A DNA stretch of 64,000 nt from Oscillospiraceae bacterium. GTDB lineage: Bacteria > Bacillota > Clostridia > Oscillospirales > JAKOTC01. A program made the translations under genes and the position numbers. Within the stretch, counting starts at the first letter, position 1; each line of letters opens with the position of its first letter. The notes beneath the pieces are model-generated. The model was not told where the DNA came from and did not search any database. It saw only the letters and a program-made list of their open reading frames with translations. The stretch spans positions 43,562-107,561 of the forward strand of contig DAOSWV010000004.1 in NCBI GenBank assembly GCA_035380125.1. The letters are read 5' to 3'. Shown in pieces: positions 1-64,000 of the stretch.

Positions 1-645
1 GGCGTAATGATTTACCACGGCTTTGCCGAACCGGAGGAACTTCCCGGCTTGTATGCCCGCCTGCTAACGCAGATCGACGAGCAAAACTGGCATCTCGACT
101 TCGGCGTTCTCGGTAATAAGGCGGTGATGCAGTCACTCGGCGCGGCGGGATTGGGTGAGGTCGGCATTAAGATGCTGCTTCAGCCGGATTTCCCGAGCGT
201 GCGGCGTTGGGTTGAGCTAAATGCTAACACCCTCTGGGAGACCTGGAACGGCGGCGGTTCGCATAACCACCATATGTTCAGCGATTTATCAGCGTTTTTC
301 TATAAATACATCGCCGGAATCAGTGCCGACGAAGACGAACCGGGGTATGCGCATATCATCGCCAGACCCGCGCTGACTTCAGGGCTTTCGGGCGCACGCT
401 GCGAGGTCTCGACGGTACGCGGCCCGGTCGGCTGCCGCTGGTTCATTGCGAACGGCGAATTTACCGTTGAGCTGGACATTCCGTCCTCTTGTCATGCAAC
501 ATTATACTTGCCTGTAGGCAGCGTGGAACTGACCGAGAGCGGCGTTCCGGTTGAAGACGCCGAGGGTGTTCAAGTGAACATGGAGAACAATCAACCGGTA
601 TTAGAACTGGTATGCGGCAGTTATCGGATCGAAGGGAAACTTTAA
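1..645 (+). CDS. alpha-L-rhamnosidase (GH78-like), C-terminal part; 5' end lies outside the window
   Basis: The reading frame is open from base 1 in the frame of ORF 7..645. The motif LWETWNGGGSHNHHMFSDLSAFFYKYIAGI resembles the catalytic/C-terminal region of bacterial GH78 enzymes. This is recognition from memory only. Confidence 0.6.
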   Translation, partial: GVMIYHGFAEPEELPGLYARLLTQIDEQNWHLDFGVLGNKAVMQSLGAAGLGEVGIKMLLQPDFPSVRRWVELNANTLWETWNGGGSHNHHMFSDLSAFFYKYIAGISADEDEPGYAHIIARPALTSGLSGARCEVSTVRGPVGCRWFIANGEFTVELDIPSSCHATLYLPVGSVELTESGVPVEDAEGVQVNMENNQPVLELVCGSYRIEGKL

Positions 646-2174
646 ACCTTAATCGCAGTGATGATATACGCAAATTCGGTTTCAATTACCTGACAACACG
701 AAAGTCCCGCCGCTTTGGTAAAGGCGCATAATTGTTCGGGATTATCGGGATAAATCTTTAACATCCGGCCGTTGCATTCCAAACGGTCGGATTGATTTTT
801 ATCAATGGAAATCACCAGTTTCCCGCCAAAGTTTAAAAGATCGGCGGCTTTTTTAATGGCAGCGGATTTATCTTCAATGTGCATAAACGTCAGCGAGGAA
901 TAGATCATGTCAAAGTATTCCGTAAATGTATGCGTCAGAAAGTCACCGCATATTAAAACGATATTTTGAAATGCAGCAAGGTTTTCTTTTGCGCGTTCTA
1001 TCGTCTTGGGCGAGAGATCAATTCCGCAGAAGGATTTGCATTTCGGAGCGATTTTAACAGCCAGCCGCCCGGTTCCGACCCCGATTTCGAGTACGGTTTT
1101 CTCCGGAGATAATCCCAATGCGTTTAAAAACGGCGTGCCATCCCATTTGTCCATATAGGTGCGCAGCAGGGCGGGATCGTGTACGGGGTCGTTGTTTTCT
1201 TCGATCAATGTGTTGTAGTGTTGTACGACCGGATTCGGCAAAATAGCCTCAATCATTTCACTGAGGGTCGTCTCGTCCGTCAAATGGACAAGCGCATATT
1301 CCGTGGCGGGTTTAACCAATAAAAAACCGCTGTCTGTACTATTGCGGTATGCGCTTTCCAGTTCGGATTGACTCAAATCAGACAGTGCCAGCGACAAACC
1401 TCTGACAATGCAGTCCTCAGCGGCATGGGTATACGATTCAATCGAATCATCCCACATGTAGCCGTAATACTTCATCCGCTCCGGGTCGGCGACACCTTCG
1501 GGGCGGTCTTTCATGAGTTGTATAATCAACGCTCGGTACTTTGCGACAAATGGGTGCAAAAATTCATGCAAAATTCCGTTTATACTCGGGCTTGTCGAGA
1601 TAACAAAGGTGGTATCTGCCTTTTTAACAAAATCACAGCAGTAAGGCGATTGCAAAAGGTTTGGGGCAAAACGGATATCGGCGGGTAAGCGGGAAAAACG
1701 TGCCGTCGCCCGAGACGCTTTTTCGCGTTCTCCGTTAAACCCGGGTGTGCGTTCTTGTAAGATTTCATTGTATTGTTCAAGTAAATCTTCATATCTCGGC
1801 GCAGAACTCACCCGGGCGAGCATCTCGGGTAATTGAGATATCCATTGGCAGTATTGCTCGTCTCGTTCTTCACCGCCGCAGCTGTTGATAAATTCCAAAA
1901 ACATTTCAAAAGTATCCCAGCAAAATGTATTGGGGTTGATGAAAAAGCAGGCCACGGAGATGTCCGAACCTTTTGGGTAATACGGATTTATTTTGTTTTC
2001 ACCGTGTGCATTCGCAAACCAAGCGCGGGTCTGCGTGTCGATGGGTAGTTTGCGAATATTTTCGCAAAGAATTTGAAGGGCGGCATCCTCCGGATCCGTC
2101 ATATCAAACCCGGAAGCCACCAGACCTGTATATGCGGCAAATAAAAGGGAATTAACAAATAGTTCAACAGACAT
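642..2174 (-). CDS. fusion protein: N-terminal ~330-aa domain with an HExxH motif (LHEFLHPF) plus a C-terminal class I SAM-dependent methyltransferase
   Basis: 510-aa ORF with an AGGAGG RBS 7 nt upstream of the ATG at 2174. The C-terminus carries the SAM-binding motif VLEIGVGTGRLA...GIDLSP...GDF...GGKLVISID. Confidence 0.7.
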   Translation of the reverse strand: MSVELFVNSLLFAAYTGLVASGFDMTDPEDAALQILCENIRKLPIDTQTRAWFANAHGENKINPYYPKGSDISVACFFINPNTFCWDTFEMFLEFINSCGGEERDEQYCQWISQLPEMLARVSSAPRYEDLLEQYNEILQERTPGFNGEREKASRATARFSRLPADIRFAPNLLQSPYCCDFVKKADTTFVISTSPSINGILHEFLHPFVAKYRALIIQLMKDRPEGVADPERMKYYGYMWDDSIESYTHAAEDCIVRGLSLALSDLSQSELESAYRNSTDSGFLLVKPATEYALVHLTDETTLSEMIEAILPNPVVQHYNTLIEENNDPVHDPALLRTYMDKWDGTPFLNALGLSPEKTVLEIGVGTGRLAVKIAPKCKSFCGIDLSPKTIERAKENLAAFQNIVLICGDFLTHTFTEYFDMIYSSLTFMHIEDKSAAIKKAADLLNFGGKLVISIDKNQSDRLECNGRMLKIYPDNPEQLCAFTKAAGLSCCQVIETEFAYIITAIKV

Positions 2175-2189
2175 TGATTGCCTCCTGTT

Positions 2190-3113
2190 TTATCTCAACA
2201 ATTTGATTTCACACTGCTCCCGCCAGCGGCAGAGCCAGTCGTACTGCCGGTCGAGAAAAGCCGCGTCCACGCAGTCGAGGCCGTTGATCTCGATAACTGT
2301 CGCCTGAACCTGAAAATGATAAACGGCGATTAAATCGAAAAAGGCGTCAATCTCGGCTTGGCTGAGCGGACTGTGTTTCAAATACGACGGCAGAAAACGC
2401 GTAAAGACCGCTTTGGATTTTTCATATCCGTCAGGGTCGAATTCAAAATAATGTGTTCGGTTGCAGATCAACACCGGGTCATAAACAGGAAAGGCCTCGC
2501 ACGAGGTATCAAAGTCCAGAACATAGAGCTTTCCATTCGCCGCTTTATGAATGTTTCCGGAATACATGTCGCCATGACAATAGCCGCGCGGCAAACCTCT
2601 TACCCTGTTCCAGACCGCGTCGCCGTATGCGACGAATTCGTCGGTTTTAGGATATTGCTTGCGGCGCAGAATATTGATGTACCGCCCGATGAAAAACGGT
2701 TTGTCGTGCTTTACGAGCGGACCGGGATAGCTTTTCATAATCTTGTGCAGCTTGCCGATCAGCTCGCCGATCGCCTCTGCATCTTGATTGGGTTCGGATT
2801 CTTTTCCTTCGATATATTCATACAGCACAAAAAGATGTTTTTCATCTGATGTACGCCATTCCACGCAGGGCGAACCATCTTTGGCGGGATGAATCTTCGG
2901 AACCGGGAAGTCTTGTTTTTGCAGGAAATATTGAATATCGGCGGCAGTTACCGCAGTATCGAAGAATGCGGGCTTGACGATACGAAGAAAATATTTGTTA
3001 TTATTTTCTGTGACGACATATGCGCTGCTTCCGGCCTCCCGGATAAGTTCGAGTGTGTCGGCTTTAATAGAATAATATTCTTTTAAAAAATTAATAATTT
3101 GAACTTGGTTCAT
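2190..3113 (-). CDS. APH/choline-kinase family phosphotransferase
   Basis: Brenner-type catalytic motif GYCHGDMYSGNIH and metal-binding VLDFDTS. The preferred start is MNQVQII at 3113, which forms an ATGA overlap with the stop of the upstream gene. The longer ORF start at 3149 would overlap that gene by 40 nt. Confidence 0.75.
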   Translation of the reverse strand: MNQVQIINFLKEYYSIKADTLELIREAGSSAYVVTENNNKYFLRIVKPAFFDTAVTAADIQYFLQKQDFPVPKIHPAKDGSPCVEWRTSDEKHLFVLYEYIEGKESEPNQDAEAIGELIGKLHKIMKSYPGPLVKHDKPFFIGRYINILRRKQYPKTDEFVAYGDAVWNRVRGLPRGYCHGDMYSGNIHKAANGKLYVLDFDTSCEAFPVYDPVLICNRTHYFEFDPDGYEKSKAVFTRFLPSYLKHSPLSQAEIDAFFDLIAVYHFQVQATVIEINGLDCVDAAFLDRQYDWLCRWREQCEIKLLR

Positions 3114-3871
3114 TGCCCATCCAATTCTTTCAACAACTCGGCAAACCACGCCTCGGCCTCCGGGATTTTCTTGTCCATGGCCTCGAGGGTCGCATTTTGC
3201 GCGAAATATTTGAGCTTTTCCAGCTTATCTTTTGGGATATGGTGCGAAATGTGAACCAAATAATAATCGGTATTTGCAGGTGTGTAAATTACGCGCAGCA
3301 GATCAATCAGCGGCTCGAGCACATAGCGGTTGTAATAGGCCCAGGCCTCAAGGAACTGCTCTCTGCGAATGTATTTTTCGACCCGCGTATGTTGGGTATA
3401 ACGGTATTCAGCTTCAGCAATACGAGATTCATTTTGCTTTTGATACAAGGTCAGATCGGGTTCGACAAATTGAATCAACCCGACCTTGTCGAAAAGCGCT
3501 TTCGCTGATTCGACCTTACTGCCTTTGAGGTATTTGCATTCATCGGGATTGCGGCTGTGCAGCTGCCAGCAGAAGTCGATCATCAGGTATTCGCTGCTGT
3601 CTTTGAGGTGATAGATACGCTGCCGGATTTTCGGATGGCCGTGTCTCATTATGTATTTATAATCAATCTCAGAGAGTTCGGAAAGCGCGTTTTCGACCGC
3701 TTGATAAGCGTCTTCCTCGTTTGCGTCCTCGACGTCCAACCAGAAATCGATATCGGAATATTTGTCGAGTGTGCCGTTAGCGTCGGCACCTTCAAGCCAG
3801 AATGCGTAACACCAGGGCAGGGGTTTCAGCTTTTCGGTCAAATGGTTTATGATCTGTTTTCTCGTTATCAT
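3110..3871 (-). CDS. nucleotidyltransferase-fold protein, ANT(6)/aminoglycoside-lincosamide nucleotidyltransferase-like
   Basis: 253 aa. The motif FWLEGADANGTLDKYSDIDFWLDV matches the G-[SA]...D-x-D pol-beta NTase signature and resembles LEGSRAN...DYDI of ANT(6). GAGGA RBS 6 nt upstream. Confidence 0.65.
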   Translation of the reverse strand: MITRKQIINHLTEKLKPLPWCYAFWLEGADANGTLDKYSDIDFWLDVEDANEEDAYQAVENALSELSEIDYKYIMRHGHPKIRQRIYHLKDSSEYLMIDFCWQLHSRNPDECKYLKGSKVESAKALFDKVGLIQFVEPDLTLYQKQNESRIAEAEYRYTQHTRVEKYIRREQFLEAWAYYNRYVLEPLIDLLRVIYTPANTDYYLVHISHHIPKDKLEKLKYFAQNATLEAMDKKIPEAEAWFAELLKELDGQ

Positions 3872-3888
3872 TAAAATTCCTCAATTCT

Positions 3889-4692
3889 TTAAGTTCGGTT
3901 GTACACATAGAAAAAGTTGTCGAGCAAAATGTAATATTTGATGATGTCTTCGTCCTCGGCAAATCCGAGTTCGTCAAACAGCAGGGCTTTATATCGCTCG
4001 TACTCGCTGCAGCTGTGCTTCGAAAGCCTGACTAAATTGTACTCGAGCGAACGCACGCAGAGAGCGATATCCTGCCATTTATCCCCGATCCCCGCGTCGC
4101 CGAGATCGACCAAGCCGCTGAATACGCCGTTTTCCAAAAAGACATTCGGCAGGCAATAGTCATTGTGCGAAAAGACAATCTCCTCATCCGGGCGGTTATG
4201 GTCAAGGAAAGAAAACAAGTCGTTCATGTCCCTAAATCCATTTGTGCATATCCGGTCTTCGTCGATTTCCTTTGGGTCAATCAAAACGTTTTCGAGATTA
4301 AAACGGGCACTTGCAAGCGTGACTTCAAGCGTATTGCTGTTCGGGCAGCCCGTGGTATCGACCGCCCAAAGCGCTTTCAGACCGTCGGCAAGCGCCCGAA
4401 TTGCCGGTTCGGGATTTTGCATGTTTTTCTCCGAGCAGGCCATCTCGCCCGGGATTTTCGACATCAGCAGGTAATTGAATCCGTTCTGTTGTTCAAAGGC
4501 AATCAAGCGCGGCGCGGGCAGTTTTCCTTCGAGCCAGGTGAGAATTTTTCGCTCCTTGTTCGAATCGGATTTTGCGATCTTCAAGACCATATGGTCAAAG
4601 AGCAGGACGCTGGCCTTCGAACAGCCGATGTCGTCCGCCCGATAGGGTTTTCCCTCGATATGCCGCCGGATGGCCTCCGGCAGTGTTTCCAT
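3889..4692 (-). CDS. aminoglycoside 3'-phosphotransferase-like kinase
   Basis: 267 aa with blocks close to APH(3')-III type enzymes: WLEGKLPAP, EEIVFSHNDYCLPNVF, VDLGDAGIGDKWQDIALCVRS, IKYYILLDNFF. It begins 27 nt downstream of the glpK stop. Confidence 0.8.
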   Translation of the reverse strand: METLPEAIRRHIEGKPYRADDIGCSKASVLLFDHMVLKIAKSDSNKERKILTWLEGKLPAPRLIAFEQQNGFNYLLMSKIPGEMACSEKNMQNPEPAIRALADGLKALWAVDTTGCPNSNTLEVTLASARFNLENVLIDPKEIDEDRICTNGFRDMNDLFSFLDHNRPDEEIVFSHNDYCLPNVFLENGVFSGLVDLGDAGIGDKWQDIALCVRSLEYNLVRLSKHSCSEYERYKALLFDELGFAEDEDIIKYYILLDNFFYVYNRT

Positions 4693-4719
4693 GTTAAAGA
4701 TGATAATTCCTCCGGTATT

Positions 4720-6207
4720 TTACTTAGCCCAGCCGCGGGAGCAGTCGACGGCTTTTTTCCAGCCTGCCAAAAGTTCCTGACGATGGTCAGCAGACATTCT
4801 GGGTTCGAAAGTGTGCTCGCGCTGCCAGTTCTTTTCGATCTCGTCTTTGTCCTGCCAATAGCCGACTGCGAGTCCCGCGAGATAGGCAGCCCCCATTGCG
4901 GTGGTCTCGATGCAGGCGGGGCGTTGGACGGGGGAGCCTGTGATGTCGGCTTGGAACTGCATCAGAAAATTATTCGCCGAAGCGCCGCCGTCCACGCGCA
5001 GGGAGCGCAGTTTTTGGCCGCAGTCCTGCGCCATTGCGGAAATGACGTCGCCGGTCTGATAGGCGATGGATTCGAGCGTGGCGCGGATGATGTGTTCGCG
5101 GGTGACGCCGCGGGTCAATCCGACGATGCAGCCGCGTGCGTACGGGTCCCAATACGGCGCCCCAAGCCCCACAAAAGCCGGAACGACATAGCATCCGGCG
5201 GTGTCGGGCACTTTGGAGGCGAAATATTCGGTATCCGCGGCATTGTAGACCAGATGCAGCTCATCCCGCAGCCACTGGATGGCAGCACCGGCGATAAAGA
5301 TTGATCCTTCGAGCGCGTATTCGATTTTGTTATCCGCGCCCCACGCGATGGTGGTGATTAACCCGTGTTCGGAGAATACGGGTTTTTCACCGGTGTTCAT
5401 CAGCAGAAATCCGCCCGTCCCGTAAGTGTTTTTGGCCTCACCGGGGCAAAAGCAGGTTTGCCCGAACAGCGCCGCCTGCTGGTCACCCGCCGCGCCGCCG
5501 ATTTTGATCGGATAGCCGAAGAAATCGGGCAGGGTCTCGCCGTACACACACGACGACGGTCTGACCTCGGGCAGCATACAGGTGGGAATATCGAGTTCCG
5601 CAAGAATTTCTTTGTCCCAACAAAGCTCGTTGATGTTATATAAAAAGGTTCTCGAAGCATTGGAATAGTCGGTGACATGGACTTTGCCGCCGGTCAGCCG
5701 CCAGATCAGCCAGCTCTCGACCGTACCGAACAGCAGTTCACCCCGTTCGGCGCGTTGTCTTGCACCGGGGACATTCTCCAAAATCCAGCGCAGCTTGGTC
5801 CCGGAAAAATACGCGTCGATCACCAGTCCGGTTTTTTGCCGGAATTTTTCCGCCAGCCCTTTGGCCTTGAGTTCATCGCAATACTCCGCCGTGCGTCTGC
5901 ATTGCCAGACGATGGCGTTATACACCGGCTCGCCGGTGGTTTTATCCCATACCACGGTGGTTTCGCGTTGATTGGTGATACCGATTGCCGCGATATCGTG
6001 CGCCGAGACGCCGATTTTCTGCATGGCCTCCTGCGCCGCCCCGATTTGAGTGGCCCAGATCTCCATCGGATCGTGTTCGACCCAACCGGGTTTGGGATAA
6101 AATTGGCGAATGTCTTTTTGCGCCATACTGCAGATATTGCCGTTGTGATCAAAAAGGATGCACCGGGCGCTTGTCGTGCCCGAATCCAAAGCCATGATAT
6201 AGCTCAT
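4720..6207 (-). CDS. glpK: glycerol kinase
   Basis: 495 aa. The N-terminus [15 protein letters not shown] and the FGGY family blocks ([26 protein letters not shown]) are present. GGAG RBS upstream. Confidence 0.95.
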
Positions 6208-6315
6208 AATCGTTCTCCTGTCGGGTGTTTGTCATGATTATACATGATTAAAAAAACATTTTCAAGAACGATTGACAAGCGAGGTTCGATATAATATTAT
6301 GAACGGAGGGCGGGA

Positions 6316-7773
6316 TTGCCTTATCCTCTATACCGCGACGTTTTTTCAGACAAATCTGATAATGGTGTGTATACATATATGAAGTTCTTTCGGAATTTCT
6401 TTTTGCATCTCGGCAGCGTTCTTTATAATTACGTCGGCGGTATAAAAGAGAGCCGTATCAACGCCCTCTATAACGATTACGACGGGTATGCACTGGATCT
6501 GCGCCGTGTATTCTGGGGAAACGCCTTCGCCAACCTCGCTTCGGTGGTGATGAACGGCGTCTTTTTCACCGGATTGATTTTGATCTTGCTCAAAGGCGAG
6601 AGTGACAGCGTCAAAAATGCCTATGTGGGGACCATCGTCAGTATTCAGACGGCTTGCGGTGTGACCCAGATTTTTGCGCCGGCATTGATCGAACGGCTGA
6701 AATCGCGTAAGACATTCGTTTTCACAACCCGCCTGATCTATTACGGTATCAATGGGATTTTATTGCCGCTCGTGCCGCTGCTGCCGCTTTCACAGAAACC
6801 GCAGATCACCTTATTTATCGTTTTAATGGTCATTATGCAGGTATCGATTTCGATTAACAGCCCGGCAATTTCAGCTTGGCACATCACCTACATAACGCCC
6901 GACCGACGTGCGGATTTCTTTTCGATGCAGCAGATGATTTATACCACACTCAACGCGGTGACAAGTGTTTCCTGTGCGTTTTTGCTGGATCGGTTCGAGG
7001 CGCAGGGGCTGGCGCTGACCGGTATTTTGGTTTTACGCGGTGCGGCGCTTGTTTTTATCGGATTGGAATGCAATATGTTTTTCCGCATCCGGGAGGTCTC
7101 TTATCCCAAACCGCCCAAACTCGATTTTCTCTCGATTTTTTCGGCGCCGATCAAGAACAAGGGCTTTTTGCAGCTGGTACTGATTGGTGTGGCATATAAC
7201 TTCACAGTCACGATTCAAGGGCAGTATTTTGTGGTGTATCTGCTTGAAGAAGCCAAGATGAGTTATACTTTTTACACCTTCATGACCATCTTTGCGCTAC
7301 CGATTCTGTTGATTATGCTTCCGGTCTGGAATAAACTGATCAAAAGACTCGGATGGTTTTATGCGTTGGCGCTGTCCTTGATTCTCTACGCGTTTCCGCA
7401 GTTGTTCAATATGTTGATTACGGAACAGACGGTATGGATTTACCCGATACTCTGCATTTACACCAATTTTGTCAGCCCCGGACTGACGCTCGGAATGTCG
7501 AATCTGCCGTTTATGCGGATGCCCGAGGAATCAAAATCGTCCTGTCTGGCGTTTTATTCTACGGCGGTCAGTTTAGCGGGGTTTGCGGGGGCATTTTTCG
7601 GGAAATACTTTGTCCAGTGGACCGAAGGAAAGTATCTGCACCTGTTCGGCTTTGCGATCGGCAACCGGCTGTACCATTTCTTTATTTCATTCACACTTCT
7701 GGTAATACTTGCAGCTGTCATCTTTTCAATACAAAAGCGAGAGCAAAACAGCAAAGATAAATTTTTAAAATGA
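6316..7773 (+). CDS. MFS-type membrane transporter; start uncertain (TTG 6316 or ATG 6379)
   Basis: Roughly 12 hydrophobic segments across 485 aa. GGAGGG lies 5 nt upstream of the TTG at 6316. The substrate is not inferable. Confidence 0.6.
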   Translation: MPYPLYRDVFSDKSDNGVYTYMKFFRNFFLHLGSVLYNYVGGIKESRINALYNDYDGYALDLRRVFWGNAFANLASVVMNGVFFTGLILILLKGESDSVKNAYVGTIVSIQTACGVTQIFAPALIERLKSRKTFVFTTRLIYYGINGILLPLVPLLPLSQKPQITLFIVLMVIMQVSISINSPAISAWHITYITPDRRADFFSMQQMIYTTLNAVTSVSCAFLLDRFEAQGLALTGILVLRGAALVFIGLECNMFFRIREVSYPKPPKLDFLSIFSAPIKNKGFLQLVLIGVAYNFTVTIQGQYFVVYLLEEAKMSYTFYTFMTIFALPILLIMLPVWNKLIKRLGWFYALALSLILYAFPQLFNMLITEQTVWIYPILCIYTNFVSPGLTLGMSNLPFMRMPEESKSSCLAFYSTAVSLAGFAGAFFGKYFVQWTEGKYLHLFGFAIGNRLYHFFISFTLLVILAAVIFSIQKREQNSKDKFLK

Positions 7774-7795
7774 GTCACGGTGAAAGGGTGGTTAT

Positions 7796-9781
7796 ATGAC
7801 ACGGTACGGATGGATTTGGTATGATTCCGATGAAATTTACAACTTTTCACAGGCGGATATGGACGCCAAGGTCAAGCGGTATGCCGACGTCGGCATCACG
7901 ATTCTGATCGGTTTCAGCTGCACGCATTTCCGTTGGTCTTTTTATCGCCACTGGGATAAGATCAACGCCTGCATCGGAAAACTGGTCAGGGCCTGCCATA
8001 AGTACGGCATCAAATACGTCGAGCATCACAGTTCGCATCTGACGTTCAACCCGCAGAACGACGAGGACAGAATGTGGGCTGAAAAAGTTTTGCTCTCGCG
8101 CAATTCAAAGCCGGAGGACTGGTCCGGTTTCTGGGACGACGCCTATGGCGATCCGGTTATCGACGGCGTGCCGTTGTCGAGTATGCGGCAGGTATCGGGC
8201 CGCAGCGGAAAGCTGGGTATCACGACCTATCACGGGTACGGTTTTTGTTTCAACAATCCCGATTACAGGCGGTTGTATTTCAAATATCTTGAAGACGTAT
8301 ATGCACAGGGCGTTGACGGCATCATGACCGACGACGTGCAGTACTTCGGCAACGACGGCACCGGCTGGGCCTCGTTCAACGCCTGCACCTGCGAACACTG
8401 CCGCCGTCTGCTCAAAGAGAAGACCGGATATGACATTCCGCAGCCCGAGGGTTGGAAGGATTTTTACTGGAACTTCAAAGATCCGGCGTTTGTGGCCTGG
8501 AAGCGTATGAAGGACGAATCGACCCTCGATTTCGCTTATGCCGTCAAAAAGCATTATGAGGATTTGGGTTATAAAATGCTGCGTCCGAACTATATCTCGA
8601 GCGTCATTTCGACCAACGTGACGGCTTTGCCGTTTGAAAAATGCGCCGAGATTTGGGACTGTATCTTTCAAGAGAACTGCAGCACCCACATCATCTCCCA
8701 GTCATGGCCGTCATTTGCAGCCGAAGCGGTGCATCGATTCTGCATGGGTCGGAAACGCGGTGTCCCGGCGATGTCGATGTTTTACCCCTGTTCGGATTCG
8801 GCGCTCTATTTCGGTTGGGCGTTTTCGATGGCATGGGGTCAGTTGTTTACACAGAGCGGCGGGGAAAATCTCGATGATTATCTCGACGAAGGTAAACTGC
8901 GTCATTTTGAGGAGAACCACCTCGAACTGTTTGAACACCCCAAAAAGCTTGCCGATCTGACGTTTTTAATGTCACAGAATACCCGCGATTATGCCGACGG
9001 GTGCGACGGGTATATGCGTAAATTCCTGCAGTGGATGCAGGCGTCAATGATGTCCGGAATTGCGACCGATATGGTTTTTGAAGATAACGGCGAAGAGTTC
9101 GGTCAACACAAAGTAATTGCGGCGGTATTTGCGGCGATGCTCTCGGATAAGGCCCTGTCCGATCTTGAGACTTATGTCAAAAACGGCGGGAAGCTGCTGA
9201 TCGTCGGCGATTTCGGCATCTATCAAACCGACGGCAGCAGGCGCGAAACCCCTGCGCTTTGTAAAACGCAAAAACTCGGCAAAGGTGAGGTTATCTTGAT
9301 TAACCCATCGGAATGTGCGGATGTCTATCAGGATATTTTGAGCGTTCCACGCGCCGATCACTTTACCCATCGAGGCAATGTTCAGCCCTATGCGCTGGAT
9401 CAGCTGCGTGAAACCGGCGGAAAAGCGCTGCGCAAACAACTTGATGAGACCGTTTATGAAGTTGAGAGTGAATCCGAGCTGTTTGTCTCACTGTTCGAAA
9501 ATCAACACTGCCGTACACTGCACATCGTCAATATCGGCGATACCGTTAAAAAGAACGGTGACTGCGGACACAAAGACCCGATTCCGGCGTTTGAATCCGG
9601 TGCACCTAAAATCGGTGAGGTTAAGGTGAAAATCAATGTATTGCGTTCTGCCGAATCGGTTATGCTTTATACCCCCGAAAACAAAAGCCCGCTTTCCCTT
9701 TCATTCAGCGAAAGCGAGCGATTGGAATTTACAATACCCGCAGGGTCGTTTGCGGGATATTGCGCGATTAAGATCGTTTAA
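7796..9781 (+). CDS. hypothetical cytoplasmic protein, possibly a glycoside-hydrolase-like TIM-barrel enzyme
   Basis: 661-aa ORF 22 nt downstream of the MFS gene with no signal peptide. It carries GIMTDDVQYFG and a Cys cluster ACTCEHC. The family was not recognised. Confidence 0.5.
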   Translation: MTRYGWIWYDSDEIYNFSQADMDAKVKRYADVGITILIGFSCTHFRWSFYRHWDKINACIGKLVRACHKYGIKYVEHHSSHLTFNPQNDEDRMWAEKVLLSRNSKPEDWSGFWDDAYGDPVIDGVPLSSMRQVSGRSGKLGITTYHGYGFCFNNPDYRRLYFKYLEDVYAQGVDGIMTDDVQYFGNDGTGWASFNACTCEHCRRLLKEKTGYDIPQPEGWKDFYWNFKDPAFVAWKRMKDESTLDFAYAVKKHYEDLGYKMLRPNYISSVISTNVTALPFEKCAEIWDCIFQENCSTHIISQSWPSFAAEAVHRFCMGRKRGVPAMSMFYPCSDSALYFGWAFSMAWGQLFTQSGGENLDDYLDEGKLRHFEENHLELFEHPKKLADLTFLMSQNTRDYADGCDGYMRKFLQWMQASMMSGIATDMVFEDNGEEFGQHKVIAAVFAAMLSDKALSDLETYVKNGGKLLIVGDFGIYQTDGSRRETPALCKTQKLGKGEVILINPSECADVYQDILSVPRADHFTHRGNVQPYALDQLRETGGKALRKQLDETVYEVESESELFVSLFENQHCRTLHIVNIGDTVKKNGDCGHKDPIPAFESGAPKIGEVKVKINVLRSAESVMLYTPENKSPLSLSFSESERLEFTIPAGSFAGYCAIKIV

Positions 9782-9791
9782 AGCTGATGTA

Positions 9792-9832
9792 AACCAAAAC
9801 ACGGCGCTGTTCAACAGCGCCGTGTTTTGGTT
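9792..9832. terminator. bidirectional intrinsic terminator between convergent genes
   Basis: Perfect 20-bp inverted repeat AACCAAAACACGGCGCTGTT/c/AACAGCGCCGTGTTTTGGTT, with T-runs readable on both strands. Confidence 0.75.
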
Positions 9833-9839
9833 AATATGA

Positions 9840-11102
9840 TTAATGCTTTTTCCCGAGGAATTCGACCACATAATAGGTTCCTGCAATATACATTCCTAAA
9901 ATTGAGAGGTTGCTTAAGACTTTACCGCTGTATTCGAAGAATTCGCCATCGTCGGTGGAAGGAGTCTGCTCCTGCGAGGATGCGGATTGTTCGGTGCCGG
10001 AAGATTCCCAGACCTGAGTATCGCTTGAAGTCTGCGAAACACCGGTTTCCGCAGATTCGGAAGGTGTTGTCGCTGATGATGCAGCAGTGCTTGCTGCGGC
10101 GGAAGAAACGACAGATTCTGTTGAGGCGGAACTTGTCACGACAGAACCGGGCGAGGAAGAACTTGTTACGGTTGAACTGGCCGGGGAAGAGCTTGCTGCG
10201 GCGGAAGAAACGACAGATTCTGTCGAGGCAGAACTGGTTGCGGCAGAACTTGCTGAAGCGCTTGAAGCGGAAGAAGCTGTAGCGGTGAATTCCGAGTATA
10301 TGGTATTCGCTTGGGTCACGAGAGAACGCCCCGTTGAACAGCCGGGGGATAGCAGAGAGCAGTGCCTGCTGCAGCCGTTACAAAACAATCTGCCTAAAAA
10401 TTCGTTCAAGGTTTCACCGACGTTCGGGGTTTCGGTTATCGTGTTGCTTGTGGAGGGTCTTGTGCCGATGTTGATGATTTTGACACTGCTTTCCTCCTCG
10501 TTGCCGTATTCGGAGTAGGCGAGTTGTGAGGTCGTGTAATCGACGGTCGCGTCGTCAGCTGCGGTGTATGCCGGTAAGCTGTAAGTGACGGTTGATTTAA
10601 TGCCGTAGAGGATCACAGCCAGAGAAATCACGGCGCCGACTGTTCTGCGGAGACGTGTGGGCTTTTGGATGTGGAATGCGGAGCGGAAAAAGCCGAGAAT
10701 CATCTTCCAGTGCAGTCCGACATGGACACCCAGAACCGCCAGCGTGAGATAGGCCGACCAGGCGTGGATGGTGTACCACAGCTCGTTATTGTCTGCTCTG
10801 ATCTGCCAGAATAGTTCTTTTGAAATTGCAACGCCGGAGACAGCCGTGAGGACGTACCCGATGAGCATCAGAATGTCACAAACCCAGCGCACGGTATTGA
10901 CGTTCGGCTTGGTTTTAAAGATATTTTTACTGACGTTTATAATCCATTTCCAATTGAGAAACAAGTGGAAAAACAACGGAATCAACATACCGATACCGAG
11001 GATTTCGTGCCAGACCGAACCGGTCAGATCGTATGTCATCAGGACGATCCAGATGATTATCATAAAAATGTCTATACTTATTTTAAGAGCGGTTTTCTTC
11101 AT
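9840..11102 (-). CDS. DUF4405-like (cytochrome-b-type) polytopic membrane protein with a Cys cluster, a Ser/Ala/Thr-rich low-complexity region and a C-terminal TM helix
   Basis: The start is taken at MKKTALK (ATG 11102), preceded by GAGGTG. TM helices carry conserved His (WHEILG...FFHLFLNWKW; HAWSAY...GVHVGLHWKM). The Cys cluster reads CNGCSRHCSLLSPGC. Confidence 0.6.
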   Translation of the reverse strand: MKKTALKISIDIFMIIIWIVLMTYDLTGSVWHEILGIGMLIPLFFHLFLNWKWIINVSKNIFKTKPNVNTVRWVCDILMLIGYVLTAVSGVAISKELFWQIRADNNELWYTIHAWSAYLTLAVLGVHVGLHWKMILGFFRSAFHIQKPTRLRRTVGAVISLAVILYGIKSTVTYSLPAYTAADDATVDYTTSQLAYSEYGNEEESSVKIINIGTRPSTSNTITETPNVGETLNEFLGRLFCNGCSRHCSLLSPGCSTGRSLVTQANTIYSEFTATASSASSASASSAATSSASTESVVSSAAASSSPASSTVTSSSSPGSVVTSSASTESVVSSAAASTAASSATTPSESAETGVSQTSSDTQVWESSGTEQSASSQEQTPSTDDGEFFEYSGKVLSNLSILGMYIAGTYYVVEFLGKKH

Positions 11103-11280
11103 AGGAATCACCTCGGTATACAGTATAAAAGACAATAATGTCAGAAATATGTTCGAAAAATAAAAATTTTTTATGGAAACGCCAAATACTTTTTGGTTTT
11201 CTCCGGAACAGAAAATATCATGTTTTCGATTGCAAACGCCTTGTTCAACTGTTATAATGACAAGCAACGGAGGTGAAAAA

Positions 11281-11874
11281 ATGGCGTCTACGATGATGCA
11301 TCTTTTGGTTGGCGATGGGATTGCAAAAACCGACGGGCGGATCAAAGGAACGGGACAGTATTATTTTGGCTGCTTTCTGCCCGATAGTGTCAATGCCGAC
11401 GGATTTGCACCCAAAGAAGTGCGCTGGGCGGCACATTTACGCGCCAAAAACCCCCGTGACTGGTATGAAAACGTCGGCAGATTCTACGGTGAAAACCGGA
11501 AGAGATACGATAGCGACTTACTATTGGGATATTGTGTACACTGTATCACCGACGCCGCATTCGATGAATTTTTACATCATGGTGTCTGGGAAAGGTCCAA
11601 AGCGGCGGGTCTGACGGGCTGGGACGAGTGCTTTCGTTACGACCGCACGGTGATGAACGGGATATGGTGGCGGGAAACGATCAGGCCGCTGTTGGAAGAA
11701 ACCACACCGGAGGGTGTCGGGACCGTTTCATCCGAATTGGCCATACAGACGCTCGGATACGTCCTGCATGATTATTATAACACATTGCCGCCCGAACCCC
11801 CGACATTTGTCACAACCGAAATCATAAATGAATTGACCATAAAAACACTGGAGAAAACGGAGGAGTATTTATGA
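11281..11874 (+). CDS. hypothetical protein; first gene of the M55 peptidase operon
   Basis: The start is taken at MASTMMHLL (ATG 11281), preceded by GGAGGTG. Its stop overlaps the next start (ATGA at 11871). The family was not recognised. Confidence 0.5.
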   Translation: MASTMMHLLVGDGIAKTDGRIKGTGQYYFGCFLPDSVNADGFAPKEVRWAAHLRAKNPRDWYENVGRFYGENRKRYDSDLLLGYCVHCITDAAFDEFLHHGVWERSKAAGLTGWDECFRYDRTVMNGIWWRETIRPLLEETTPEGVGTVSSELAIQTLGYVLHDYYNTLPPEPPTFVTTEIINELTIKTLEKTEEYL

Positions 11875-12662
11875 CGGTTTTAATCATCACTGATCTCGAA
11901 GGTGCCAGCGGCGTCGACCGTATGGATCAGGTCAGTGAAATCGGGTCGGAGGGGAACCTTTATGCCATGAAGCGGCTGACGGCGGATACGAACGCGGCGA
12001 TTGCCGGGTGTTTCGACGGCGGCGCCGACAAGGTCTGGGTTCTGGACGGACACGGCCCGGGCGGGCTTCACTTTGCGGATCTTGACAAACGGGCTCTTGT
12101 GCCGGAGGATCGTTATAAATGGGATGAAATCGTGATTGCCGGCGGTGTGGATTTATTCATGGAGGTCGGCGCACACGCCATGGCCGGGACGCTGAACGGA
12201 TTTTTGGATCACACGCAGAACTCGCGCCAGTGGTATAACTATTATGTCAACGGCCGCAAGATGGGTGAGACCGGACAGCTCGTACTTTTCTGCGGCGCTT
12301 ATGACGTCCCGTTTGTGATGCTGGCCGGTGATGAGGCCGCCTGTGTTGAGGCGAAAGCGCTGCTGGGGAACATCGAGACAGCCGTTGTCAAATACGGTAT
12401 CGGACGCAATCAGGCCAAACTGGAACCGCTCGAAGTGGCCGAACAGCGGATTTACGACGCGGCGAAAACGGCCATGAAGCGCGCTTCGGCGGGCGAATTT
12501 AAACCGTATAAACCGATTCTGCCGCTGGAAGTGAAATTAGAGTTATATCGCTCGGATTTTTGTGACGACAAGGCCAAACAGGATAACATCGAACGCCTTG
12601 ATGCCCGTACGCTCAGGAAAGTCGTGACAAAGATCGTTCACCATAAGGACCTGCTGATATGA
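11871..12662 (+). CDS. peptidase M55 (DppA-type D-aminopeptidase) family, paralog 1
   Basis: 263 aa with ITDLEGASGV, DGHG, VGAHAMAGT..GFLDHT and LAGDEAACVEAK, which are typical of M55. Confidence 0.8.
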   Translation: MTVLIITDLEGASGVDRMDQVSEIGSEGNLYAMKRLTADTNAAIAGCFDGGADKVWVLDGHGPGGLHFADLDKRALVPEDRYKWDEIVIAGGVDLFMEVGAHAMAGTLNGFLDHTQNSRQWYNYYVNGRKMGETGQLVLFCGAYDVPFVMLAGDEAACVEAKALLGNIETAVVKYGIGRNQAKLEPLEVAEQRIYDAAKTAMKRASAGEFKPYKPILPLEVKLELYRSDFCDDKAKQDNIERLDARTLRKVVTKIVHHKDLLI

Positions 12663-13450
12663 ACGTTTTTATTGTTACGGATCTTGAGGGCGCCAGCGGC
12701 GTTGGCCGCGCGGAACAGGTAACCGAGGAAGGAACTCCGGATCATCTTTATTCCAAAAGGCGGCTGACTGCCGATTTGAATGCGGCGATTGCAGGCTGTT
12801 TTGACGGCGGTGCGGATAAAATCTGGGTTTCAGACGGACATGGCAGCGGCGGCCTTGTTTGGGATGAAGTTGACAAACGCGCAAATCTCCCCATTGAACG
12901 CAGTAAGAGACATGAATCGGTTTATAATGGCGAAATCGATCTCTTCATGCTGGTCGGCGCGCATGCGATGGCCGGGACCCTAAACGGTTTCTTGGATCAC
13001 ACCCAGAACGCCTATCAGTGGTATAACTATTATGTCAACGGCCGCAAGATAGGTGAGATCGGGCAAATAGCATTGTTCGCCGGCGCATATGACATTCCGT
13101 TTTGTATGGCGGCCGGGGATGAAGCCGCCTGTGTTGAGGCGAAAGCGTTGCTGGGGAACATCGAGACAGCCGTTGTCAAATACGGTATTGGGCGCAATCA
13201 AGCGAAACTTGAGCCGCTTGAACTGGCTGAACAGCGCATTCACGACGCGGCGGAAGCGGCGATGAAACGGGCTTCGGCGGGTGAATTCAAACCGTACAAA
13301 CCCGTCATGCCGCTGGAAATCATATTAGAACTCTACCGCTCTGATTTTTGTGACAAAAAGGCCAAAAAGGATCATGTGGAACGGTTTGATGCCCGTACGC
13401 TCAGAAAAGTTTTGACGAAGATCGAATGTTTCGCGGATCTGATGTTATAA
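12659..13450 (+). CDS. peptidase M55 (DppA-type D-aminopeptidase) family, paralog 2
   Basis: 263 aa, same length and colinear with paralog 1. The start overlaps the upstream stop (ATGA). Confidence 0.8.
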   Translation: MNVFIVTDLEGASGVGRAEQVTEEGTPDHLYSKRRLTADLNAAIAGCFDGGADKIWVSDGHGSGGLVWDEVDKRANLPIERSKRHESVYNGEIDLFMLVGAHAMAGTLNGFLDHTQNAYQWYNYYVNGRKIGEIGQIALFAGAYDIPFCMAAGDEAACVEAKALLGNIETAVVKYGIGRNQAKLEPLELAEQRIHDAAEAAMKRASAGEFKPYKPVMPLEIILELYRSDFCDKKAKKDHVERFDARTLRKVLTKIECFADLML

Positions 13451-13467
13451 GAATTGACTGTTAAAGA

Positions 13468-13498
13468 CCCTCGTGCGCCATGCTGTACGAGGGCTTTT
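13468..13498 (+). terminator. intrinsic terminator after the M55 operon
   Basis: Stem CCCTCGT/ACGAGGG followed by CTTTTATT. Confidence 0.6.
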
Positions 13499-13513
13499 AT
13501 TGCTGAATTCATT

Positions 13514-14071
13514 TTAGTCAAGTATCTCATCAATTCTTGTTCGCAGAGCGGATTCACTGATCATACCGCGCTGTATAAACACGATGTTGCCATCTGCATC
13601 GATGAAATAGCTGGCCGGAATGCCGGTGATATTATAGGCCATTGCGCCTTCGTAAGTCGTGTCATAATAGACGGGAAAGACATATCCGTTTTCGGAGAGG
13701 AAGGATTTGACGTTTTCCTCCTCGCTCGGATCGTCCAGATTGACCATAAAGAATTCTACCTGATCGCCCAATTCCTGATAGACCTTGTTAAAATCGGGCA
13801 GTTCGCTTTGGCAGGGTCCGCACCAACTGGCCCAAAAATTCAACACGATGGGTTTTCCGAATTTGGAGGACAGGGCCACTTCATTTCCCGATGCGTCAAA
13901 AACCGTGAAATCGGTTGCGAGGTCTGCGGAGTTTGAACTTGCGGAGGAAGTTTGAGAAGTCGCCTGATTTTCGTTATAATTCTCCGTGAGTTTCGGGTAG
14001 GCGTAAATGGCGCCGACCAGAACAACGGCGATTACCGCGATCCAGAGAATCGTTTTGGCGGATTGTTTCAT
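13514..14071 (-). CDS. membrane-anchored thiol-disulfide oxidoreductase (TlpA/ResA/StoA-like)
   Basis: N-terminal TM helix, thioredoxin fold with WASWCGPC, and an AAGGAG RBS. Confidence 0.8.
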   Translation of the reverse strand: MKQSAKTILWIAVIAVVLVGAIYAYPKLTENYNENQATSQTSSASSNSADLATDFTVFDASGNEVALSSKFGKPIVLNFWASWCGPCQSELPDFNKVYQELGDQVEFFMVNLDDPSEEENVKSFLSENGYVFPVYYDTTYEGAMAYNITGIPASYFIDADGNIVFIQRGMISESALRTRIDEILD

Positions 14072-14086
14072 AAATACTCCTTTAGC

Positions 14087-14770
14087 TTATGTATTGAGTA
14101 CAGTCATCATCCGGCTCATGACACCCGTCATCATTAAAATGCCCACGATGATCAACAACGAACCGCAGATGATATTGACGATCTGATAGTGTTTTTTAAT
14201 AAAACCGAAAACGCCTTTTAATCGGTCGATCAGCACCGCACTGAGCAAAAACGGGACGCCGAGGCCCAGAGAATAGACCAACAACAGGGTTATGCCCGAA
14301 AAGACGGTATCACTGTTCGCCGCAAGCCCGAGTGCAGAGCCCAGAAAAGCACCGACACAAGGTGTCCAGCCGACTGCAAAAATCAAGCCGAACAATAGAG
14401 CGGGGAAAAACCCAAGCGGTTTCACGGCGGTATCGAACTTTTTGCTGCCGTTGAGAAATCCGATTTTGAATATTCCGATAAAGTTCAGCCCGAATACAAT
14501 GACGATTGCGCCGGTGATAATATTAACAGCGGTTTTATGCTGAATTAACAAACCGCCGATGGCTGAGGCCAACGCGCCGAGTGCGACGAATACCGCAGTG
14601 AACCCGAGAACGAAGCCGAGTGCGTTGACAAAGACCTTGCTCTTTTTGCCTTCGGCGTTGTCACCGGTACTTCCGCCTGCGAAATAGAGGATATAAATCG
14701 GTATCATCGGCAGTATGCACGGCGAGATGAAGGTGATGATACCCTCAAGGAAAGAAATCAGATATTGCAA
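14087..14770 (-). CDS. ccdA: cytochrome c biogenesis protein CcdA / DsbD-family thiol-disulfide transporter (TTG start)
   Basis: 227 aa and polytopic. It carries FISPCILPMIP and WTPCVG, the two conserved Cys/Pro motifs of CcdA. Confidence 0.8.
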   Translation of the reverse strand: MQYLISFLEGIITFISPCILPMIPIYILYFAGGSTGDNAEGKKSKVFVNALGFVLGFTAVFVALGALASAIGGLLIQHKTAVNIITGAIVIVFGLNFIGIFKIGFLNGSKKFDTAVKPLGFFPALLFGLIFAVGWTPCVGAFLGSALGLAANSDTVFSGITLLLVYSLGLGVPFLLSAVLIDRLKGVFGFIKKHYQIVNIICGSLLIIVGILMMTGVMSRMMTVLNT

Positions 14771-14874
14771 GCTTGTATTATCCTTTCACAGAGGTTTTGC
14801 AGAGCCAACCGTGTTCGTTAAATGCGGAAGGGAAAAACTTCCTGCGATTATGTATGACGAAAAAATCGTCACGA

Positions 14875-14911
14875 CGAAAAAGCCGTCACGCCGGTGGCGG
14901 TGTGACGGCTT
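14875..14911 (-). terminator. intrinsic terminator downstream of trxA
   Basis: Stem AAGCCGTCAC/GTGACGGCTT, followed by TTTTTCG on the minus strand. Confidence 0.6.
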
Positions 14912-14938
14912 TACGCCACGACATTGATTTTGTATCGC

Positions 14939-15247
14939 TCAGGCAAGTAAGGCCAGAATATCCGCTTTGGGTCTTGCACCGATTGAAGAAGCGGCAAGCT
15001 TTCCGTTTTTAAAGACCAGCAGGGTGGGGATGCTCATCACGCGGTATTGCATCGCGAGCTCGCCCTGTTCATCCACATTGACTTTGCCGACCTTGATATC
15101 GGCACGTTCATTGGCAATCTCGTCCACAATCGGGGAGACCATGCGGCACGGACCGCACCAAGGGGCCCAGAAATCGACGAGAACGGGGACCTTGCTGTTG
15201 ATGACCTCTTCGGTGAAATTATCTTTGGTTAATGTTACGACTGACAT
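14939..15247 (-). CDS. trxA: thioredoxin
   Basis: 102 aa with [13 protein letters not shown] and the typical length. Confidence 0.9.
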
Positions 15248-15364
15248 GTTTTACGACTCCTTTCAGGAATGTGGCTTCATTATAGCATCAAAGATTTATG
15301 AAAAATGTGACCTCGTCACATAACGCTCTTAAAGTGATCGGCCATCGAAATGTCGTTTGGCTTT

Positions 15365-16522
15365 TTATTTTTTCAAACCGCCGAACGAAAACCCGGACAG
15401 AATATTGGTATCGAAAGAGAAATTCAGATTTTTGCGCTCGCGGTCGCGTTTAAACGCCAGTGCAATTATTTTGTCCAAAAGATCGCAATAATGCATTCCG
15501 GCCGCTTCCCAAAGATAAAAAGACAGCGAACCCGGGATGGTGTTGAGCTCGTTGACATAGACTTCGCCTGTTTTGGAATCGGTCAGAAAGTCGATGCGGG
15601 CAACACCGCTGCATCCGAGCGCCTGAAAGGCCTCAACAGCGTATTTTTGAATCAATCCGGTCTGTTCTTCGCCAATATCGGCGGGCAGTTTGCGGCTCAG
15701 CCCGCTCATCCCTTTTTGCCCGCTCATGTATTTGTCGCCATAAGATAAAATCGCATCGTTGCCGACCGGCTCTTCGCAGGGGCTTGCAACGGCTTCATAG
15801 ACGTCACCCAACACCGAACAGTTGATTTCGCGCAGGTTTTCGACCGCGTTTTCAATCATGACCCGGCTGCACAGGAGGAAACAGTCGTCAATGGCTCCGG
15901 ATAAATTATCACGGGTTTTGACCTTGTAAACGCCGACGCTCGAACCGAGATTAACCGGCTTGACGATAATCGGATAACGGTGATTTTTCTCAATCAAATC
16001 GAGAAGTTTATCGCGTTCAGCGGCCCAGCGGTCGGCGTAGAAATCGGTCGCCGCCAGTACCGGGATGCCCTTTGCGGAGAGAATGTCTTTGGTCGTCAGT
16101 TTATCCATGCTGTTTGCGGCAGAGAGCACGTCGCATCCGCAGTAGGGCAGGTCGAGCAGATTTAAAAATCCCGCGAGCGTTCCGTCCTCGACGTTGGTGC
16201 CGTGCACGATCGGGAACGCGACGTCGATATGGATGCAAAACGGCTTTTTCAAACCCTTCTTTTCGCCTTCCAGATAGACGGTGCCGCCCTTGCGTATAAA
16301 AGCCACCCGTTCCGATTTTTGCAGCAGGGCGGGGATATCCTTGAAACTGTCGATGTCACACATCGCGGGCGAGGTGTAAAACTCACCGGTTTTGGTGATA
16401 TAGAGCGGGATGATCTCGTATTTTTCGGTATCCATGGCTTTGATGGCCTGAACGGCGGTGATGATCGAGATCTCGTGTTCGACGCTCTTTCCGCCCATGA
16501 TGACGCAGAGATTGATTTTCAT
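15365..16522 (-). CDS. ddl: D-alanine--D-alanine ligase (ATP-grasp)
   Basis: 385 aa with MGGKSVEHEISIITA, GSSVGV, ARIDFL and VNELNTIPGS. Confidence 0.9.
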   Translation of the reverse strand: MKINLCVIMGGKSVEHEISIITAVQAIKAMDTEKYEIIPLYITKTGEFYTSPAMCDIDSFKDIPALLQKSERVAFIRKGGTVYLEGEKKGLKKPFCIHIDVAFPIVHGTNVEDGTLAGFLNLLDLPYCGCDVLSAANSMDKLTTKDILSAKGIPVLAATDFYADRWAAERDKLLDLIEKNHRYPIIVKPVNLGSSVGVYKVKTRDNLSGAIDDCFLLCSRVMIENAVENLREINCSVLGDVYEAVASPCEEPVGNDAILSYGDKYMSGQKGMSGLSRKLPADIGEEQTGLIQKYAVEAFQALGCSGVARIDFLTDSKTGEVYVNELNTIPGSLSFYLWEAAGMHYCDLLDKIIALAFKRDRERKNLNFSFDTNILSGFSFGGLKK

Positions 16523-16537
16523 TGACAGTTCCTCCGA

Positions 16538-18118
16538 TTAATAATTGTCGGGCAGGTCGTTTTCCAACAGCACGACCGCGTTTTGGGAAGCAAAGGTGTT
16601 AAAAATCTGTGCCGCGTTTTTGAAAGTGTCGACACGGATAATTTTATCTTCGGCAAGTTCGGCGGCGACTGCGCCGTCATAAATCGGGTCAGCCCGTTTT
16701 CCGCCGACTAAAATCAATAAATCGCAGACCTTTGCTGCGTTTTCGCCGAGTCGGTAATTTTCAGCATCTTCTTTCGTACCCAATTCCACCATGCCGGGCG
16801 TGACCACAATTTTCATGCTGTCAAACCAAGACAACGCTTCCAGCGCAGCAGCTGCCCCCGTGGGATTAGAATTGTAAGCGTCGTCGATAATCGTCAGGCC
16901 GAACGGGTTCTTATGCATTTCGAGCCGGTGGGGAACGGGTTCAAGCTTGGAAATGGCACCGGCCGTTCTCTTCGGGTCAATGCCGAATTCGGAACAGACG
17001 GCGACTGCGGCCAGAATGTTGATGACGTTGTGGCGGCCTAAAAGTTTGGTACGCGCCTCGAAGGTGCCGTCGGGATAATGAATGGTGAATTTGATTCCGT
17101 TTTGGTCGGCCTGTATACCGTCGGCCCGGAAATCAAGCCCTTCCGCTTCCAACCCGTATTTAACGGTTTTGGCTTTGGAACCGTGCGCAGAAATATAGGG
17201 ATTGTCATAGTTCAAAAACATTGTCCCGCCGACTTTTTCGACGGCGTCGGCAAGCTCGAATTTAGTGGCGATGATGTTTTCGAGCGAACCCATGGTCTTG
17301 AGGTGCTGTTCGCCGATGGCGGAGATCACGCCGAATACCGGGTTGGTCAGGCGGCAGAGTTCTGCGATATCACCCACACAGGCCGCACCCATCTCCGCCA
17401 CAAAGACCTCAGTCGTGGCTTTGAGGTCATTATTGACGACTTTGGCGACGCCCATGGGGGTATTATAGCTCTCGGGCGTGATGAGCGTGTTAAAGTGTTC
17501 GGATAACAAACGCCCGAGGATGTACTTAGTGCTGGTTTTGCCGTAGCTGCCGGTAATTCCGACCGTGACGGCATTGCTTTGAGCCAGCTTTTGCTGTGCC
17601 ATTTTAAAATATTTGTTATAAATCATCTTGTCGATCGGGGTGTTTAACGCAAGTGACAGTAACATTAAAAGCGGTCCGACCGCGCATACCGAACCGGCCA
17701 GCACGATTGCACCGCGGTGCGGAATTAAAAAATATCCGCTGATCATTGCCGCGAGCGGGAAGAATAAAGCCGTGCCGAAAATCCGTTTGGCACGCGCGGT
17801 AAAAACCAGCGCTTTTTTGGCTCTGGGCGCTTTGAAAAGCAGCCAGAAAATTCCGAATACGATCGCCAGCAGACAAGCCGCAAGTGCAAACGCGATATCT
17901 TGATCCGAGCCAAGTTCAATCAATATGGTAACGATATCTGCCGATACAAGCAAAACCAGGTTCGGGATCAACTTCTTAAAATTATGCAGTACCCAGTCGA
18001 GATAACGCTCGGAGCGGTAGGACGAGAGCTGAAGCATATGCAGATGGAATTTGACGTTGAAAACACAGTAAAAGCCCATTAAAAGACAGGCGGCCAAATA
18101 GACGAGTTTCGCAATCAC
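16538..18118 (-). CDS. murF: Mur ligase, MurF-like (UDP-MurNAc-tripeptide--D-Ala-D-Ala ligase type central and C-terminal domains) with an N-terminal ~160-aa polytopic membrane domain; GTG start
   Basis: P-loop GITGSYGKTSTK at aa 188-199. Mur ligase blocks VAEMGA, DAYNSNP and VVTPGMVELG are present. Residues 1-160 form about 5 hydrophobic helices. The gene lies 15 nt upstream of ddl. Confidence 0.75.
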   Translation of the reverse strand: MIAKLVYLAACLLMGFYCVFNVKFHLHMLQLSSYRSERYLDWVLHNFKKLIPNLVLLVSADIVTILIELGSDQDIAFALAACLLAIVFGIFWLLFKAPRAKKALVFTARAKRIFGTALFFPLAAMISGYFLIPHRGAIVLAGSVCAVGPLLMLLSLALNTPIDKMIYNKYFKMAQQKLAQSNAVTVGITGSYGKTSTKYILGRLLSEHFNTLITPESYNTPMGVAKVVNNDLKATTEVFVAEMGAACVGDIAELCRLTNPVFGVISAIGEQHLKTMGSLENIIATKFELADAVEKVGGTMFLNYDNPYISAHGSKAKTVKYGLEAEGLDFRADGIQADQNGIKFTIHYPDGTFEARTKLLGRHNVINILAAVAVCSEFGIDPKRTAGAISKLEPVPHRLEMHKNPFGLTIIDDAYNSNPTGAAAALEALSWFDSMKIVVTPGMVELGTKEDAENYRLGENAAKVCDLLILVGGKRADPIYDGAVAAELAEDKIIRVDTFKNAAQIFNTFASQNAVVLLENDLPDNY

Positions 18119-18144
18119 ACTCGGTGTCCCCTCTCACTTGTTGT

Positions 18145-18900
18145 TTAATTCAATATAAAATAACGCAGTGCAGCCGTGAATTCGGGTAATTTACGTAAAA
18201 AGGCGTAGTGATCGCAGTCCTTATAGACGATCAGTCCGGCGTCCGGAATCAATTTCTTCATTTTTTCGGCGTCGGAGAGCGGCGTCGCGGTGTCCTTGTC
18301 GCCCCAGAACAGCAGAGTGGGGACGGAGATGTTTTTCAACCGGTCGGACACGTCCTGCGCCAGCACCGCCGACATGGTTTTTTTCATCATCAGCGAGGCC
18401 TTTTTATAATCTTCAGAGCCGTACTTGGACGGGTCGAAAATTTTTGAAAACGGTTTGCCGATCACCGGAGCATTCAAAAGTTTTTTTCCCGTTTTGAAAA
18501 AGAATCGTTTGATATAAAATCCGGGTTTGTGTTTGGCGGGAATGCCGGTGCTGCTGACAAGTATCAGTTTTGAAATGTTTTGGTATCCCCGTCCGGCCAG
18601 TGCCAATGCGGTTTTTCCACCGTTTGAGTGACCGACCAGAATCGGCTTTTCGAGGCCGAGTGCTGCGATAAAATGTTCGGTGAAATCGGCGAAATCATCG
18701 GTGTTAAAGGGTTTTTTCGGCTCTTCGCTCTCACCGAACCCCGGCAGGTCAACCGTGATCACGCGGCAGCAGTCGGAGATGCGGTCTGCGACCGGTTTGA
18801 AGGTGCTGCGGTCGACGCCCCAGCCGTGCAGAAACAAAACGGGCCTGCCTTCGCCGGTGCTGTCATATCCGATTTCAAGACCGTCGACCGAAGTTTTCAT
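18145..18900 (-). CDS. alpha/beta-fold hydrolase
   Basis: 251 aa with an HGWG oxyanion motif, a nucleophile elbow GHSNGG, and a C-terminal D...H. Confidence 0.75.
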   Translation of the reverse strand: MKTSVDGLEIGYDSTGEGRPVLFLHGWGVDRSTFKPVADRISDCCRVITVDLPGFGESEEPKKPFNTDDFADFTEHFIAALGLEKPILVGHSNGGKTALALAGRGYQNISKLILVSSTGIPAKHKPGFYIKRFFFKTGKKLLNAPVIGKPFSKIFDPSKYGSEDYKKASLMMKKTMSAVLAQDVSDRLKNISVPTLLFWGDKDTATPLSDAEKMKKLIPDAGLIVYKDCDHYAFLRKLPEFTAALRYFILN

Positions 18901-19176
18901 AAATCTCCTCTCAGACCCATGATGTGTTTAGTATATTATACCATGCGTCCGCATGGCAGTCAACGACAGACAGGCCGGACATTTGGGAAAAAATTCGACG
19001 GAAATCCCGTAAAACGCCCGATCAGCCCTTGTCATTTTTCGGGCGATCTGTTATAATGAGTTCATCATACTGGGGGAGGATGGTTTTGTTGGTTCCCTTT
19101 GGAAACGGTATGAGCGCAGAATTTTGCGGGCGGATCAAATCGGTTCGTTTGTAAGCGAATGGAGGAAAACCCTTTT

Positions 19177-20517
19177 ATGGCAAATAACACGGAGGCAAAA
19201 CAACAGACAAAACAGATTCTGTTCTCGCTGTTTGACGAGGGCAGCGTTATGGAGATCGGAGATCTGGCGGCCAGCGGCGAAAGCGGCGTGCTGGCGGCAT
19301 GGGGAACCGCAGACGGCAATCCCGTGTTTGCGTTCGCGCAGGACAGCGGAACAATCGGCGGCGCGTTCGGAACGGCGGCCTCGGAAAAGATCGGAAAGAT
19401 TTATGAGCTTGCAGCCCAAAACGGCGCTCCTGTTGTCGGGATTTTTGACAGCAACGGCGTGCGGATGGCTGAGGGCGGCGAAGTGATGTCGGCACTCGGT
19501 AAATTTATGAACAGCGCCAATACCCTTTCGGGCGTAGTACCGCAGATCGCGGTCGTGACCGGTACCTGCGGCGGTTCAATGGCGATGATCGCCGAATGTG
19601 CCGATGCAGTGATTCTGTGTGAAGACGCGCAGCTGTTTTTGACGCCGGACGACATCATCAAAGCGGCACAGCCCGGTTATAAGCCCGCTAAGAGCAGTGT
19701 GACAGCGGCAAAGAACGGAACGGCGGCGTTGGTCACGAAAGACGCAGCTTCGGCAGTTGAGGCGGCGAAAAAGCTGCTCTCATATCTCCCGTCCAACAAT
19801 CTCGACGTGCCCCCGGTGTTTGATTTTACCGAACCCGCCGAAGGTATTGCCGATTCAGACAGTTTTTATGAGCTCTACGCCGAATACGGCACAACCGCGA
19901 AAGTCGGCTTTGCCACCGTCGGCGGACAAAGCGTGGGCCTGGTTTCCACCGCAAAGGACGAAAAGGGCTATATCCGCAGCTGCGCCGCTAAAAAGATCGC
20001 CCGTTTTGTGCGGTTGTGCGACGCCTATTCGATCCCGGTTGTTACGCTGGTTGATACCGACGGTTTTGCGCCGGACGGCGACGGCGAGGCAAAAGGTGCG
20101 ATTATGACCGCCGCCGCGTTGTCTCAGGCGTATGCAGAGGCGACTTGCCCCAAGATCTCGGTTATAACCGGGAAAGCCATCGGTCCTGTTTATATTGCGA
20201 CCTGCGGCAAATCCGCAAATGCAGACGCTGTATTTGCGTATGAAAATGCAATTATCAGTCCGGTCAACCCCGATGCGGCGTTGATTATCAACGAACCGCA
20301 GCTGCTGGATAACTGCAAGAGCGAGGCGGAGCGCAAAGCGGTTTATGCCGCCTATGCCGCAGACAAACTCGGTGCAAAAGCAGCAGCTTCTGCCGGTTTG
20401 GTAGATGCCATCGTGACGTCCGCCACGATTCGTGCACAGGTGCTTTCGGCGCTGTCAATGCTCTCGGGCAAACGGGTCAGCCGCATGCCCAAAAAGCATG
20501 CCACCAATCTGTTGTAA
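19177..20517 (+). CDS. acyl-CoA carboxyltransferase subunit (transcarboxylase 12S / methylmalonyl-CoA decarboxylase alpha-like)
   Basis: The start is taken at MANNTE (ATG 19177), with GGAGGA 10 nt upstream. The crotonase-like carboxyltransferase pattern is present (GGAFGTAASEKI, GTCGGSMAM, VVTLVDTDGF). Confidence 0.75.
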   Translation: MANNTEAKQQTKQILFSLFDEGSVMEIGDLAASGESGVLAAWGTADGNPVFAFAQDSGTIGGAFGTAASEKIGKIYELAAQNGAPVVGIFDSNGVRMAEGGEVMSALGKFMNSANTLSGVVPQIAVVTGTCGGSMAMIAECADAVILCEDAQLFLTPDDIIKAAQPGYKPAKSSVTAAKNGTAALVTKDAASAVEAAKKLLSYLPSNNLDVPPVFDFTEPAEGIADSDSFYELYAEYGTTAKVGFATVGGQSVGLVSTAKDEKGYIRSCAAKKIARFVRLCDAYSIPVVTLVDTDGFAPDGDGEAKGAIMTAAALSQAYAEATCPKISVITGKAIGPVYIATCGKSANADAVFAYENAIISPVNPDAALIINEPQLLDNCKSEAERKAVYAAYAADKLGAKAAASAGLVDAIVTSATIRAQVLSALSMLSGKRVSRMPKKHATNLL

Positions 20518-20571
20518 AATCGGGCAATCCGATCTATATAGATAATGATTAATGAATTAAGGAGAAAAGAT

Positions 20572-20937
20572 ATGAAAAACCTGAAGATCACCGTCAATGG
20601 CAAAACCTATGACGTTGCCGTCGAAGAAGTCGGCTCAACCGCGGCAGCCGCACCGACACCCGCACCGACACCCGCAGCCGCACCTGCACCGGCACCTGCC
20701 GCAGCACCCGCTGCCGCCGCAGATGGTAACCCCGTCAAAGCCCCGATGCCCGGCACCATCATCAATGTGTTCGCAAAGCAGGGTGATACCGTGGAAAAGG
20801 GTCAGGTTCTGTTGATTCTCGAGGCCATGAAAATGGAAAACGAGATTCAGGCGGCCGAAGCGGGCACCGTCACCGGCGTCAATGTAAAAAAAGGCGACAC
20901 GGTCAACGCAGACGACGTCCTGCTTACCATCGCGTAA
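20572..20937 (+). CDS. biotin carboxyl carrier protein (1.3S-like) with an Ala/Pro linker
   Basis: The start is taken at MKNLKI (AAGGAG RBS). The biotinylation motif EAMKMENEI and a [21 protein letters not shown] linker are present. Confidence 0.85.
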
Positions 20938-20940
20938 GCA

Positions 20941-20964
20941 GTTCGAAAAATAAATTTTTCGAAC
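20941..20964 (+). other. perfect AT-rich hairpin in the BCCP-5S spacer
   Basis: GTTCGAAAAA-taaa-TTTTTCGAAC with no downstream T-run. Its function is unknown. Confidence 0.4.
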
Positions 20965-21036
20965 CGGGAGTTTGTTCCTTTCGGCTTTTCCGAATCGGCT
21001 CAAACATCTCTCAATCTGTAAAGGAATGGTTATAAT

Positions 21037-22437
21037 ATGGCAAAAAAGATTCTGATTACCGACCTGACGCTGCGTGATGCCCATCAGTCGCTGTTGGCGA
21101 CCCGCATGAGCACCGAGCAGATGCTTCCGGTCATGGAACTGATGGATAAAATCGGCTTTCATTCGATGGAAGTCTGGGGCGGTGCGACATTCGACGCCTG
21201 CCTGCGTTTTTTGAACGAAGATCCGTGGGATCGTCTGCGCACCATGCGCAAAAAAATGCCCAATACCAAGCTGCAGATGCTCTTCCGCGGGCAGAATATG
21301 CTGGGATATCGCCATTATGCTGACGACGTGGTCGAATATTTCGTCCAGAAGTGCGTTTCCAACGGTATTGATATCATCCGCATCTTTGACGCGCTTAACG
21401 ACATCCGCAATCTGAAGTGCTCCATCGCCGCAGCCAAGAAGGAAAAAGCCCATGTTCAGGGTGCAATCTCTTATACGACCGGCGAGGTCTTCACAATTGA
21501 CTATTACGTTAAATACGCCAAACAGCTCGAGGACGAAGGCGTGGATTCTATTTGTGTCAAAGATATGGCGGGTCTGTTGACCCCGTTCTTTACCTATGAT
21601 CTGGTCAAGGCGCTCAAAGAAAACGTCAAAGTCCCGATCCAGCTGCACTCACATTATACGGCGGGTCTCGCGTCCATGTCTCTGCTCAAGGGCATTGAAG
21701 CTGGCGCCGATATCATCGACACGGTCATGTCCCCGCTGGCACTCGGCACCTCCCATGCGCCGACTGAGAGTATGGTCGCCGCACTCAAGGGAACACAGTA
21801 TGACACCGGAATCGACCTGGTCAAGCTGAACCCGATCAAGGATTATTTCGCCGAACTGCGCGCTGAATACATCAAGAGCGGCATGATCAACCAGAGAATG
21901 CTCGGTGTTGATGCCAACACCCTGCTGTATCAGGTTCCGGGCGGTATGCTTTCGAACCTCGTTAAACAATTGGCAGACGCCAAAAAGTCTGATAAACTCG
22001 ACGATGTGCTCAATGAGGTCCCGCGTGTGCGCGCCGACGCCGGTTATCCGCCGCTGGTTACGCCTTCATCCCAGATCGTCGGTACCCAAGCGGTATATAA
22101 CATCATCATGGGCGAGCGGTATAAGACCGTCACCAAGGAATTTAAAGCGCTGATCAAAGGTGAGTACGGAAAGACCCCGATGCCCATCTCTCCGGAATTC
22201 TCCAAGAAGATTCTCGGCGACGAAGAGCCTATCACTTGCCGCCCCGCCGATCTGCTTAAGCCCGAGCTGGATACCATGCGCGAAAAAGCGGCAAAATGGG
22301 CCATTCAGGACGAGGATGTGCTGACTTACGCCCAGTTCGACCAGGTTGCGATTAAGTTCTTCGAACAGCGCCGCAACAGGATGCACGGCGTCGACAGCGA
22401 GCATTTCGACCCGGCCAATAAAACCCATATCGTTTAA
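21037..22437 (+). CDS. pyruvate/oxaloacetate carboxyltransferase subunit (transcarboxylase 5S / OadA-like, lacking its own biotinyl domain)
   Basis: 466 aa with ITDLTLRDAHQS, a HMGL-like TIM barrel, and HSHYTAGLA. Confidence 0.85.
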   Translation: MAKKILITDLTLRDAHQSLLATRMSTEQMLPVMELMDKIGFHSMEVWGGATFDACLRFLNEDPWDRLRTMRKKMPNTKLQMLFRGQNMLGYRHYADDVVEYFVQKCVSNGIDIIRIFDALNDIRNLKCSIAAAKKEKAHVQGAISYTTGEVFTIDYYVKYAKQLEDEGVDSICVKDMAGLLTPFFTYDLVKALKENVKVPIQLHSHYTAGLASMSLLKGIEAGADIIDTVMSPLALGTSHAPTESMVAALKGTQYDTGIDLVKLNPIKDYFAELRAEYIKSGMINQRMLGVDANTLLYQVPGGMLSNLVKQLADAKKSDKLDDVLNEVPRVRADAGYPPLVTPSSQIVGTQAVYNIIMGERYKTVTKEFKALIKGEYGKTPMPISPEFSKKILGDEEPITCRPADLLKPELDTMREKAAKWAIQDEDVLTYAQFDQVAIKFFEQRRNRMHGVDSEHFDPANKTHIV

Positions 22438-22476
22438 TTAGTCCCTGCTGAATAAACCGAGAGGAGTGTCGATCCG

Positions 22477-22737
22477 GTGAAACTGATAAACGTCGGATTC
22501 GGAAATCTTGTGGTCGCCGAGCGCATCGTATCGATCGCCGGATTCGACACACAACCGGTCAAACGTCTGGCACAGGACGCCAAGGCGGAGGGTCGGCTGG
22601 TCGATACGACCTATGGGCGCAAGACCAAGGCGATCATCCTCACCGACAGCGGCTATGTGATCGCCTCGGCACTCCAGCCGGAGACCATCGCAGGCCGTAT
22701 TGCCGACACGGATAATCATAAGGAGGACGAGAAATGA
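22477..22737 (+). CDS. remA: RemA/DUF370 family regulator (GTG start)
   Basis: 86 aa with LINVGFGNLVVAERIVSI...GRKTKAIILTDSGYVIASALQPETIA. It sits immediately upstream of gmk, the usual arrangement in Firmicutes. Confidence 0.8.
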   Translation: MKLINVGFGNLVVAERIVSIAGFDTQPVKRLAQDAKAEGRLVDTTYGRKTKAIILTDSGYVIASALQPETIAGRIADTDNHKEDEK

Positions 22738-23357
22738 GCAAAGGGCTTATCCTCGTCCTCTCCGGTCCTGCCGGCAGCGGCAAAGATACCATGCTGGAAC
22801 GGTATTTCAAGTTCGGCACTGCAAAAAAGACCATATCGGCCACCACGCGTCCGATCAGAGCCTGCGAAAAAGACGGCATAGACTATTACTTTTTTACGCG
22901 CGAACGATTTGAAAAAGCGATTAAAGACGGCGAACTGCTTGAATATACCGAATATGCGGGCAATTACTACGGAACACTTTACAGCGAGATCAATCGCATC
23001 ACCGCCGCAGGAGACGACGTGATTTTAAAAATTGAGGTCGAGGGCGGACAAAATGTGAAAAAACGGTTTCCCAACGCGGTTTTGGCCTTTACGTTTCCGC
23101 CAAGTGCGGCCATTCTTGCCGCACGGCTGAGGCGACGCGGCACCGAGGATGAACAGACCATTAAAAGACGCCTTGCCGTAGCCCAAACCGAAATAGAAAC
23201 CGCAAAAAAGATCTATGATTATTTAATCATCAATGACGACGCAGACAATGCGGCCAAGCAGTTGGCGGACATCATTTCCGCCCGGCACGCCGCGATGAAC
23301 GAAAATATCGATTTTATGAACGAGGTAAAAGACGATGTCAAAAATCATTTCATTTGA
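22734..23357 (+). CDS. gmk: guanylate kinase
   Basis: P-loop SGPAGSGKDT, TTRPIRACEKDGIDYYF, and an ATGA overlap with remA. Confidence 0.9.
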   Translation: MSKGLILVLSGPAGSGKDTMLERYFKFGTAKKTISATTRPIRACEKDGIDYYFFTRERFEKAIKDGELLEYTEYAGNYYGTLYSEINRITAAGDDVILKIEVEGGQNVKKRFPNAVLAFTFPPSAAILAARLRRRGTEDEQTIKRRLAVAQTEIETAKKIYDYLIINDDADNAAKQLADIISARHAAMNENIDFMNEVKDDVKNHFI

Positions 23358-23580
23358 TCCGGAAAAATACTCAAAGAGCCGTTATTCTACGGTGATCGGC
23401 GTCGCAAAGCGCGCCCGTGAGATCGCCGAACAGGCGGCGGAGGAGAAAGAGATTCTGACCGAAAAACCGGTCAAAACAGCGATGACAGAACTCATCGAGG
23501 GCAGATTTAAAATCGTCACGGTCAACAGAGAGAAAAACGAGACCTCAGACGACGATTACACGGAAATATCCTTCCATTAA
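23335..23580 (+). CDS. rpoZ: DNA-directed RNA polymerase subunit omega
   Basis: 81 aa with SRYSTVIGVAKRAREI. It occupies the conserved position after gmk. Confidence 0.8.
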   Translation: MSKIISFDPEKYSKSRYSTVIGVAKRAREIAEQAAEEKEILTEKPVKTAMTELIEGRFKIVTVNREKNETSDDDYTEISFH

Positions 23581-23592
23581 GGAGATGTAACT

Positions 23593-25992
23593 GTGCCGTC
23601 GATTGCAAAAGTCGCGGTTGCGGGGCTGCTTTATAGTTACGACCGGGTCTTTGACTATTTGCTGCCGCCGGAATTTTCGTCTGTTAAACCGGGATGCAGG
23701 GTGAAGGTCGGATTCGGGAAGGGCAATGCCGAAAAGGCGGCGATGATCCTTGAAATCGTCTCCGAAAACGAAGCAAAGGAACTCAAACCCGTCAAGGCGC
23801 TAATCGACCCGAAACCGGTTTTGACAGGGGAACAGTTGGAACTTGCCGTCCGGGTGGCGGAGCGTACATTTTGTCCGATTTACGACGCGATCAAGCTGAT
23901 GCTGCCGTCGGGCCTCGGATTTCTCGACAAAATTACATATCAAAAGACGACAGACCGGGATCCGCAGTCCTTCGACGAACCGCAGAGGTCTGTTTTGTTA
24001 TATCTGGGTGATAAACCCGTCAGCGCTCAAAAGCTGAAAAAAGAGACCGGTGTCGGTTCTGAGATATTGGAGATCATGGTACGCGAAGGACTGCTTGAAA
24101 GCAGCGTAAAGACGGCGCGTAAAGTCGGGGACAAGACAGTAAAACTGTTATCACTCGGACCGGAGAAACCCAAACGACAGTCCCCCAAGCAAGCGGCGGT
24201 TTTGAAATATCTCGAAGAGAATGGGGAAAGCGCTGCAAAGCAGGTCAGCTATTACACCGGCGCTTCCAACGCCACGATCAATACGCTGATCAGTAAAAAC
24301 GCTGTTATTGCCAACGAGCAGTTATGCTATCGGGAATCCTATGAATCCGCCGAACGGATTGACCCGGACTCTCTTATCCTGAACAAAGACCAACAGGCGG
24401 CATATGAGACCCTTTCGGCGCTTGCTCCCGGCTCAAACGCACTGTTATTCGGCGTGACCGGCAGCGGCAAGACGATGGTCATTTTGAAGCTGGTGCAAAA
24501 AACACTTTCCGAGGGCAGATCGGCGCTGCTGATGGTGCCCGAGATTTTATTGACGCCGCAGTTTACAAAATTATTTACCGGCTGCTTCGGAAAACGGGTG
24601 GCGGTGCTGCACAGCGGTCTTTCCGAGGGGGTTCGGCTCGACGAATACCGCCGCATCAAAAACGGCGATGCAGATCTCGTGATTGGAACCCGCTCCGCGA
24701 TTTTTGCACCGCTCGAAAACATCGGTTTAATCTCGATGGATGAGGAGCAGGAGAGCGCCTATAAATCAGAGAGCAGCCCGCGTTATGATGCCGGAGAGGT
24801 CGCCGCAATGCGTGCAAAAACCCACGGTGCCTTGTTTTTACGGTCTTCGGCAACGCCCTCAATCCGCACTTGGCATGCAGCGCAAAACGGGAAAATCGCA
24901 TTGGTCAAACTCGGCGCAAGATATGCGGGCGCAAGATTGCCGTCGGTGAAACTCATTGACATGCGGGACGAGTCTCCGGTAGCGCCGGGCGGTGTTTTGG
25001 GAGAAACATTGCTGAACGCGTTGAAAAATACGCGTGACAATGGACGGCAATCGGTGTTATTATTAAACCGGCGGGGTCATGATACCATCGTGATCTGTTA
25101 CGACTGCGGTGAGGTAATCAAGTGTCCGCACTGCAGTGTCGCCCTGAATTACCACATCGCCAACGGGCGTCTGATGTGCCACGTCTGCGGCTACAGCACC
25201 GCGGAGATGCGCTGTTCAAAATGCGATGGCAAACGGATGCGGTTCTTGGGCAGTGGCATTCAGAAAGTCGAGACCGAACTGGCACAGCTTCTCCCCGAGG
25301 CCTCGGTGCTGCGCATGGACACCGACACCACTGTGACACGGGACGCCCACGATAAGTTGTTTACCAACTTTAAAAACGGGGAATATGACATTCTGATCGG
25401 CACACAGATGGTGGCCAAGGGCATTGACTTCGAAAACGTGACGCTGGTCGGGGTATTGAATGCCGAGCAGGGGCTTTTCTCGGGCGATTACAAAGGCGCG
25501 GAACGGACTTTTTCACTGCTGACGCAGGTTGTCGGGCGTTGCGGAAGGGGAAAGTACAGCGGTGAGGCGATCATCCAGACCTACCTGCCTGAAAATCGGA
25601 TTTTCGAATATGCCCGCAATCAGGACTATGAGGCTTTTTATAACGACGAAATCGAACTTCGCCGCCAGCTGCTTCATCCGCCGTTTTGCGATATCTGCCT
25701 GATCGGTGTGAGCGGAGAAAACGAAAAAGAAACCGCCAAGGCCGCCGATGAATTCTTGGAATTGGTCAAGGAAAAGACTGTCGGAACCGAGTTTCCGGTG
25801 CGTGCATACGGTCCGGCACCCGCACAGACGGCACGCGCGGCCAATCGATATCGCTATCGCCTGACTTTGAAGTGCCGGAATACAAAGGGTTTTCGGGATT
25901 TAATCGGGCAGGCGCTCAAAGATTTTTCAAACGCGCATAAGCGCGACAATATCACCGCGTTTGCGGATATGAATCCCGAGCAGTATTATTAA
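23593..25992 (+). CDS. priA: primosomal replication protein N' (PriA helicase), GTG start
   Basis: 799 aa with Walker A GVTGSGKT, a DEEQ box, and the Cys-rich zinc region CPHCSVAL...CHVCG...CSKC. Confidence 0.9.
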   Translation: MPSIAKVAVAGLLYSYDRVFDYLLPPEFSSVKPGCRVKVGFGKGNAEKAAMILEIVSENEAKELKPVKALIDPKPVLTGEQLELAVRVAERTFCPIYDAIKLMLPSGLGFLDKITYQKTTDRDPQSFDEPQRSVLLYLGDKPVSAQKLKKETGVGSEILEIMVREGLLESSVKTARKVGDKTVKLLSLGPEKPKRQSPKQAAVLKYLEENGESAAKQVSYYTGASNATINTLISKNAVIANEQLCYRESYESAERIDPDSLILNKDQQAAYETLSALAPGSNALLFGVTGSGKTMVILKLVQKTLSEGRSALLMVPEILLTPQFTKLFTGCFGKRVAVLHSGLSEGVRLDEYRRIKNGDADLVIGTRSAIFAPLENIGLISMDEEQESAYKSESSPRYDAGEVAAMRAKTHGALFLRSSATPSIRTWHAAQNGKIALVKLGARYAGARLPSVKLIDMRDESPVAPGGVLGETLLNALKNTRDNGRQSVLLLNRRGHDTIVICYDCGEVIKCPHCSVALNYHIANGRLMCHVCGYSTAEMRCSKCDGKRMRFLGSGIQKVETELAQLLPEASVLRMDTDTTVTRDAHDKLFTNFKNGEYDILIGTQMVAKGIDFENVTLVGVLNAEQGLFSGDYKGAERTFSLLTQVVGRCGRGKYSGEAIIQTYLPENRIFEYARNQDYEAFYNDEIELRRQLLHPPFCDICLIGVSGENEKETAKAADEFLELVKEKTVGTEFPVRAYGPAPAQTARAANRYRYRLTLKCRNTKGFRDLIGQALKDFSNAHKRDNITAFADMNPEQYY

Positions 25993-26021
25993 GAAAACTA
26001 ATTTCGGAATGAGGGAATAAC

Positions 26022-26483
26022 ATGGCAATCAGAAAAATCGTTATAGACGGCGACGAGATGTTGAAAAAGGTCTGCAGGCCGGTTGAGAAATTCGATGAAC
26101 GTCTTGCAACGCTGGTGGGGGACATGCGCGATACCTTGACCGCCGAAAACGGCGTCGGGCTTGCCGCTCCGCAGGTCGGCGTTTTAAAGCGTGTTTTCAT
26201 CATCAACACCGGTGAAGAGATCAAAGAGTTTATCAATCCCGAGATCATCAGCCGCGAAGGAGACCAGCGCACGGCGGAGGGGTGCCTTTCCTGCCCGGGG
26301 CTCTGGGGTGTTACTGTGCGTCCGCAGAAGATCGTCGGAAAGGCATTCGACCTTAAGGGTAATGAATTTGAGTTTACCGGTGAGGATTTGATGGCCAAAG
26401 CCTTCTGCCACGAAAACGACCATTTGAACGGCATTCTGTTTAAAGAACGCGTCGTCGAGTGGCTAGAAAATGACGTAAAATAA
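26022..26483 (+). CDS. def: peptide deformylase
   Basis: 153 aa with GVGLAAPQVG, EGCLSCPG and HENDHLNG. Confidence 0.92.
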   Translation: MAIRKIVIDGDEMLKKVCRPVEKFDERLATLVGDMRDTLTAENGVGLAAPQVGVLKRVFIINTGEEIKEFINPEIISREGDQRTAEGCLSCPGLWGVTVRPQKIVGKAFDLKGNEFEFTGEDLMAKAFCHENDHLNGILFKERVVEWLENDVK

Positions 26484-26489
26484 TGTAGG

Positions 26490-26523
26490 GGGCGATACAG
26501 GCAACGGCCTGCTGCGTTCGCCC
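26490..26523. repeat. REP-like nested hairpin (GTAGGGGGCGA...TCGCCC)
   Basis: Outer stem GGGCGA/TCGCCC enclosing inner stem CAGGC/GCCTG, directly after the def stop. Confidence 0.6.
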
Positions 26524-26527
26524 GCGT

Positions 26528-26581
26528 TGTCCCCATCGCATGGATTGTCCCCATCGCATGGATTGTCCCCATCGCATGGAT
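26528..26581. repeat. perfect 18-bp tandem repeat x3 (TGTCCCCATCGCATGGAT)
   Basis: Three identical head-to-tail copies at 26528-26545, 26546-26563 and 26564-26581. Confidence 0.95.
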
Positions 26582-26597
26582 TCCGCACGGCGGGGAC

Positions 26598-26618
26598 GGA
26601 GCGCCGAGTCGTCGCTCC
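26598..26618. repeat. REP-like hairpin GACGGAGCG-N9-CGCTCCCTA; a second copy in inverted orientation lies at 58448-58469
   Basis: Stem GGAGCG/CGCTCC. The flanks GAC...CTA are shared with the reverse complement of 58443-58473. Confidence 0.6.
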
Positions 26619-26646
26619 CTATAAATTGTTTTTAGAGGCAGATTGT

Positions 26647-27561
26647 ATGAAGATTCTATTCATGGGCACACCTGAATTCGCTGCGGTTTCGCTGGAAAAG
26701 CTGGCCGCTGAATTTGAGGTTGCAGCTGTGATTTCGCAGACGGACAAGCCGAAGGGAAGGGGTTATGAACTGCTGCCGACGCCGGTCAAAGTCACTGCGC
26801 AAAAACACGGCATTCCCGTTTATCAGCCCGCTTCCATGCGCACGCTCGAATCTGCGGAACTGGTTCGGGGATTGAAACCCGATGTGATTGTGGTCGTCGC
26901 TTACGGTAAAATTCTGCCGCTTGATATACTGAGCATTCCGCCGATGGGCTGTATCAATCTGCACGGCTCGCTGCTGCCCAAATACCGCGGCGCCGCACCG
27001 ATTGAATGGGCGGTGATCAACGGCGAGAATAAGACGGGTCTGACGACGATGTATATGGCCGAGGGTATGGATGACGGCGATATGATTGATAAAGTTGAGA
27101 CCGAAATCGGCGAAAATGAGACCGCCTTTGAACTGCGCGGGCGGTTGGCCGTGATCGGTGCGGATTTATTGGCAAAAACCCTGCACGACCTCGAAAAGGG
27201 ACCGCTTCCGAGAACACCGCAAAATCATGCAGAGGCGACCTATGCACCGATGATTAAAAAAGAACTCGGAAAGCTGGATCCTTCTAAACCCGCTCTTGAA
27301 ATTCACAATCTTGCGCGCGGTCTTTCACCGTCGCCGAGTGTTTTTTTCTCGGTGGGCGGTCGGCGGGTCAAATTGCTGAAAACCGCTTTCATCGGCGATA
27401 TGAACGGCACTGCTGGTACAGTGACAATTAAAGACGGTGCATTATATCTGTATTGCGGGACGGGCGCGGTACGATTGGACGAAATTTGCCCCGAGGGCAA
27501 AAAACCGATGACAGGCGCGGCTTATTATAACGGACATCGCTTTGTGCGTGTTGATAATTGA
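26647..27561 (+). CDS. fmt: methionyl-tRNA formyltransferase
   Basis: The start is taken at MKILFMGTPEFA (ATG 26647). HGSLLPKYRGAAPI is present. The upstream in-frame extension is only the translated tandem repeat. Confidence 0.92.
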   Translation: MKILFMGTPEFAAVSLEKLAAEFEVAAVISQTDKPKGRGYELLPTPVKVTAQKHGIPVYQPASMRTLESAELVRGLKPDVIVVVAYGKILPLDILSIPPMGCINLHGSLLPKYRGAAPIEWAVINGENKTGLTTMYMAEGMDDGDMIDKVETEIGENETAFELRGRLAVIGADLLAKTLHDLEKGPLPRTPQNHAEATYAPMIKKELGKLDPSKPALEIHNLARGLSPSPSVFFSVGGRRVKLLKTAFIGDMNGTAGTVTIKDGALYLYCGTGAVRLDEICPEGKKPMTGAAYYNGHRFVRVDN

Positions 27562-27581
27562 ATTATATAATAGAAAACGAT

Positions 27582-27613
27582 GGGCGTATATCATTTGATA
27601 TGCGCCCGCTTTT
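27582..27613 (+). terminator. intrinsic terminator after fmt
   Basis: 11-bp stem GGGCGTATATC/GATATGCGCCC followed by GCTTTT. Confidence 0.7.
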
Positions 27614-27714
27614 AACAGATGTCGTAATGTTTATTGCGTTGGCGTTTGCTGCGGTTGACCTTACTCGAGATGGAGCGGTCAATATGAATGACAAGGTAAA
27701 ATTTGATTTTTTTG

Positions 27715-27744
27715 TTGACACATACTGACAAGATGCGATATAAT
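27715..27744 (+). promoter_or_regulatory. sigma-A-type promoter of the cohesin/dockerin gene cluster
   Basis: TTGACA (27715-27720), an 18-nt spacer, then TATAAT (27739-27744). An AAGGAG RBS lies 7 nt before the ATG at 27783. Confidence 0.55.
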
Positions 27745-27782
27745 ATTCACATACGGAAAATTAGCGGGGAAGGAGAAATTGC

Positions 27783-28757
27783 ATGCATTCGCAGAGACGT
27801 TACGGTATCGTTTACATATGCTGCATTCTCTCTGCTTTATTAGTGTCTTTGCTTACATTATCCATATCCGCCGCTTCTCCGACCCTGAGCGCTGAGCTCA
27901 AACCTTCGGCGGACGGGAAGACCATAATAGTGGTTTTTTCGATTACAAATAACCCCGGCATCGCGGGTTTTCGGTTCACGATGAACTATGACAACACGGT
28001 ACTTAAACCGGTGCAGACCGTCTGTAAGATTTCGGACGGATTGTATATCGATAACCACGAAACCGCCACCACCCAATTGAATGTAGTGTGGGCCAACGGA
28101 ACGAATTATACCGGAAACGGAGAACTGTGCAGCGCAACCTTCTCGGTGATCGGAACCGTCAAAGACGGGCAGTATCCGATCACGATTACCTATGATCCTG
28201 CCGATATTGTCAGTATTGTCGACGGTGATCCAAAATCCATCTCCTGCGAAGCCAATGGAATGACCGCATCGGTTCAGACGGTTTCGATACAGTCCGAACC
28301 TTCGCAACCGGTCTCGTCGGAAAACACCGGCAGTCAGATACAGAGCGCATCTCCCGTTTCGGCCTCTTCCTCAGCTTCTGCGGTTTCAAGCATACCTTCA
28401 TCTTCAACGATTTCAACGGGGACAAGCACACCGTTGATTGAAGTGAATAGTCAGGTGCCTGTTCCGGATTATACGAGTGCAGCTTCAGAAAACAGTATAA
28501 CACTGCAGTCCTCTCAATCCGTTTCCGGCACGGTTCAGAGCAGTTCCGGCGAAAACAGTCAAACACAATCACCCGGAACAGAAAGCATAAATTCTTATCC
28601 CACACTGTCCCAATCCTCGGGGGAACAAATCCCGACGCAGTCTCCCGACAGGAAAACCCCCGATATCCTTTTCATTGCGGTTCTGATTATCGCCGCAGGA
28701 GCGGCAGCCGTTTTAATCGTTTTCATCATCAGAAGAAACAAAACACAAGTGAAATAA
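27783..28757 (+). CDS. membrane-anchored cohesin-domain protein: signal/TM, cohesin, Ser/Thr-rich linker, C-terminal TM
   Basis: 324 aa. Cohesin-like hallmarks are NNPGIAGFRFTMNYDNTVLKPV, LNVVWANGTN and GQYPITITYD. The C-terminus reads ILFIAVLIIAAGAAAVLIVFIIRRNK. Confidence 0.75.
   Translation: MHSQRRYGIVYICCILSALLVSLLTLSISAASPTLSAELKPSADGKTIIVVFSITNNPGIAGFRFTMNYDNTVLKPVQTVCKISDGLYIDNHETATTQLNVVWANGTNYTGNGELCSATFSVIGTVKDGQYPITITYDPADIVSIVDGDPKSISCEANGMTASVQTVSIQSEPSQPVSSENTGSQIQSASPVSASSSASAVSSIPSSSTISTGTSTPLIEVNSQVPVPDYTSAASENSITLQSSQSVSGTVQSSSGENSQTQSPGTESINSYPTLSQSSGEQIPTQSPDRKTPDILFIAVLIIAAGAAAVLIVFIIRRNKTQVK
27879..28283 (+). other. cohesin-like module 1 (approximate bounds)
   Basis: aa 33-167 of ORF 27783; see motifs above. 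Confidence 0.6.
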
Positions 28758-28773
28758 CAGAGAGGTGCCAAAA

Positions 28774-31700
28774 ATGTTAAAAGCGAAAAAGTTACTGATC
28801 ATCGTTCTGGGTGCATTGCTCGTTGTGAGTATGGCAGCTGTAATTGCAGTGAACGCCAGTACCAACCCGGCGCTGACAGTATCGTCTCACAGCATCGATT
28901 ACGACGCTGATTCGGCTGCACGGCAAATCACGGTTACAGTGAGTTTGCCCGAGAATTCGGAGTATTTGATTGCGGGTTCAAGATTCAACATCGGGTTTGA
29001 CCCGACAGTGATGACCTGCGATACGAGTACGGGGATTACCTGGAATGTCAGTAATGGCTTCAAAACCGCAAATCTTGCCGTTGTCAATACAAATTTGACA
29101 AATCTCACATTGGTTTGGGCAAATGACACAAATATTTCTTATACAACAACGACAGACAACACGGCATGGCTTGTCAAAATAACTTTCACCATTGCCGATA
29201 ATGCGCCGGCGGGTGTATATCCAATTACTATGTCGTTCCCCATCACTGGGACTTATGAGGGGAATATGACCAATGCTGCGCTTGACGATGTCCCGACCGA
29301 TTTGGTCAGCGGTTCGCTGACCATCAACCCGATTCCGATTACCTATACTGCGTCCATCACGGGTCTGAACGGCAGCGGCGAAGCGGTGTACGGCACCACA
29401 CTCGGCGCCAGCGCACTCAATATTACCGACGGACGCGACGGCAATTTAACGACTTATACCGAGGATCAAATCAGTTCTTTCACCTATCAGTGGTACAGAG
29501 ACGGCGCAGCGATCACAGGCGCCACAAGTGCAACCTATTCGCCGACTGCTGATGATATCGCGGCGACAGATACCGATATTGCAGCCAGCAACGATGGCTG
29601 CATCCTCTCCGTTACCATCGGAGCAACCGGGAATTTCACCGCAACGCCGGCGTCTTCAAGCGAGGTCAAAGCGGTCAGAGCGGCTTATACGGGCACCGTC
29701 CCGGTGCCGGTTCTGGTCTCCCGTACGACCGATTCGATCACCATCGGCATCTCTGATGATACGCTGACTAATTCAGACTGCCAATTTAAAATGGGCACCG
29801 AGGGCACCTGGCAGGACAGCCCGACGTTTAACAGTCTTGATAATTCGTTCAGCTATGTCTTCTATGCGCGTGTGGCAGAAACGACCACCACGTTAGCATC
29901 TGACGCAAGCGCCTCTTCCGCAACAATGAGACCCCAGCTCTCGGCAAGCGGAACACTGGGAATTGACGATACGACACCCGCATATGGCGAAACGCTGGGG
30001 GCGTATACAAGCGTACTGGATGCCGATTTTAAAGACCACGGTCTCAGCACGGCGGTATATACTTGGTATCGCGACAGCGTCACTGCGGCGAATGTCGTCG
30101 GTACGGGTTCGAGCTATACCGTGGTTGAGGCAGATATCGGTCACACCCTGACGCTCGGTATCAGCGCGGTGGATAATTTCACCGATTATAGTTGGGGCTT
30201 CACAGGTGCGGTTTATTCTTCGGCAACCGCAACGGTTGCAAAAGCCAACAATACTGCAACACCGGTCACACCTTCCGTCAATTCCAATGAATATGTAAAT
30301 ATCGGCGGATTGGTAATCAGCATACAAGAAAATCAGGAATATAAGATTACGCAAGGTGGCGTAACGGTGAGTGATTGGGCTTCTTATACCGGAACCACCA
30401 AGCAATTTGCAACATACCTCACGGATTGGTTGAAACCCGTGACGGATTATGTGATCACAACTCGGTTCACGGCTACCTCTACACAAAACGCCGGTACGGT
30501 GGAACAGACGCTTAATGTAACCACCGCACAATGGCGGCTGGATAACAGCGCCCTTTCGGTAAGTCCGGATTCTTGGGTTTACGGCATTGAAGAGACGGCA
30601 ACCGGAACCACAGATGTCATTGAGGCGGAGTCGTCGTTGATTTATCAATGGTACAGAGATACGGATGCAATTGTCGGGGCAAATACGAACAAGTATACGC
30701 CGGTTGAAGCGGACATCGGAAAGACGCTTAAAGTCACGTTGACTGTCGGCGGCAGTTACTCGTGGGATTCAGCACTGAACAAAGAGGAATCCGGTGTGGT
30801 CGATAAGGCCGCCGGTCCCGCCGCACCCGCCACGCCGGAATTGAGCAGTAAGTCCTACGACTATATCGAAGTGTATTCATCACAGGATAAACAATACGCG
30901 ATCACACAGACCCAGGGCAGCGCGCTGTATTGGACAGACGGCGCGATGTCAACCGTCGGCTGGATGGAATTGTCGCCCAATACAACCTATTACATCTATA
31001 CACGCGTCAAAGAGACCGAGACGAACTATGCCAGCGCTGCCTGCACAACACCGCTCGAGGTTACAACCGACAAATACCCGGTGACGGGTACCGTGACCAT
31101 CAGTGTATCGGGCGGCGGAGATGCCGAATGGGGCAAGACGCTGACGGCAGACACCACGAACATTAACCCGCAGTCAGCGGTTCCGTATATCATCTATAGC
31201 TGGTATTCCGGCGGAACACTGGTTCAATCCGGTACCGGATCTTCTTACGTGACGACCGAGTCCGATTTCGGAAAGAGCGTCTATGTTGTAGTTGTTGTAA
31301 ACGATAACCCGTATACAACACCCACACCGATTCAATCAAATTCAATAACGATTCTTGCAAAGACCATCAGCGGTACGGCAATCATAGCGGATCAAGCCGC
31401 TGACGGTGCCGAATGGGGCAGTGTGGTATTTGCGAATTCTTCTGGAATTATACCGTCCAGCATGCCTCGGACGAGTATTACATATGCCTGGTCAGTGGAA
31501 GGAACTGTAAAAGCAACGGGTCCCCTCTATTCGCCGGCTTCAACTGATGTCGGCAAAACCCTGACATTAACACTCGGCGCAACAGGAAGTTATCGCGGTT
31601 CTGTCACAACCACAACGACAATCGTGAAACAGACCATCACCGCGAAACCGACCGTATCGGGCAGCCCGACCTTCGGAACCACCATCAGCGCCGCGCTTGA

Positions 31701-34629
31701 CGCCATTCCGGCGGATGCCAGGACCAATATCGGGTATCAGTGGTATCGCAGTGATACCGAAACCGGAACCGGAACAGCGATTACAGGCGCAACGAGTGCA
31801 ACCTATGTTGTAATCGGGGATGATATCGGGAAATGGCTTTATGTAGCAGTCACGGTTGATTCCGCCAATGCGACTTATCGCGGCACCACCCGCAGTTTAG
31901 CTGTTGAGGGCGGTAAGGAGATCATCACCGCTACCATCGGCATCTCGGGTTCCGCAAAATACGACGAAGAACTTACAATAACCATAGGCTCACTGACACC
32001 TGCGGGAGCGACCTACGACGTGATCTGGTACCGTGACGACGTTCAGCTCAAACGCGGTGACGGCGCAACCCTCGCCAACACGCAGTATACGCTTGTCAAA
32101 GACGATATCGGAACTGTGATCAGCGCCACAATCATCGGCACCGGCAACTATACCGGCACACCGACAGCTGCCACAACGGCGACTGTCACCAAAGCCGACG
32201 GACCGGAGAAACCCGCTGCGCCGACCGCAGTTTCCAATACCTACAGCACGATCACCGTTACCGGCATCACCGGATATGCATACAAGATCGACAGCGGCAG
32301 CTGGGGTGCGACCAGAACATCGGACGGCACGTTTGACTTCACAGGATTGAGCCCGAATACCGAACACTCGATTTATTGTTACATTCCGGAAACGGATACG
32401 CATTTTGCATCCGTGTCCAGTGATGCGACGGTTGTCACAACACTCAAACAGACAATCACCGGATCGGTTTCGATCACCGGAACACTGACTTATGGAGAGA
32501 CCTTGTCGGTCAATATCAGCGGCGTGCTCCCGGCGGGCGCACAAGCCGGACTGACCTATGCGTGGTATCGCGGAGACAGCGCAGAGACCGCCACAGAGGC
32601 GATCGGCGTCACCTCATCGACACTGACACTCGGTGCTTCCGAGGTCGGGAAATATATCAAAGTGGAAGTTACCGGATCCGGTGACTACACCGGAGCATTG
32701 TCAGCGGTCAGTTCCGCCGCAGTGGCAAAAGCAAACGCGACTGCTCCGGATACACCTGTACTGATCAGTAAAACTTATAATAGCTTTACTATAGCTTCAT
32801 CGTTAGACAAACAATATGCAGCGACACAAACACTCGGCGGTACGCTGAACTGGATTGACGGCGGGGGTATAAGCACCGGATGGATGGCGTCTCCCAACAC
32901 CACCTACTATGTGTATGCGCGCCTCAAGGAGACTGATACGCATAACGCCAGTCCTGCCTGCGACGAACCGCTCATAGTTACGACCGACAAGCAGCCCATC
33001 ACCGGGACGGTCACAATCAGTGGTTCAACCTCCTACGGCGATACGCTGACAGCGGTCATTACCGGTATCTCACCGTTTTACGCACGGTATCATCTGACCT
33101 ATCAATGGTTTCGGATGGACGGAGGCGGCACAGTTCATTTAATACCCGGAGCGACAAGTCAAACCTATACGATCACCACTGATGATATCGGTTGCCAAAT
33201 AAATGTTGCCGCAATCGCAGAAACCGACAGTGATTATACAGGCTCTGTCGTATCCGCAAAAACAGCTACAGTTACCAAGAAGACCATCTCCGGCAGCATC
33301 AGCATCACCGGCAGTGCTTCTTATGGTGACACACTGAGCGTAGTTATCGCCAACGTCGCACCGAGCGGTTCTCAGGGCACACTGACATATCAGTGGCAGC
33401 GCTATACGGGAACCTCCGGCGTGACGACAAGCTCCACGCTTACTACGGGATCTTGGCAGAACATCGTCGGCGCAACGAATCCCACCTATACGGTGACGGC
33501 GGATGACATTGGTTCTATCGGCGGAGTCACAACTTTGCTCCGTGTGGTCGTGACGGGTGACGATGTCAACTATACCGGTTCACTTACGTCCGCAAGCGTA
33601 ACACCCGATAAGAAACTGGTCAGCGGTACGATCTCCATCACCGGAACGGTTCGGTACGGCTCCACGGTCACCGCTTCGGACAGTGTGCTTCCGAGCGGTG
33701 CAAACGCCGATATGAGCTATCGTTGGTTCCTTGACGGAACGGAAGTAGTCGGCAGAACCGACTCGACCTTCGCCATCGATGATGCTTCTTGGATCGGCAA
33801 GACTCTGACAGTCGAGAAATATGTGTCCAACACGGGCAGCTATTACACCGGTAGCGTGGCAAGCGCGGGAAAAGTGATCGGCAAGACCGTTAATCCCGGA
33901 ACGACGGTCCCGGTGCAAGTGCTGAGATTCGACAAAACAACCATCACGATTCAAGTCGTTCCGGGGCAAATCTACAGCATCGACGGCGGACTGACCTGGA
34001 CTGACGAGACGTTTGACGGCGTGTTCAGCGGCTTGACGCCCGGCCAGACCTACACAATCATCACCAAGATTCCCGGCAGTGAGACAGTCGATGACAGTAC
34101 GACGCTTTCGCTCACCATGCAGACCCAACCCGACGCTGTCAATGTGACCTATGAATTCTACAACGGAATCACCGGCACGGTCATTGTTCCGAGCCGCGTG
34201 GAAATCGGAACGCAGGCGACCATTCAAGTCATCGCGCCGGAGGGTTATAAACTGACCGAGATCTTCGATTCCATGCCGAACGGCGTGACACTCACGGCCA
34301 TCGGAAATGACACCTTCACCTTTGTCGCAGGCAAATACGACATTCGAATCTTTATCGCATTTACCGCGATAGAAACGGGCGGCGGACAGACTTCGAGCCC
34401 GACGAGTTCCTACACCTATTCGGTCCCGTCTACAGTTACGTCCAGCCCGAGTTCGACAGCTTCTACAGTCTCGCAGACAAGCAGTCAGACCGTCAGCACC
34501 GGCAGCGACACTTCGGTACCCAACATGGGTATGGGCGGCGCGTCGAATGCCGCGGGAATTGCAATCGGCCTGTTCGGCCTCTTGGGCATCGCACTGGTTG
34601 TGATCGAAAAGAGAAGAATTAAGAATTAA
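28774..34629 (+). CDS. giant cell-surface repeat protein: N-terminal cohesin-like module, 11 Y-x-W-[YF]-R Ig-like modules, 6 FN3-like modules, and a C-terminal motif-TM-basic tail
   Basis: The start is taken at ATG 28774 (GAGAGGTG RBS); a GTG at 28765 is also possible. A signal/anchor helix is present. IAGSRFNIGFDPTVMTC, LTLVWANDTN and AGVYPITMSF mark the cohesin-like module. The recurring pattern is YQWYRD..I.GAT..TY....DIGK.L.V.V. The C-terminus reads VPNMGMGGASNAAGIAIGLFGLLGIALVVIEKRRIKN. Confidence 0.8.
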   Translation: MLKAKKLLIIVLGALLVVSMAAVIAVNASTNPALTVSSHSIDYDADSAARQITVTVSLPENSEYLIAGSRFNIGFDPTVMTCDTSTGITWNVSNGFKTANLAVVNTNLTNLTLVWANDTNISYTTTTDNTAWLVKITFTIADNAPAGVYPITMSFPITGTYEGNMTNAALDDVPTDLVSGSLTINPIPITYTASITGLNGSGEAVYGTTLGASALNITDGRDGNLTTYTEDQISSFTYQWYRDGAAITGATSATYSPTADDIAATDTDIAASNDGCILSVTIGATGNFTATPASSSEVKAVRAAYTGTVPVPVLVSRTTDSITIGISDDTLTNSDCQFKMGTEGTWQDSPTFNSLDNSFSYVFYARVAETTTTLASDASASSATMRPQLSASGTLGIDDTTPAYGETLGAYTSVLDADFKDHGLSTAVYTWYRDSVTAANVVGTGSSYTVVEADIGHTLTLGISAVDNFTDYSWGFTGAVYSSATATVAKANNTATPVTPSVNSNEYVNIGGLVISIQENQEYKITQGGVTVSDWASYTGTTKQFATYLTDWLKPVTDYVITTRFTATSTQNAGTVEQTLNVTTAQWRLDNSALSVSPDSWVYGIEETATGTTDVIEAESSLIYQWYRDTDAIVGANTNKYTPVEADIGKTLKVTLTVGGSYSWDSALNKEESGVVDKAAGPAAPATPELSSKSYDYIEVYSSQDKQYAITQTQGSALYWTDGAMSTVGWMELSPNTTYYIYTRVKETETNYASAACTTPLEVTTDKYPVTGTVTISVSGGGDAEWGKTLTADTTNINPQSAVPYIIYSWYSGGTLVQSGTGSSYVTTESDFGKSVYVVVVVNDNPYTTPTPIQSNSITILAKTISGTAIIADQAADGAEWGSVVFANSSGIIPSSMPRTSITYAWSVEGTVKATGPLYSPASTDVGKTLTLTLGATGSYRGSVTTTTTIVKQTITAKPTVSGSPTFGTTISAALDAIPADARTNIGYQWYRSDTETGTGTAITGATSATYVVIGDDIGKWLYVAVTVDSANATYRGTTRSLAVEGGKEIITATIGISGSAKYDEELTITIGSLTPAGATYDVIWYRDDVQLKRGDGATLANTQYTLVKDDIGTVISATIIGTGNYTGTPTAATTATVTKADGPEKPAAPTAVSNTYSTITVTGITGYAYKIDSGSWGATRTSDGTFDFTGLSPNTEHSIYCYIPETDTHFASVSSDATVVTTLKQTITGSVSITGTLTYGETLSVNISGVLPAGAQAGLTYAWYRGDSAETATEAIGVTSSTLTLGASEVGKYIKVEVTGSGDYTGALSAVSSAAVAKANATAPDTPVLISKTYNSFTIASSLDKQYAATQTLGGTLNWIDGGGISTGWMASPNTTYYVYARLKETDTHNASPACDEPLIVTTDKQPITGTVTISGSTSYGDTLTAVITGISPFYARYHLTYQWFRMDGGGTVHLIPGATSQTYTITTDDIGCQINVAAIAETDSDYTGSVVSAKTATVTKKTISGSISITGSASYGDTLSVVIANVAPSGSQGTLTYQWQRYTGTSGVTTSSTLTTGSWQNIVGATNPTYTVTADDIGSIGGVTTLLRVVVTGDDVNYTGSLTSASVTPDKKLVSGTISITGTVRYGSTVTASDSVLPSGANADMSYRWFLDGTEVVGRTDSTFAIDDASWIGKTLTVEKYVSNTGSYYTGSVASAGKVIGKTVNPGTTVPVQVLRFDKTTITIQVVPGQIYSIDGGLTWTDETFDGVFSGLTPGQTYTIITKIPGSETVDDSTTLSLTMQTQPDAVNVTYEFYNGITGTVIVPSRVEIGTQATIQVIAPEGYKLTEIFDSMPNGVTLTAIGNDTFTFVAGKYDIRIFIAFTAIETGGGQTSSPTSSYTYSVPSTVTSSPSSTASTVSQTSSQTVSTGSDTSVPNMGMGGASNAAGIAIGLFGLLGIALVVIEKRRIKN
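28867..29331 (+). other. cohesin-like module 2 (approximate bounds)
   Basis: Module immediately after the N-terminal hydrophobic helix of the giant ORF. Confidence 0.55.
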
Positions 34630-34646
34630 TATTGTTCAAATCAAAA

Positions 34647-34673
34647 CGCCGCGCGGCTAAAAACCGCGCGGCG
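34647..34673 (+). terminator. GC-rich hairpin after the giant gene; weak T-tract, possibly a partial terminator
   Basis: CGCCGCGCGG-ctaaaaa-CCGCGCGGCG. Confidence 0.45.
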
Positions 34674-34722
34674 ATTCAGTCTAAAGGCAAATTACATAAA
34701 ATGTAAGAAGTGGAGAAAACAT

Positions 34723-37047
34723 ATGAAAAAGCTCATAGCTCTATTCCTTGCGGTATCACTGCTTTCACTGACGCTGACCGGAATTCCCGTTTCGGCTCAG
34801 GATACGGATTCCGGCATAAGAGCAGTTACATATCAATATATCGGCACAAGTCCGACGGGCTTGAACGATTATGTTCTGCTGGATGAAGACGGAAACGTCA
34901 TTGAAAACAAAGGCTTGATTGAGAATGATAACCGCGACAGAGCGCTTCCCGTCTCATTCGATTTGCGCAATGTTGAAGGCGTCAGTTATGTTACATCGGT
35001 AAAGAATCAGGGGAGTTACGGTACCTGCTGGTCTTTTGCTTCGGTGGGCGCTCTGGAATCCAATCTGATTATGCAGGGTATTGCGGACACATCGATTGAC
35101 CTTTCCGAATTGCATACGGCTTGGTATGCTTATACGAAAGATTCTGTGAGTGGCAGTACGACCTATAACGACGGAAAATCTTACACAGGCATAGATAAAT
35201 ACAATGCGGGCGGATGGTCAAGCACAGCGTATGGGCTTTGGGGTTCTGCCGAGGGTGCGCAACTGGACGAAAACGCACTGTATTCAAACGCGTCCAATAC
35301 TGGTTTTTTCACCGAGACACAACGAAAAGAATCTTATTACAGGGTCAAAAGCGCCTATGAAATTCCCGTAAATAATACGGATGCGGTGAAAAGCAGTTTG
35401 GTGGCAAACGGCGCTATGTATTTATCGTTTTGGTTAAACTGGAATTGTTTTAATGCATCTAAATCAACATATTATAATCCTTCTTATGATTATTCCAACG
35501 ACCCGTATTCTTCCAGTGGCGGACATGCGGTCCTTCTTGTTGGTTGGGATGATGATTATCCGGCTTCAAACTTTGTGACAACGCCGGCCGGAAACGGCGC
35601 TTGGCTGTGCCGGAACAGCTGGGGGACAAGTTCGGGTGATGGGGGTTACTTCTGGATTTCATATTATAATCATGCGATCACCAATTTCACGACTTTTATC
35701 GGTACAACCAATGACAATTATGATAATTACAATCAATATGAGCGCACCGGTTTCCCTCTTGCTTTAGTCAGCGATGAAATTTATCTTGCCAATGTCTTCA
35801 CTGCAAACACGGCGTCCACCCTCGAAGCGGTGGCTTTCCGTATGGAGAGTTACGACGGCACCTCCGGAACACCGGGATTTGATTATACAATTAAAATTTA
35901 TAAGAATTTGCCGACAACGGTGACAAACCCGACTGCAGGTACTCTTTCCGCTTCGGTTTCGGGACATTCCAATTACGGCGGCTACCTTACGGTGGATTTG
36001 TCTTCGGCTATATCACTTGCCGCCGGCACCAAATATTCCATCGTGATTTCATGTAAATCCACTTCGGCAATTTACGATGGTGTAGTTAATTTCGGCGCTG
36101 AGAAATTGGTCGGAACTACTCTTGATGAGGGAACAAATTCGAGCGCAGGAATCAGCTTTTGGGGTGATGGAGTCACCTGGGTTGATACATACGGGACCGC
36201 ATCCATCAGCGGTTTTGATTTTGACGGCAACTTCCCGATCAAAGCATTGACAGATGACGTCGATTCGACCTATGCGGCCACAAGGGCATTGGTTCAACAG
36301 CAACTCGACGAGACCGAGGGCTGTACACAGGGTACGGCAACCGCAGACCAGTGGACGGCATTTACCGAGGCCAGAACTCTCTGTGAAAGCATTGTGGACG
36401 ATACTACTGTGAGCAAAGCGGATTTGAACAACGCGGTCATTCGAATGAAGGTTACTCGTGAAAACGCACCGGGCATCTCATATCCGACTTCGGCGGATTT
36501 CACAATTTCCGTCAGCAACGGAATTGCGACTGTTACAGCTTATACCGGAACCGACACTTCGGTAACCGTACCGAAAACACTGGACGGATATACGCTGTCG
36601 ATTATCTCCTCAACCGCGTTCAGCGGGAATACCGCAATCAAAACCGTTTATTTCGAAGGAAATCCCTCCTCCATCTCCTCAACTGCGTTCTCTGGATGCA
36701 CGAGTCTCCAGTTCGTGTATTTCATGGGCAACGCGCCGGCGGTTTCCGGCACGATAGGGGCGGGCAGTCCGATTGGCGTTCCGACTTATTATAAAAACGG
36801 CACAACCGGATGGACCAGCAGCCCTTGGAGCGGCAATGCGACCGCAGTGGTTCCCGGTGACTTCAATTTAGACGTTTCTATGAATATCACCGATGCCGTG
36901 GCGTTCATTCAACGGTTGGCACAAGTCGGTTCTTATACCCTTGATGAATTCGCCGCAATTGATATTACACGTGACGGTTCGGTCAATATGGCGGATATCG
37001 TCCTATTAGTACAAGCATTGGCCAATCCTGCAATCGAGCTTAATTAA
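34723..37047 (+). CDS. secreted papain-family (C1) cysteine protease with BspA-type leucine-rich repeats and a C-terminal type-I-like dockerin
   Basis: Signal peptide MKKLIALFLAVSLLSLTLTGIPVSAQD. Catalytic residues are intact: QGSYGTCWSFAS (Cys102), GGHAVLLVGWDD (His268), RNSWG (Asn298). LRR segments read TLSIISSTAFSGNTAIKTVYF and ISSTAFSGCTSLQFVYF. The dockerin is described in the next feature. Confidence 0.85.
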   Translation: MKKLIALFLAVSLLSLTLTGIPVSAQDTDSGIRAVTYQYIGTSPTGLNDYVLLDEDGNVIENKGLIENDNRDRALPVSFDLRNVEGVSYVTSVKNQGSYGTCWSFASVGALESNLIMQGIADTSIDLSELHTAWYAYTKDSVSGSTTYNDGKSYTGIDKYNAGGWSSTAYGLWGSAEGAQLDENALYSNASNTGFFTETQRKESYYRVKSAYEIPVNNTDAVKSSLVANGAMYLSFWLNWNCFNASKSTYYNPSYDYSNDPYSSSGGHAVLLVGWDDDYPASNFVTTPAGNGAWLCRNSWGTSSGDGGYFWISYYNHAITNFTTFIGTTNDNYDNYNQYERTGFPLALVSDEIYLANVFTANTASTLEAVAFRMESYDGTSGTPGFDYTIKIYKNLPTTVTNPTAGTLSASVSGHSNYGGYLTVDLSSAISLAAGTKYSIVISCKSTSAIYDGVVNFGAEKLVGTTLDEGTNSSAGISFWGDGVTWVDTYGTASISGFDFDGNFPIKALTDDVDSTYAATRALVQQQLDETEGCTQGTATADQWTAFTEARTLCESIVDDTTVSKADLNNAVIRMKVTRENAPGISYPTSADFTISVSNGIATVTAYTGTDTSVTVPKTLDGYTLSIISSTAFSGNTAIKTVYFEGNPSSISSTAFSGCTSLQFVYFMGNAPAVSGTIGAGSPIGVPTYYKNGTTGWTSSPWSGNATAVVPGDFNLDVSMNITDAVAFIQRLAQVGSYTLDEFAAIDITRDGSVNMADIVLLVQALANPAIELN
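36847..37044 (+). other. dockerin-like module with two Ca-binding loop/helix repeats
   Basis: GDFNLDVSMNITDAVAFIQRL and IDITRDGSVNMADIVLLVQAL. Both loops fit D-x-[NT]-x-D-x3-N-x2-D. Confidence 0.7.
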
Positions 37048-37065
37048 ACGAAAACAACGAATAAA

Positions 37066-37096
37066 ACAGGCGCGGCAGATTTTCTGCCGCGCCTGT
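37066..37096. terminator. bidirectional terminator between the protease gene (+) and the ABC exporter gene (-)
   Basis: 13-bp stem ACAGGCGCGGCAG/CTGCCGCGCCTGT, with an A-rich 5' flank and TGTT on the 3' side. Confidence 0.65.
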
Positions 37097-37109
37097 TGTT
37101 ATGTATTGA

Positions 37110-38876
37110 TTATACTTTCTCCGCGTACATCTCGTAAAGGCCGGCATAAATGCCTTTCTTTGCAAGAAGCGCAGAATGCGTGCCCTGTTCGACGATGCCG
37201 TTTCGCGTCAAAACCAGAATCTTTGTGGCATTGCGGATGGTCGTCAGACGGTGGGCGATGGTCAGCGTGGTGCGGCCTTTTGCCAGCCGCTCGAGCGACT
37301 GCTGCACCAGTTTTTCGCTCTCGTTGTCGAGAGAACTGGTGGCCTCATCGAGGATCAGAATCGGCGGATTTTTCAAAAACACCCGCGCAATCGAAATGCG
37401 TTGCTTCTGACCGCCCGAGAGCTTGACGCCGCGTTCGCCGACATAAGTGTCGAATCCGTCGGGAAGTTCACCGATAAACTCATCGGCACCCGCGAGTTTG
37501 GCCGCCTCGAGAATCTCCTCGTCAGTCGCACCGGGCTTGCCGTATTCGATATTATCACGCACGCTGCCCGAAAACAGATAGACATCCTGCGCCACGACGC
37601 CGATTTGGCCACGCAGGGAAGACAAGGTGAAGTCGCGGATATCACGCCCGTCAATTTTAATGGAACCGCCGCGAGTCTCATAGAAGCGTGGAATCAGGCT
37701 GCACAGCGTGGTCTTTCCGCCGCCGGAAGGCCCGACCAGCGCGACATTTTCACCCGCGCCGATGTGGATGTTAATGTCCGCGAGAACATTATCGGTTTCC
37801 TCGGAATATTTGAACGAGACGTTTTCAAAATCAATCTCACCGCGTGCGTTTTCAAGCGCGATGGCATTCGGACTGTCGACGATGGTAGCGGGGGTGTCCA
37901 TGATCTCGGAAAAACGCTCGATTCCGGTCATACCACGTTGGAACTGTTCGGCAAATTCGACGATACGCCGGATTGAGGTCAGCAGTGTGGTGGCATACAT
38001 CAGATAAGCAATCAAATCGGCCGGTTGGATCTTGCCCTTGATCATAAACATGGAACCGGCGACGACGACCGTGATGTACATTACGCCGTCGAAAAACCGG
38101 GTCGAGGCTTGAAATCCCGCCATATAGCGGTAGACCTTGGTTTTGATTTTTAAAAAGCCGATATTGCCCTCTTCGAATTTTTCGCTCTCGATGCCTTCGT
38201 TGGCAAACGATTTCACCACGCGGATACCGAGCAGCGAATCCTCCACCTGCGAATTCAGCTCGCCGACCTTGATGCGCGACTGCCGAAAACCGGCCCGCAT
38301 ACGGGTATTGAAAAATTGCAGCACGAGTACCATCACCGGGATTACGGAGAATACGATCAGCGTCAGCCAAAAGCTGTATTGCGATAAAATCACAAACGCC
38401 GCGATGATCTTGATTCCCGCGATGAAGAATTCCTCGGGGCAGTGGTGGGCAAATTCGGTGACTTCAAACAGATCATTAGTGATGCGTGACATCAATTGCC
38501 CGATCTTGGTGTTATCGTAGAAAGAATACGAAAGTTTTTGCAGGTGGTTGAACATATCCCGGCGCATGTCGGTTTCGATTCTCGCACCCATAACGTGTCC
38601 GACTGAGGCCATGTAGTAATTGGCTGCGGTATCAATGATGCGCAGGACGAGATAAAGCCCGCCGAGTTTGAGAATCACGGCGATGGTCAGCGAGGCAATA
38701 TCATTAATCCCTGCGTTAGTGATATAACGCACGATCAGCGGCAGCACCAATTCGCATACGGTGGTGAACGCCGCGCAGAACAAGTCAAACACCAGAACCG
38801 GAATATATTTTTTATAATAGGGCAGGAACCGCCTTATAAGCCCTTTGCGGGGTTTTCTTTCTTCGTCTGAGAGCAT
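37110..38876 (-). CDS. ABC exporter, fused permease/ATPase (MsbA/multidrug type)
   Basis: 588 aa with a six-TM N-terminal half, Walker A GPSGGGKTT, signature LSGGQKQR and Walker B ILILDEATS. Confidence 0.85.
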   Translation of the reverse strand: MLSDEERKPRKGLIRRFLPYYKKYIPVLVFDLFCAAFTTVCELVLPLIVRYITNAGINDIASLTIAVILKLGGLYLVLRIIDTAANYYMASVGHVMGARIETDMRRDMFNHLQKLSYSFYDNTKIGQLMSRITNDLFEVTEFAHHCPEEFFIAGIKIIAAFVILSQYSFWLTLIVFSVIPVMVLVLQFFNTRMRAGFRQSRIKVGELNSQVEDSLLGIRVVKSFANEGIESEKFEEGNIGFLKIKTKVYRYMAGFQASTRFFDGVMYITVVVAGSMFMIKGKIQPADLIAYLMYATTLLTSIRRIVEFAEQFQRGMTGIERFSEIMDTPATIVDSPNAIALENARGEIDFENVSFKYSEETDNVLADINIHIGAGENVALVGPSGGGKTTLCSLIPRFYETRGGSIKIDGRDIRDFTLSSLRGQIGVVAQDVYLFSGSVRDNIEYGKPGATDEEILEAAKLAGADEFIGELPDGFDTYVGERGVKLSGGQKQRISIARVFLKNPPILILDEATSSLDNESEKLVQQSLERLAKGRTTLTIAHRLTTIRNATKILVLTRNGIVEQGTHSALLAKKGIYAGLYEMYAEKV

Positions 38877-38891
38877 TATGCCTCCTGTGTA

Positions 38892-40682
38892 TTATTTATT
38901 ATTGGTGCGGAAAAGCCGCTTGCCGTCGAGCTGATGATTCAGCATGGTATTGGCCTTTCTTTGCAGCTGTTCGGTGATCTCGGGCGACAGCCAGAAGATG
39001 TCTTCGAGCGCGGCTGTCGGTGAGAGCAGCAGCATTTCGCGTTCCCGGCCTTCGATCAGGCGGATGATTTCATAGGTATTGTCGATTTCGGCGCGGGTCA
39101 GGCGTTCGTATTCGAGCAGGCGCGGATCGGCGTCGAGCGGCCACTGCGGGCTGATTTCCGGTTCTTCGGTATAGTCGGTGGAATCGACGATGTCTTGAAA
39201 TTTCATCGCGTGCATATAGTTCTTTGCAAAACAGTTTAACAGCGAAAAGCGGTCTGCGGCCAACAGGAACAATTCCGGATGATCCGATTTTTCCGCAACA
39301 TTCAAATACAGTTTTCGTGCCGCATCAATTTGCGCCATCATCTTCTGAAGACATTTCGAGGCCAGAAATACCGCATAGTATCCACGGATGAACGAGGTGT
39401 TTTGGTTGTTGAGCAGGTCGTTGGCCTGTTCTTCATCGACGGCTTGGAACTGATACGGGCGGTAATAATCCTTTTCTTCTTCAGTCAGTTCGTCGGGGAA
39501 CAGCACAAACGGACGGTTGATGAGTCGCTGATTGACGCTGGTCCACGAGAAGCCCTCAATGCAGGTGTCGAGGTAGTGTTTGACGGAGAGGTCAATGGCC
39601 TGCCATGCGTCGACAAGCGCACCGGAATTTTGGCTTCCGGCGACCTGTGCGGCAAACTTTTTCAACAACGCGGCGCGGTCGGCAAAGGAACGAGTCGGGT
39701 GTTCTGAGAACATCTCATACAGCGTAAAATAACCGTCGAGGTCGTCGTCGTTGATATACAGCCGCAAAATTTCGCTCTTGCTTTCATTGGCATTTTGGAG
39801 TTGGCGCAGGTATTCAAAATAGAGCGGAATGCAGCGTACCGGAGAGTAGGTGAATTCGTAATTAACGTCGACCAACGAGGAGAGCGGCGTGCCTTTGTTG
39901 CTCTTGAAGTTGACAGCCATACCGTCGTCGAGCAGCGGCCAGACGGCGTCCATGACGCTCTCATCGGCTTTAAACCCGATATTGCTGTTGGTCTCGATGG
40001 AGATCTCCCGTCCCACGTCGGCAGCGCCTTCACGGAAGACGCGGAAATAACCGAGAATCCGCTGAGCTAACGGGATGTTCTTGCACCATTCGGGTCCGTT
40101 CGGGCCGTCGTAGAGTCCGCTGGAATGGCAGATACCCGCGCCGCAGTCGTTGGTGTGCAGATAGACATAATCAATTTCGGCGGTTTCGCAGAGTCTTTTC
40201 ATCGCGCTGCGATACATCGCCAGTACTTCGGGATTGTCCATGCAGGGACTGTAATAATAATTGGTTGCACGGCGGGGATGGTCGCAGCGTGGGCCACGCC
40301 AGGACGGATGGTCACGATAGACCTCCTCGGGCAGATAAAACGGCTCTGCGAAGTAGGCGGCGGCTTTCAAGCCGTATTTTTTCAAGATCGCACAGCGTTT
40401 TTTGATCAGTTCAAAGTTGCGGTTGGCATAATCCTGCGGAATGTAATTTTTCAATTCTTTCGGGACGATGATTTTAAACAGCGCCGAGTTGAGCATGCCC
40501 CAGTTGGGATAGGGATCACTCATATCGCGTTCCCAGATCCAGCGGCTTTTTTCGACTTCGGTGACGAAGATGTGGGTCGCACCGGCTTTGGCAGCCCTTG
40601 CGGCATATGTTTCGAACTTTTTCAGATCGGTGACATCGGTGTTGATTGGCGTGATCTGAAAAATGGTCATTTTCTTTTTCAT
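38892..40682 (-). CDS. hypothetical 596-aa cytoplasmic protein; family not recognised
   Basis: Long ORF with coding-like composition and no signal peptide. Its stop lies 15 nt upstream of the ABC exporter start, which implies co-transcription. Confidence 0.6.
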   Translation of the reverse strand: MKKKMTIFQITPINTDVTDLKKFETYAARAAKAGATHIFVTEVEKSRWIWERDMSDPYPNWGMLNSALFKIIVPKELKNYIPQDYANRNFELIKKRCAILKKYGLKAAAYFAEPFYLPEEVYRDHPSWRGPRCDHPRRATNYYYSPCMDNPEVLAMYRSAMKRLCETAEIDYVYLHTNDCGAGICHSSGLYDGPNGPEWCKNIPLAQRILGYFRVFREGAADVGREISIETNSNIGFKADESVMDAVWPLLDDGMAVNFKSNKGTPLSSLVDVNYEFTYSPVRCIPLYFEYLRQLQNANESKSEILRLYINDDDLDGYFTLYEMFSEHPTRSFADRAALLKKFAAQVAGSQNSGALVDAWQAIDLSVKHYLDTCIEGFSWTSVNQRLINRPFVLFPDELTEEEKDYYRPYQFQAVDEEQANDLLNNQNTSFIRGYYAVFLASKCLQKMMAQIDAARKLYLNVAEKSDHPELFLLAADRFSLLNCFAKNYMHAMKFQDIVDSTDYTEEPEISPQWPLDADPRLLEYERLTRAEIDNTYEIIRLIEGREREMLLLSPTAALEDIFWLSPEITEQLQRKANTMLNHQLDGKRLFRTNNK

Positions 40683-40914
40683 GTTGTTACCTCCAATTGC
40701 GCAGTTGCGTCTGGTTCATTGTAACCCGCAGCGAGGGGTAAAGTCAACCTGTAAAATGACCTCGGCAACCAAAAAAGGAAATTTATACATCGCACGTCGG
40801 ATGCGTTTTCAGAAAAATTTTTCCTTTGTTGTAACGATATGGAATAAGAATCTGTCTTATCAGAAACCGGTCATAGCGCCGGAGGATATCAATGATGAAA
40901 GGCATGGTATATGA

Positions 40915-41643
40915 ATGGGAGATCTGGTGATTGACGTAAGCGACCTGAGGAAGGTCTACCGGATCGGTCAGGAAAAGGTTGTTGCGCTTGATCGTGTCAA
41001 TATACAGGTAGAACGCGGTACAATTTGCTGTCTGCTCGGGACTTCGGGTTCGGGTAAATCGACGCTTTTAAACATGCTGGCCGGGCTCGAAAAACCGACC
41101 AAAGGTACGATTACAATCGACGGAAACCACATCGACAAAATGAACGAAAAGTCGCTGGCGAAATACCGGCAGGGGAACATCGGGTTCGTGTTTCAAGGTT
41201 ACAATCTGATTCCGTCAATGACCGCATTGGAGAATGTGGCGCTGCCGCTGACCTTTGAGGGAGTGCCGAGAAAAGCACGGTTAAAGGCCGCGAAAGATAT
41301 TCTGACAAACGTGGGACTCGGCGACCATCTGAATCACAGACCGGACCAGCTTTCGGGCGGACAACAGCAGCGGGTTGGCATTGCGCGGGCGTTTGTGGCA
41401 GCGCCGAAAATTGTCTTTGCGGACGAGCCGACCGGGAATCTCGACTCCAAGACCACCACCGAGATCATGGATTTGATCGTACGCGAGATCCGAAAAAACC
41501 ACGGCACGCTGGTACTTGTTACGCACGACCGGGATTTGGCGAAATACGCTGATAAGATTTTTCATGTCCTTGACGGGAACATCCTCAGCGTTGAAGAAAA
41601 CGAACATCCGCAGATTGTTACGCAGTCAGCGGAAGTACATTGA
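40915..41643 (+). CDS. ABC transporter ATP-binding protein (MacB/LolD/FtsE-type)
   Basis: Walker A GTSGSGKST, Q-loop, LSGGQQQRVGIARA and Walker B IVFADEPTGNLD. Confidence 0.9.
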   Translation: MGDLVIDVSDLRKVYRIGQEKVVALDRVNIQVERGTICCLLGTSGSGKSTLLNMLAGLEKPTKGTITIDGNHIDKMNEKSLAKYRQGNIGFVFQGYNLIPSMTALENVALPLTFEGVPRKARLKAAKDILTNVGLGDHLNHRPDQLSGGQQQRVGIARAFVAAPKIVFADEPTGNLDSKTTTEIMDLIVREIRKNHGTLVLVTHDRDLAKYADKIFHVLDGNILSVEENEHPQIVTQSAEVH

Positions 41644-41657
41644 AGAAGGGTAACAAT

Positions 41658-43676
41658 ATGATAATTACAAAAAAGAGAATGCTTGCATGGATTTTTGCAC
41701 TGGTGATGGCTTTTTCACTGTTCGCGGCGACAGTAGGGGCCGCAGAGGCGCCCCTGTCATTTTCGGTCGGCTCCCAGAACGTATTTACACCGGGTTACGC
41801 CACCGTCCCCATCCTCGTGATGAATAATGGGAATAAAGAAGTTAAAATCACCAATATCGAAGTCCTGTCCGGCTGCGACTTTGAGCCGGTAAACGTGGTG
41901 GTTCCCAATGCGAAAATTGCCGCGAATTCACCGCAGGTCGTTTCCATCAACGCTTTTTATAAAGGTACCGGCGGTTTGCTGAGCATTCGGGTCACTTCAA
42001 TCATCGATTCGGTCACCTATATCAATAATACAACCGTTTCGATTAACGGGACGGCGGTTCCTTCGAGTTCCGACGGTTCTGCGCCGCTGCTCAATGTCAC
42101 AGCGGTCAGCGCAAACGGCCTCATGGGCGGCAGAACGAGCAACATCACCCTGTCAATTGCAAATGCCGGCACAGGTGCCGCACACAGCGTTTCCGTTCAG
42201 CTGGCAGGCACCGGGGACGCCGCACAGTATTTCACGATGGCATCGGGGCAGGGCAGTACAACGCTGATCAACCCGGTTTCTTTGGGAAGTGTCATCATCC
42301 CGTTGGCGATCTCGGCCGATATTCCGGGCGGCAATTATGTTCTCGGTTACACCATCACCGCGAATTCCGACGATGGCACCCCTTCGACCTTTGAGGGCAC
42401 AATCACCGTCGCAGTCAAAGCGCGTGATCTGGCAGCGCTGCCGTATGTCAAATCCATCGGCATTCAAAAAGCCGACGAAAACAATCCCAACCGATACCTG
42501 ATGACAGTTGTCGTGGCCAATCCGGGCGAATACGATATCAGCAAGATGAACGTGACGTTCGGTTCACAGCCGACCTCCGGATTCTCGCTGTACGAAAACT
42601 TCACACCGGTGTCTTTGGGCGCTATCTCCTCAGGGAAAGAGGCGCAGGCCGTTTTCTCGGTCTATATCGACAGTTCGGTCTCCGCCGGAAACTATCCGCT
42701 CACTTTCGGCCTTAATTACCGCTCGACGGATATGACAACCGATTCTAAGTTGGACAGCACCGCCTATCTCGAACTCGACCGCGGCGCGGGCAGTTCTTCT
42801 TCAACCCCGAGAATCATTATTTCGAAATATAATACAAGTACTGACACCATCACCTCGGGCAACGAATTTAAACTCAGCTTCACTTTGAAAAACACCGCAA
42901 AGACCACCGAAGTCCGAAACATCAAAGTCGTTCTGTCTTCGGGTTCTGTGTCCAGCGGCGGCGCGGTTTTTGTGGTTGCCGAAGGCAGCAACTCGTTCTA
43001 TATCGACAGCATTGCCGCCGAGAGTGAAGCCACCAAATCGATTCAGCTCGTAGCCAATCAGGACGCGGAACCGGGCATTTATCCGATCATGCTCTCTATT
43101 GAATACGAGGATGAGAGCGGCAGAACCTTCAGCACGACCGAGGAACTCTCGTTCGCTGTCAGCCAGGAGCAACGTCTTGAGACGGTCGGCTTCAACCTGA
43201 TGCAGAGCGCCATGGAAGGCGATATGATCCCTGTCAGCTTTCAGTATATCAATAAGGGAAAAGCCACGATTTATAACCTGACAATCGCTGTGGAAGGCGA
43301 CTTTACACTTTCGAGCGGCGATACTTATGTCGGTAATATGAATGCCGGACAAAATGACTATTTTGACGACTACATGATGGCGATGGGTACCGGTACAATG
43401 ACCGGTGCAATCGTCTTAAAATATGAGAGCTCGAACGGCACCCCGCAGGAACTGCGGCAGGAATTCACCGTCGAGGTCATGCCGATGGAGGTTACAGATC
43501 CGACCGATCCGGGTTTCCCGGTTGATCCCGTGGGTCCGATTGAACCGGTTCAAAACGGTTTGGCATGGTGGGTCTGGACGTTGATCGGTTTCGGTGCGGT
43601 TGCAGTTGTCACGGTCATTATCGTGGTTTCGGTAAAAAAGGCAAAGAAAGCAAAGGCAGCAAATGAAGAAGACTGA
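41658..43676 (+). CDS. secreted, C-terminally membrane-anchored protein built from ~5-6 CARDB/COG1361-like beta-sandwich repeats
   Basis: Start at ATG 41658; a TTG at 41640 would overlap the upstream stop. Signal peptide ...SLFAATVGAAEA. Repeated patterns are VMNNGNKEVKITNIEV, LSIANAGTGAAHSVSVQL, VVVANPGEYDISKMNVTF, FTLKNTAKTTEVRNIKVVL and FQYINKGKATIYNLTIAV. A C-terminal TM helix is followed by KKAKKAK. Confidence 0.7.
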   Translation: MIITKKRMLAWIFALVMAFSLFAATVGAAEAPLSFSVGSQNVFTPGYATVPILVMNNGNKEVKITNIEVLSGCDFEPVNVVVPNAKIAANSPQVVSINAFYKGTGGLLSIRVTSIIDSVTYINNTTVSINGTAVPSSSDGSAPLLNVTAVSANGLMGGRTSNITLSIANAGTGAAHSVSVQLAGTGDAAQYFTMASGQGSTTLINPVSLGSVIIPLAISADIPGGNYVLGYTITANSDDGTPSTFEGTITVAVKARDLAALPYVKSIGIQKADENNPNRYLMTVVVANPGEYDISKMNVTFGSQPTSGFSLYENFTPVSLGAISSGKEAQAVFSVYIDSSVSAGNYPLTFGLNYRSTDMTTDSKLDSTAYLELDRGAGSSSSTPRIIISKYNTSTDTITSGNEFKLSFTLKNTAKTTEVRNIKVVLSSGSVSSGGAVFVVAEGSNSFYIDSIAAESEATKSIQLVANQDAEPGIYPIMLSIEYEDESGRTFSTTEELSFAVSQEQRLETVGFNLMQSAMEGDMIPVSFQYINKGKATIYNLTIAVEGDFTLSSGDTYVGNMNAGQNDYFDDYMMAMGTGTMTGAIVLKYESSNGTPQELRQEFTVEVMPMEVTDPTDPGFPVDPVGPIEPVQNGLAWWVWTLIGFGAVAVVTVIIVVSVKKAKKAKAANEED

Positions 43677-45030
43677 TATTGCGCTGATGGCGTTGGGTAA
43701 CTTCCGGCGCCGGAAAGCACGTTCCGTTTTGACGGTACTCGGTGTTGTCATCGGCGTGGCGTCAATCGTGGTTATGATCTCGCTGGGCGTCGCATTGAAC
43801 GTGAACTTCTCCAAAGAGATGGAGAACATGGGCGACCTGACGTTGGTCAATGTCTATCCGAACTGGAGCGAGGGTAAGGAAGTTCCGTTGACTGATGATG
43901 CGGTTAAAGAACTGCAGACCATTGACGGCGTAATTGCGGTTTCTCCGCAAGTATCCCTATATGGCCACTTCATCTCCGGAAAATATCACGCGAATGTCTC
44001 GATAATCGGCGTACGCCGCGACATCATGGAAAAACTCGGTTTTACGGTGGCGAGCGGTGAGATGCTGCCCGAGACTTCGACTGCCGCCGGAAAGACTTTT
44101 AGTTGCCTTTTCGGTTCACAGGTTGCCTCGTTCTTTTATAATCCGAGGGACAACGGCAGCTGGGGCGGCGGAGGTATTGCTTACAAAGAAGCCATAGCCC
44201 CCGGCGGTGTCGTCGTTGATGACGGTGAATACCAAGAACCGGTATTATTAGTCGACCCTTTGACGGATCGCATCCAGTTCACTTTCGACTATAACTATAA
44301 GATGCCCAATACTTATGACGACGGCAATACCAATGTCGCCAAGGTCTATACGCTCGACATCACAGGCGTGCTTGCGTCAGAAAACGGCGAGAAGGACTAT
44401 AATGTCTATGTCGACATGGAGACGGCCCTCAAGCTGAAGAAGGAATACGACAAATACAACGGTAACAAAACAAGCGCGAAAATTACCTACGACCAGATCT
44501 ATGTCAAGGCTAAAACAATGAACGAGACCATCGACATTGCCAAGCAGATTCAGGATCTCGGGTATCAGGCCTATGCTAATGCCGAATGGATTGCCAGTTA
44601 TCAAAAGCAGATGCAGAGCATCCAGCTGATTCTGGGCGGCATCGGTGCGGTTTCGCTGCTGGTTGCCGCGATCGGCATTACCAACACGATGATTATGTCC
44701 ATCTATGAGCGCACCCGTGAGATCGGCATTATGAAAGTCATCGGCTGCGTGGTCGGCGATATCCGTTCGTTGTTTCTGTATGAGGCAGGTATTATCGGTT
44801 TGGTCGGCGGTGCGATTGGCATTGGATTTAGCTATGCACTATCGTTTGTCTTAAATAAGGTGGGCGGCGGCTCATTGTTCGGCGGAATGGACGGCAGCAA
44901 ACTGTCGGTAATTCCGGCATGGTTGGCGCTCGGTGCGGTGTTGTTCGCCGTACTCGTCGGGCTGATCGCCGGGTTTCTGCCGGCGCACAGAGCTACGCGG
45001 CTCTCCGCGCTTGAGGCCATGAGATATTAG
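43663..45030 (+). CDS. ABC transporter permease, FtsX/MacB family with a large extracytoplasmic domain
   Basis: 455 aa. The N-terminus ALGNFRRRKARSVLTVLGVVIGVASIV, the MacB-type periplasmic domain and a C-terminal FtsX 3-TM bundle are present. It overlaps the upstream gene by 14 nt. Confidence 0.85.
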   Translation: MKKTDIALMALGNFRRRKARSVLTVLGVVIGVASIVVMISLGVALNVNFSKEMENMGDLTLVNVYPNWSEGKEVPLTDDAVKELQTIDGVIAVSPQVSLYGHFISGKYHANVSIIGVRRDIMEKLGFTVASGEMLPETSTAAGKTFSCLFGSQVASFFYNPRDNGSWGGGGIAYKEAIAPGGVVVDDGEYQEPVLLVDPLTDRIQFTFDYNYKMPNTYDDGNTNVAKVYTLDITGVLASENGEKDYNVYVDMETALKLKKEYDKYNGNKTSAKITYDQIYVKAKTMNETIDIAKQIQDLGYQAYANAEWIASYQKQMQSIQLILGGIGAVSLLVAAIGITNTMIMSIYERTREIGIMKVIGCVVGDIRSLFLYEAGIIGLVGGAIGIGFSYALSFVLNKVGGGSLFGGMDGSKLSVIPAWLALGAVLFAVLVGLIAGFLPAHRATRLSALEAMRY

Positions 45031-45047
45031 AATATTTTAAGCAAAAT

Positions 45048-45085
45048 GTGAACAGGACGTCCGGTTTTCCGAGCGCCCTGTTTTT
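45048..45085 (+). terminator. intrinsic terminator after the ABC operon
   Basis: Stem AACAGGACG/CGCCCTGTT with one mismatch, followed by TTTTTAT. Confidence 0.55.
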
Positions 45086-45210
45086 ATAAAGCGTAAAAAT
45101 ATTTCGACAAAAAAACGTAAAATTTTCATTTTAGGTCTATACAAATGGTATAAAATATAGTATAATAATAATCCGCCTCCAATTCAGGTACGAAAGGGTC
45201 GTGTGACAAA

Positions 45211-45909
45211 ATGAGAAACGACTTTCCGCGCATTTTATCATTACTGCGTAAGGAACGAAATATAAGCCAAAAGGCTGCCGCCCAAAAACTCGGCATCAGC
45301 CAGGCGCTTTTATCCCATTATGAAAAAGGTATCCGAGAATGCGGATTGGATTTTGTGATCGCTGTCGCCGACGAATACGGCGTCTCGACCGACTATCTGT
45401 TGGGCCGGACGTCCGACCGGCAGGGCGTACAGCTTATGGCAGAGGATATCCCCGAATATGACGATTCCGGTGATAAAACCTTTAACGGCAGCGTCGTTGC
45501 AACCCTGAACAAGAAGTTAATTGTCAATACAGTAAGTATAGTTTTCGATCAGCTTCGTTCACCGAAATTAAAGGATCTGACCACCGAGATTAGCGCATAT
45601 CTGTCACTGGCTTTGTATAAAGTATTTCATATTCTGTATTGTGCCAATCCCAAGAATCCCCGTGCGATGTTTGCGATTCGGGAGGGGCTTTCGACCGGCT
45701 TGAGCAACGCGGCGATGCAGGTGAGTGAGGCTTATATGACCACGCTTTGTTCCGGGGACGCAATCGGCGAATACAGCCCTGTGACACCGGAAATCGCACC
45801 GGAGATGTCTCCGGAGCAGTTATCCTCCCGTTATCAGCAAACCGCCGCCTCGCTGTTCAACGTCGTCAGCGCGGCCGAATCGAGGATGGGCGCCAAGCCC
45901 AAGAAATAG
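45211..45909 (+). CDS. XRE-family HTH protein with a ~165-aa C-terminal domain; putative antitoxin/regulator
   Basis: HTH segment LRKERNISQKAAAQKLGISQALLSHYEKG. Its stop lies 13 nt before the proposed ATT start of the zeta-like ORF and overlaps that gene's SD. Confidence 0.8.
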   Translation: MRNDFPRILSLLRKERNISQKAAAQKLGISQALLSHYEKGIRECGLDFVIAVADEYGVSTDYLLGRTSDRQGVQLMAEDIPEYDDSGDKTFNGSVVATLNKKLIVNTVSIVFDQLRSPKLKDLTTEISAYLSLALYKVFHILYCANPKNPRAMFAIREGLSTGLSNAAMQVSEAYMTTLCSGDAIGEYSPVTPEIAPEMSPEQLSSRYQQTAASLFNVVSAAESRMGAKPKK

Positions 45910-45922
45910 GGGGTGTTGACCC

Positions 45923-46504
45923 ATTAAAACCTTCACCATCATCGGCGGCGTAAACGGCGCCGGGAAGTCCAGTTTATCCGGTGTGCTCCAATCCGAGCGT
46001 AAAGATCTGGGCGAAATAATAAATGTAGATGACATCGCTGCCGAGAGAGAAATTTCTAACATCGAAGCGGGTAAAATTGCGTTGGGCAGAATAAAGCAGC
46101 TGATGAATAAAGGGCTTAATTTTACTCAGGAGACAACTTTATCCGGTGTCAAAACCTTTCAAACGATCGGCCGTGCCCGCCGCAGAGGATATTATATCCG
46201 TCTGTATTATGTCGGGCTTGAGACCGTTGAGGAAAGTATCATGCGCATCCGTATTCGTGCGGAAAACGGCGGTCATTTTATTCCCGAAGCCGATGTTGTC
46301 AGACGGTTTAATTTCCGATATTCAAATCTTATGCGGATTTTACCTCAATGTGATGAGGTGCATTTTTACGATAATTGCAACGGGTTTGTGGAAGTTGCCC
46401 GGATTGTGGAGGGACAGTTATTTTTCCGGGGTGCCCTGACGCCGAAGTGGATGGTTGAATTGAGTAGTTATATCCAAAGAGCCAAAGACAACAATCGAAT
46501 GTGA
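45923..46504 (+). CDS. zeta-toxin/COG4185-type P-loop kinase; proposed non-canonical ATT start
   Basis: Walker A GGVNGAGKSS is encoded at 45944-45973, upstream of the first canonical start (GTG 45983). The in-frame stop TGA lies at 45917-45919. SD-like AGGGGGTG (45908-45915) sits 7 nt before the ATT at 45923. The C-terminal block RIRIRAENGGHFIPEADVVRRF...FYDN is typical of the family. Confidence 0.6.
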   Translation: MKTFTIIGGVNGAGKSSLSGVLQSERKDLGEIINVDDIAAEREISNIEAGKIALGRIKQLMNKGLNFTQETTLSGVKTFQTIGRARRRGYYIRLYYVGLETVEESIMRIRIRAENGGHFIPEADVVRRFNFRYSNLMRILPQCDEVHFYDNCNGFVEVARIVEGQLFFRGALTPKWMVELSSYIQRAKDNNRM

Positions 46505-46529
46505 AGCGCATTCTGATATTAAAGTCCGG

Positions 46530-46712
46530 GTGTACCGCTCACAGGCTGGGCGGGGCCCGAATTTTTTTGAGTTTACATACCAAAAAGCACCTGTTATAAT
46601 AGGGAAGCACTTATCCCGTGAGATAAAAATCGTCGGGGAATGGATCTATTATCATATATGGAACGATACCTACAGAATAAAAACTGATGGCAGCGAGCGG
46701 CAAGAAGGTTAA
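46530..46712 (+). pseudogene. possible remnant of a DUF5050-type repeat protein
   Basis: 60-aa GTG ORF ending EWIYYHIWNDTYRIKTDGSERQ, resembling a single DUF5050 blade. It is isolated, with no RBS seen. Confidence 0.2.
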
Positions 46713-46830
46713 TGATTTATCACGGAGAAGGTATATTTGTGGTTTCAATATACATCCATTACTTTTTTATTTCTGTTTTTAATTCCACTTTTAGATAAAA
46801 TGATTTAAAAAAGTTTCGACAGAGTTTGAC

Positions 46831-46860
46831 GGCGCTTGCAAAGAAGCGCCGTTTTGGTTT
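46831..46860 (+). terminator. intrinsic terminator upstream of the spo0A control region
   Basis: GGCGCTT-gcaaag-AAGCGCC followed by GTTTTGGTTT. Confidence 0.55.
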
Positions 46861-46889
46861 ACATAAAGAGGGAACTTGTCCACCTTAAA

Positions 46890-46906
46890 TGTCGAAATAT
46901 GTCGAA
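46890..46906 (+). promoter_or_regulatory. two direct Spo0A-box matches (TGTCGAA) spaced 10 bp apart, ~105 bp upstream of spo0A
   Basis: TGTCGAA at 46890-46896 and 46900-46906. An inverted copy TTCGACA lies at 46815-46821. Confidence 0.5.
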
Positions 46907-47011
46907 TAGTGTTAACAATTTATACCATAATAATCGTCAAAAACCATTGAAATGTCTAAATAAATATGGTAATCTTTTAATAAATTAATTTTTTGAAAGG
47001 AGTTTTCCGCA

Positions 47012-47824
47012 ATGAAGCAACGGATACTGATCACGCAGGATAACACCCAAAACGCCTCGGAATTGGCAAATTCTTTAACTCGAGCCGGAATTGAGGTGTC
47101 TACCGTTCCTCGGAACGGGAAGGTGGTTTTGGAGATGATGAGAGCATCGACAAAATTCGACGCTGCATTGATTGACTTCAATCTCGCCGGCATCGACGCC
47201 ATCGGCGTCATCAACGAGGCAAGGACCATCAGCCCAGGGACAAAAATTATGGTCATGACAGCTTTTCTAACAGGGGAACTTGAGCGTCAGGTCTTTGCGG
47301 CCGGCGGACAGTATTTGTTGCTGAAACCGTTTGACCCTCAGATTGCAGTAGACCGCCTGCTGAGTTTGACGGGAATGTCCGGTGCAGAGAGGGGTTTCCA
47401 TGAGATGTCGGACAGCGAACTGTTGATGATGGTGACCGAGATCATTCATCAGGTGGGCGTGCCGGCACATATCAAAGGATATCAATATCTGAGGGACTCC
47501 ATTGTGATGTGTATCAACGACGGGGAGTACATAAACGCAGTGACAAAGATGCTCTATCCCGATGTTGCAAAAAAACACAGCACAACCGCATCACGCGTAG
47601 AGCGAGCAATCCGTCATGCCATCGAAGTCGCTTGGGATCGCGGAGATATTGACGTTTTAAATACTTTGTTCGGTTATACAATTCATACAGGCAGAGGAAA
47701 ACCGACCAATTCGGAATTTATCGCCATGATTGCGGACAAGCTGAAATTGCGTATCGACAATGAAAAACAGCGTCGCTTTTCGTCGCTGCGAGCGCCGGAT
47801 AAAAGCGAGCTGTTGAAAATTTAA
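47012..47824 (+). CDS. spo0A: sporulation master regulator Spo0A (receiver plus Spo0A-specific DNA-binding domain)
   Basis: The C-terminal domain [26 protein letters not shown]...[20 protein letters not shown]...[25 protein letters not shown] is diagnostic. GAAAGGAG RBS upstream. Confidence 0.92.
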
Positions 47825-47905
47825 TGTTTTAATGGAGTGCGCCCGGCACCCTATCGTTCGAAAAGAAATATAATAATTTTAATTGGGGTGCGAAATACAC
47901 TCCTT

Positions 47906-49108
47906 TTATTTTTCAATGTAATCATCAGGCGCAAGCAGGCTGACAGCCTTGTTCCAGGAATGCGTAAGAGCGATGCGTGTGTCGCTGATCATAAAGTAGT
48001 CATAATTTAAAGTGCCGTCCGTCATATCGGCGCGATCGTCAGCCACGATGTCGATGTGATACCAGCTGTCATTGAGCTTGACCAGATTCCAGACACGGCG
48101 CTGAGAATTTACCGTTCCGACGATCACACGAGTTTCAATACCGGCGATGCCGGCCAACAACTGAAAAGCGTCCGCATAGCCGTCGCTGACGGCGATATCA
48201 CTCGCTAAAACACTGTAAGCAACAGTTTCCGAATAAGCGGCGTCTTCTCCGGCTAAAGCGTCTAAATTGCCGTTTTTAACAATATAATCGTGAATAATTT
48301 TTATTTTCTGATAATCGGAAAGGCCGGAGGAGAGTTGGGCTTCGGCAAATTTCTTTGCAGAATTGCAAGCTTGGCTTTGCAGCAAAGAGAGCCCGGTGAG
48401 ATTGCCTGAAGAAAGCGCGGTCAGACAGCTTGAGGCAAAATTCGGCGTCAATTGGAAAGTGACCGGATAAACCTCTGACATGGTCTCGTCTCCGACAAAA
48501 TAGATCTTTTCCTTTACATCGGCTGAATAAAGACCGTAAACCGGATCGATCGTGAGATCCTCGAGAAGCGCTGTGTCATAAAGATAGGCGTTGAAAACAC
48601 TGTCTTCGGATAGAAGAGAGACCTTTAAGACGGATGCCAATTTATCAACGGTATCACAAATGGTGATACATTCGACTTGACAACTTTCGGTCAGATCTCC
48701 GAGCAGTGTTGATGCGGTGATTACCGCTGAACCGGGATTGACAAATTCGACAACGCCTTCTTTTATAGAGGCCACAGAGTTGTCCGTGCTGCTCCAGACC
48801 AATTGTTTTCCGAGTGCATCGGCGGGATAGACAACCGAGTTGATGGTGTAGGACTGTCCATCGGCGAGATAAATCTTTTGCGTATCGAGCTTGAGCTGCT
48901 CCGGGAGGATTGTCTCGGGCTGCGGCTGAGATGATGCGACAGAGGATTCCTGAGAAACCTCTACAACGGAGAAGTCGGGCTCGGATACCGAGGCGGTACT
49001 GCCGGAGACTTCAATGGAGGTTACGGATATAACGGAAGAAGTTTCACTGCAGCCCGTTAAGAGCAGTACAGCTGCCAAAAAAAGCGGAGTCAACTTGTTT
49101 AACCGCAT
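47906..49108 (-). CDS. lipoprotein with a Big_2-like Ig domain and a transglutaminase-like core domain
   Basis: The start is taken at MRLNKL (AAGGAGG RBS). The lipobox reads LLLTGC. VWSSTDNSVASIKEGVVEFVNPGSAVITAS marks the Ig domain. The C-terminus carries SDGYADAFQLL...RVWNLVKLNDSWYHIDIV. Confidence 0.7.
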   Translation of the reverse strand: MRLNKLTPLFLAAVLLLTGCSETSSVISVTSIEVSGSTASVSEPDFSVVEVSQESSVASSQPQPETILPEQLKLDTQKIYLADGQSYTINSVVYPADALGKQLVWSSTDNSVASIKEGVVEFVNPGSAVITASTLLGDLTESCQVECITICDTVDKLASVLKVSLLSEDSVFNAYLYDTALLEDLTIDPVYGLYSADVKEKIYFVGDETMSEVYPVTFQLTPNFASSCLTALSSGNLTGLSLLQSQACNSAKKFAEAQLSSGLSDYQKIKIIHDYIVKNGNLDALAGEDAAYSETVAYSVLASDIAVSDGYADAFQLLAGIAGIETRVIVGTVNSQRRVWNLVKLNDSWYHIDIVADDRADMTDGTLNYDYFMISDTRIALTHSWNKAVSLLAPDDYIEK

Positions 49109-49365
49109 ATCTGTCGCCTCCTTTCGGCGTTTCGGGTTTGATGGCATAAAGCCGAGGTATTAAATCGCCATTATGATAGCATAAAGATTAATAAAATGTC
49201 AAATTGATTTATATTGGTAATTTTGTTTCGAATGTACGACGATTTCACTTGGATATTGGACGTATATCGAATTCAATTTTAATTTACTCCTTATATATGA
49301 GGATATTGTGAATACATGATGAGTAAAACGGAAGGTTAGATATTTCCAAATGTCACAAAAACATT

Positions 49366-49413
49366 CATAATGGATTATGCATATTCGATCATAATGGATT
49401 ATGCATATTCGAT
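49366..49413. repeat. perfect 24-bp tandem direct repeat x2 (CATAATGGATTATGCATATTCGAT)
   Basis: Copies at 49366-49389 and 49390-49413, ending 30 bp upstream of the -35 of the lacI-family gene promoter. Confidence 0.95.
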
Positions 49414-49442
49414 AAAATGTACAAAATCTCTGATTTTTCTCG

Positions 49443-49471
49443 TTGACAAAGTGTGGAGCGTGTGATATCAT
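49443..49471 (+). promoter_or_regulatory. sigma-A-type promoter of the galactan locus regulator
   Basis: TTGACA (49443-49448), a 17-nt spacer, then TATCAT (49466-49471). Confidence 0.5.
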
Positions 49472-49486
49472 AGATTCAAGAGTTAG

Positions 49487-49498
49487 GCAAACGGTTGC
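49487..49498 (+). promoter_or_regulatory. candidate LacI-family operator half-palindrome GCAAACGGTTGC
   Basis: Imperfect palindrome centred on CG, lying between the promoter and the start codon. It resembles the LacI/GalR/cre consensus core AANCGNTT. Confidence 0.35.
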
Positions 49499-49527
49499 TT
49501 ATACAAAGATGAGGTGGACTCGCGCGT

Positions 49528-50541
49528 ATGGCGAACGAAAAAAAGAGTAAAAACGTGATGTCACTGGCAGATATTGCTGATGCACTCGGACTTTCAAAGT
49601 CCACAATTTCAAGGGTAATTGCCGGGAAGGGGAACTTCAGCGAACAAACCAGAGCAAAGGTTTTAGAATATATTGCAAACCACGATTATCGCCCCAATGT
49701 CATTGCACAGCGTCTGGCTACAAGCAGGACGGGAAATATCGGCGTCGTCATGCCGGCTGATGCGTTTTTAAGCGTCAATACGTTTTTCCAAGTCTGTCTG
49801 ATGGGGATTTGTCAGGAGGCGGTAGAGCATAATTATGATATCGTAGTAACGTCGGCAACCGAGAAAGACTGTACTTATCTTCAACGATTGATATCCAGAA
49901 GGTCTGTGGATGGGGTTATTCTGATGCGGTCACTGGTCAAAGACGTATGCATGGAATGTCTCACAAAAGCCGATATACCCTTTGCCGTGATCGGCTCAAC
50001 AGCGGATCAGGGAGTTTTACAGGTGGACGTGCCCCATGCAAAGGCCTGCGAAGAACTGACGACGCGGCTTTTGGAAACGACCGAAAAGCAGACCGGTTTT
50101 ATCTTGGGAAGTTCGCATTATATTGTAAATCTCAACCGCAAAATAGGATTTGAGGAAGCTGTGCACAAGTCGAATATCAGACCGGCGGAAAGAGTGGTTC
50201 CGGACGTCTTTACCAAAGAGAGCATTTATGAGGCCGTCGACCGGCTCATTGCAAAAGGTGCAGGCACCATTATTTGCGGAGATGACCAGATCTGTCTGAC
50301 GGCGCTCGGACGGCTGGACGAACGGGGAATTTCGCCGGGGAAAGACATCCGGATTGCGGCTTTTTATGATAATCCGGCCTTGAAAAATCGTTCGATTACA
50401 GCAATCGAAGTCGACGACATGGCGCTCGGAGCAATGGCGGTTGAAAAATTGGTCGGACAATTGGACGGGAAACGGGTATCCGAGCGAAACCCGGGATATT
50501 TTATCAATTACAGAGCTTCGACCGGAGATCTCAGAAGCTGA
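49528..50541 (+). CDS. LacI-family transcriptional regulator
   Basis: N-terminal HTH MSLADIADALGLSKSTISRVIAG and a periplasmic-binding-protein-like C-terminal domain. Confidence 0.9.
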   Translation: MANEKKSKNVMSLADIADALGLSKSTISRVIAGKGNFSEQTRAKVLEYIANHDYRPNVIAQRLATSRTGNIGVVMPADAFLSVNTFFQVCLMGICQEAVEHNYDIVVTSATEKDCTYLQRLISRRSVDGVILMRSLVKDVCMECLTKADIPFAVIGSTADQGVLQVDVPHAKACEELTTRLLETTEKQTGFILGSSHYIVNLNRKIGFEEAVHKSNIRPAERVVPDVFTKESIYEAVDRLIAKGAGTIICGDDQICLTALGRLDERGISPGKDIRIAAFYDNPALKNRSITAIEVDDMALGAMAVEKLVGQLDGKRVSERNPGYFINYRASTGDLRS

Positions 50542-52545
<2,004 letters not shown>

Positions 52546-52600
52546 TTGAATGTATCTTACGAAAGTAAGTTACAGATAAATTTTGTAGGAGGAATACGAA

Positions 52601-53845
52601 ATGAAGAAACTTGCGGTAGTACTATTGGCATTCGTCATGGTACTTGCGTGCGGCATTCTGCCGGCGTGCAGCAGCACCCCGGCGGAAAAGGAAGATATCC
52701 TCGTATGGGCCGCTGACGAGGTCGTGGAATTCACACAGACCAAATGCGACGAATTCCTTGCGGCCAATCCCGACCTCGCCGAAAAGTTCACCATCACGGT
52801 TTCCGCGATGGGCGAAGGTGAAGCGGCGACCCAGATGATCACCGACGTTGAAGCCGGCGCCGACGTATTCGCCTTTGCGCAGGATCAGCTCGGCCGTTTG
52901 GTGCAGGCAGGCGCACTCAGCCCACTGGGCGGAACGTATATGACAGATGCGCAGGCCAATAATGACGCCGGTTCGGTTGCGGCTGCAACGATGGGTGATA
53001 CGATGTATGCCTATCCGCTGACCAGTGACAACGGCTATTTCCTGTTCTATGACAAGAGCGTTGTCACCGATCCTTCAACGCTGGATGGGATCCTGACACA
53101 GTGTGAGAACGCCGGAAAGTATTTCTACATGGAAAACCAGAGCGGTTGGTATCTGGTCACCTTCTTCTTCGGCGCGGGTTGCCACTACACCACAACCGCT
53201 AACAGTGAAGGTGCCATTAACACCGTTGACTGTGACTTCAATTCCGCAGCCGGTTTGGGGGCCTTCAAGGCGCTGATCGCAATGGCTCAGAATCCGGGAT
53301 TCCAGCGCAGCGACAGTTTTGCTGCACAGTTCAACCCCGACGGCGGTCAAGCAGGTGCGGCGATCTCCGGAACTTGGGATGCTGCCAACATCAAGGGCTA
53401 TTTGGGCGACAATTACGGCGTTTCCAAACTGCCGACGATGACGGTTGACGGACAACAGGTTCAGATGGGCGCTTGGGGCGGCTTTAAACTGCTGGGCGTC
53501 AATCCGACCCAGAGTGCGGAAGCGGTTGTTGCGTCTCACAAACTCGCAGCTTATTTGACAAGCGGCGATGTCCAGCTGGCGCGTTATAATGCCAAAGGCT
53601 GGGGTCCGTCCAACAAGACCGCGCAGCAGGATTCGGCGGTTCTGGCGGATGAAGCTCTTGCAGCCCTTCAGGCACAGCTGGTCTATTCACCGGCGCAGCC
53701 GCAGTGCAGCGCCAACTACTGGACCAAGATGGAGGCGTTCGGCACCGACGTCAATGCGGGTGTTTATAACGACTACACCGATGCCCAGCTGCAGACAGTG
53801 CTCGACGATCTTGTCGCCTATCTGAAAGCGGATGTCACACAGTAA
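52601..53845 (+). CDS. ABC sugar-binding lipoprotein (maltodextrin/galacto-oligosaccharide CycB/GanS-like)
   Basis: Lipobox ILPACSS and family-1 solute-binding protein features. It lies between the GH53 gene and the permease genes. Confidence 0.8.
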   Translation: MKKLAVVLLAFVMVLACGILPACSSTPAEKEDILVWAADEVVEFTQTKCDEFLAANPDLAEKFTITVSAMGEGEAATQMITDVEAGADVFAFAQDQLGRLVQAGALSPLGGTYMTDAQANNDAGSVAAATMGDTMYAYPLTSDNGYFLFYDKSVVTDPSTLDGILTQCENAGKYFYMENQSGWYLVTFFFGAGCHYTTTANSEGAINTVDCDFNSAAGLGAFKALIAMAQNPGFQRSDSFAAQFNPDGGQAGAAISGTWDAANIKGYLGDNYGVSKLPTMTVDGQQVQMGAWGGFKLLGVNPTQSAEAVVASHKLAAYLTSGDVQLARYNAKGWGPSNKTAQQDSAVLADEALAALQAQLVYSPAQPQCSANYWTKMEAFGTDVNAGVYNDYTDAQLQTVLDDLVAYLKADVTQ

Positions 53846-53960
53846 TTAATTAAGGATAGCTTTCGAAAAAGCAGTAAACTTTCACGCGAAGGGCGCCGCA
53901 AAAGAATAATTTCGTTTTGCGGCGCCCTTTTACCCCATTACATTCACGGGGGTGTTTTAA

Positions 53961-55475
53961 ATGGTAGATCTGCAATATTTAAAGATGACGTCTTGGCAGA
54001 AGTTTTGCTTCCGGTTCAAACGTTTTTTTAAAAAACTGCCGCACAATACCGGCGCGTTTTTTAAGCGTATCCCGCAAAAACTCGGCAAGGGTCTGAAAAA
54101 GTTCGCGGGGATTTTTACAGAAGTATTTACAGTGTTTAAAAACGGTGACTGGAAGACACGGACCTCATTTTTTGTGATGGGGTTCGGTCAGATTGCCCGC
54201 GGTCAGGTGCTGCGCGGCCTTCTGTATCTGTTCTTCGAACTTATTTTCATCGCTTATATGATTCTTTTCGGTTGGAAATATCTCGCCAAACTCGGTTCTC
54301 TGGGGGAAGTCGCTTTAGTTTCGACAGTAGACCCCGAGACAGGTCTGACGTTCAATACATATATCGACAACAGCATGCTCATTTTACTGTATGGGTTGTT
54401 GACGATTTTCTTTATTGTCGCGTTTATCTATGTATGGCACAGCAATTGTATTCAAAACAGAGAAGCGCAAAAGCTGACAGAGTTGGGTTTCCGGCTTGAC
54501 AAGGCGCGTGACGATATCCGTGCGATGGCAGACAAGCAATATCATAAGACGCTGCTGGCGATGCCGCTGCTCGGAATCTTGATTTTCACGGTCATTCCGA
54601 TCGTGTTTATGATTTTAGTCGCTTTCACGAATTATGACGCCCTGCATCAACCGCCCGGAAAATTATTTACTTGGGTCGGCACGCAGAATTTTGCCACTTT
54701 GTTCGGCGTCAATTCGGTGGCGACGGGAACCAAATTCGGATTTACATTCGGCTCGGTGTTGATTTGGACATTGGTCTGGGCTTTCTTTGCAACCTTTTCA
54801 AACTATTTTCTCGGCATGATCGTGGCACTCATGATCAACAAGAAAGGCATCAAAGGAAAACGAATCTTTCGGACGGCATTGGTGATGACGATCGCAGTTC
54901 CGCAGTTTATCTCACTGCTGTTGGTTTCAAAGATGTTCGCCGAAGACGGCATCATCAATGGATTGTTGCTTTCGTGGGGCGTGATTGCTGAAAAGATCTC
55001 TTGGCTGACCACCGGAGGACTCGCCCGCGTAATGGTGATTTTAATCAACATTTGGGTCGGTATTCCGTATCTGATGCTGATCGCGACCGGCATTTTGATG
55101 AATATTCCCGAGGACCTGTACGAGTCGGCTAAAATTGACGGCGCAAGCCCGTTCAAGATGTACATGAAGATTACGCTGCCGTATATGCTGTTCGTGACCA
55201 CGCCGTATCTGATTACCTCGTTCATCGCCAATATCAACAACTTCAACGTCATCTATCTGTTGACCGCGGGCGCACCATACACATTAAATTACGAATCGCC
55301 TGCCGGGTACACCGACCTCCTGATTACCTGGCTGTATAAGCTGACCATGACCCAGACCAGCGACTACAAGATGGCATCCGTCATCGGCATCATGGTCTTC
55401 GTGGTCGTGGCGGTGTTCTCACTGATCGTGTATAACCGGTCGCGGTCGGTCAAGGATGAGGAGGACTTCCAATGA
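53961..55475 (+). CDS. ABC sugar permease (MalF/GanP-like, long N-terminal extension)
   Basis: 504 aa and polytopic, with the EAA-loop region ESAKIDGASPFKMYMKITLP. Confidence 0.85.
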   Translation: MVDLQYLKMTSWQKFCFRFKRFFKKLPHNTGAFFKRIPQKLGKGLKKFAGIFTEVFTVFKNGDWKTRTSFFVMGFGQIARGQVLRGLLYLFFELIFIAYMILFGWKYLAKLGSLGEVALVSTVDPETGLTFNTYIDNSMLILLYGLLTIFFIVAFIYVWHSNCIQNREAQKLTELGFRLDKARDDIRAMADKQYHKTLLAMPLLGILIFTVIPIVFMILVAFTNYDALHQPPGKLFTWVGTQNFATLFGVNSVATGTKFGFTFGSVLIWTLVWAFFATFSNYFLGMIVALMINKKGIKGKRIFRTALVMTIAVPQFISLLLVSKMFAEDGIINGLLLSWGVIAEKISWLTTGGLARVMVILINIWVGIPYLMLIATGILMNIPEDLYESAKIDGASPFKMYMKITLPYMLFVTTPYLITSFIANINNFNVIYLLTAGAPYTLNYESPAGYTDLLITWLYKLTMTQTSDYKMASVIGIMVFVVVAVFSLIVYNRSRSVKDEEDFQ

Positions 55476-56329
55476 GCAATACGAAACTGCGCAGCAAAAA
55501 GCGCGCCGAGGCCACGGCAAACACCTTTATTTATATCATTCTGATTTTTATCAGCATCGTCTGGCTGATCCCGTTCGTCTATCTGATTTTCCAGGCGTTT
55601 CGGGGCGAATCGACCGGCATGGTTAATTACGTTTTTCCGCGCCAGTGGTCGTTCGTCAATTTCATCGAACTGTTTACCAAAACGGAATTCCTGCGCTGGT
55701 TTACCAACACACTGCTCGTCGCGTTGGTCGTCGCGGTGTTCCAAACCGTCATCGTGCTGATGGTCAGCTATACACTGTCGAGAATGCGGTTCCGCGGGCG
55801 GCGGTTTTTGATGAATTTGATTTTAGTGCTCGGGATGTTCCCCGGCTTTATGTCGATGATCGCAGTGTACTTTGTGCTCAAACTGGTCGGCCTGACTCAG
55901 AACATCGTGGGGCTGATGTTGATTTATGTCGGCAGTTCGGGCATGGGGTATTATATCGCGAAGGGCTATTTTGATACGATTCCGCGTGCGCTCGACGAGG
56001 CCGCCCGAATTGACGGTGCCAATCGCCGCACGGTGTTTTATCAAATCATCTTACCGATGGCAAAGCCGATTGTGATCTATACGACGCTGATGGCGTTTAT
56101 GGCGCCTTGGGGTGACTATATGTTCGCTTCACTGATTGCGTTTGGCAACACCAAGAGCTATAACGTGGCGGTGGGCCTGTATACCTTCCTCGATAAAGAA
56201 CATATCGTCAACTATTTCACGCGATTTTGCGCCGGAGGTGTCGTCATCGCAATTCCGATCACGATTCTGTTCATGCTGCTGCAGAAGTATTATGTGGCCG
56301 GTGTGACAGGCGGTGCGGTCAAAGGGTAA
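55472..56329 (+). CDS. ABC sugar permease (MalG/GanQ-like)
   Basis: 285 aa with the EAA loop [20 protein letters not shown]. The start overlaps the upstream stop. Confidence 0.9.
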
Positions 56330-56445
56330 TCTCCGTCTTTGCGAGGAGAAGCGCGGATCATCTAAGCGTTTTTGGACACCACTTAATCTGGATTGCCGCG
56401 GGGCTAAAACCCCTCGCAATGACGATCGAAAGGATGGACATAAAA

Positions 56446-58353
56446 ATGGCAAATCTGAGTTTGATGCATGTTTATAAGGTCTACCCCAATGGTGTAAAGG
56501 CTGTCAGCGACTTCACGATGGATATTGACGACAAGGAGTTCATCGTCTTTGTCGGGCCTTCCGGCTGCGGAAAATCCACTACATTGCGCATGATCGCCGG
56601 GCTTGAAGATATTACTGCGGGTGAGATACAAATCGGTGATTTGATCGTCAACGACGTCGAGCCGAAAGACCGCGATATCGCAATGGTCTTCCAAAATTAC
56701 GCGCTCTACCCGCACATGAGCGTCTATGAAAACATGGCGTTCGGACTGAAATTGAGGAATCTGGAAAACGAAGAGATTCATAAGCGTGTGCTTGAAGCCG
56801 CCGAAGTTCTGGGTATCACCGAATACCTTGACCGCAAGCCGCGCGCCATGTCGGGCGGCCAGCGCCAGCGTGTCGCGCTCGGGCGGGCAATTGTGCGCAA
56901 TCCGAAAGTGTTTTTGCTTGACGAGCCGCTTTCCAACCTCGACGCCAAACTGCGCACCCAGATGCGCAGCGAAATCAGCAAGCTTCACCAAAAACTTGGC
57001 ACGACCTTTATCTATGTTACCCACGATCAGACCGAGGCCATGACGCTGGGCACCCGCATCGTCGTGATGAAGGACGGCTTTATCCAGCAGATTGATACGC
57101 CGCGCAACCTCTATAATTACCCCGGCAACAAGTTCGTCGCCGGTTTTATCGGCACACCGCAGATGAACTTTTTCGAGGCCACCCTCAAACGCAAGGGCAA
57201 TATGGTTGAGATTGACCTATTCGGCACTGAGGACATTCTGAAGGTTCCGTATGCGAATTTCCTCAAAGTCAAGCCTGAATATCTGGACGGTAAAAAGGAA
57301 GTCGTACTCGGCATCCGGGCGGAAAAGGTAATCTGCGACTCGGATTATGTCGACAAACATCCGGATGCAGCCGTTCGCTGTACGGTTTCACACACCGAGG
57401 AACTCGGAGATGAGACGCTGGTATTCGGCGATCTCGCCGGGCAGACCGACAAGGTTGCGGAAACCAAAACCAGCGTCGTCTTTAAAGTGGATTCGGAGCA
57501 GGGTGTGCAGATGAAAGCCGGAGACATTGTGAAACTGGCATTTGCATTCCAGTATCTGCACTTTTTTGATAAAGAGACCGAAAAATCTATCAGCCCCCGT
57601 TTACCGGAGGTCAACGCCTTCGACGGTACAGTCGAGAATAATGTCCTAAAATTCGACGGACTGGAATTTCCGCTTCCGAAAGCATTGGAAACCAAGGACG
57701 GCGATGTTTCGGTGGAAGTTCCTACGGATTCCATTACCTTTGTAGGTACGCAGAAAGTCACCTGTGTTAAGCGGGAGATGATTTCCGGAACCGATCTGCT
57801 GCATCTTCAGAGTGCAGAGCGAGTCTTCTTTGCCAAAGCCGACCGTGACATCGAGCCCGGTGAATTGGAGATCGGACTGGATATGAAGCGCATAGCAATC
57901 TCGAGAGACGGCAGACCCTTGCATAAACCGCTGGAGTTGAAAAACGTCCTCTATGGTGCGGTTAACCGGAAAGTGCTGAAAAAGCCGGTTGAAGAACACG
58001 GCAAAATCATTAAAAAGAAGGTCGTCGAATTCACGCTGACCATCGCCAACGGTGAATATGAAATTACCGATGAGATGCTAAAGCGGTTGGTCACGGGCGG
58101 CGGCATGAACGTATTCAAGAAAAAACTGCGATTCGAATTTTCACCGTATGCGGTAAAGGCAGGGGAGGGTTCGATTTCGGGTAGTGTGGAAAAAACGTTG
58201 GATTACGGTAGCGAACAGTTTGCCGTCGTCAAAATCGGCGACGCGCAAATCACAGCTAAAACGAATACAGAAATCTCAGGAGATATCCATCTGGATATTG
58301 ACCTCAAATCCCTGGTCATTATTGATGACAAGGTCGATATGATTATCGCATAA
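56446..58353 (+). CDS. MsmX/MalK-type sugar ABC ATPase with a ~255-aa additional C-terminal region
   Basis: The start is taken at MANLSL (ATG 56446). Walker [24 protein letters not shown] and [10 protein letters not shown] are present. The canonical MalK-like part ends near aa 380 of 635. Confidence 0.85.
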
Positions 58354-58370
58354 CCGGCATGATGCCGGTT
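58352..58370 (+). terminator. short hairpin directly after the ATPase stop; weak terminator candidate
   Basis: AACCGGCA-tga-TGCCGGTT followed by TCAT. Confidence 0.35.
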
Positions 58371-58447
58371 TCATACGCGTCATAAAATCTGCGTATCGAA
58401 AGCCGCATAGCGCGTGTTTCTGACCTCAGTGTATGTTTGATACGTAG

Positions 58448-58469
58448 GGAGCGGCGCCCTCGTCGCTCC
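58448..58469. repeat. REP-like hairpin, inverted copy of the element at 26598-26618
   Basis: TAGGGAGCG-N10-CGCTCCGTC. Its reverse complement shares GACGGAGCG...CGCTCCCTA with the def-fmt copy. Confidence 0.6.
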
Positions 58470-58573
58470 GTCAACATATTCAAATTTTTATTTGCCAGCG
58501 TTTATCATGGAGTCGGAATACCCGATGACCTGAAGAGGCGTAAATGAAGTAAACCGGACGAAAAAGTATAAAA

Positions 58574-58606
58574 CCGCCGCCCGATGAAAATCGGGCGGCG
58601 GATTTT
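58574..58606. terminator. bidirectional terminator (downstream of the URO-D family gene on the minus strand)
   Basis: 11-bp stem CCGCCGCCCGA/TCGGGCGGCGG, with AAAA 5' and ATTTT 3'. Confidence 0.7.
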
Positions 58607-58630
58607 AATATGTTATTTCAAGATGACTTC

Positions 58631-59590
58631 TTAATACGCGCGATTCTTCACACAGCAGTCGACGTAATATTCCACGGTTTCCGGGGTGATGTCCAATGCC
58701 TGATAATCGGGATAGACCTCATACAGCAGGCCGCCGTTAAAGCTGCCCAGTTTCTCTTTTAACGCGATGACTTCCTTCAAAATGGTCTCTTTATCTCCTG
58801 TTGGCAGCGTACGCTGCAGATCGGCGGTTGTGGAAAAACATAACCGCCCTCCGGCGTTTTTAGAGAGCCAGTCGACGCCGTATACGGTCGGCTGGTGCAG
58901 CTCGATCACGTCGAGACCGCATTCGATAAGATCGTTGATAATATCATTGTTTTTGCCGCAGCTGTGCATATATGTAATCAGTCCGAGGGATTTGGCTGTC
59001 TGAAACATACGGGTATACCAGGGCTTAAAGAGTTCACGCCACAGATCAGGTGCGATCATCAAACGATCTTGAAGGCCCCAGTCGTCGCCGCCCCAAAGAG
59101 CGTCAACGCCGCATTTGGCGTATTCCTTGATCATTTCGCACTGAAAATCGACGATCTTGTCACCGAGGGATTGAATCGCCTCACGCTCGTTATAGAGATA
59201 GTCGAAAAGATCTTCCATGCCCACCAGATAATGCATCCGTTCAAATAAATAATTGGCCATGGAACCGAAGACAAATAAGTCTTGCTTTTTCAGATCATCA
59301 ACGCGTTCTTTCACGCCCTGAAAACGGACGTCGAGCGCGAGCGGGGGGGCCTTGAAGTCCAATATGGCCTGAACGGAACTCAATGGGTGCTCGGTGACCT
59401 GTCCGATGGTCTTGTCGCCTTCGAGTTTTGTAAAATGGTAAAGCCATTCGCCCGGAGCAGCGGCTTTGTAGCCGACGCACATGCAGTCGCCCATGCTCTT
59501 ATACGGCTCGGGGCAGTATCCCGTATTCAAAGGCACCCACTCCGGTTTGTTGAATTGAATTGCCCGGAAAAAATTCTCCCGCCTGGTCAT
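58631..59590 (-). CDS. uroporphyrinogen decarboxylase (URO-D) family protein
   Basis: 319 aa. LWGGDDWGLQDRLMIAP...YMHSCGKNNDIINDLIECGLDVIELHQP matches the URO-D/MtaA-like fold pattern. Confidence 0.7.
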   Translation of the reverse strand: MTRRENFFRAIQFNKPEWVPLNTGYCPEPYKSMGDCMCVGYKAAAPGEWLYHFTKLEGDKTIGQVTEHPLSSVQAILDFKAPPLALDVRFQGVKERVDDLKKQDLFVFGSMANYLFERMHYLVGMEDLFDYLYNEREAIQSLGDKIVDFQCEMIKEYAKCGVDALWGGDDWGLQDRLMIAPDLWRELFKPWYTRMFQTAKSLGLITYMHSCGKNNDIINDLIECGLDVIELHQPTVYGVDWLSKNAGGRLCFSTTADLQRTLPTGDKETILKEVIALKEKLGSFNGGLLYEVYPDYQALDITPETVEYYVDCCVKNRAY

Positions 59591-59854
59591 AACAATAACT
59601 CCTTTTTATAAAAAGATTATCAAAATTTGGGATCGCGATATGCCCATTATACAAATTCACAGTTGTTTTGTAAATCCTAAAATACAAAATATTAAATAAA
59701 AATTTTTGTCTAAAGGAAATACTTGATTATAAGTGTCCGCATACTTAAGTACTCTTGAGCGGTAGCCACTGGGCGGTTACAAATTCCTCGGCCGGAGAAT
59801 ATCTTTTTGTGGGAGAAAGCATAAATAAACTAAAGCACTCACAATCTTACGAGT

Positions 59855-60170
59855 GATTTTTGGAGGGTTAGGTCGGTAAACCGATTTCCCGAGAGATCGA
59901 CAAGTTCGATTCTCTGAATTTCTAAAAAAACAAAAGAACACCCTAAAGGAGTCCTTTCATTTTTGGAGGGCACCAGGGAATCGGTGAACCGATTCTCTGA
60001 GAGATCGAAAAGTCCGATTCTCTGTATTTCTAAAAACGAAAGAGCACCCCTTCGGGTACCCTTCCATTTTTGGAGGGCACCAGGGAATCGGTGAACCGAT
60101 TCTCTGAGAGATCGAAAAGTCCATTCTCTGTATTTCTAAAAACAAAAGAGCACCCATTCGGGTACTCTTC
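59855..60170. repeat. three tandem ~103-107-bp units, each a tRNA-3'-end-like segment plus two hairpins plus a terminator-like hairpin
   Basis: Units lie at about 59855-59957 (degenerate), 59958-60064 and 60065-60170. The last two differ by 3 substitutions and one 1-nt indel. Each starts CATTTTTGGAGGGCACCA, like the tRNA-Cys 3' flank CATTTTTGGAGGCACCA at 60171. Confidence 0.9.
60137..60169 (-). terminator. intrinsic terminator of the tRNA operon; this is the terminal hairpin of repeat unit 3
   Basis: On the minus strand, AAGAGTACCC-gaat-GGGTGCTCTT is followed by TTGTTTTT, 7 nt after the CCA of tRNA-Cys. Confidence 0.55.
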
Positions 60171-60176
60171 CATTTT

Positions 60177-60251
60177 TGGAGGCACCACCGAGAATCGAAC
60201 TCGGGAATAGAGGTTTTGCAGACCTCTGCCTTACCGCTTGGCTATGGTGCC
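60177..60251 (-). tRNA. tRNA-Cys (GCA), CCA encoded
   Basis: Manual fold: acceptor GGCACCA/TGGTGCC, anticodon arm GAGGT-CTGCAAA-ACCTC, T arm CCGAG-TTCGATT-CTCGG. Confidence 0.9.
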
Positions 60252-60262
60252 GGGGATGAATG

Positions 60263-60290
60263 CGAGGGTGTATATTTTTATACACCCTCG
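60263..60290. other. perfect 12-bp hairpin in the tRNA-Gly/tRNA-Cys spacer
   Basis: CGAGGGTGTATA-tttt-TATACACCCTCG. On the minus strand it follows CCA-AAAAA of tRNA-Gly. On the plus strand it is followed by T6. Confidence 0.8.
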
Positions 60291-60295
60291 TTTTT

Positions 60296-60371
60296 TGGAG
60301 CGGATGACGAGGCTCGAACTCGCTACCTCAACCTTGGCAAGGTTGCGCTCTACCGGATGAGCTACATCCGC
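60296..60371 (-). tRNA. tRNA-Gly (GCC), CCA encoded
   Basis: Acceptor GCGGATG/CATCCGC and anticodon arm CAACC-TTGCCAA-GGTTG. Confidence 0.9.
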
Positions 60372-60463
60372 AAATTTGCGTCGCTGGAGACGCTTTGGGT
60401 TAGTCCGCGTCGGCAGAAGAATCGCGGTGCAGGGAAGGTGGTGTTGGGACGGCGCGGGGTAAA

Positions 60464-60539
60464 TGGTGCCTCCGGTCGGAATTGAACCAACGACACGGGG
60501 ATTTTCAGTCCCCTGCTCTACCAACTGAGCTACAGAGGC
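60464..60539 (-). tRNA. tRNA-Phe (GAA), CCA encoded
   Basis: Acceptor GCCTCTG/CGGAGGC, anticodon arm GGGGA-CTGAAAA-TCCCC, T loop GGTTCAATTCC. Confidence 0.9.
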
Positions 60540-60542
60540 AAG

Positions 60543-60619
60543 TGGCGACTCGGAAGGGGGTCGAACCCTCGACCTCTAGCGTGACAGGCTAGCGTTCTAA
60601 CCAACTGAACTACCGAGCC
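60543..60619 (-). tRNA. tRNA-Asp (GTC), CCA encoded
   Basis: Acceptor GGCTCGG/CCGAGTC, anticodon arm CTAGC-CTGTCAC-GCTAG, T loop GGTTCGACCCC. Confidence 0.9.
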
Positions 60620-60622
60620 ATT

Positions 60623-60698
60623 TGGTGGGAACAACAGGGCTCGAACCTGTGACCCCCTGCTTGTAAGGCAGATGCTCTCCCAGCTGAGCTATGCTCCC
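60623..60698 (-). tRNA. tRNA-Val (TAC), CCA encoded
   Basis: Acceptor GGGAGCA/TGTTCCC, anticodon arm TCTGC-CTTACAA-GCAGG, T loop GGTTCGAGCCC. Confidence 0.9.
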
Positions 60699-60742
60699 CC
60701 ACGCGTCCCGGAGAACCTCTCTGCCAGCCGGCGACGGATAAC

Positions 60743-60772
60743 ATAATAACACAATTCGAAGGGTATTGTCAA
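60743..60772 (-). promoter_or_regulatory. sigma-A-type promoter of the tRNA operon
   Basis: On the minus strand: TTGACA (60772-60767), an 18-nt spacer, then TATTAT (60748-60743) preceded by TGTGT. It lies about 45 nt upstream of tRNA-Val. Confidence 0.5.
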
Positions 60773-60807
60773 TACCAAAAACCAGTTTTTTTAGATTTTT
60801 TCCGCCT

Positions 60808-62475
60808 TTAAAATAATCCGCTTATAAGACCGTTTTGATCGATGTCGATAGTGCTTGCGGCCGGCACTTTGGGCAATCCGGGCATGGTCATAATATCACC
60901 CGTGAGTGCCACGACAAAGCCCGCGCCGGTGCAAAGACGCAGATTGCGCACCGTCAGCTTAAAGTTTCTCGGCCGTCCGAGTTTCTTGGGATCATCGCTG
61001 AGTGAATATTGGGTCTTGGCGATGCAGACGGGCAATTTGTCCAGCCCGAGGGCCTGAATTTCATTCAGACGTTTTAAAGCCATATCCTCAAACACAACTT
61101 CATTCGCACCGTAAATTTCCCGGGCAATACGTTCGATCTTTTCGGTGACCGTCATTTTATCGGTGCAGAGCGGTTTGAAATTTCCCCCCATATCTGCTGC
61201 TGCCGCGACTTTTTCAGCAAGATATACGGCGCCTTTCCCGCCCTCCGAAAAGCCGTCACTGACCGCGCAGTCGGCGCCGTATCGTTCAGCAATTTGCAGG
61301 ATGGCGGTGATTTCCTCGGGAGTATCGGTCGGGAAGCGGTTGACGGCGACAACGACCGGAAGCCCGTATTTTTTAATATTTTCAATGTGGGCAGCGAGGT
61401 TTACACTGCCTTTTTCGACTGCGGCTGCGTTTTCAATACCGAGTTTGGCTTTTGCAATGCCTGCGTTGTATTTTAATGCGCGCACTGTGGCGACCAGCAC
61501 GACCGCAGACGGCGTCAAACCGGCGGCGCGGCATTTGATATCAAAAAACTTCTGCGCGCCCAGATCGGCGCCGAATCCGGCCTCCGTGATGCAGTAATCG
61601 GCCAGTTTCAACCCGAGTTTTGTCGCTCTGACAGAGTTGCAGCCGTGGGCAATATTGGCGAACGGGCCGCCGTGCATCAGGCAGGGCGTACCCTCAAGGG
61701 TTTGAACAAGGTTGGGATTGACCGCATCTTTAAGGAGTGTCGCCATTGCACCCTGTGCGTTCAGCTGACGGCAGAAGACCGCATTCCCTTCGAGGTCGTA
61801 ACCCACAAGAATATCACCGAGTCGCTTTTTGAGATTGGCGATGTCCGTGCAGAGGCAAAGTGCCGCCATAACCTCGGAAGCCGCGGTGATGTTAAAGCTG
61901 TCGGAGCGCATAAAGCCGTTGGCTTTGCCGCCGATGCCGACAATGATTTCGCGCAGCGCACGGTCGTTCATGTCCATGCAGCGGCTGAAGTAAATACGCC
62001 TTGTATCGAGACGCAGGGCATTGCCATGGTTGATATGATTATCGATTACGGCGCACAGCAGGTTATTGGCAGCTGTGACTGCGTGGATATCGCCTGTAAA
62101 ATGGAGGTTGATGTCCTCCATCGGAATCACCTGGGAATAACCGCCGCCCGCAGCGCCGCCTTTGATGCCGAACACCGGTCCGAGAGACGGTTCGCGCAGT
62201 GCGATAATGGCATTCTTTCCGATCTGTCTCATCGCTTGTCCGAGTGCGACGGTGGTTGTGGTCTTGCCCTCTCCCGCAGGGGTGGGGTTGATCGCGGTGA
62301 CCAAAATCAATTTTCCGTCGGGGCGGTCTGCGGTTCGTTCAAAAGCCGATTGCGTGATTTTTGCCTTATATTTTCCGTAGGGTTCGAGTTCGTCGGACGG
62401 AATCCCGAGTTTATCGGCGATTTCGGCAATCGGCAGTGACTTGGCTGCTTGGGCGATTTCGATGTCGGAAAGCAT
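60808..62475 (-). CDS. fhs: formate--tetrahydrofolate ligase
   Basis: 555 aa with SDIEIAQ, TAINPTPAGEGKTTTTVAL and DGFSEGGKGA, the typical FTHFS blocks. Confidence 0.95.
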   Translation of the reverse strand: MLSDIEIAQAAKSLPIAEIADKLGIPSDELEPYGKYKAKITQSAFERTADRPDGKLILVTAINPTPAGEGKTTTTVALGQAMRQIGKNAIIALREPSLGPVFGIKGGAAGGGYSQVIPMEDINLHFTGDIHAVTAANNLLCAVIDNHINHGNALRLDTRRIYFSRCMDMNDRALREIIVGIGGKANGFMRSDSFNITAASEVMAALCLCTDIANLKKRLGDILVGYDLEGNAVFCRQLNAQGAMATLLKDAVNPNLVQTLEGTPCLMHGGPFANIAHGCNSVRATKLGLKLADYCITEAGFGADLGAQKFFDIKCRAAGLTPSAVVLVATVRALKYNAGIAKAKLGIENAAAVEKGSVNLAAHIENIKKYGLPVVVAVNRFPTDTPEEITAILQIAERYGADCAVSDGFSEGGKGAVYLAEKVAAAADMGGNFKPLCTDKMTVTEKIERIAREIYGANEVVFEDMALKRLNEIQALGLDKLPVCIAKTQYSLSDDPKKLGRPRNFKLTVRNLRLCTGAGFVVALTGDIMTMPGLPKVPAASTIDIDQNGLISGLF

Positions 62476-62484
62476 TCAATAACC

Positions 62485-64000
62485 TCAAATCTTTGAAAAT
62501 TTATAATCGACGGCAAAGGTCGTATCAACGGCATTACGGCGGGCCATGATGCCCCAGCGGAAGTGTTTGCCGGTCTGGGCATAGCCTTTAAAGAGATAGA
62601 ACTTTGTGTCTTTTTGGCCCTTGAGCGTGATATCAACCCGCTTGTCGGGCAGTTTGTAGGAAAACTTGATATCGCCGTCACTCTCATAACACTTCAATTC
62701 CTGCAGTGTGTCGTAGAGTTTTTCGGTAAACGGCGGGACTTCTTTCGCCTCAAAATTGAATTCCGGCTCGCCCAGGCAGTGGAAGAAATAATCATAGGTG
62801 TGCGGCTTGCCGTCTTTTCCGGTACAGGTGAAGTTGTCATGCAGGGTGTTATTGTCGAGCTTCAGGTCACGGATATAGTCGACACCGGGATAGGCGTCTT
62901 CGCTGAGCGCTTTGATATGTGCAGTATCTTTATCGTATTCAAGCAGCTTGCCTTTATTCTTTTTCGGGATATTGACTTTATCGGTCGCGACGGTGCAGTG
63001 TGAAAGCGTGCCTTGCTGCCAATTAAACAGGAACGAGCCATAGCCGTTGGTCGAGAGATCATAACAGACCGATTCGCCGAACGCGGAAATTTCGATGTTC
63101 ATGATATCGAAATGCGAATGCGAGGCGATGATCAGACCGTATTTAAAGAACACCTCGAGATCCTTATCGCGCAGCATGGCAAAATCCGTGTCTTCCCAGA
63201 GCCGGGTTTCGAGCTTTTCGCGTGGATATTTGTCGTAGTCCGAAGGGTTGATGCCGAATAACAGCCGGGGCAGATCGCCGCCGCGGGATGGACTCGGGAC
63301 GCCGTTATGATCGAGCAGCGGAGAGCGGTCGTCATACATCATCGTCGCGGCCCACTTGATCATCGGATGATCGAAACTGGCTGAGGCAACGTCATATTGT
63401 CCGGCAAAGTTAGCCATGGAGATGAACGGCCAGCCGTCGTTGGGATTGGGCAGCATACAGTTTTTGAATGCCATCTGCGCCGGCATAACGTACATCTTTT
63501 CAATAATCTTAGCGAGTTTGTCGATGCAGTCGGCCTGATAGCCGGACGACTTGGCAAAATAGATCAGATCGGTCATCGGAGCAATGCAGTAGAAGTGATA
63601 ATGCACCGAACCCTCATACCAGAAATAATCCTTGGTGATGCCCAACGCGACCTGATTGATCAGGCCGAATTCGCTTTCGAAGGCGTATTCAATAAGATCG
63701 GGCTGTTTATAGAAAATGCCGATGGTCGCAATGGCGCACAGATCCCATACCGGAATATTATTAATGTAATAGCAGAACGGCTTGAGAAAATGTCCTTCCG
63801 GAATAAAGAATTTTTCACCCAGTTCGGTGACAAAGCCCTCATCCAGTTCATCGCCGAGAATCATCATCGCGGTCAAAAGAGAGATCACACACCCGTCATC
63901 GGAAAGGTGCTGGCCGTTGATTCGGCCTAAGTACATCGGATGGACAACCCATACCTGCAGTTTCTGATAATTTTCGAGGTAGAATGTAAGAACTTTTTTA
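62485..64000 (-). CDS. heparinase II/III-like (polysaccharide lyase-type) protein; 5' end outside the window
   Basis: The frame stays open upstream of M63936 to the window edge (...KKVLTFYLENYQKLQVWVVHPM). HSHFDIMNIEISAFGESVCYDLSTNGYG resembles the heparinase II/III C-terminal motif H-x-H-x-D...G...D-x-G. Confidence 0.6.
   Translation of the reverse strand, partial: KKVLTFYLENYQKLQVWVVHPMYLGRINGQHLSDDGCVISLLTAMMILGDELDEGFVTELGEKFFIPEGHFLKPFCYYINNIPVWDLCAIATIGIFYKQPDLIEYAFESEFGLINQVALGITKDYFWYEGSVHYHFYCIAPMTDLIYFAKSSGYQADCIDKLAKIIEKMYVMPAQMAFKNCMLPNPNDGWPFISMANFAGQYDVASASFDHPMIKWAATMMYDDRSPLLDHNGVPSPSRGGDLPRLLFGINPSDYDKYPREKLETRLWEDTDFAMLRDKDLEVFFKYGLIIASHSHFDIMNIEISAFGESVCYDLSTNGYGSFLFNWQQGTLSHCTVATDKVNIPKKNKGKLLEYDKDTAHIKALSEDAYPGVDYIRDLKLDNNTLHDNFTCTGKDGKPHTYDYFFHCLGEPEFNFEAKEVPPFTEKLYDTLQELKCYESDGDIKFSYKLPDKRVDITLKGQKDTKFYLFKGYAQTGKHFRWGIMARRNAVDTTFAVDYKFSKI

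Follow-up and report, generated by a model that had tools for sequence, protein, structure and literature searches.

A lineage-specific cohesin-dockerin locus with a proposed role in tethering a secreted cysteine protease in an uncultured Oscillospiraceae bacterium

Described cohesin-dockerin systems and surface proteases

In the Ruminococcus bromii amylosome and the Ruminococcus flavefaciens cellulosome, cell-anchored cohesins (Sca2/Sca5 and ScaE, respectively) tether dockerin proteins, and dockerin-bearing peptidases, cysteine proteases and leucine-rich repeat (LRR) proteins have already been documented in both species (PMC2930009, PMC4611034). The locus described here, three genes (ORF1 to ORF3) of an uncultured Oscillospiraceae bacterium from an anaerobic digester, has components of the same kinds as the Ruminococcus systems (PMC4611034, PMC2930009, 10.1101/2025.03.31.646359) and lies in the same Oscillospiraceae/Ruminococcus order or family neighbourhood. 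The R. flavefaciens ScaC and ScaE cohesins are among the closest solved sequences or folds for its cohesins. The Ruminococcus systems are CAZyme-centred, with scattered dockerin genes and sortase (LPXTG) signals as anchors, whereas the locus has one cohesin per scaffold, a C-terminal hydrophobic helix as anchor and its presumed cargo adjacent, in a window (the whole stretch of DNA analysed, 64 kb) without CAZyme or CBM.

A reduced system is also found in Cellulosilyticum lentocellum, where ClcC and ClcD (Clole_2599/Clole_2598) are likewise encoded by adjacent single-cohesin and single-dockerin genes and heterodimer formation has been demonstrated experimentally (PMC13487519). The ClcC/ClcD pair increases the activity of cellulase on cellulose substrates (PMC13487519), whereas the locus has a protease cargo and two membrane-anchored cohesin proteins of very different lengths. 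Clostridium thermocellum and its relatives carry dockerin-bearing, proteolysis-related proteins (peptidases, serpins) on cohesin scaffolds, with proposed roles in post-translational processing and nitrogen scavenging (reviewed in PMC12484212). The proteins in question are S8 proteases or inhibitors with an accessory part in a cellulolytic complex; the locus, in contrast, has no polysaccharide-degrading context within 64 kb.

For the protease itself, the nearest described system is Clostridioides difficile Cwp84 (4ci7, 4d59), like ORF3 a C1A protease that is secreted and combines a short pro-region with a cathepsin-L-like domain and a distinctive lectin-like domain (PMC4089489). Cwp84 is held on the cell surface, as is proposed for ORF3. 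Its retention depends on three CWB2 (PF04122) cell-wall-binding repeats. ORF3, unlike Cwp84, whose substrate is SlpA, ends in LRR and dockerin segments and has no CWB2 match in the Pfam scan. We favour, with reasonable but incomplete confidence, the reading that the locus is a lineage-specific cohesin-dockerin tethering module by which a secreted cysteine protease is kept at the cell surface.

Domain content of the three genes

27783..28757, + strand: ORF1 (324 aa), with signal peptide, one cohesin, Ser/Thr/Pro/Gln-rich linker, C-terminal TM helix and basic tail
27867..28292, + strand: ORF1 cohesin module (Pfam Cohesin, AF2 model, Foldseek)
28774..34629, + strand: ORF2 (1951 aa), with signal peptide, N-terminal cohesin, AIR9/SCAB-type Ig and FN3-like array, Ser/Thr-rich linker, [AV]P[ND]MG motif, C-terminal hydrophobic helix and basic tail
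28852..29340, + strand: ORF2 cohesin module (Pfam Cohesin on the isolated N-terminus, AF2 model, Foldseek)
34723..37047, + strand: ORF3 (774 aa), secreted Cwp84-like C1A cysteine protease with C-terminal LRR-dockerin cassette; presumed cargo
34945..35667, + strand: Peptidase C1 catalytic domain (Pfam Peptidase_C1, 86 bits; Gln96, Cys102, His268, Asn298)
35761..36252, + strand: lectin-like domain, Cwp84 type (PF18560; Pfam Lectin_like, 63.4 bits, cut-off 27)
36595..36723, + strand: short BspA-type leucine-rich repeat segment (LRR_5 just below cut-off; PDB 4gt6 match)
36853..37020, + strand: canonical dockerin with two Ca-loop/helix repeats, DFNLDVSMNITD and DITRDGSVNMAD (Pfam Dockerin_1, custom HMM, loop motif read from the sequence)

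Both ORF1 and ORF2 are exported proteins whose mature N-terminus carries a single genuine cohesin and whose C-terminus provides a hydrophobic anchor. ORF1 (HOP10289.1, 'cohesin domain-containing protein') matches Pfam Cohesin at 27.7 bits over residues 43-138, and at 30.7 bits when the segment is scanned alone (cut-off 24.1). Its cohesin model (pLDDT 91.6) was compared with the PDB using Foldseek, and all 50 matches listed were cohesins, the best among them being the R. flavefaciens ScaC cohesin 5lxv (E 1e-7, TM 0.72). Hydrophobic segments occupy residues 6-33 and 292-319, and the cohesin is borne on a low-complexity stalk of ~125 residues (60% Ser/Thr/Pro/Gln over residues 160-290).

The ATG of ORF2 (HOP10290.1, 'hypothetical protein') is at 28774, 16 nt past the ORF1 stop and just after GAGAGGTG. 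Scanned as a whole protein, ORF2 gives no Pfam Cohesin match; its first 200 residues scanned alone match at 32.1 bits (residues 53-157), above the cut-off. The cohesin of ORF2 shares 26% identity with that of ORF1 (BLASTP E 1e-8), and its closest sequence in the PDB is the cohesin of R. flavefaciens ScaE (E 0.005). For the ORF2 model (pLDDT 79), too, 50 of the 50 Foldseek matches listed were cohesins. The remainder of the protein consists of SCAB-Ig/AIR9-type Ig repeats, at least nine with a Y-x-W-Y-R motif, and FN3-like modules, so that the cohesin stands at the distal end of ~1,700 such residues; a hydrophobic segment follows at residues 1923-1947.

ORF3 (HOP10291.1, 'C1 family peptidase') has Cwp84 as its best solved relative (PDB 4ci7/4d59, E 8e-21), and Gln96, Cys102, His268 and Asn298 align with the catalytic residues of that enzyme. 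The alignment stops at ORF3 residue 443, covering approximately the first 100 residues of the lectin-like domain. The LRR_5 score is 23.4 bits for the whole protein and 27.2 bits for the isolated segment, both below the cut-off of 27.7, and residues 590-679 match PDB 4gt6, a 'cell surface protein' (E 1.2e-6). Dockerin_1 scores 31.3 bits on the whole protein (residues 711-766) and 35.2 bits on the isolated segment (cut-off 22.9), the custom dockerin HMM gives E 9e-21, and both Ca-loop repeats are intact.

The domain set reported in an earlier note on this DNA is thus confirmed. All three genes lie where that note had placed them, with ORF2 starting 16 nt after ORF1. The signal or anchor helix, Ser/Thr-rich linker and C-terminal TM helix given for ORF1 are borne out by its two hydrophobic ends and linker composition, and the C-terminal anchor given for ORF2 by its last hydrophobic segment. 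The modules it had termed cohesin-like, that of ORF2 being described as divergent, exceed the Pfam cut-off, for ORF2 when scanned alone, and for each model all of the 50 PDB matches listed are cohesins. The Gln/Cys102/His268/Asn298 set was found intact at exactly those positions, and both Peptidase_C1 and Dockerin_1 exceed their curated cut-offs.

The relation to Cwp84 also allows that the protease chiefly matures neighbouring surface proteins, as Cwp84 cleaves SlpA (PMC4089489), with docking bringing ORF3 to its substrate (ORF2, ORF1 or an upstream LRR protein). [quoted passage not shown] We consider this emphasis unlikely: ORF3-Cwp84 identity is low, and the C1 and lectin-like core is widespread, with many anchors and contexts. 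Such maturation would be compatible with the tethering module rather than exclusive of it. Homologues of the core carry SLH, CWB2, LPXTG, choline-binding, T9SS or dockerin modules, and this variety of anchors suggests that the dockerin may be one among several alternative surface-attachment devices.

Upstream cargo, related lineages and candidate partners

27609..27704, + strand: vestige of a dockerin-coding 3' end, LLTDVVMFIALAFAAVDLTRDGAVNMNDKVKF (six-frame motif scan; custom dockerin HMM, E 2.6e-4; alignment)

Custom dockerin and cohesin HMMs were run on the six-frame translation of the whole 64 kb. No further cohesin was found, and the only further dockerin signal was this intergenic vestige of ~30 codons, situated between the fmt terminator and the promoter and aligning with the ORF3 dockerin and with those of the upstream genes at the orthologous loci L007 and L008. 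It is taken to be a non-functional remnant of an upstream LRR-dockerin cargo gene. In relatives, such a cargo gene immediately precedes the cohesin genes: two have it intact and a third truncated, and the window has a vestige, so that dockerin-coding sequence in one of these states abuts the cohesin genes in 4/4 lineages. The upstream cargo of L020 has many BspA-type leucine-rich repeats.

The earlier note had proposed a self-contained system, a counterpart of a cellulosome, with the protease as its only cargo. The absence of a carbohydrate-active dockerin enzyme from the window stands, as no CAZyme or CBM lies within the 64 kb. The single-cargo description fits the window because the second cargo has decayed there, but does not extend to the relatives that encode an LRR-dockerin cargo. 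The comparison with a cellulosome is an overstatement: there is one cohesin per scaffold, and the arrangement is therefore one of tethering and not of multi-enzyme assembly. The locus resembles a cellulosome-type docking system of small size and with no carbohydrate component.

Orthologues of ORF1 occur at L007, L008/L013 and L020, and those of ORF2 at L007, L008 and L020. The order ORF1-ORF2-ORF3 is kept in three related lineages, together with the promoter and a GC-rich hairpin; at L007 and L008/L009, which have this order, the protease is 66-67% identical. Overall, ORF3 orthologues show 66-68% identity in three lineages and 49% in a fourth. In the fourth MAG (GCA_964576175.1) the order is LRR-dockerin gene, cohesin-TM gene and giant cohesin gene, and the protease gene lies apart from them on a 3.3-kb contig, has a promoter-like site to itself and is followed by a different gene. 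Its protease dockerin and upstream-cargo dockerin are 68% identical, whereas both are only 34-53% identical to the dockerins of other lineages (proteases overall, 49%). This likeness within one genome, set against divergence between lineages, suggests that the cargo dockerins of each genome may have a common partner.

The same co-variation argues against the reading that these cohesins and the dockerin are not mutual partners, the cohesins being structural or binding another ligand, the dockerin serving as a Ca-binding stabiliser or having another target, and adjacency reflecting a shared surface-protein island. For many cohesin and dockerin modules outside cellulosomes no partner has been assigned (general knowledge; cited in PMC13487519, PMC2930009), and several R. 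bromii dockerins, one from a cysteine protease, bound none or almost none of the cohesins tested (PMC4611034, Table 4). We nevertheless regard this reading as very improbable, given an arrangement found in four lineages with dockerin-coding sequence always abutting the cohesin genes, the intact Ca-loop repeats, and a precedent in C. lentocellum, where an adjacent single-cohesin/single-dockerin gene pair binds in vitro (PMC13487519).

A broader role for the cohesins has more to recommend it. ORF1 and ORF2 could be general anchoring scaffoldins for a genome-wide dockerin set, possibly including CAZymes or adaptor scaffoldins, with the protease being one cargo of many or docking elsewhere in an ordinary cellulosome- or amylosome-like system. 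Other dockerin proteins, CAZymes included, or other scaffoldins may be encoded elsewhere in the genome. Ruminococcus species hold 27 to over 200 scattered dockerin proteins, peptidases and LRR proteins included, and dockerins of amylases, peptidases and LRR proteins all bind the cell-anchored Sca2 cohesin of R. bromii (PMC4611034, PMC2930009). The closest relatives of the cohesins are mostly multi-cohesin or cohesin-dockerin proteins; a profile built from both modules matched 2,923 representative proteins, many of them at several places, which is consistent with multi-cohesin scaffoldins. No cohesin gene was present in the retrieved flanks (up to 10 kb per side) of three C1-lectin-dockerin proteases that are more distantly related, so adjacency is not general for such proteases, and one of these protease genes lies near a CBM26-dockerin gene. 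Against this stand the lack of any other dockerin or cohesin in the window, the co-variation of the two locus-linked cargo dockerins within a genome, and the finding of the LRR-dockerin cassette only at this locus and its orthologues, albeit in weak searches that did not return even the query's own protein or contigs. A general scaffoldin role is thus a possibility that we doubt.

Under the tethering module that we prefer, ORF3 would leave the cell by the Sec route, and its dockerin would engage the ORF1 cohesin, the ORF2 cohesin or both, with binding dependent on Ca2+. Docking on ORF1 would place the protease near the wall, and docking on ORF2 would hold it tens of nanometres further out. There it could break down extracellular protein as a nutrient source, or act on surface proteins in the way that Cwp84 processes SlpA. 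The ancestral module may also have docked a second cargo, the LRR-rich dockerin protein of the gene just upstream. Binding, location at the surface and substrate are all inferred here, and ORF3 is proposed to pair with the cohesins because the genes are adjacent and conserved and the dockerins co-vary, in a comparison of only four lineages. In R. bromii, the cohesin of cell-anchored Sca2 is bound by the dockerin of a peptidase (PMC4611034).

Promoter, hairpins and transcript layout

27582..27613, + strand: fmt terminator-like hairpin, GGGCGTATATC-ATTT-GATATGCGCCC then GCTTTT (read directly from the sequence)
27715..27744, + strand: sigma-70-type promoter-like site, TTGACA-18-TATAAT, 12/12 (consensus scan)
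34647..34673, + strand: GC-rich stem-loop between ORF2 and ORF3 (hairpin scan, RNA folding, conservation)
37065..37097, both strands in scan: terminator-like hairpin (15-bp stem, 10 GC pairs)

The earlier note had placed the three genes behind one promoter. A promoter-like site with full consensus is indeed present, and both hexamers are invariant at L007 and L008. A single ORF1-ORF3 transcript is nonetheless not assured, because the conserved GC-rich hairpin separates ORF2 from ORF3, and the protease gene of one lineage comes with a separate promoter-like site. The stem, conserved at L007 and L008, has 10 bp by RNA folding versus 12 pairs in the scan; it folds at -28.3 kcal/mol (z -5.0) and has no U-tract on the + strand. 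Possible roles are those of an attenuator, an mRNA 3' end or a stabiliser. The fmt hairpin is missing from the terminator scan list because its T-run is only 4 T; its core is kept at L008, 3' of the upstream cargo gene of that locus. The hairpin downstream of ORF3 is common to a convergent ABC-transporter gene.

The cohesin and dockerin modules

ORF1, a short cohesin protein with a transmembrane (TM) helix, and ORF2, a giant cohesin-Ig protein, are exported and C-terminally anchored, and each presents one cohesin at its mature N-terminus. The stalk behind the cohesin consists of ~125 low-complexity residues in ORF1 and of Ig-like and FN3-like modules totalling ~1,700 residues in ORF2. ORF3 is a secreted C1A protease with an intact catalytic set and a canonical dockerin at its end. 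All three open reading frames were found where an earlier note on this DNA had placed them. The features referred to below are, in window coordinates:

~27609-27704: dockerin vestige of ~30 codons, reading LLTDVVMFIALAFAAVDLTRDGAVNMNDKVKF (six-frame HMM and alignment)
27783-28757: ORF1, 324 aa, one cohesin and a TM helix
34647-34673: GC-rich stem-loop CGCCGCGCGG...CCGCGCGGCG between ORF2 and ORF3, found at ~9935-9965 and ~9915-9945 in the related metagenome loci L007 and L008, respectively
34723-37047: ORF3, 774 aa, Peptidase_C1, Lectin_like, putative LRR and Dockerin_1

ORF1 matched Pfam Cohesin (PF00963; cut-off 24.1 bits) at 27.7 bits as a whole protein and at 30.7 bits in isolation. Its hydrophobic segments span residues 6-33 and 292-319, and Ser, Thr, Pro and Gln make up 60% of residues 160-290. 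The likeliest start of ORF2 is an ATG at 28774, 16 nt past the ORF1 stop and with GAGAGGTG just before it, which gives a protein of 1951 aa. Full-length ORF2 had no Pfam Cohesin match at E <= 1, its matches being confined to SCAB-Ig/AIR9 Ig repeats and, below threshold, a ZirU-like one; residues 1-200 scanned alone scored 32.1 bits for Cohesin, against the cut-off of 24.1. The ORF1 and ORF2 cohesins are 26% identical (E 1e-8). A scan of the ORF2 DNA for tandem repeats found none; in nucleotide sequence the repeats of the protein have diverged too far.

A profile that combined both cohesins of the window with two close fragments retrieved 2,923 representative proteins at E <= 1e-3. Many contained several matched stretches, a pattern consistent with multi-cohesin scaffoldins. 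Alignments taken from these matches served as AlphaFold2 input, and the resulting models had pLDDT values of 91.6 (ORF1 cohesin) and 79.0 (ORF2 cohesin). Among the 50 PDB matches listed by Foldseek for each model there were cohesins only (E down to 1e-7, TM ~0.7), including ScaC and ScaE of R. flavefaciens, Clostridium type I and II cohesins, and the non-cellulosomal cohesin of Archaeoglobus. Both modules are thereby predicted to adopt the nine-stranded beta-sandwich (jelly-roll) of cohesins. In sequence, the ORF2 cohesin has its nearest solved relative in the ScaE cohesin of R. flavefaciens (E 0.005). The earlier note had proposed cohesins in both proteins and had named the absence of HMM hits or cohesin folds as grounds for giving them up; the Pfam scores above cut-off and the cohesins matched by Foldseek therefore leave its proposal standing.

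Neither ORF1 nor ORF2 had a Pfam match to SLH or Gram-positive anchor domains, and NCBIfam sorting-domain models run against both C-termini gave nothing significant. Known anchoring scaffoldins carry LPXTG or SLH signals, whereas these two proteins lack both by the Pfam and NCBIfam scans and end in a hydrophobic helix, which in ORF1 is a plain TM helix. Such a C-terminal helix occurs in just 4 of the 149 nearest cohesin representatives, two of them being ORF1 and its L008 orthologue. Many of these nearest relatives end directly in a dockerin, and the dockerin loop motif is present in 84 of the 149. At the ORF2 C-terminus (34530-34626) we also observed an [AV]P[ND]MG motif 10-12 residues ahead of the hydrophobic helix and a basic tail. 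It is kept among ORF2 and its L007 and L008 orthologues, in the forms VPNMG, APDMG and APNMG, and is absent from ORF1. This three-part layout resembles a sortase sorting signal, although Met replaces Thr and no NCBIfam sorting-domain model matched it.

The Peptidase_C1 domain of ORF3 scored 86 bits in Pfam. Gln96, Cys102, His268 and Asn298 lie at the positions first assigned to them and align with the active site of C. difficile Cwp84; Gln96 is the oxyanion Gln, Cys102 and His268 are catalytic and Asn298 is supporting, as in the papain family. Right behind the protease domain, residues 347-510 match Lectin_like (PF18560; 63.4 bits, cut-off 27). Cwp84 (4ci7, 4d59) is the best solved relative (E 8e-21), and the alignment passes from the C1 domain into the lectin-like one and stops at ORF3 residue 443. 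No CWB2 (PF04122) match was found in the Pfam scan of ORF3, which ends in a putative LRR and a dockerin instead; ORF3 therefore has a catalytic core in common with Cwp84 and is not a Cwp-family S-layer protein. In C. difficile, the S-layer precursor SlpA is cleaved by Cwp84, a cysteine protease of the cell surface (PMC4089489). That ORF3 is likewise mainly a maturation enzyme for its neighbours, a role compatible with docking, seems to us quite improbable.

The C-terminal dockerin that had been read from the ORF3 sequence is borne out by Dockerin_1 (PF00404; 31.3 bits in the whole protein, 35.2 isolated, cut-off 22.9) and by two tandem loop/helix repeats. Their Ca-binding loops, read from the sequence as DFNLDVSMNITD and DITRDGSVNMAD, have D/N at loop positions 1, 3, 5, 9 and 12. 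The BspA-type LRR segment fell just below threshold (PF13306; 23.4 bits in the whole protein, 27.2 isolated, cut-off 27.7). Related cassettes of LRR and dockerin carry precomputed PF13306 hits, and PDB entry 4gt6, labelled only 'cell surface protein', matches ORF3 residues 590-679 (E 1.2e-6). The helical segment before the LRR (36235-36540, residues ~505-606) gave a sub-threshold FIVAR hint (E 0.026). FIVAR modules occur with dockerins in toxin-complex proteins of Clostridium perfringens.

At E <= 1e-5, ORF3 matched more than 1,000 database proteins, and among the 120 listed the C1 and lectin-like core is nearly universal. Their attachment modules include SLH, CWB2, an LPXTG anchor, choline-binding repeats, a T9SS domain, Big_2 and dockerin. 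Given this variety, the dockerin of ORF3 looks like one of several interchangeable surface-holding devices. Two homologues from other metagenomes, P0010 (1271 aa) and P0014 (630 aa), were noticed as well, and these could be protease-bearing adaptor scaffoldins or self-associating units.

Locus organization and related loci

A strong promoter-like element had been proposed ahead of the three genes, and a perfect TTGACA-18-TATAAT is present at 27715-27744, its hexamers invariant in the window, L007 and L008. The stem of the ORF2-ORF3 hairpin (-28.3 kcal/mol, z -5.0) is invariant in the same three lineages. On the coding strand no U-tract accompanies the hairpin, and a search for a promoter-like site between it and ORF3 found none. 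Co-transcription of ORF1-ORF3 with attenuation at the hairpin is plausible, and the hairpin could set the ratio of scaffold to cargo as an attenuator, as a processing site or by stabilising the mRNA.

Dockerin and cohesin HMMs built here were used to scan the whole 64 kb translated in six frames. They detected one cohesin in ORF1, one in ORF2 and no others, and a single intact dockerin, that of ORF3 (E 9e-21). A weak additional dockerin signal (E 2.6e-4) lies in the intergenic space between the fmt terminator and the promoter. This vestige aligns to the first-repeat helix and second-repeat Ca loop of the ORF3 dockerin. The earlier note's statement that the protease is the only dockerin cargo nearby thus stands for intact dockerins, but the remnant of another persists upstream. 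The locus proteins showed neither a CAZyme nor a CBM domain, and no further intact dockerin was found within the 64-kb window, in agreement with the claim that the window encodes no carbohydrate-active dockerin enzyme.

Proteins identical to ORF1-ORF3 were found in NCBI MAGs named Oscillospiraceae bacterium, annotated as 'cohesin domain-containing protein', 'hypothetical protein' and 'C1 family peptidase', respectively, and in several JGI and ENA metagenome assemblies. In L007 and L008/L009 the order is cohesin-TM, giant cohesin, protease-dockerin and convergent ABC transporter genes, with proteases 66-67% identical. L008 also has, before the cohesin genes, an intact gene for a 1183-aa second cargo with Glug repeats, Big_2, LRR and a C-terminal dockerin, the last ~130 residues of which closely match the ORF3 C-terminus; a separate short dockerin vestige is retained between terminator and promoter. 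The corresponding position in L007 holds a 158-aa ORF of LRR and dockerin only, without a signal peptide. On one contig of a fourth, more distant MAG (GCA_964576175.1; L020), a multi-LRR dockerin gene precedes a cohesin-TM gene (P0182), after which comes a giant cohesin-Ig gene. The upstream cargo thus forms a decay series that is intact in L008 and L020, truncated in L007 and reduced to the ~30-codon remnant in the window. Searches with the LRR-dockerin cassette common to ORF3 and the upstream cargo were insensitive: the protein database returned 6 proteins and missed the query's own, and metagenome contigs gave 7 loci, of which one was close (L013, 75% identity), again an L008-type locus.

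The protease orthologue of the fourth MAG (P0005, 49% identical) lies on a separate 3.3-kb contig (L021). Its gene has its own TTGACA-17-TATAAT (L021 1-215), and its downstream neighbor is an AMP-binding enzyme, not an ABC transporter. In this MAG, where contigs break, the protease gene may be unlinked to the cohesin genes. Cohesin adjacency as a general trait of C1-lectin-dockerin proteases was ruled out by three distant dockerin-bearing members, which had no cohesin gene in the retrieved flanks of up to 10 kb on each side; the tight gene linkage of the present locus is accordingly lineage-specific.

Orthologous cohesins are 40-73% (ORF1-type) and 44-61% (ORF2-type) identical across lineages. 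Within GCA_964576175.1, the dockerins of the protease and the upstream cargo are 68% identical, compared with 34-42% (protease) and 44-53% (upstream cargo) against the dockerins of other lineages. For the three closer lineages, dockerin identity is 58-80% both inside a lineage and between lineages. In these four lineages, a number too small to support statistics, the dockerins therefore track the genome and not the carrier protein, as would be expected if one set of genome-specific cohesins has to accommodate both cargoes. We judge it unlikely that a wider range of dockerins relies on these cohesins or that the protease docks elsewhere.

Predicted docking and comparison with known systems

We consider it probable that the ORF3 dockerin pairs with at least one of the adjacent cohesins. 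Binding to the ORF1 cohesin, the ORF2 cohesin or both would be Ca2+-dependent, and the docked protease would be displayed near the wall or far from it according to the cohesin used. Once displayed, it would either break down extracellular protein or process proteins of the surface. More tentatively, the locus may represent a private, carbohydrate-independent system whose sole cargoes are the Cwp84-like protease and LRR-rich adhesin-like proteins, held at two heights (the short membrane stalk of ORF1 and the tip of ORF2), with dockerins and cohesins co-evolving in a genome-specific manner. If so, non-fibrolytic Oscillospiraceae would have recruited the cohesin-dockerin pair as a stand-alone proteolytic/adhesive surface organelle.

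R. flavefaciens FD-1 has 222 dockerin proteins, in which 16 peptidase-related and 28 LRR modules are documented (PMC2930009). In R. bromii, the cell-anchored Sca2 cohesin is bound by a peptidase dockerin and an LRR dockerin, and a cysteine-protease dockerin showed very weak binding (PMC4611034). The amylosome proteome of R. bromii includes a dockerin protease, Doc17 (10.1101/2025.03.31.646359), and a role of dockerin proteins in protein catabolism was suggested earlier by rumen metagenomics (PMC6487960). A minimal adjacent cohesin/dockerin gene pair of C. lentocellum binds (PMC13487519). That the cohesin and dockerin modules of the present locus do not interact at all is, in our estimate, very improbable.

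Compared with these known systems, the locus with the predicted pairing differs in having one cohesin per scaffold protein, a second cohesin on a giant Ig stalk, a Cwp84-like cargo and an LRR-dockerin cassette common to the cargoes. The scaffoldin of a cellulosome or amylosome carries multiple cohesins and gathers several enzymes, whereas the six-frame HMM search found one cohesin in each scaffold here. The description of the locus as a cellulosome counterpart in the earlier note is accordingly too strong, since within the 64-kb window the traits that define a cellulosome or an amylosome are lacking. We class it as a variant form of cohesin-dockerin surface tethering, dockerin-bearing peptidases and LRR proteins being already documented, and it leaves the known cohesin-dockerin principle unchanged.

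To our knowledge, cohesin-dockerin pairs have been studied almost wholly as assembly devices of polysaccharide-degrading complexes. Dockerin-bearing peptidases and LRR proteins recur in surveys without an assigned role. The present locus is a compact, genetically linked case, with two cohesin anchors beside a protease cargo, that is kept in several lineages, so three recombinant modules would suffice to test the question of partners. Should the pairing hold, surface protease tethering would be a concrete function for non-cellulosomal cohesin-dockerin modules in protein-fermenting anaerobes, and an orthogonal cohesin-dockerin pair would be gained for engineering.

Neighboring sequences

The window, L007 and L008 all have, beside the convergent ABC-transporter gene, a conserved gene for a 596-aa protein, which in the window lies on the - strand at 38892-40682. 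The protein lacks both a recorded Pfam hit and an obvious signal peptide, and it probably lies outside the module. On the other side, a perfect 18-nt tandem repeat, TTGTCCCCATCGCATGGA, is present in 3.1 copies at 26527-26582, between def and fmt. The repeat gives rise to a spurious N-terminal extension, MSPSHGLSPSHGLSPSHG, in the mechanically called fmt ORF; translation of fmt probably begins at the ATG near 26647, in agreement with the 304-aa gene call.

Follow-up and report, generated by a model that had tools for sequence, protein, structure and literature searches.

The locus raises the question of what a large surface protein is doing between the ATPase and permease genes of an ABC transporter. 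Within the 64-kb window (the whole stretch of Oscillospiraceae DNA analysed, 64,000 nt), the ORF listing and the raw sequence place three plus-strand genes in the order ATPase, middle gene, permease (Table 1). The junctions are as tight as the original prediction described them: 14 nt separate the ATPase stop (TGA, 41641-41643) from the middle-gene ATG at 41658, and the first 14 nt of the permease gene lie within the middle gene. An alternative TTG start at 41640, which does overlap the ATPase stop as predicted, would give a middle protein of 678 aa. From the ATG the protein has 672 residues; the 673 aa first reported had counted in the stop codon. The overlap of the ribosome-binding site GAAGAAGGG with the ATPase stop codon suggests that the two genes are translationally coupled.

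Table 1. Features of the ATPase-middle gene-permease locus, in window coordinates
Feature	Position	Strand	Length or residues	Basis and remarks
ABC ATPase gene	40915..41643	+	242 aa	ORF listing, profile searches
Ribosome-binding site GAAGAAGGG	41642..41650	+		7 nt 5' of ATG 41658; read from the sequence
Middle gene	41658..43676	+	672 aa from ATG	COG1361/CARDB-type protein with type I membrane topology
Signal peptide, Sec-type	41658..41750	+	aa 1-31	...ATVGA/AEAP; hydropathy (6-31), N-terminal helix of the model, alignment
Distal domains D1, D2, D3	41754..42776	+	aa 33-128, 145-254, 263-373	Model
Membrane-proximal domains D4, D5	42813..43481	+	aa 386-502, 507-608	Model; pLDDT > 90
Pro/Gly/Asp-rich disordered stalk PMEVTDPTDPGFPVDPVGPIEPVQNG	43482..43565	+	aa 609-636	pLDDT < 50 at 620-635
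C-terminal TM helix and short cytoplasmic tail KKAKKAKAANEED	43566..43673	+		Hydropathy, model
Permease gene, MacB/FtsX-type	43663..45030	+	455 aa	Profiles, hydropathy
Permease extracytoplasmic domain	43813..44610	+	about aa 51-316, ~265 aa	Between TM1 and TM2; hydropathy topology

The nature of the transporter is indicated by its two core components. Members of the MacB/type VII superfamily have a permease with a C-terminal FtsX domain (PF02687), a MacB-like extracytoplasmic core (PF12704) and four transmembrane (TM) segments, the first two of which flank a large extracytoplasmic domain, together with a cognate LolD/MacB-subfamily ATPase whose catalytic motifs are intact; all of these were identified here. 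The permease matches MacB_PCD (8.8e-19, 69 bits, cut-off 27; aa 21-156) and FtsX (1.6e-18, 67.3 bits, cut-off 25.5), and its hydrophobic segments lie at aa 18-50, 317-348, 354-397 and 412-444 by hydropathy. It aligns to MacB (5gko), Spr0695 (5xu1) and YtrF (9o9x), the MacB alignment covering TM1, the beginning of the extracytoplasmic domain, and TM2-TM4. The ATPase, presumably a cytoplasmic dimer, matches ABC_tran (3.8e-37), and its translation contains Walker A (GTSGSGKST), signature (LSGGQQQR), Walker B (IVFADEPTGNLD) and H-loop (VTHD) motifs. It belongs to the LolD/MacB/MJ0796/YtrE subfamily: its best NCBIfam matches are LolD, MacB and FtsE, each under its cut-off, the LolD, MacB and YbbA models are matched at 5e-68 to 3e-64, and the nearest solved homologues are YtrE (9o9x, 4.6e-57) and MJ0796 (1f3o, 1e-55). 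Domain profiles and solved-structure alignments agree on the MacB/FtsX-type (type VII) assignment made originally.

The middle protein is of a different kind. Its AlphaFold2 model (mean pLDDT 87.8, built with 86 sequences) comprises five beta-sandwich domains, so that of the five to six repeats predicted, five are borne out and a sixth is not. Profile matches over threshold are to CARDB (36.1 bits, cut-off 22.7), NPCBM_assoc (35.8, cut-off 24.4) and TRAP_beta (23.0, cut-off 22.4); CARDB-type repeats over the Pfam threshold are the hallmark of the COG1361/CARDB 'S-layer family'. NCBI gives a homologue (P0026) the name 'COG1361 S-layer family protein', which is an annotation label. The strict form of the repeat motif proposed from the sequence is present three times, where shuffled sequences predict 0.05, and D2 and D3 show less exact copies. 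The C-terminal TM segment spans aa 634-663 by hydropathy, the model places the TM helix at aa 637-671, and the tail carries a basic cluster (KKAKKAK) and an acidic end (...EED). Hydropathy and model thus match the predicted layout of signal peptide, Pro-rich stalk, C-terminal TM helix and KKAKKAK tail. The signal peptide has no lipobox cysteine, and profiles and hydropathy revealed no LPXTG, SLH, CWB2 or lipobox feature. No catalytic domain was identified, and a fold search returned tandem beta-sandwich arrays only.

In related operons, the slot between the ATPase and permease genes may hold a membrane-fusion adaptor. A Tepidanaerobacteraceae operon, for example, runs from ATPase through a YknX-like membrane-fusion protein to MacB permease, which makes it fair to say, as the original prediction did, that the middle protein occupies the adaptor position. 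The claim that no HlyD-like adaptor is present also agrees with our searches: profiles detected no HlyD-type domain in the middle protein, and tblastn with one query, a search of limited sensitivity, found no YknX-like adaptor in the window or in 52 related loci (described below). A tripartite pump of the MacAB/YknXYZ type, which requires a membrane-fusion adaptor (HlyD/MacA/YknX), was rejected on the basis of these profile and single-query searches. The locus does resemble YknXYZ and Spr0693-0695 in its separate LolD/MacB-type ATPase and four-TM MacB_PCD/FtsX permease, in its monoderm host, and in the membrane-anchored, extracytoplasmic nature of the partner, with equal gene order in the Tepidanaerobacteraceae example. 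Unlike YknX, however, the middle protein lacks lipoyl, beta-barrel and hairpin domains and consists instead of five CARDB-type beta-sandwiches, and its anchor helix is C-terminal, whereas that of YknX-type partners is N-terminal. The window ATPase is 47% identical to a YknY-like ATPase, versus 53-87% to the ATPases of related triads.

Other known ABC systems were considered. FtsEX, with its partners EnvC, PcsB, CwlO and RipC, shares a superfamily with the triad and is the standard example of an ABC complex that transports nothing and whose extracytoplasmic domain moves a dedicated partner on the same side of the membrane. The FtsEX cut-offs are missed, that of FtsX by a wide margin (FtsX_Gpos 51 bits versus a cut-off of 225; FtsE 206 versus 265), the triad permease has an extracytoplasmic domain about twice as long, and the middle protein is made of beta-sandwiches only, without the coiled coil, hydrolase or LytM domains of FtsEX partners. 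LolCDE was rejected on profile scores (lolCE 68 bits versus 362; LolD 229 versus 308) and on the host, which is a Spo0A-carrying member of the Clostridia and not a diderm with lipoprotein sorting. Also rejected was a BceAB-type module, which pairs a 10-TM permease with an adjacent BceRS-like two-component system: the triad permease has 4 TM segments in 455 aa, and no two-component system is conserved nearby. The likeness to YtrEF of the Bacillus subtilis YtrBCDEF system is at the subfamily level, with YtrE the nearest solved homologue of the ATPase and YtrF among the nearest for the permease. The ytr operon is not known to include a COG1361-type gene. YtrBCDEF has been tied to cell-wall homeostasis, not to a known transported substrate (PMC8060467).

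The triad is persistent among relatives. The original prediction had staked itself on the middle gene being conserved beside the transporter in relatives, and the order ATPase, middle gene, permease on one strand recurs in 52 of 52 fetched related loci (49 GTDB species representatives plus metagenome contigs), among which middle-protein identity falls to 24%. With further loci counted besides the 52, every related locus examined has this order, across Oscillospiraceae, Lachnospiraceae, Anaerovoracaceae, Defluviitaleaceae and further Clostridia, and it is also unchanged in a subgroup represented by P0241. The ATPase is absent only at contig ends, and start/stop codon overlaps are frequent within the triads. 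About half of the related loci carry an extra small TM-anchored protein.

Conservation within the middle protein is graded. Homologues range from 538 to 1385 aa, and their distal domains differ in number and sequence; the share of 50 homologues that align is 0.04 for D1, 0.40 for D2 and 0.76 for D3. D4-D5 are the conserved core of the family, aligning in 96-99% of the 50 with 39% identical positions (versus 4% and 1% for D1) and carrying the consensus motifs PKLIIS.Y.T, NT...NIKV, GSNSFY, F.FYNMGK and YEDS.G. The constrained part therefore adjoins the membrane and the permease. In homologues, too, the beta-sandwich array ends in a stalk of similar P/G/D-rich composition, and the TM helix, K/R cluster and acidic end are present in nearly all of those with a recovered C-terminus.

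Middle-protein divergence tracks the permease, not the ATPase. Across 36 loci, Spearman correlations, in which the pairs are non-independent and which partly mirror the similar evolutionary rates of extracytoplasmic proteins, are 0.80 for the middle core against both the extracytoplasmic domain and the TM part of the permease, an equal 0.795 for the permease halves against each other and 0.58 for the core against the ATPase; the partial correlation of core and permease given the ATPase is 0.68, and that of core and ATPase given the permease is 0.03. The permease extracytoplasmic domain, presumed to be the contact site for D4-D5, is variable across relatives, with scattered conserved positions, and because of this poor conservation no shared interface was pinpointed.

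We consider it somewhat probable that the operon encodes a single type VII MacB-like ABC machine, presumably working by mechanotransmission, with the beta-sandwich protein as its obligatory extracytoplasmic subunit. Gene anatomy, domain layout, the fixed order across Clostridia, the conservation gradient, co-divergence with the permease and the lack of an HlyD-type adaptor are observed; physical contact, the parts in contact, mechanical coupling and physiological role are inferred. The third subunit would be exported by Sec and held by its C-terminal TM helix, with five CARDB/COG1361 domains displayed on a flexible Pro-rich stalk, and would take the slot of the MacA/YknX membrane-fusion adaptor in related operons. 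Its TM helix and D4-D5 may dock onto the permease, and the variable D1-D3 could enter the cell wall or pass through it. The permease extracytoplasmic domain would move as ATP is bound and hydrolysed, and this motion could act on or with the beta-sandwich subunit to handle something on the membrane's outer face. Such a machine would most probably maintain the cell envelope or expel membrane-active peptides, and is unlikely to serve in import or in efflux from the cytoplasm. The interest of the locus lies in a partnership conserved across Clostridia and placed where related transporters have a known adaptor. No functional study of the middle-protein family was found in the searchable literature, and within it the original statement that such partners have no described function holds. 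The family itself had been seen before, in the NCBI name and in loci described by Makarova et al.

Beta-sandwich domains are generic and common in surface proteins, and free-standing surface proteins and adhesins typically have variable distal domains as well. The middle gene could be imagined as encoding an independent surface protein that is co-transcribed by coincidence with a MacB-type exporter to which it is unrelated. This seems very improbable, given that the insertion is kept at every fetched locus in several families as identity drops to 24%, with frequent start/stop overlaps and a core that co-diverges with the permease; at the level of sequence comparison, the conservation gradient and the co-divergence favour a partner over an unrelated surface protein. 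Of the two roles that the original prediction had named, mechanically driven partner or substrate, the latter is possible but less likely, because the middle protein carries a Sec signal peptide of its own and its TM anchor is conserved. In the form of that idea that we weighed, the transporter would extract, release, position or help assemble a Sec-exported, S-layer-like beta-sandwich protein in the manner of LolCDE. LolCDE does fall within the permease superfamily, a homologue bears the S-layer name, distal domains vary as surface-exposed proteins do, and the second small TM-anchored protein occurs in about half of the loci. Yet the TM helix and charged cytoplasmic tail are conserved parts of the mature protein, and Lol-type extraction works on acyl chains, not TM helices. 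No conserved cleavage or sorting motif accompanies the family (LPXTG, SLH and lipobox were not seen), and an ATP-driven machine that encloses a single-client gene at every examined locus looks more like one with a dedicated subunit. We regard the client reading as improbable.

We also doubt that the triad is an immunity system of the SalXY or YknYZ type, with the beta-sandwich protein serving as a surface capture or shield component similar to LanI/LanFEG and not mechanically driven. The Gram-positive MacB relatives YknXYZ, AS-48FGH and Spr0693-0695 do guard against peptides (PMC5985334), and 'membrane-associated defense' has been proposed for archaeal SalXY-like loci (Makarova et al.). However, neither a two-component system nor a bacteriocin cluster nor any other mobile or resistance context is conserved around the triad, a PADLOC search returned nothing specific, and the Lachnospiraceae triad sits within housekeeping synteny. 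Overall, the context hints at no substrate.

The mechanically coupled partnership that we prefer may have a parallel in archaea, where Makarova et al. (2014, 2015) noted 'S-layer proteins' in arCOG01996 neighbourhoods alongside a SalXY-like ABC transporter. At the locus of the MJ0796 orthologue, a 507-aa CARDB protein (36.8 bits) lies beside the ATPase and a MacB_PCD/FtsX permease, and it has an N-terminal hydrophobic, signal-like segment, beta-sandwich repeats and a C-terminal TM helix with a basic tail. The ATPase subfamily is common to this MJ0796/MJ0797-type locus and the window (1e-55 to 1f3o), and the archaeal permease, with MacB_PCD and FtsX domains, is 26% identical to the window permease. 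A wider reading, put forward tentatively and in our judgement rather unlikely, is that COG1361/CARDB beta-sandwich proteins anchored by a C-terminal TM helix form a distinct, ancient class of partners of type VII mechanotransducers common to Clostridia and archaea. If true, this class would stand beside the MacA/YknX adaptors and the EnvC/PcsB-type partners of FtsEX, and would include the locus of MJ0796, a classic structural model ABC ATPase without an assigned function; a beta-sandwich rod spanning the wall or S-layer zone would be moved or gated by cytoplasmic ATP hydrolysis. The similarity of the archaeal protein to the family core is at the generic CARDB level only (hhalign probability 78%) and the gene order differs, so that any common ancestry of the archaeal and clostridial pairings is putative. 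The archaeal order is CARDB protein, small membrane protein, ATPase, small membrane protein, permease, unlike that of the triad, and the locus also includes SpoIIM-like and Yip1-like membrane proteins. The archaeal permease totals 367 aa, and its extracytoplasmic domain is shorter than that of the window permease.

The three genes, an ABC ATPase, an anchored COG1361/CARDB protein (the middle protein) and a permease, form a tightly packed module (Table). The ORF listing and raw sequence bear out the three-gene arrangement and every junction detail of the original prediction. The ATPase stop codon (TGA, 41641-41643) lies 14 nt from ATG 41658, an alternative TTG start at 41640 would lengthen the protein to 678 aa and overlap that stop, and the last 14 nt of the middle gene are shared with the start of the permease gene. 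The earlier length of 673 aa had counted in the stop codon; from ATG 41658 the protein has 672 aa. A promoter and terminator scan gave no signal clearly exceeding shuffle expectation. The divergent 596-aa protein, without a Pfam, NCBIfam or PADLOC match, is encoded between the operon and an ABC exporter gene. On the other side, the HTH_3 regulator starts 180 nt past the permease; it and the Zeta_toxin-like gene adjoin the operon only in its closest relatives (loci L003 and L005), and so probably lie outside the module.

Table. Features of the module and its surroundings (window coordinates) and of the middle protein (residues), with conservation of the window protein measured against 50 homologues, each <70% identity
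Feature	Position	Strand	Source or context	Aligned fraction	Identical positions
Secreted papain-like (Peptidase_C1) protein, lectin-like domain, weak C-terminal dockerin match	34723-37047
ABC_membrane/ABC_tran exporter gene	37110-38876	-
Divergent predicted cytoplasmic protein, 596 aa	38892-40682	-	Upstream of operon
ABC ATPase, 242 aa	40915-41643	+	ORF listing
Ribosome-binding site GAAGAAGGG	Between ATPase stop and ATG 41658	+	Raw sequence
Middle gene, 672 aa	ATG 41658 to stop 43676	+	ORF listing, raw sequence
Permease, 455 aa	43663-45030	+	ORF listing
HTH_3 (RstR-like) regulator, 232 aa, and weak Zeta_toxin-like protein, 173 aa	45211-46504		Just downstream
Spo0A (Response_reg + Spo0A_C)	47012-47824
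Secreted transglutaminase-core protein	47906-49147		Adjoins Spo0A
Signal peptide	1-31		Middle protein
Domain D1	33-128		AlphaFold2	0.04	0.01
Domain D2	145-254		AlphaFold2	0.40	0.11
Domain D3	263-373		AlphaFold2	0.76	0.19
Domain D4	386-502		AlphaFold2	0.96	0.39
Domain D5	507-608		AlphaFold2	0.99	0.39
Pro-rich stalk, disordered	about 609-636		AlphaFold2	0.85	0.30
TM helix	637-671		AlphaFold2
TM helix plus tail				0.66	0.23

The catalytic motifs of the ATPase, read from the translation, are complete, and profile models and PDB matches place it in the LolD/MacB/MJ0796/YtrE subfamily. Its closest solved relative is YtrEF of B. subtilis, which has been tied to the thickness of the wall and not to a substrate that it carries (PMC8060467). 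The permease exceeds the Pfam thresholds for MacB_PCD and FtsX, can be aligned to MacB, Spr0695 and YtrF, and by hydropathy has four hydrophobic segments, with ~265 extracytoplasmic residues separating the first from the second. Its scores fall far under the cut-offs of the FtsX, LolC/E and MacB equivalog models; with the domains present, this identifies a type VII (MacB-like, mechanotransmission-type) ABC permease belonging to none of the named systems. Membership in FtsEX, LolCDE or BceAB was ruled out by model scores, topology and context.

The middle protein passes the Pfam thresholds for CARDB, NPCBM_assoc and TRAP_beta. Two AlphaFold2 models (9 sequences, mean pLDDT 72.5; 86 sequences, mean pLDDT 87.8) agree on its anatomy, including the predicted Pro-rich stalk and C-terminal TM helix; the 5-6 repeats suggested earlier are indeed beta-sandwich repeats, and number five domains. 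The C-terminal tail is KKAKKAKAANEED. Lipoprotein and sortase anchoring were both rejected, there being neither a lipobox cysteine nor an LPXTG motif. Searching PDB sequences with the profile of the middle protein gave no meaningful match. Fold searches of the PDB, run with each model, matched at domain level nothing but generic arrays of beta-sandwiches in tandem, at TM-scores of 0.1-0.2: ciliary central-apparatus proteins, alpha-2-macroglobulin/complement MG domains and transglutaminase C-terminal domains. Neither an enzyme nor a known ABC partner was among them.

A word-index protein search recovered only 9 relatives of the middle protein; an exhaustive profile search gave 1517 clusters (50% identity) at E <= 1e-30, making this a large family. 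Two distant relatives from the word-index search (30% and 26% identity) are flanked by an ABC_tran gene and a MacB_PCD/FtsX gene. When GTDB was scanned with the family profile at one genome per species, 49 loci were identified in Oscillospiraceae/Ruminococcaceae, Lachnospiraceae, Anaerovoracaceae, Defluviitaleaceae, Clostridiaceae and unclassified Clostridia; Lachnospiraceae isolates with the triad include Anaerolentibacter hominis, Anaeromicropila populeti and Clostridium sp. KNHs205. The order ATPase, middle gene, permease on one strand is kept at all 52 of 52 loci, the ATPase being absent only at contig ends, and is the same in a further subgroup (P0241). Several JGI metagenome contigs carry the locus of the window identically. 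Retention of the middle gene beside the transporter in relatives, on which the original prediction turned, thus has no exception in the data gathered. ATPases of the triad loci are 53-87% identical to that of the window and YknY-like and MJ0796-like ATPases 45-47%, a split consistent with one vertically inherited transporter lineage tied to a COG1361 partner.

Variations on this plan were also seen. A Clostridiaceae MAG carries a tandem duplicate (L023:138-7407: middle gene, permease, ATPase, middle gene, permease). At roughly half of the related loci, mostly from Lachnospiraceae and one Clostridia clade, a short fourth gene (62-180 aa) lies between middle gene and permease (L002:5239-5769, L039:6667-7200, L036:6973-7257, L015:6564-6845 and about 25 further loci). 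In its product, the N-terminal part is acidic and of low complexity, the TM helix is C-terminal and the basic tail is conserved (e.g. KRKIKKGIELYED); the product has neither a signal peptide nor a Pfam match, and may be an additional single-pass subunit. ATPase or permease frames are split or fused in the MAG loci L006, L019, L020, L025, L026 and L030, probably through assembly or frameshift errors, and possibly as pseudogenes.

Homologues of the middle protein range from 538 to 1385 aa, and nearly all with a recovered C-terminus share the P/G/D-rich stalk, TM helix, K/R cluster and acidic end. Conservation rises towards the membrane (Table): the two membrane-nearest domains, D4-D5, are the constrained core and hold family-specific motifs, with the distal domains behaving as an extension that varies. 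Pairwise distances were compared across 36 complete loci, leaving out the split- and fused-frame MAG loci. The core correlates with both the extracytoplasmic domain and the TM part of the permease (Spearman 0.80 each), as strongly as the two permease halves correlate with each other (0.795), and much more weakly with the ATPase (0.58). The partial correlation is 0.68 for core and permease given the ATPase and 0.03 for core and ATPase given the permease; since the pairs are non-independent and fast rates are common to extracytoplasmic proteins, this pattern is supportive of, though not conclusive for, a middle protein constrained jointly with the permease. Mere co-transcription is very improbable beside the invariant gene order and this co-divergence.

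As originally noted, the window lacks an adaptor of the HlyD/YknX type by domain search and by tblastn with a single YknX-like query, a probe of limited sensitivity that was also negative in the 52 related loci. In a Tepidanaerobacteraceae operon of ATPase, YknX-like membrane-fusion protein (559 aa) and MacB-type permease, the YknX-like protein occupies the middle slot, which gives the proposed "adaptor position" a concrete counterpart. The triad is thus a MacB-type ABC system whose partner belongs to another class; the MacB family review names no COG1361-type partner (PMC5985334). Full-text literature searches turned up neither an account nor a functional study of a bacterial ATPase-COG1361 protein-permease module. 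The earlier statement that such partners have no described function stands to that extent, but the family is annotated (one isolate's protein is named "COG1361 S-layer family protein" by NCBI) and others have commented on a related neighbourhood in archaea.

That neighbourhood was approached with an MJ0796 query; an archaeal orthologue 92% identical to it confirmed the query. The orthologue lies in Methanocaldococcus sp. FS406-22 (L053:1673-7204), in a gene series of SpoIIM-like, Yip1-like, CARDB protein, small membrane protein, ATPase, small membrane protein and MacB_PCD/FtsX permease, both small membrane proteins being multi-TM. The CARDB protein (507 aa, 36.8 bits) carries a hydrophobic, signal-like segment at the N-terminus and, at the C-terminus, a TM and a basic tail. 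Its likeness to the Clostridial core is generic only (hhalign probability 78%), and the gene order is unlike that of the triad, so the locus is a parallel and common descent is not proven. Makarova et al. described the MJ0796-type neighbourhood as a SalXY-like ABC transporter with "S-layer proteins" and proposed, without experiments, membrane remodelling, secretion or defence (PMC5898192, PMC4158269); their T4P paper has no content on ABC transporters.

On balance, the reading we favour is a type VII ABC machine in which the middle protein is an obligatory extracytoplasmic subunit; any specific role is less certain. Sec would export it, and the TM helix and D4-D5 would hold it beside the permease, with D1-D3 and the stalk extending into the wall; from typical domain sizes, five beta-sandwich domains and a ~28-residue stalk would span on the order of 20 nm. 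ATP-driven motion of the permease extracytoplasmic domain could then act on or with it at the outer face of the membrane. Anatomy, linkage, conservation gradient, co-divergence and the lack of an HlyD adaptor are observed, and the partnership envisaged by the original prediction is strongly indicated by comparative genomics; contact between the two proteins, its surfaces, the transmission of force and the physiological role are what we infer from it. That the middle protein is instead a client of the ABC machine we think improbable.

An equally doubtful alternative is a peptide-immunity module in which the middle protein captures the peptide. Across families, a survey of neighbours found no further gene kept with the triad, and no two-component system, bacteriocin cluster or mobile-element gene around it. 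In Lachnospiraceae the triad is preceded by a cytidylate-kinase-like gene and an AI-2E-family transporter and followed by gltX and a UvrD-like helicase. This context argues against an accessory island of resistance or defence genes and would favour a core role in the envelope. PADLOC returned generic ABC and LolE-TM matches and nothing specific; with the neighbour survey, this speaks against an anti-phage defence island.

Type VII ABC outputs are known through their partners: MacA-TolC in efflux, EnvC/PcsB/CwlO in wall hydrolysis and LolA in lipoprotein release. Here a strictly conserved module of many gut, rumen and digester Clostridia has a partner differing in fold and topology, whose role, once shown, would be a new type of output for mechanotransmission and could be a first way into the function of the archaeal MJ0796/MJ0797 system. 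As a chromosomal module with housekeeping synteny in some families, it may serve the normal envelope biology of abundant anaerobes. Regarding the host, Spo0A places it among endospore-forming Clostridia, and the Peptidase_C1 protein with its weak dockerin match suggests a cellulosome-type lifestyle. A matching JGI contig encodes a very large Ig-repeat protein farther upstream.

Follow-up and report, generated by a model that had tools for sequence, protein, structure and literature searches.

Tandem units directly 3' of tRNA-Cys

In an uncultured Oscillospiraceae bacterium of the gut/digester type, three tandem units of ~106 bp lie directly 3' of a five-tRNA operon. The operon reads Val-Asp-Phe-Gly-Cys on the minus strand (60698..60177) of the window, that is, of the whole 64-kb stretch of DNA that was analysed, and operon and array have FTHFS (formate-tetrahydrofolate ligase) and a URO-D family gene as neighbours. 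The last gene of the operon, tRNA-Cys(GCA), occupies 60177..60251 on the minus strand (ARAGORN; 66 bits with the Rfam tRNA model), and its last 21 nt, CGATTCTCGGTGGTGCCTCCA (60197-60177, minus strand), are the source of the copies in the units. TRF reported a sole array, at 59873-60187, with a period of 106/107, 3.0 copies, 86-88% matches and a score of 448-465; it overlaps the last 11 nt of tRNA-Cys as delimited by ARAGORN. This agrees with the sequence-only reading of this DNA, which had described three further copies of the tRNA-end layout downstream of the operon.

Unit borders were set by cutting at the CCA ends, and all unit sequences and positions are read on the minus strand. Each unit starts with AAAA, followed by a long hairpin with a U-run (an intrinsic terminator) and then AGAAATA. 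The middle of the unit comprises hairpin H1 (GAGAATCGG/CGATcTCTC) and hairpin H2 (GAGAATCGG ttca CCGATTCCC), and the end after H2 reads TGGTGCCCTCCA. In unit A (106 nt, 60176-60071), terminator T_A spans 60176-60138, H1 spans 60128-60106 and is weakened by a 1-nt deletion, H2 spans 60106-60081, and the tRNA-end copy lies at 60090-60071. Similarly, unit B (107 nt, 60070-59964) holds terminator T_B at 60070-60032, H1 at 60022-59999, H2 at 59999-59974 and the tRNA-end copy at 59983-59964. Unit C (103 nt, 59963-59861) is the most diverged; it contains terminator T_C at 59963-59924, an H1 with the same sequence as the H1 of related species at 59914-59891, an H2 with two A.C mismatches at 59888-59870, and a decayed tRNA-end copy (AACCCTCCA) at 59869-59861. 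Between units A and B, 3 substitutions and one 1-nt indel were counted, exactly as had been read from the letters, and unit C, also seen earlier as the more diverged, differs by ~20-25%. The two internal hairpins and the A-run, hairpin and U-run of the terminator, both noted before, are present in 3/3 units, and the degenerate hairpin plus ATTTTTGGAGGG junction, likewise noted before, was located at 59836-59867. The earlier claim that every unit carries the TGGTGCC acceptor-strand copy holds for units A and B, in which the copy of tRNA-Cys comprises ~21 nt from the T-loop to CCA, and fails for unit C, which lacks TGGTGCC, ends in ...CCGACCTAACCCTCCA and keeps only CCCTCCA of the tRNA tail.

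A search of the window with a 28-nt unit pattern gave 3 matches vs 0.00 expected. Moreover, three further assemblies of this species match the 1218-bp intergenic region, 3 units included, at 100% identity over the part covered by each, and a fourth shows 3 substitutions in the region, all outside the array. Collectively, these results indicate that the array is genuine and is neither a chance arrangement nor an assembly artefact. As the sequence-only reading had held, it is not CRISPR-like: conserved repeats with unique spacers are not seen, and whole units are homologous from end to end.

No other copy of the unit was found in the 64-kb window or, with up to 4 errors allowed, in 255 kb of related loci, so that the copies elsewhere or at the ends of integrated elements, for which a search had been proposed, did not appear there, and a dispersed palindromic repeat (REP/BIME/MITE-like) was rejected for the same lack of copies outside the array. 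No Rfam family matched the units, and a permissive scan returned real tRNAs and noise only. IMG/VR gave 0 matches for the H1 motif and 0 for the tRNA-Cys tail, and the phage and plasmid collections gave no blastn match. In the genome contig collection, the unit pattern had 2 chance matches, both in coding DNA with no tRNA nearby, one of them clearly in a leucine-rich-repeat gene. In metagenome contigs, a first scan with the unit pattern gave 0 matches and a second gave only the contig of one related species (species 2, below) and 3 chance matches in coding DNA; because this collection does not hold the JGI contigs that carry the array (e.g. Ga0116162_10000036), absence there is weak evidence.

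Related modules and copy number among species

The locus was recovered in relatives via FTHFS (proteins 87-89% identical) and the URO-D protein. The same kind of module, with units of 87 to ~125 bp, follows tRNA-Cys in three further species, within an FTHFS-tRNA-(URO-D) neighbourhood; related units, whose absence from all relatives would have spoken against the sequence-only reading, are therefore present. In species 2 (L013-L016), the order is tRNA-Cys, terminator, AACCTCTA, CGAGAATCGAACTTGTCGATCTCTCGG-TGGTGCC-TCCA and a final terminator, with two 87-bp units in L016 and one in L013-L015. In species 3 (L017 and L009), the modules measure about 115-125 bp and number at least four; two are two-hairpin modules with H2 of the form GAGGCCGG ttct CCGGCCTT. 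Species 4 (L026) has one one-hairpin and one two-hairpin module. Species 5 (L030) is without the H1 module and shows a different repeated terminator-like unit. The L030 contig begins within the T-arm of tRNA-Cys, and its positions 1-350 hold two copies of this other ~90-nt unit (a terminator-like hairpin plus a pyrimidine-rich tract) with long inverted repeats.

Strains and species carry 1, 2, 3 or at least 4 units. Over 1577 nt, the only difference between L016 and L013 is one extra, 100% identical 87-bp unit in L016. Since the two differ by one whole unit, copy number changes by unequal recombination or slippage. The earlier suggestion of a slippage-generated terminator array is consistent with the gain and loss of whole identical units and with the strong terminator in each, and captures only a part of what the units contain.

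Where present, the module is linked to tRNA-Cys, while the downstream gene varies by species. Synteny on the URO-D side is broken in species 3 by an inserted GerABC operon; the FTHFS side remained usable. Between the array and the URO-D gene lies nothing in the window and L026, a 23S_rRNA_IVP/Avd-like gene in L013, IVP plus Gly-zipper in L012, IVP plus Gly-zipper plus GerABC in L030, and GerABC in L009; the interval is an indel hotspot with no visible integrase. Further repeats lie beside the array, namely purine-rich GGGCAGAGGTGAGAGGACAGAGGGCAG repeats in species 3 (L009 100-400) and an 18-nt x2.4 repeat, CATGAAGAGGCCTTCGGC, in a row of small hairpins in species 2 (L013 6432-6474). Type III toxin-antitoxin RNA repeats (ToxI-like) were also considered and rejected, with no conserved toxin gene at the locus and a downstream gene that varies (URO-D, IVP, GerABC).

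Derivation of the units from tRNA-Cys

The alignment of units A and B to the final 21 nt of tRNA-Cys has 19 matching positions, 2 gaps and a z of 4.2 vs shuffles, with some of 2000 shuffles scoring above the observed value. In the related species, the tail copy matches at 22/22 with one inserted C (z = 11-12). The similarity to the tRNA end thus goes past the shared CCA flank, a point on which the sequence-only reading had made itself refutable. Regarded as a possible att core, the tail repeat is imperfect in the window and near-perfect in the relatives, where the extra C is common to all. Beyond the tail, the unit body of A and B compared with tRNA-Cys in direct orientation gave no significant similarity (p 0.13-0.17).

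Additional traces of the tRNA were found in H1. A 12-nt stretch of the tRNA T-arm recurs, as an exact reverse complement, in the H1 of unit C, with p about 0.001 before correction for about 30 tests; this inverted 12-mer becomes meaningful because the relatives show the T-arm reverse complement in H1 as well. In every species that has H1, the 5' arm of this hairpin reads CGAGAATCGAACT, which is the T-arm (AGTTCGATTCTCG) in reverse complement, and the 3' arm together with the tail repeats the T-loop-to-CCA sequence in direct orientation, with one extra C. Furthermore, an anticodon-stem piece, AACCTCTA, precedes H1 in species 2 and 4, and the units of species 3 have a further anticodon-stem piece, GGCAGAGGT. 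Taken together, the H1 arms, the tail and the anticodon-stem pieces indicate that the units descend from a partial 3' copy of tRNA-Cys in which the T-arm was rebuilt into a longer palindrome. Neither ARAGORN nor the Rfam tRNA model, even at E<=10, found a tRNA or tRNA pseudogene in the units; only the five real tRNAs were returned. The earlier option of a tandemly amplified, tRNA-derived structured RNA is accordingly borne out in part, as regards the tRNA-Cys-derived 3' fragment.

Terminators, promoters and flanking signals

Each unit has a G+C-containing stem-loop immediately followed by a U-run on the transcribed strand, which makes a predicted intrinsic terminator. The hairpin energies of T_A, T_B and T_C are -22.5, -25.2 and -14.6 kcal/mol, and the U-runs after them read UUUUGUUUUU, UUUCGUUUUU and UUUUGUUUUUUU, respectively. 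A simple terminator scan flags part of T_B and a distal hairpin. Several G.U pairs in the terminator hairpins of the window form on the tRNA strand only, and the plus-strand folds are weaker; this fits hairpins that end the tRNA operon. The distal hairpin (59823..59860, minus strand) is weak (-5.9 kcal/mol), is followed by an interrupted U-run (AAAATCACTCGTAAGATTGTGAGTGCTTTAGTTTATTT) and takes the same position as CACGCGTAAAGCGTG-T7 of species 2. It is probably the ancestral terminator of the operon.

A promoter-like site of the tRNA operon, TTGACA-18-TATTAT with a TG extension, lies at 60743..60772 on the minus strand and is conserved in species 2 and 3. The leader between its -10 box and tRNA-Val (60699-60742) contains ~40 nt (CCGTCGCCGGCTGGCAGAGAGGTTCTCCGGGACGCGTGG) that are identical or nearly so in three species, although four-fold sites of these species are only ~55-60% identical. 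On the other side, a promoter-like site of the next gene (URO-D family, 59590..58631) is found 3' of the array at 59646..59674 on the minus strand, and its TTTACAA..TGTATAAT is conserved in species 2 and 4. The array therefore sits between two transcription units on the same strand. Within the array, no promoter-like site was found on either strand. An antisense small RNA was rejected on this ground, and the nearest plus-strand site (59656-59683) meets a hairpin and T-run before the array.

Two other pairings were observed. At the unit junctions (59964-60070 / 60071-60176), a duplex of -17.4 kcal/mol is possible between the pseudo-acceptor strand GGTGCCCTCC and GGAAGGGTACC, the 5' arm of the terminator that follows. 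Such a duplex would compete with the -25 kcal/mol terminator in the manner of an anti-terminator; it is confined to the window species, species 2 having none, and was set aside. Between tRNA-Gly and tRNA-Cys, after CCA and an A-run, a hairpin with a 12-bp stem, CGAGGGTGTATA..TATACACCCTCG, lies at 60262-60291. It lacks a U-run on the tRNA strand and scores as an intrinsic terminator on the plus strand, and in species 2 and 3 its stem is identical and its loop different. Its role may be that of a one-way (antisense) terminator or of a hairpin used in processing.

Conservation of the hairpins and a possible trailer RNA

To place the conservation of H1 and H2, we compared it with the background between the species. 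Four-fold degenerate sites show 0.50-0.66 identity between species (0.40 in one pair; 0.88 between species 2 and the closely related L012), and ordinary intergenic DNA is 35-47% identical and alignable only at promoter boxes and compensated terminators. In contrast with this level, terminator, AACCTCTA, H1 and GGTGGTGCC are identical at 78/83 positions between species 2 and 4, after which the sequences abruptly become unalignable, and 24-26 nt of H1 are identical among unit C of the window, species 2 and species 3. In an alignment of six two-hairpin modules, H1 shows sequence identity only, with no covariation. H2 has double-sided changes at 4/8 pairs, its covariation score is reached by 1/500 shuffles, and slid controls score lower; these values rest on about four independent sequences. 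The covariation among copies and orthologs that had been proposed as a check is hence present for H2 and absent for H1. In folding, units A and B were more stable than shuffled sequences (z -5.0 and -4.4); for the H2 of unit C, pairing is stronger on the opposite strand. The covariation of H2 is suggestive of RNA structure; given so few sequences, and since palindromes can co-vary through template switching at the DNA level, it is not proof of one.

H1 is preserved far above the neutral level, and H2 retains its stem despite the changes in it, so something maintains the hairpins, be it selection, horizontal spread or palindrome correction at the DNA level. A back-up terminator role does not account for the conserved hairpins. 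One explanation, which we regard as possible though on balance doubtful, is a functional trailer RNA resembling RtT. Read-through past the first terminator would yield transcripts from which the units are cut out or stabilised as ~100-nt RNAs, and H1/H2 with the exposed ...GGUGCC(C)UCCA tail (with CCUCC) would have a role in trans or in processing, such as that of a decoy for enzymes or RNAs whose target is the 3' end of tRNA-Cys. The conservation of H1 and the acceptor tail, the paired changes of H2 and the folding of units A and B all argue for such an RNA, as do the constant company of module and tRNA-Cys and the annotation of the E. coli analogue as the small RNA RttR. The strong terminator heading every unit argues against abundant transcripts, because it leaves the hairpins beyond a stop signal. 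Further points against it are that H1 lacks covariation, that the opposite-strand preference of unit C H2 leaves the strand ambiguous, that the covariation comes from ~4 sequences and could reflect template switching, that L030 is without the module, and that no Rfam match was obtained.

In a broader form of this proposal, which we advance tentatively and consider unlikely, H1 plus the tRNA-Cys acceptor tail, with or without H2, would be a genus-specific functional element at the end of the tRNA-Cys operon and would mimic a tRNA 3' half. It could work, from read-through, as an RtT-like small RNA or decoy with a ...GCCUCCA / CCUCC tail, or as a DNA palindrome recognised by a protein. Selection may then keep H1 and the tail while the surrounding terminators and spacers turn over.

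Possible integration scars and small open reading frames

The sequence-only reading had also raised stacked att-site scars. According to this explanation, the units would be scars or miniature cis-mobilisable remnants of elements that integrated at the 3' end of tRNA-Cys, the tail copies being direct repeats of the attL/attR type and H1 a core-type inverted repeat of a recombinase. Displaced tDNA fragments are an accepted mark of integrations at tRNA genes (PMC4383910; PMC9897764), T-loop-to-CCA direct repeats bound every unit, and in H1 an inverted repeat of 8-9 bp flanks a short spacer. The tRNA-Cys/URO-D interval is a hotspot of gene content (nothing, IVP, Gly-zipper or GerABC by species), and recent horizontal spread could likewise produce block similarity across diverged species. 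Nevertheless, no integrase or any other gene lies within or adjoining the array in five species, which extends the earlier statement that the window has none. Only ~85 nt, without a gene, separate successive copies of the tRNA end, and the interiors of the units are homologous to one another and hold only terminator and hairpins. The extra unit of L016 is 100% identical to its neighbour within the same flanks, as expected from unequal crossing-over. In addition, the extra C of the copied T-loop is common to all species, which indicates descent from one ancestral copy and not repeated integrations; the spacer of H1 is unlike the tRNA T-loop, which would leave the overlap regions mismatched; and the IMG/VR, phage and plasmid collections were empty. 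On this evidence, we do not favour the att-site option and judge it improbable.

A small protein encoded by the repeats, for instance from GTG GTG in the acceptor strand (VVPPK...) in parallel to E. coli tpr, which is annotated within the E. coli repeat, is very hard to credit: ORFs of 43-66 aa run over the array, a gene caller predicts a 66-aa ORF across the species 2 units, and one frame contains the LRR-like LVDLSGNRFTD, but several frames are open on both strands, which makes the open frames a composition effect, a Shine-Dalgarno sequence is missing upstream, the frame shifts between units because lengths of 106/107 nt do not divide by 3, and, by our reading, 3/5 of the changes that separate species 2 from species 4 in that frame are non-synonymous. 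The leucine-rich-repeat motif appears in the minus-strand frames 59891-59930 and 60088-60125 (LVDLSGNRFTD / LFDLSENRFTD). Since the unit length does not divide by 3, the motif was judged coincidental; the leucine-rich-repeat gene hit by the unit pattern was a chance match in unrelated coding DNA.

Discussion

The reading that we prefer is that the array is a tandemly duplicated module in which an intrinsic terminator is joined to a remodelled 3' fragment of tRNA-Cys, to which we assign a probability of roughly 0.6. The comparisons between strains and species demonstrate the derivation from tRNA-Cys, the inheritance within the genus, and the gain and loss of whole units without change in the flanks. 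For the course of events, we propose that, in an ancestor of this Oscillospiraceae genus, ~80 nt from the tRNA-Cys anticodon loop through CCA plus the terminator would have been duplicated in tandem. In the non-functional copy, the T-arm would then have been rebuilt into the longer hairpin H1, whose arms (an inverted T-arm and a direct T-loop-to-acceptor sequence with the extra C) look like the signature of an inverted duplication or a template switch. Because each copy ends in the same ~20-nt tRNA tail and A-run, whole units would be added or removed when the tRNA end and its copies undergo unequal homologous recombination or when replication slips between them. In the lineage of the window, the two-hairpin version (H1+H2), with its own terminator sequence, would have been amplified three times.

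With regard to transcription, the first terminator, judging from its sequence, would stop most transcripts from the strong tRNA promoter. The later units would at most back up this terminator and so insulate the next gene, and the tRNA-derived hairpins would appear in read-through RNA only. Against a purely neutral by-product stands the finding that the expected decay is not seen in H1 and, in part, H2. A further point against our reading is that one related species (L030) is without the H1 module altogether.

The closest precedent is the E. coli tyrT/tyrV repeat (RtT / RttR RNA, tpr ORF), which is analogous and not homologous. In E. coli tyrT, transcription ends in a Rho-dependent manner within the repeat, from which an RNA is also processed. 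These observations are said to go back to Kupper in 1978, Rossi in 1981, and Bosl and Kersten in 1991. Re-examined with the same tools, E. coli tyrV has a 178-bp x3.1 array with 95% identity that begins in the tyrV 3' end and whose units end in the last 19 nt of tRNA-Tyr (AATCCTTCCCCCACCACCA); this control gave 4 RtT (RF00391) matches of 133-137 bits, with rttR and tpr annotated. In contrast, RF00391 had no match at E<=10 in 59400-61000 and none at E<=1 in four related loci; without a covariance-model match, the units are not members of the RtT family. Bosl and Kersten 1991 is cited in PMC3318445.

The array resembles tyrT/tyrV in layout and probably in origin. Both start in the 3' end of the last tRNA gene of the operon on the same strand, have ~3 copies, end their units in a tRNA T-loop-to-CCA tail (19 nt in E. 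coli, ~21 nt here), and contain further decayed tRNA-like bits and short doubtful ORFs. Unlike tyrT/tyrV, the present units show no sequence or structure homology to the E. coli repeat, follow tRNA Cys and not Tyr, belong to another phylum and measure 87-125 bp vs 178 bp; moreover, an intrinsic terminator of its own heads each unit here, and the T-arm copy is rebuilt into an inverted-repeat hairpin.

Two other known arrangements share features with the array. Like attR-type displaced tRNA fragments, it has a partial 3' copy including CCA as a direct repeat downstream of the intact gene, and such a repeat is a hallmark for mapping islands (PMC4383910, PMC9897764). In contrast to those fragments, no island, integrase or foreign DNA lies between the copies, which are spaced at ~106 bp with homologous interiors, and copy number changes without flank change. 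The consecutive hairpin-plus-U-run signals before the next promoter also recall the tandem back-up intrinsic terminators of stable-RNA operons, whereas here the signals are not independent but copies of one another in a repeat unit with tRNA-derived hairpins.

Our literature search found no Firmicute case already described. In practice, such arrays break short-read assemblies, as seen from several contigs here that stop within them, and they can pass for att sites, tRNA pseudogenes or novel RNAs. The layout of E. coli tyrT, with tandem repeats carrying a tRNA 3' tail, also occurs in a distant Firmicute lineage without detectable homology, and its presence in two distant lineages makes the ends of tRNA operons look like recurrent sites of such duplication. 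If expressed, the remodelled T-arm hairpin H1 would be a new tRNA-derived small RNA and would provide a second, independent example for the RtT puzzle.
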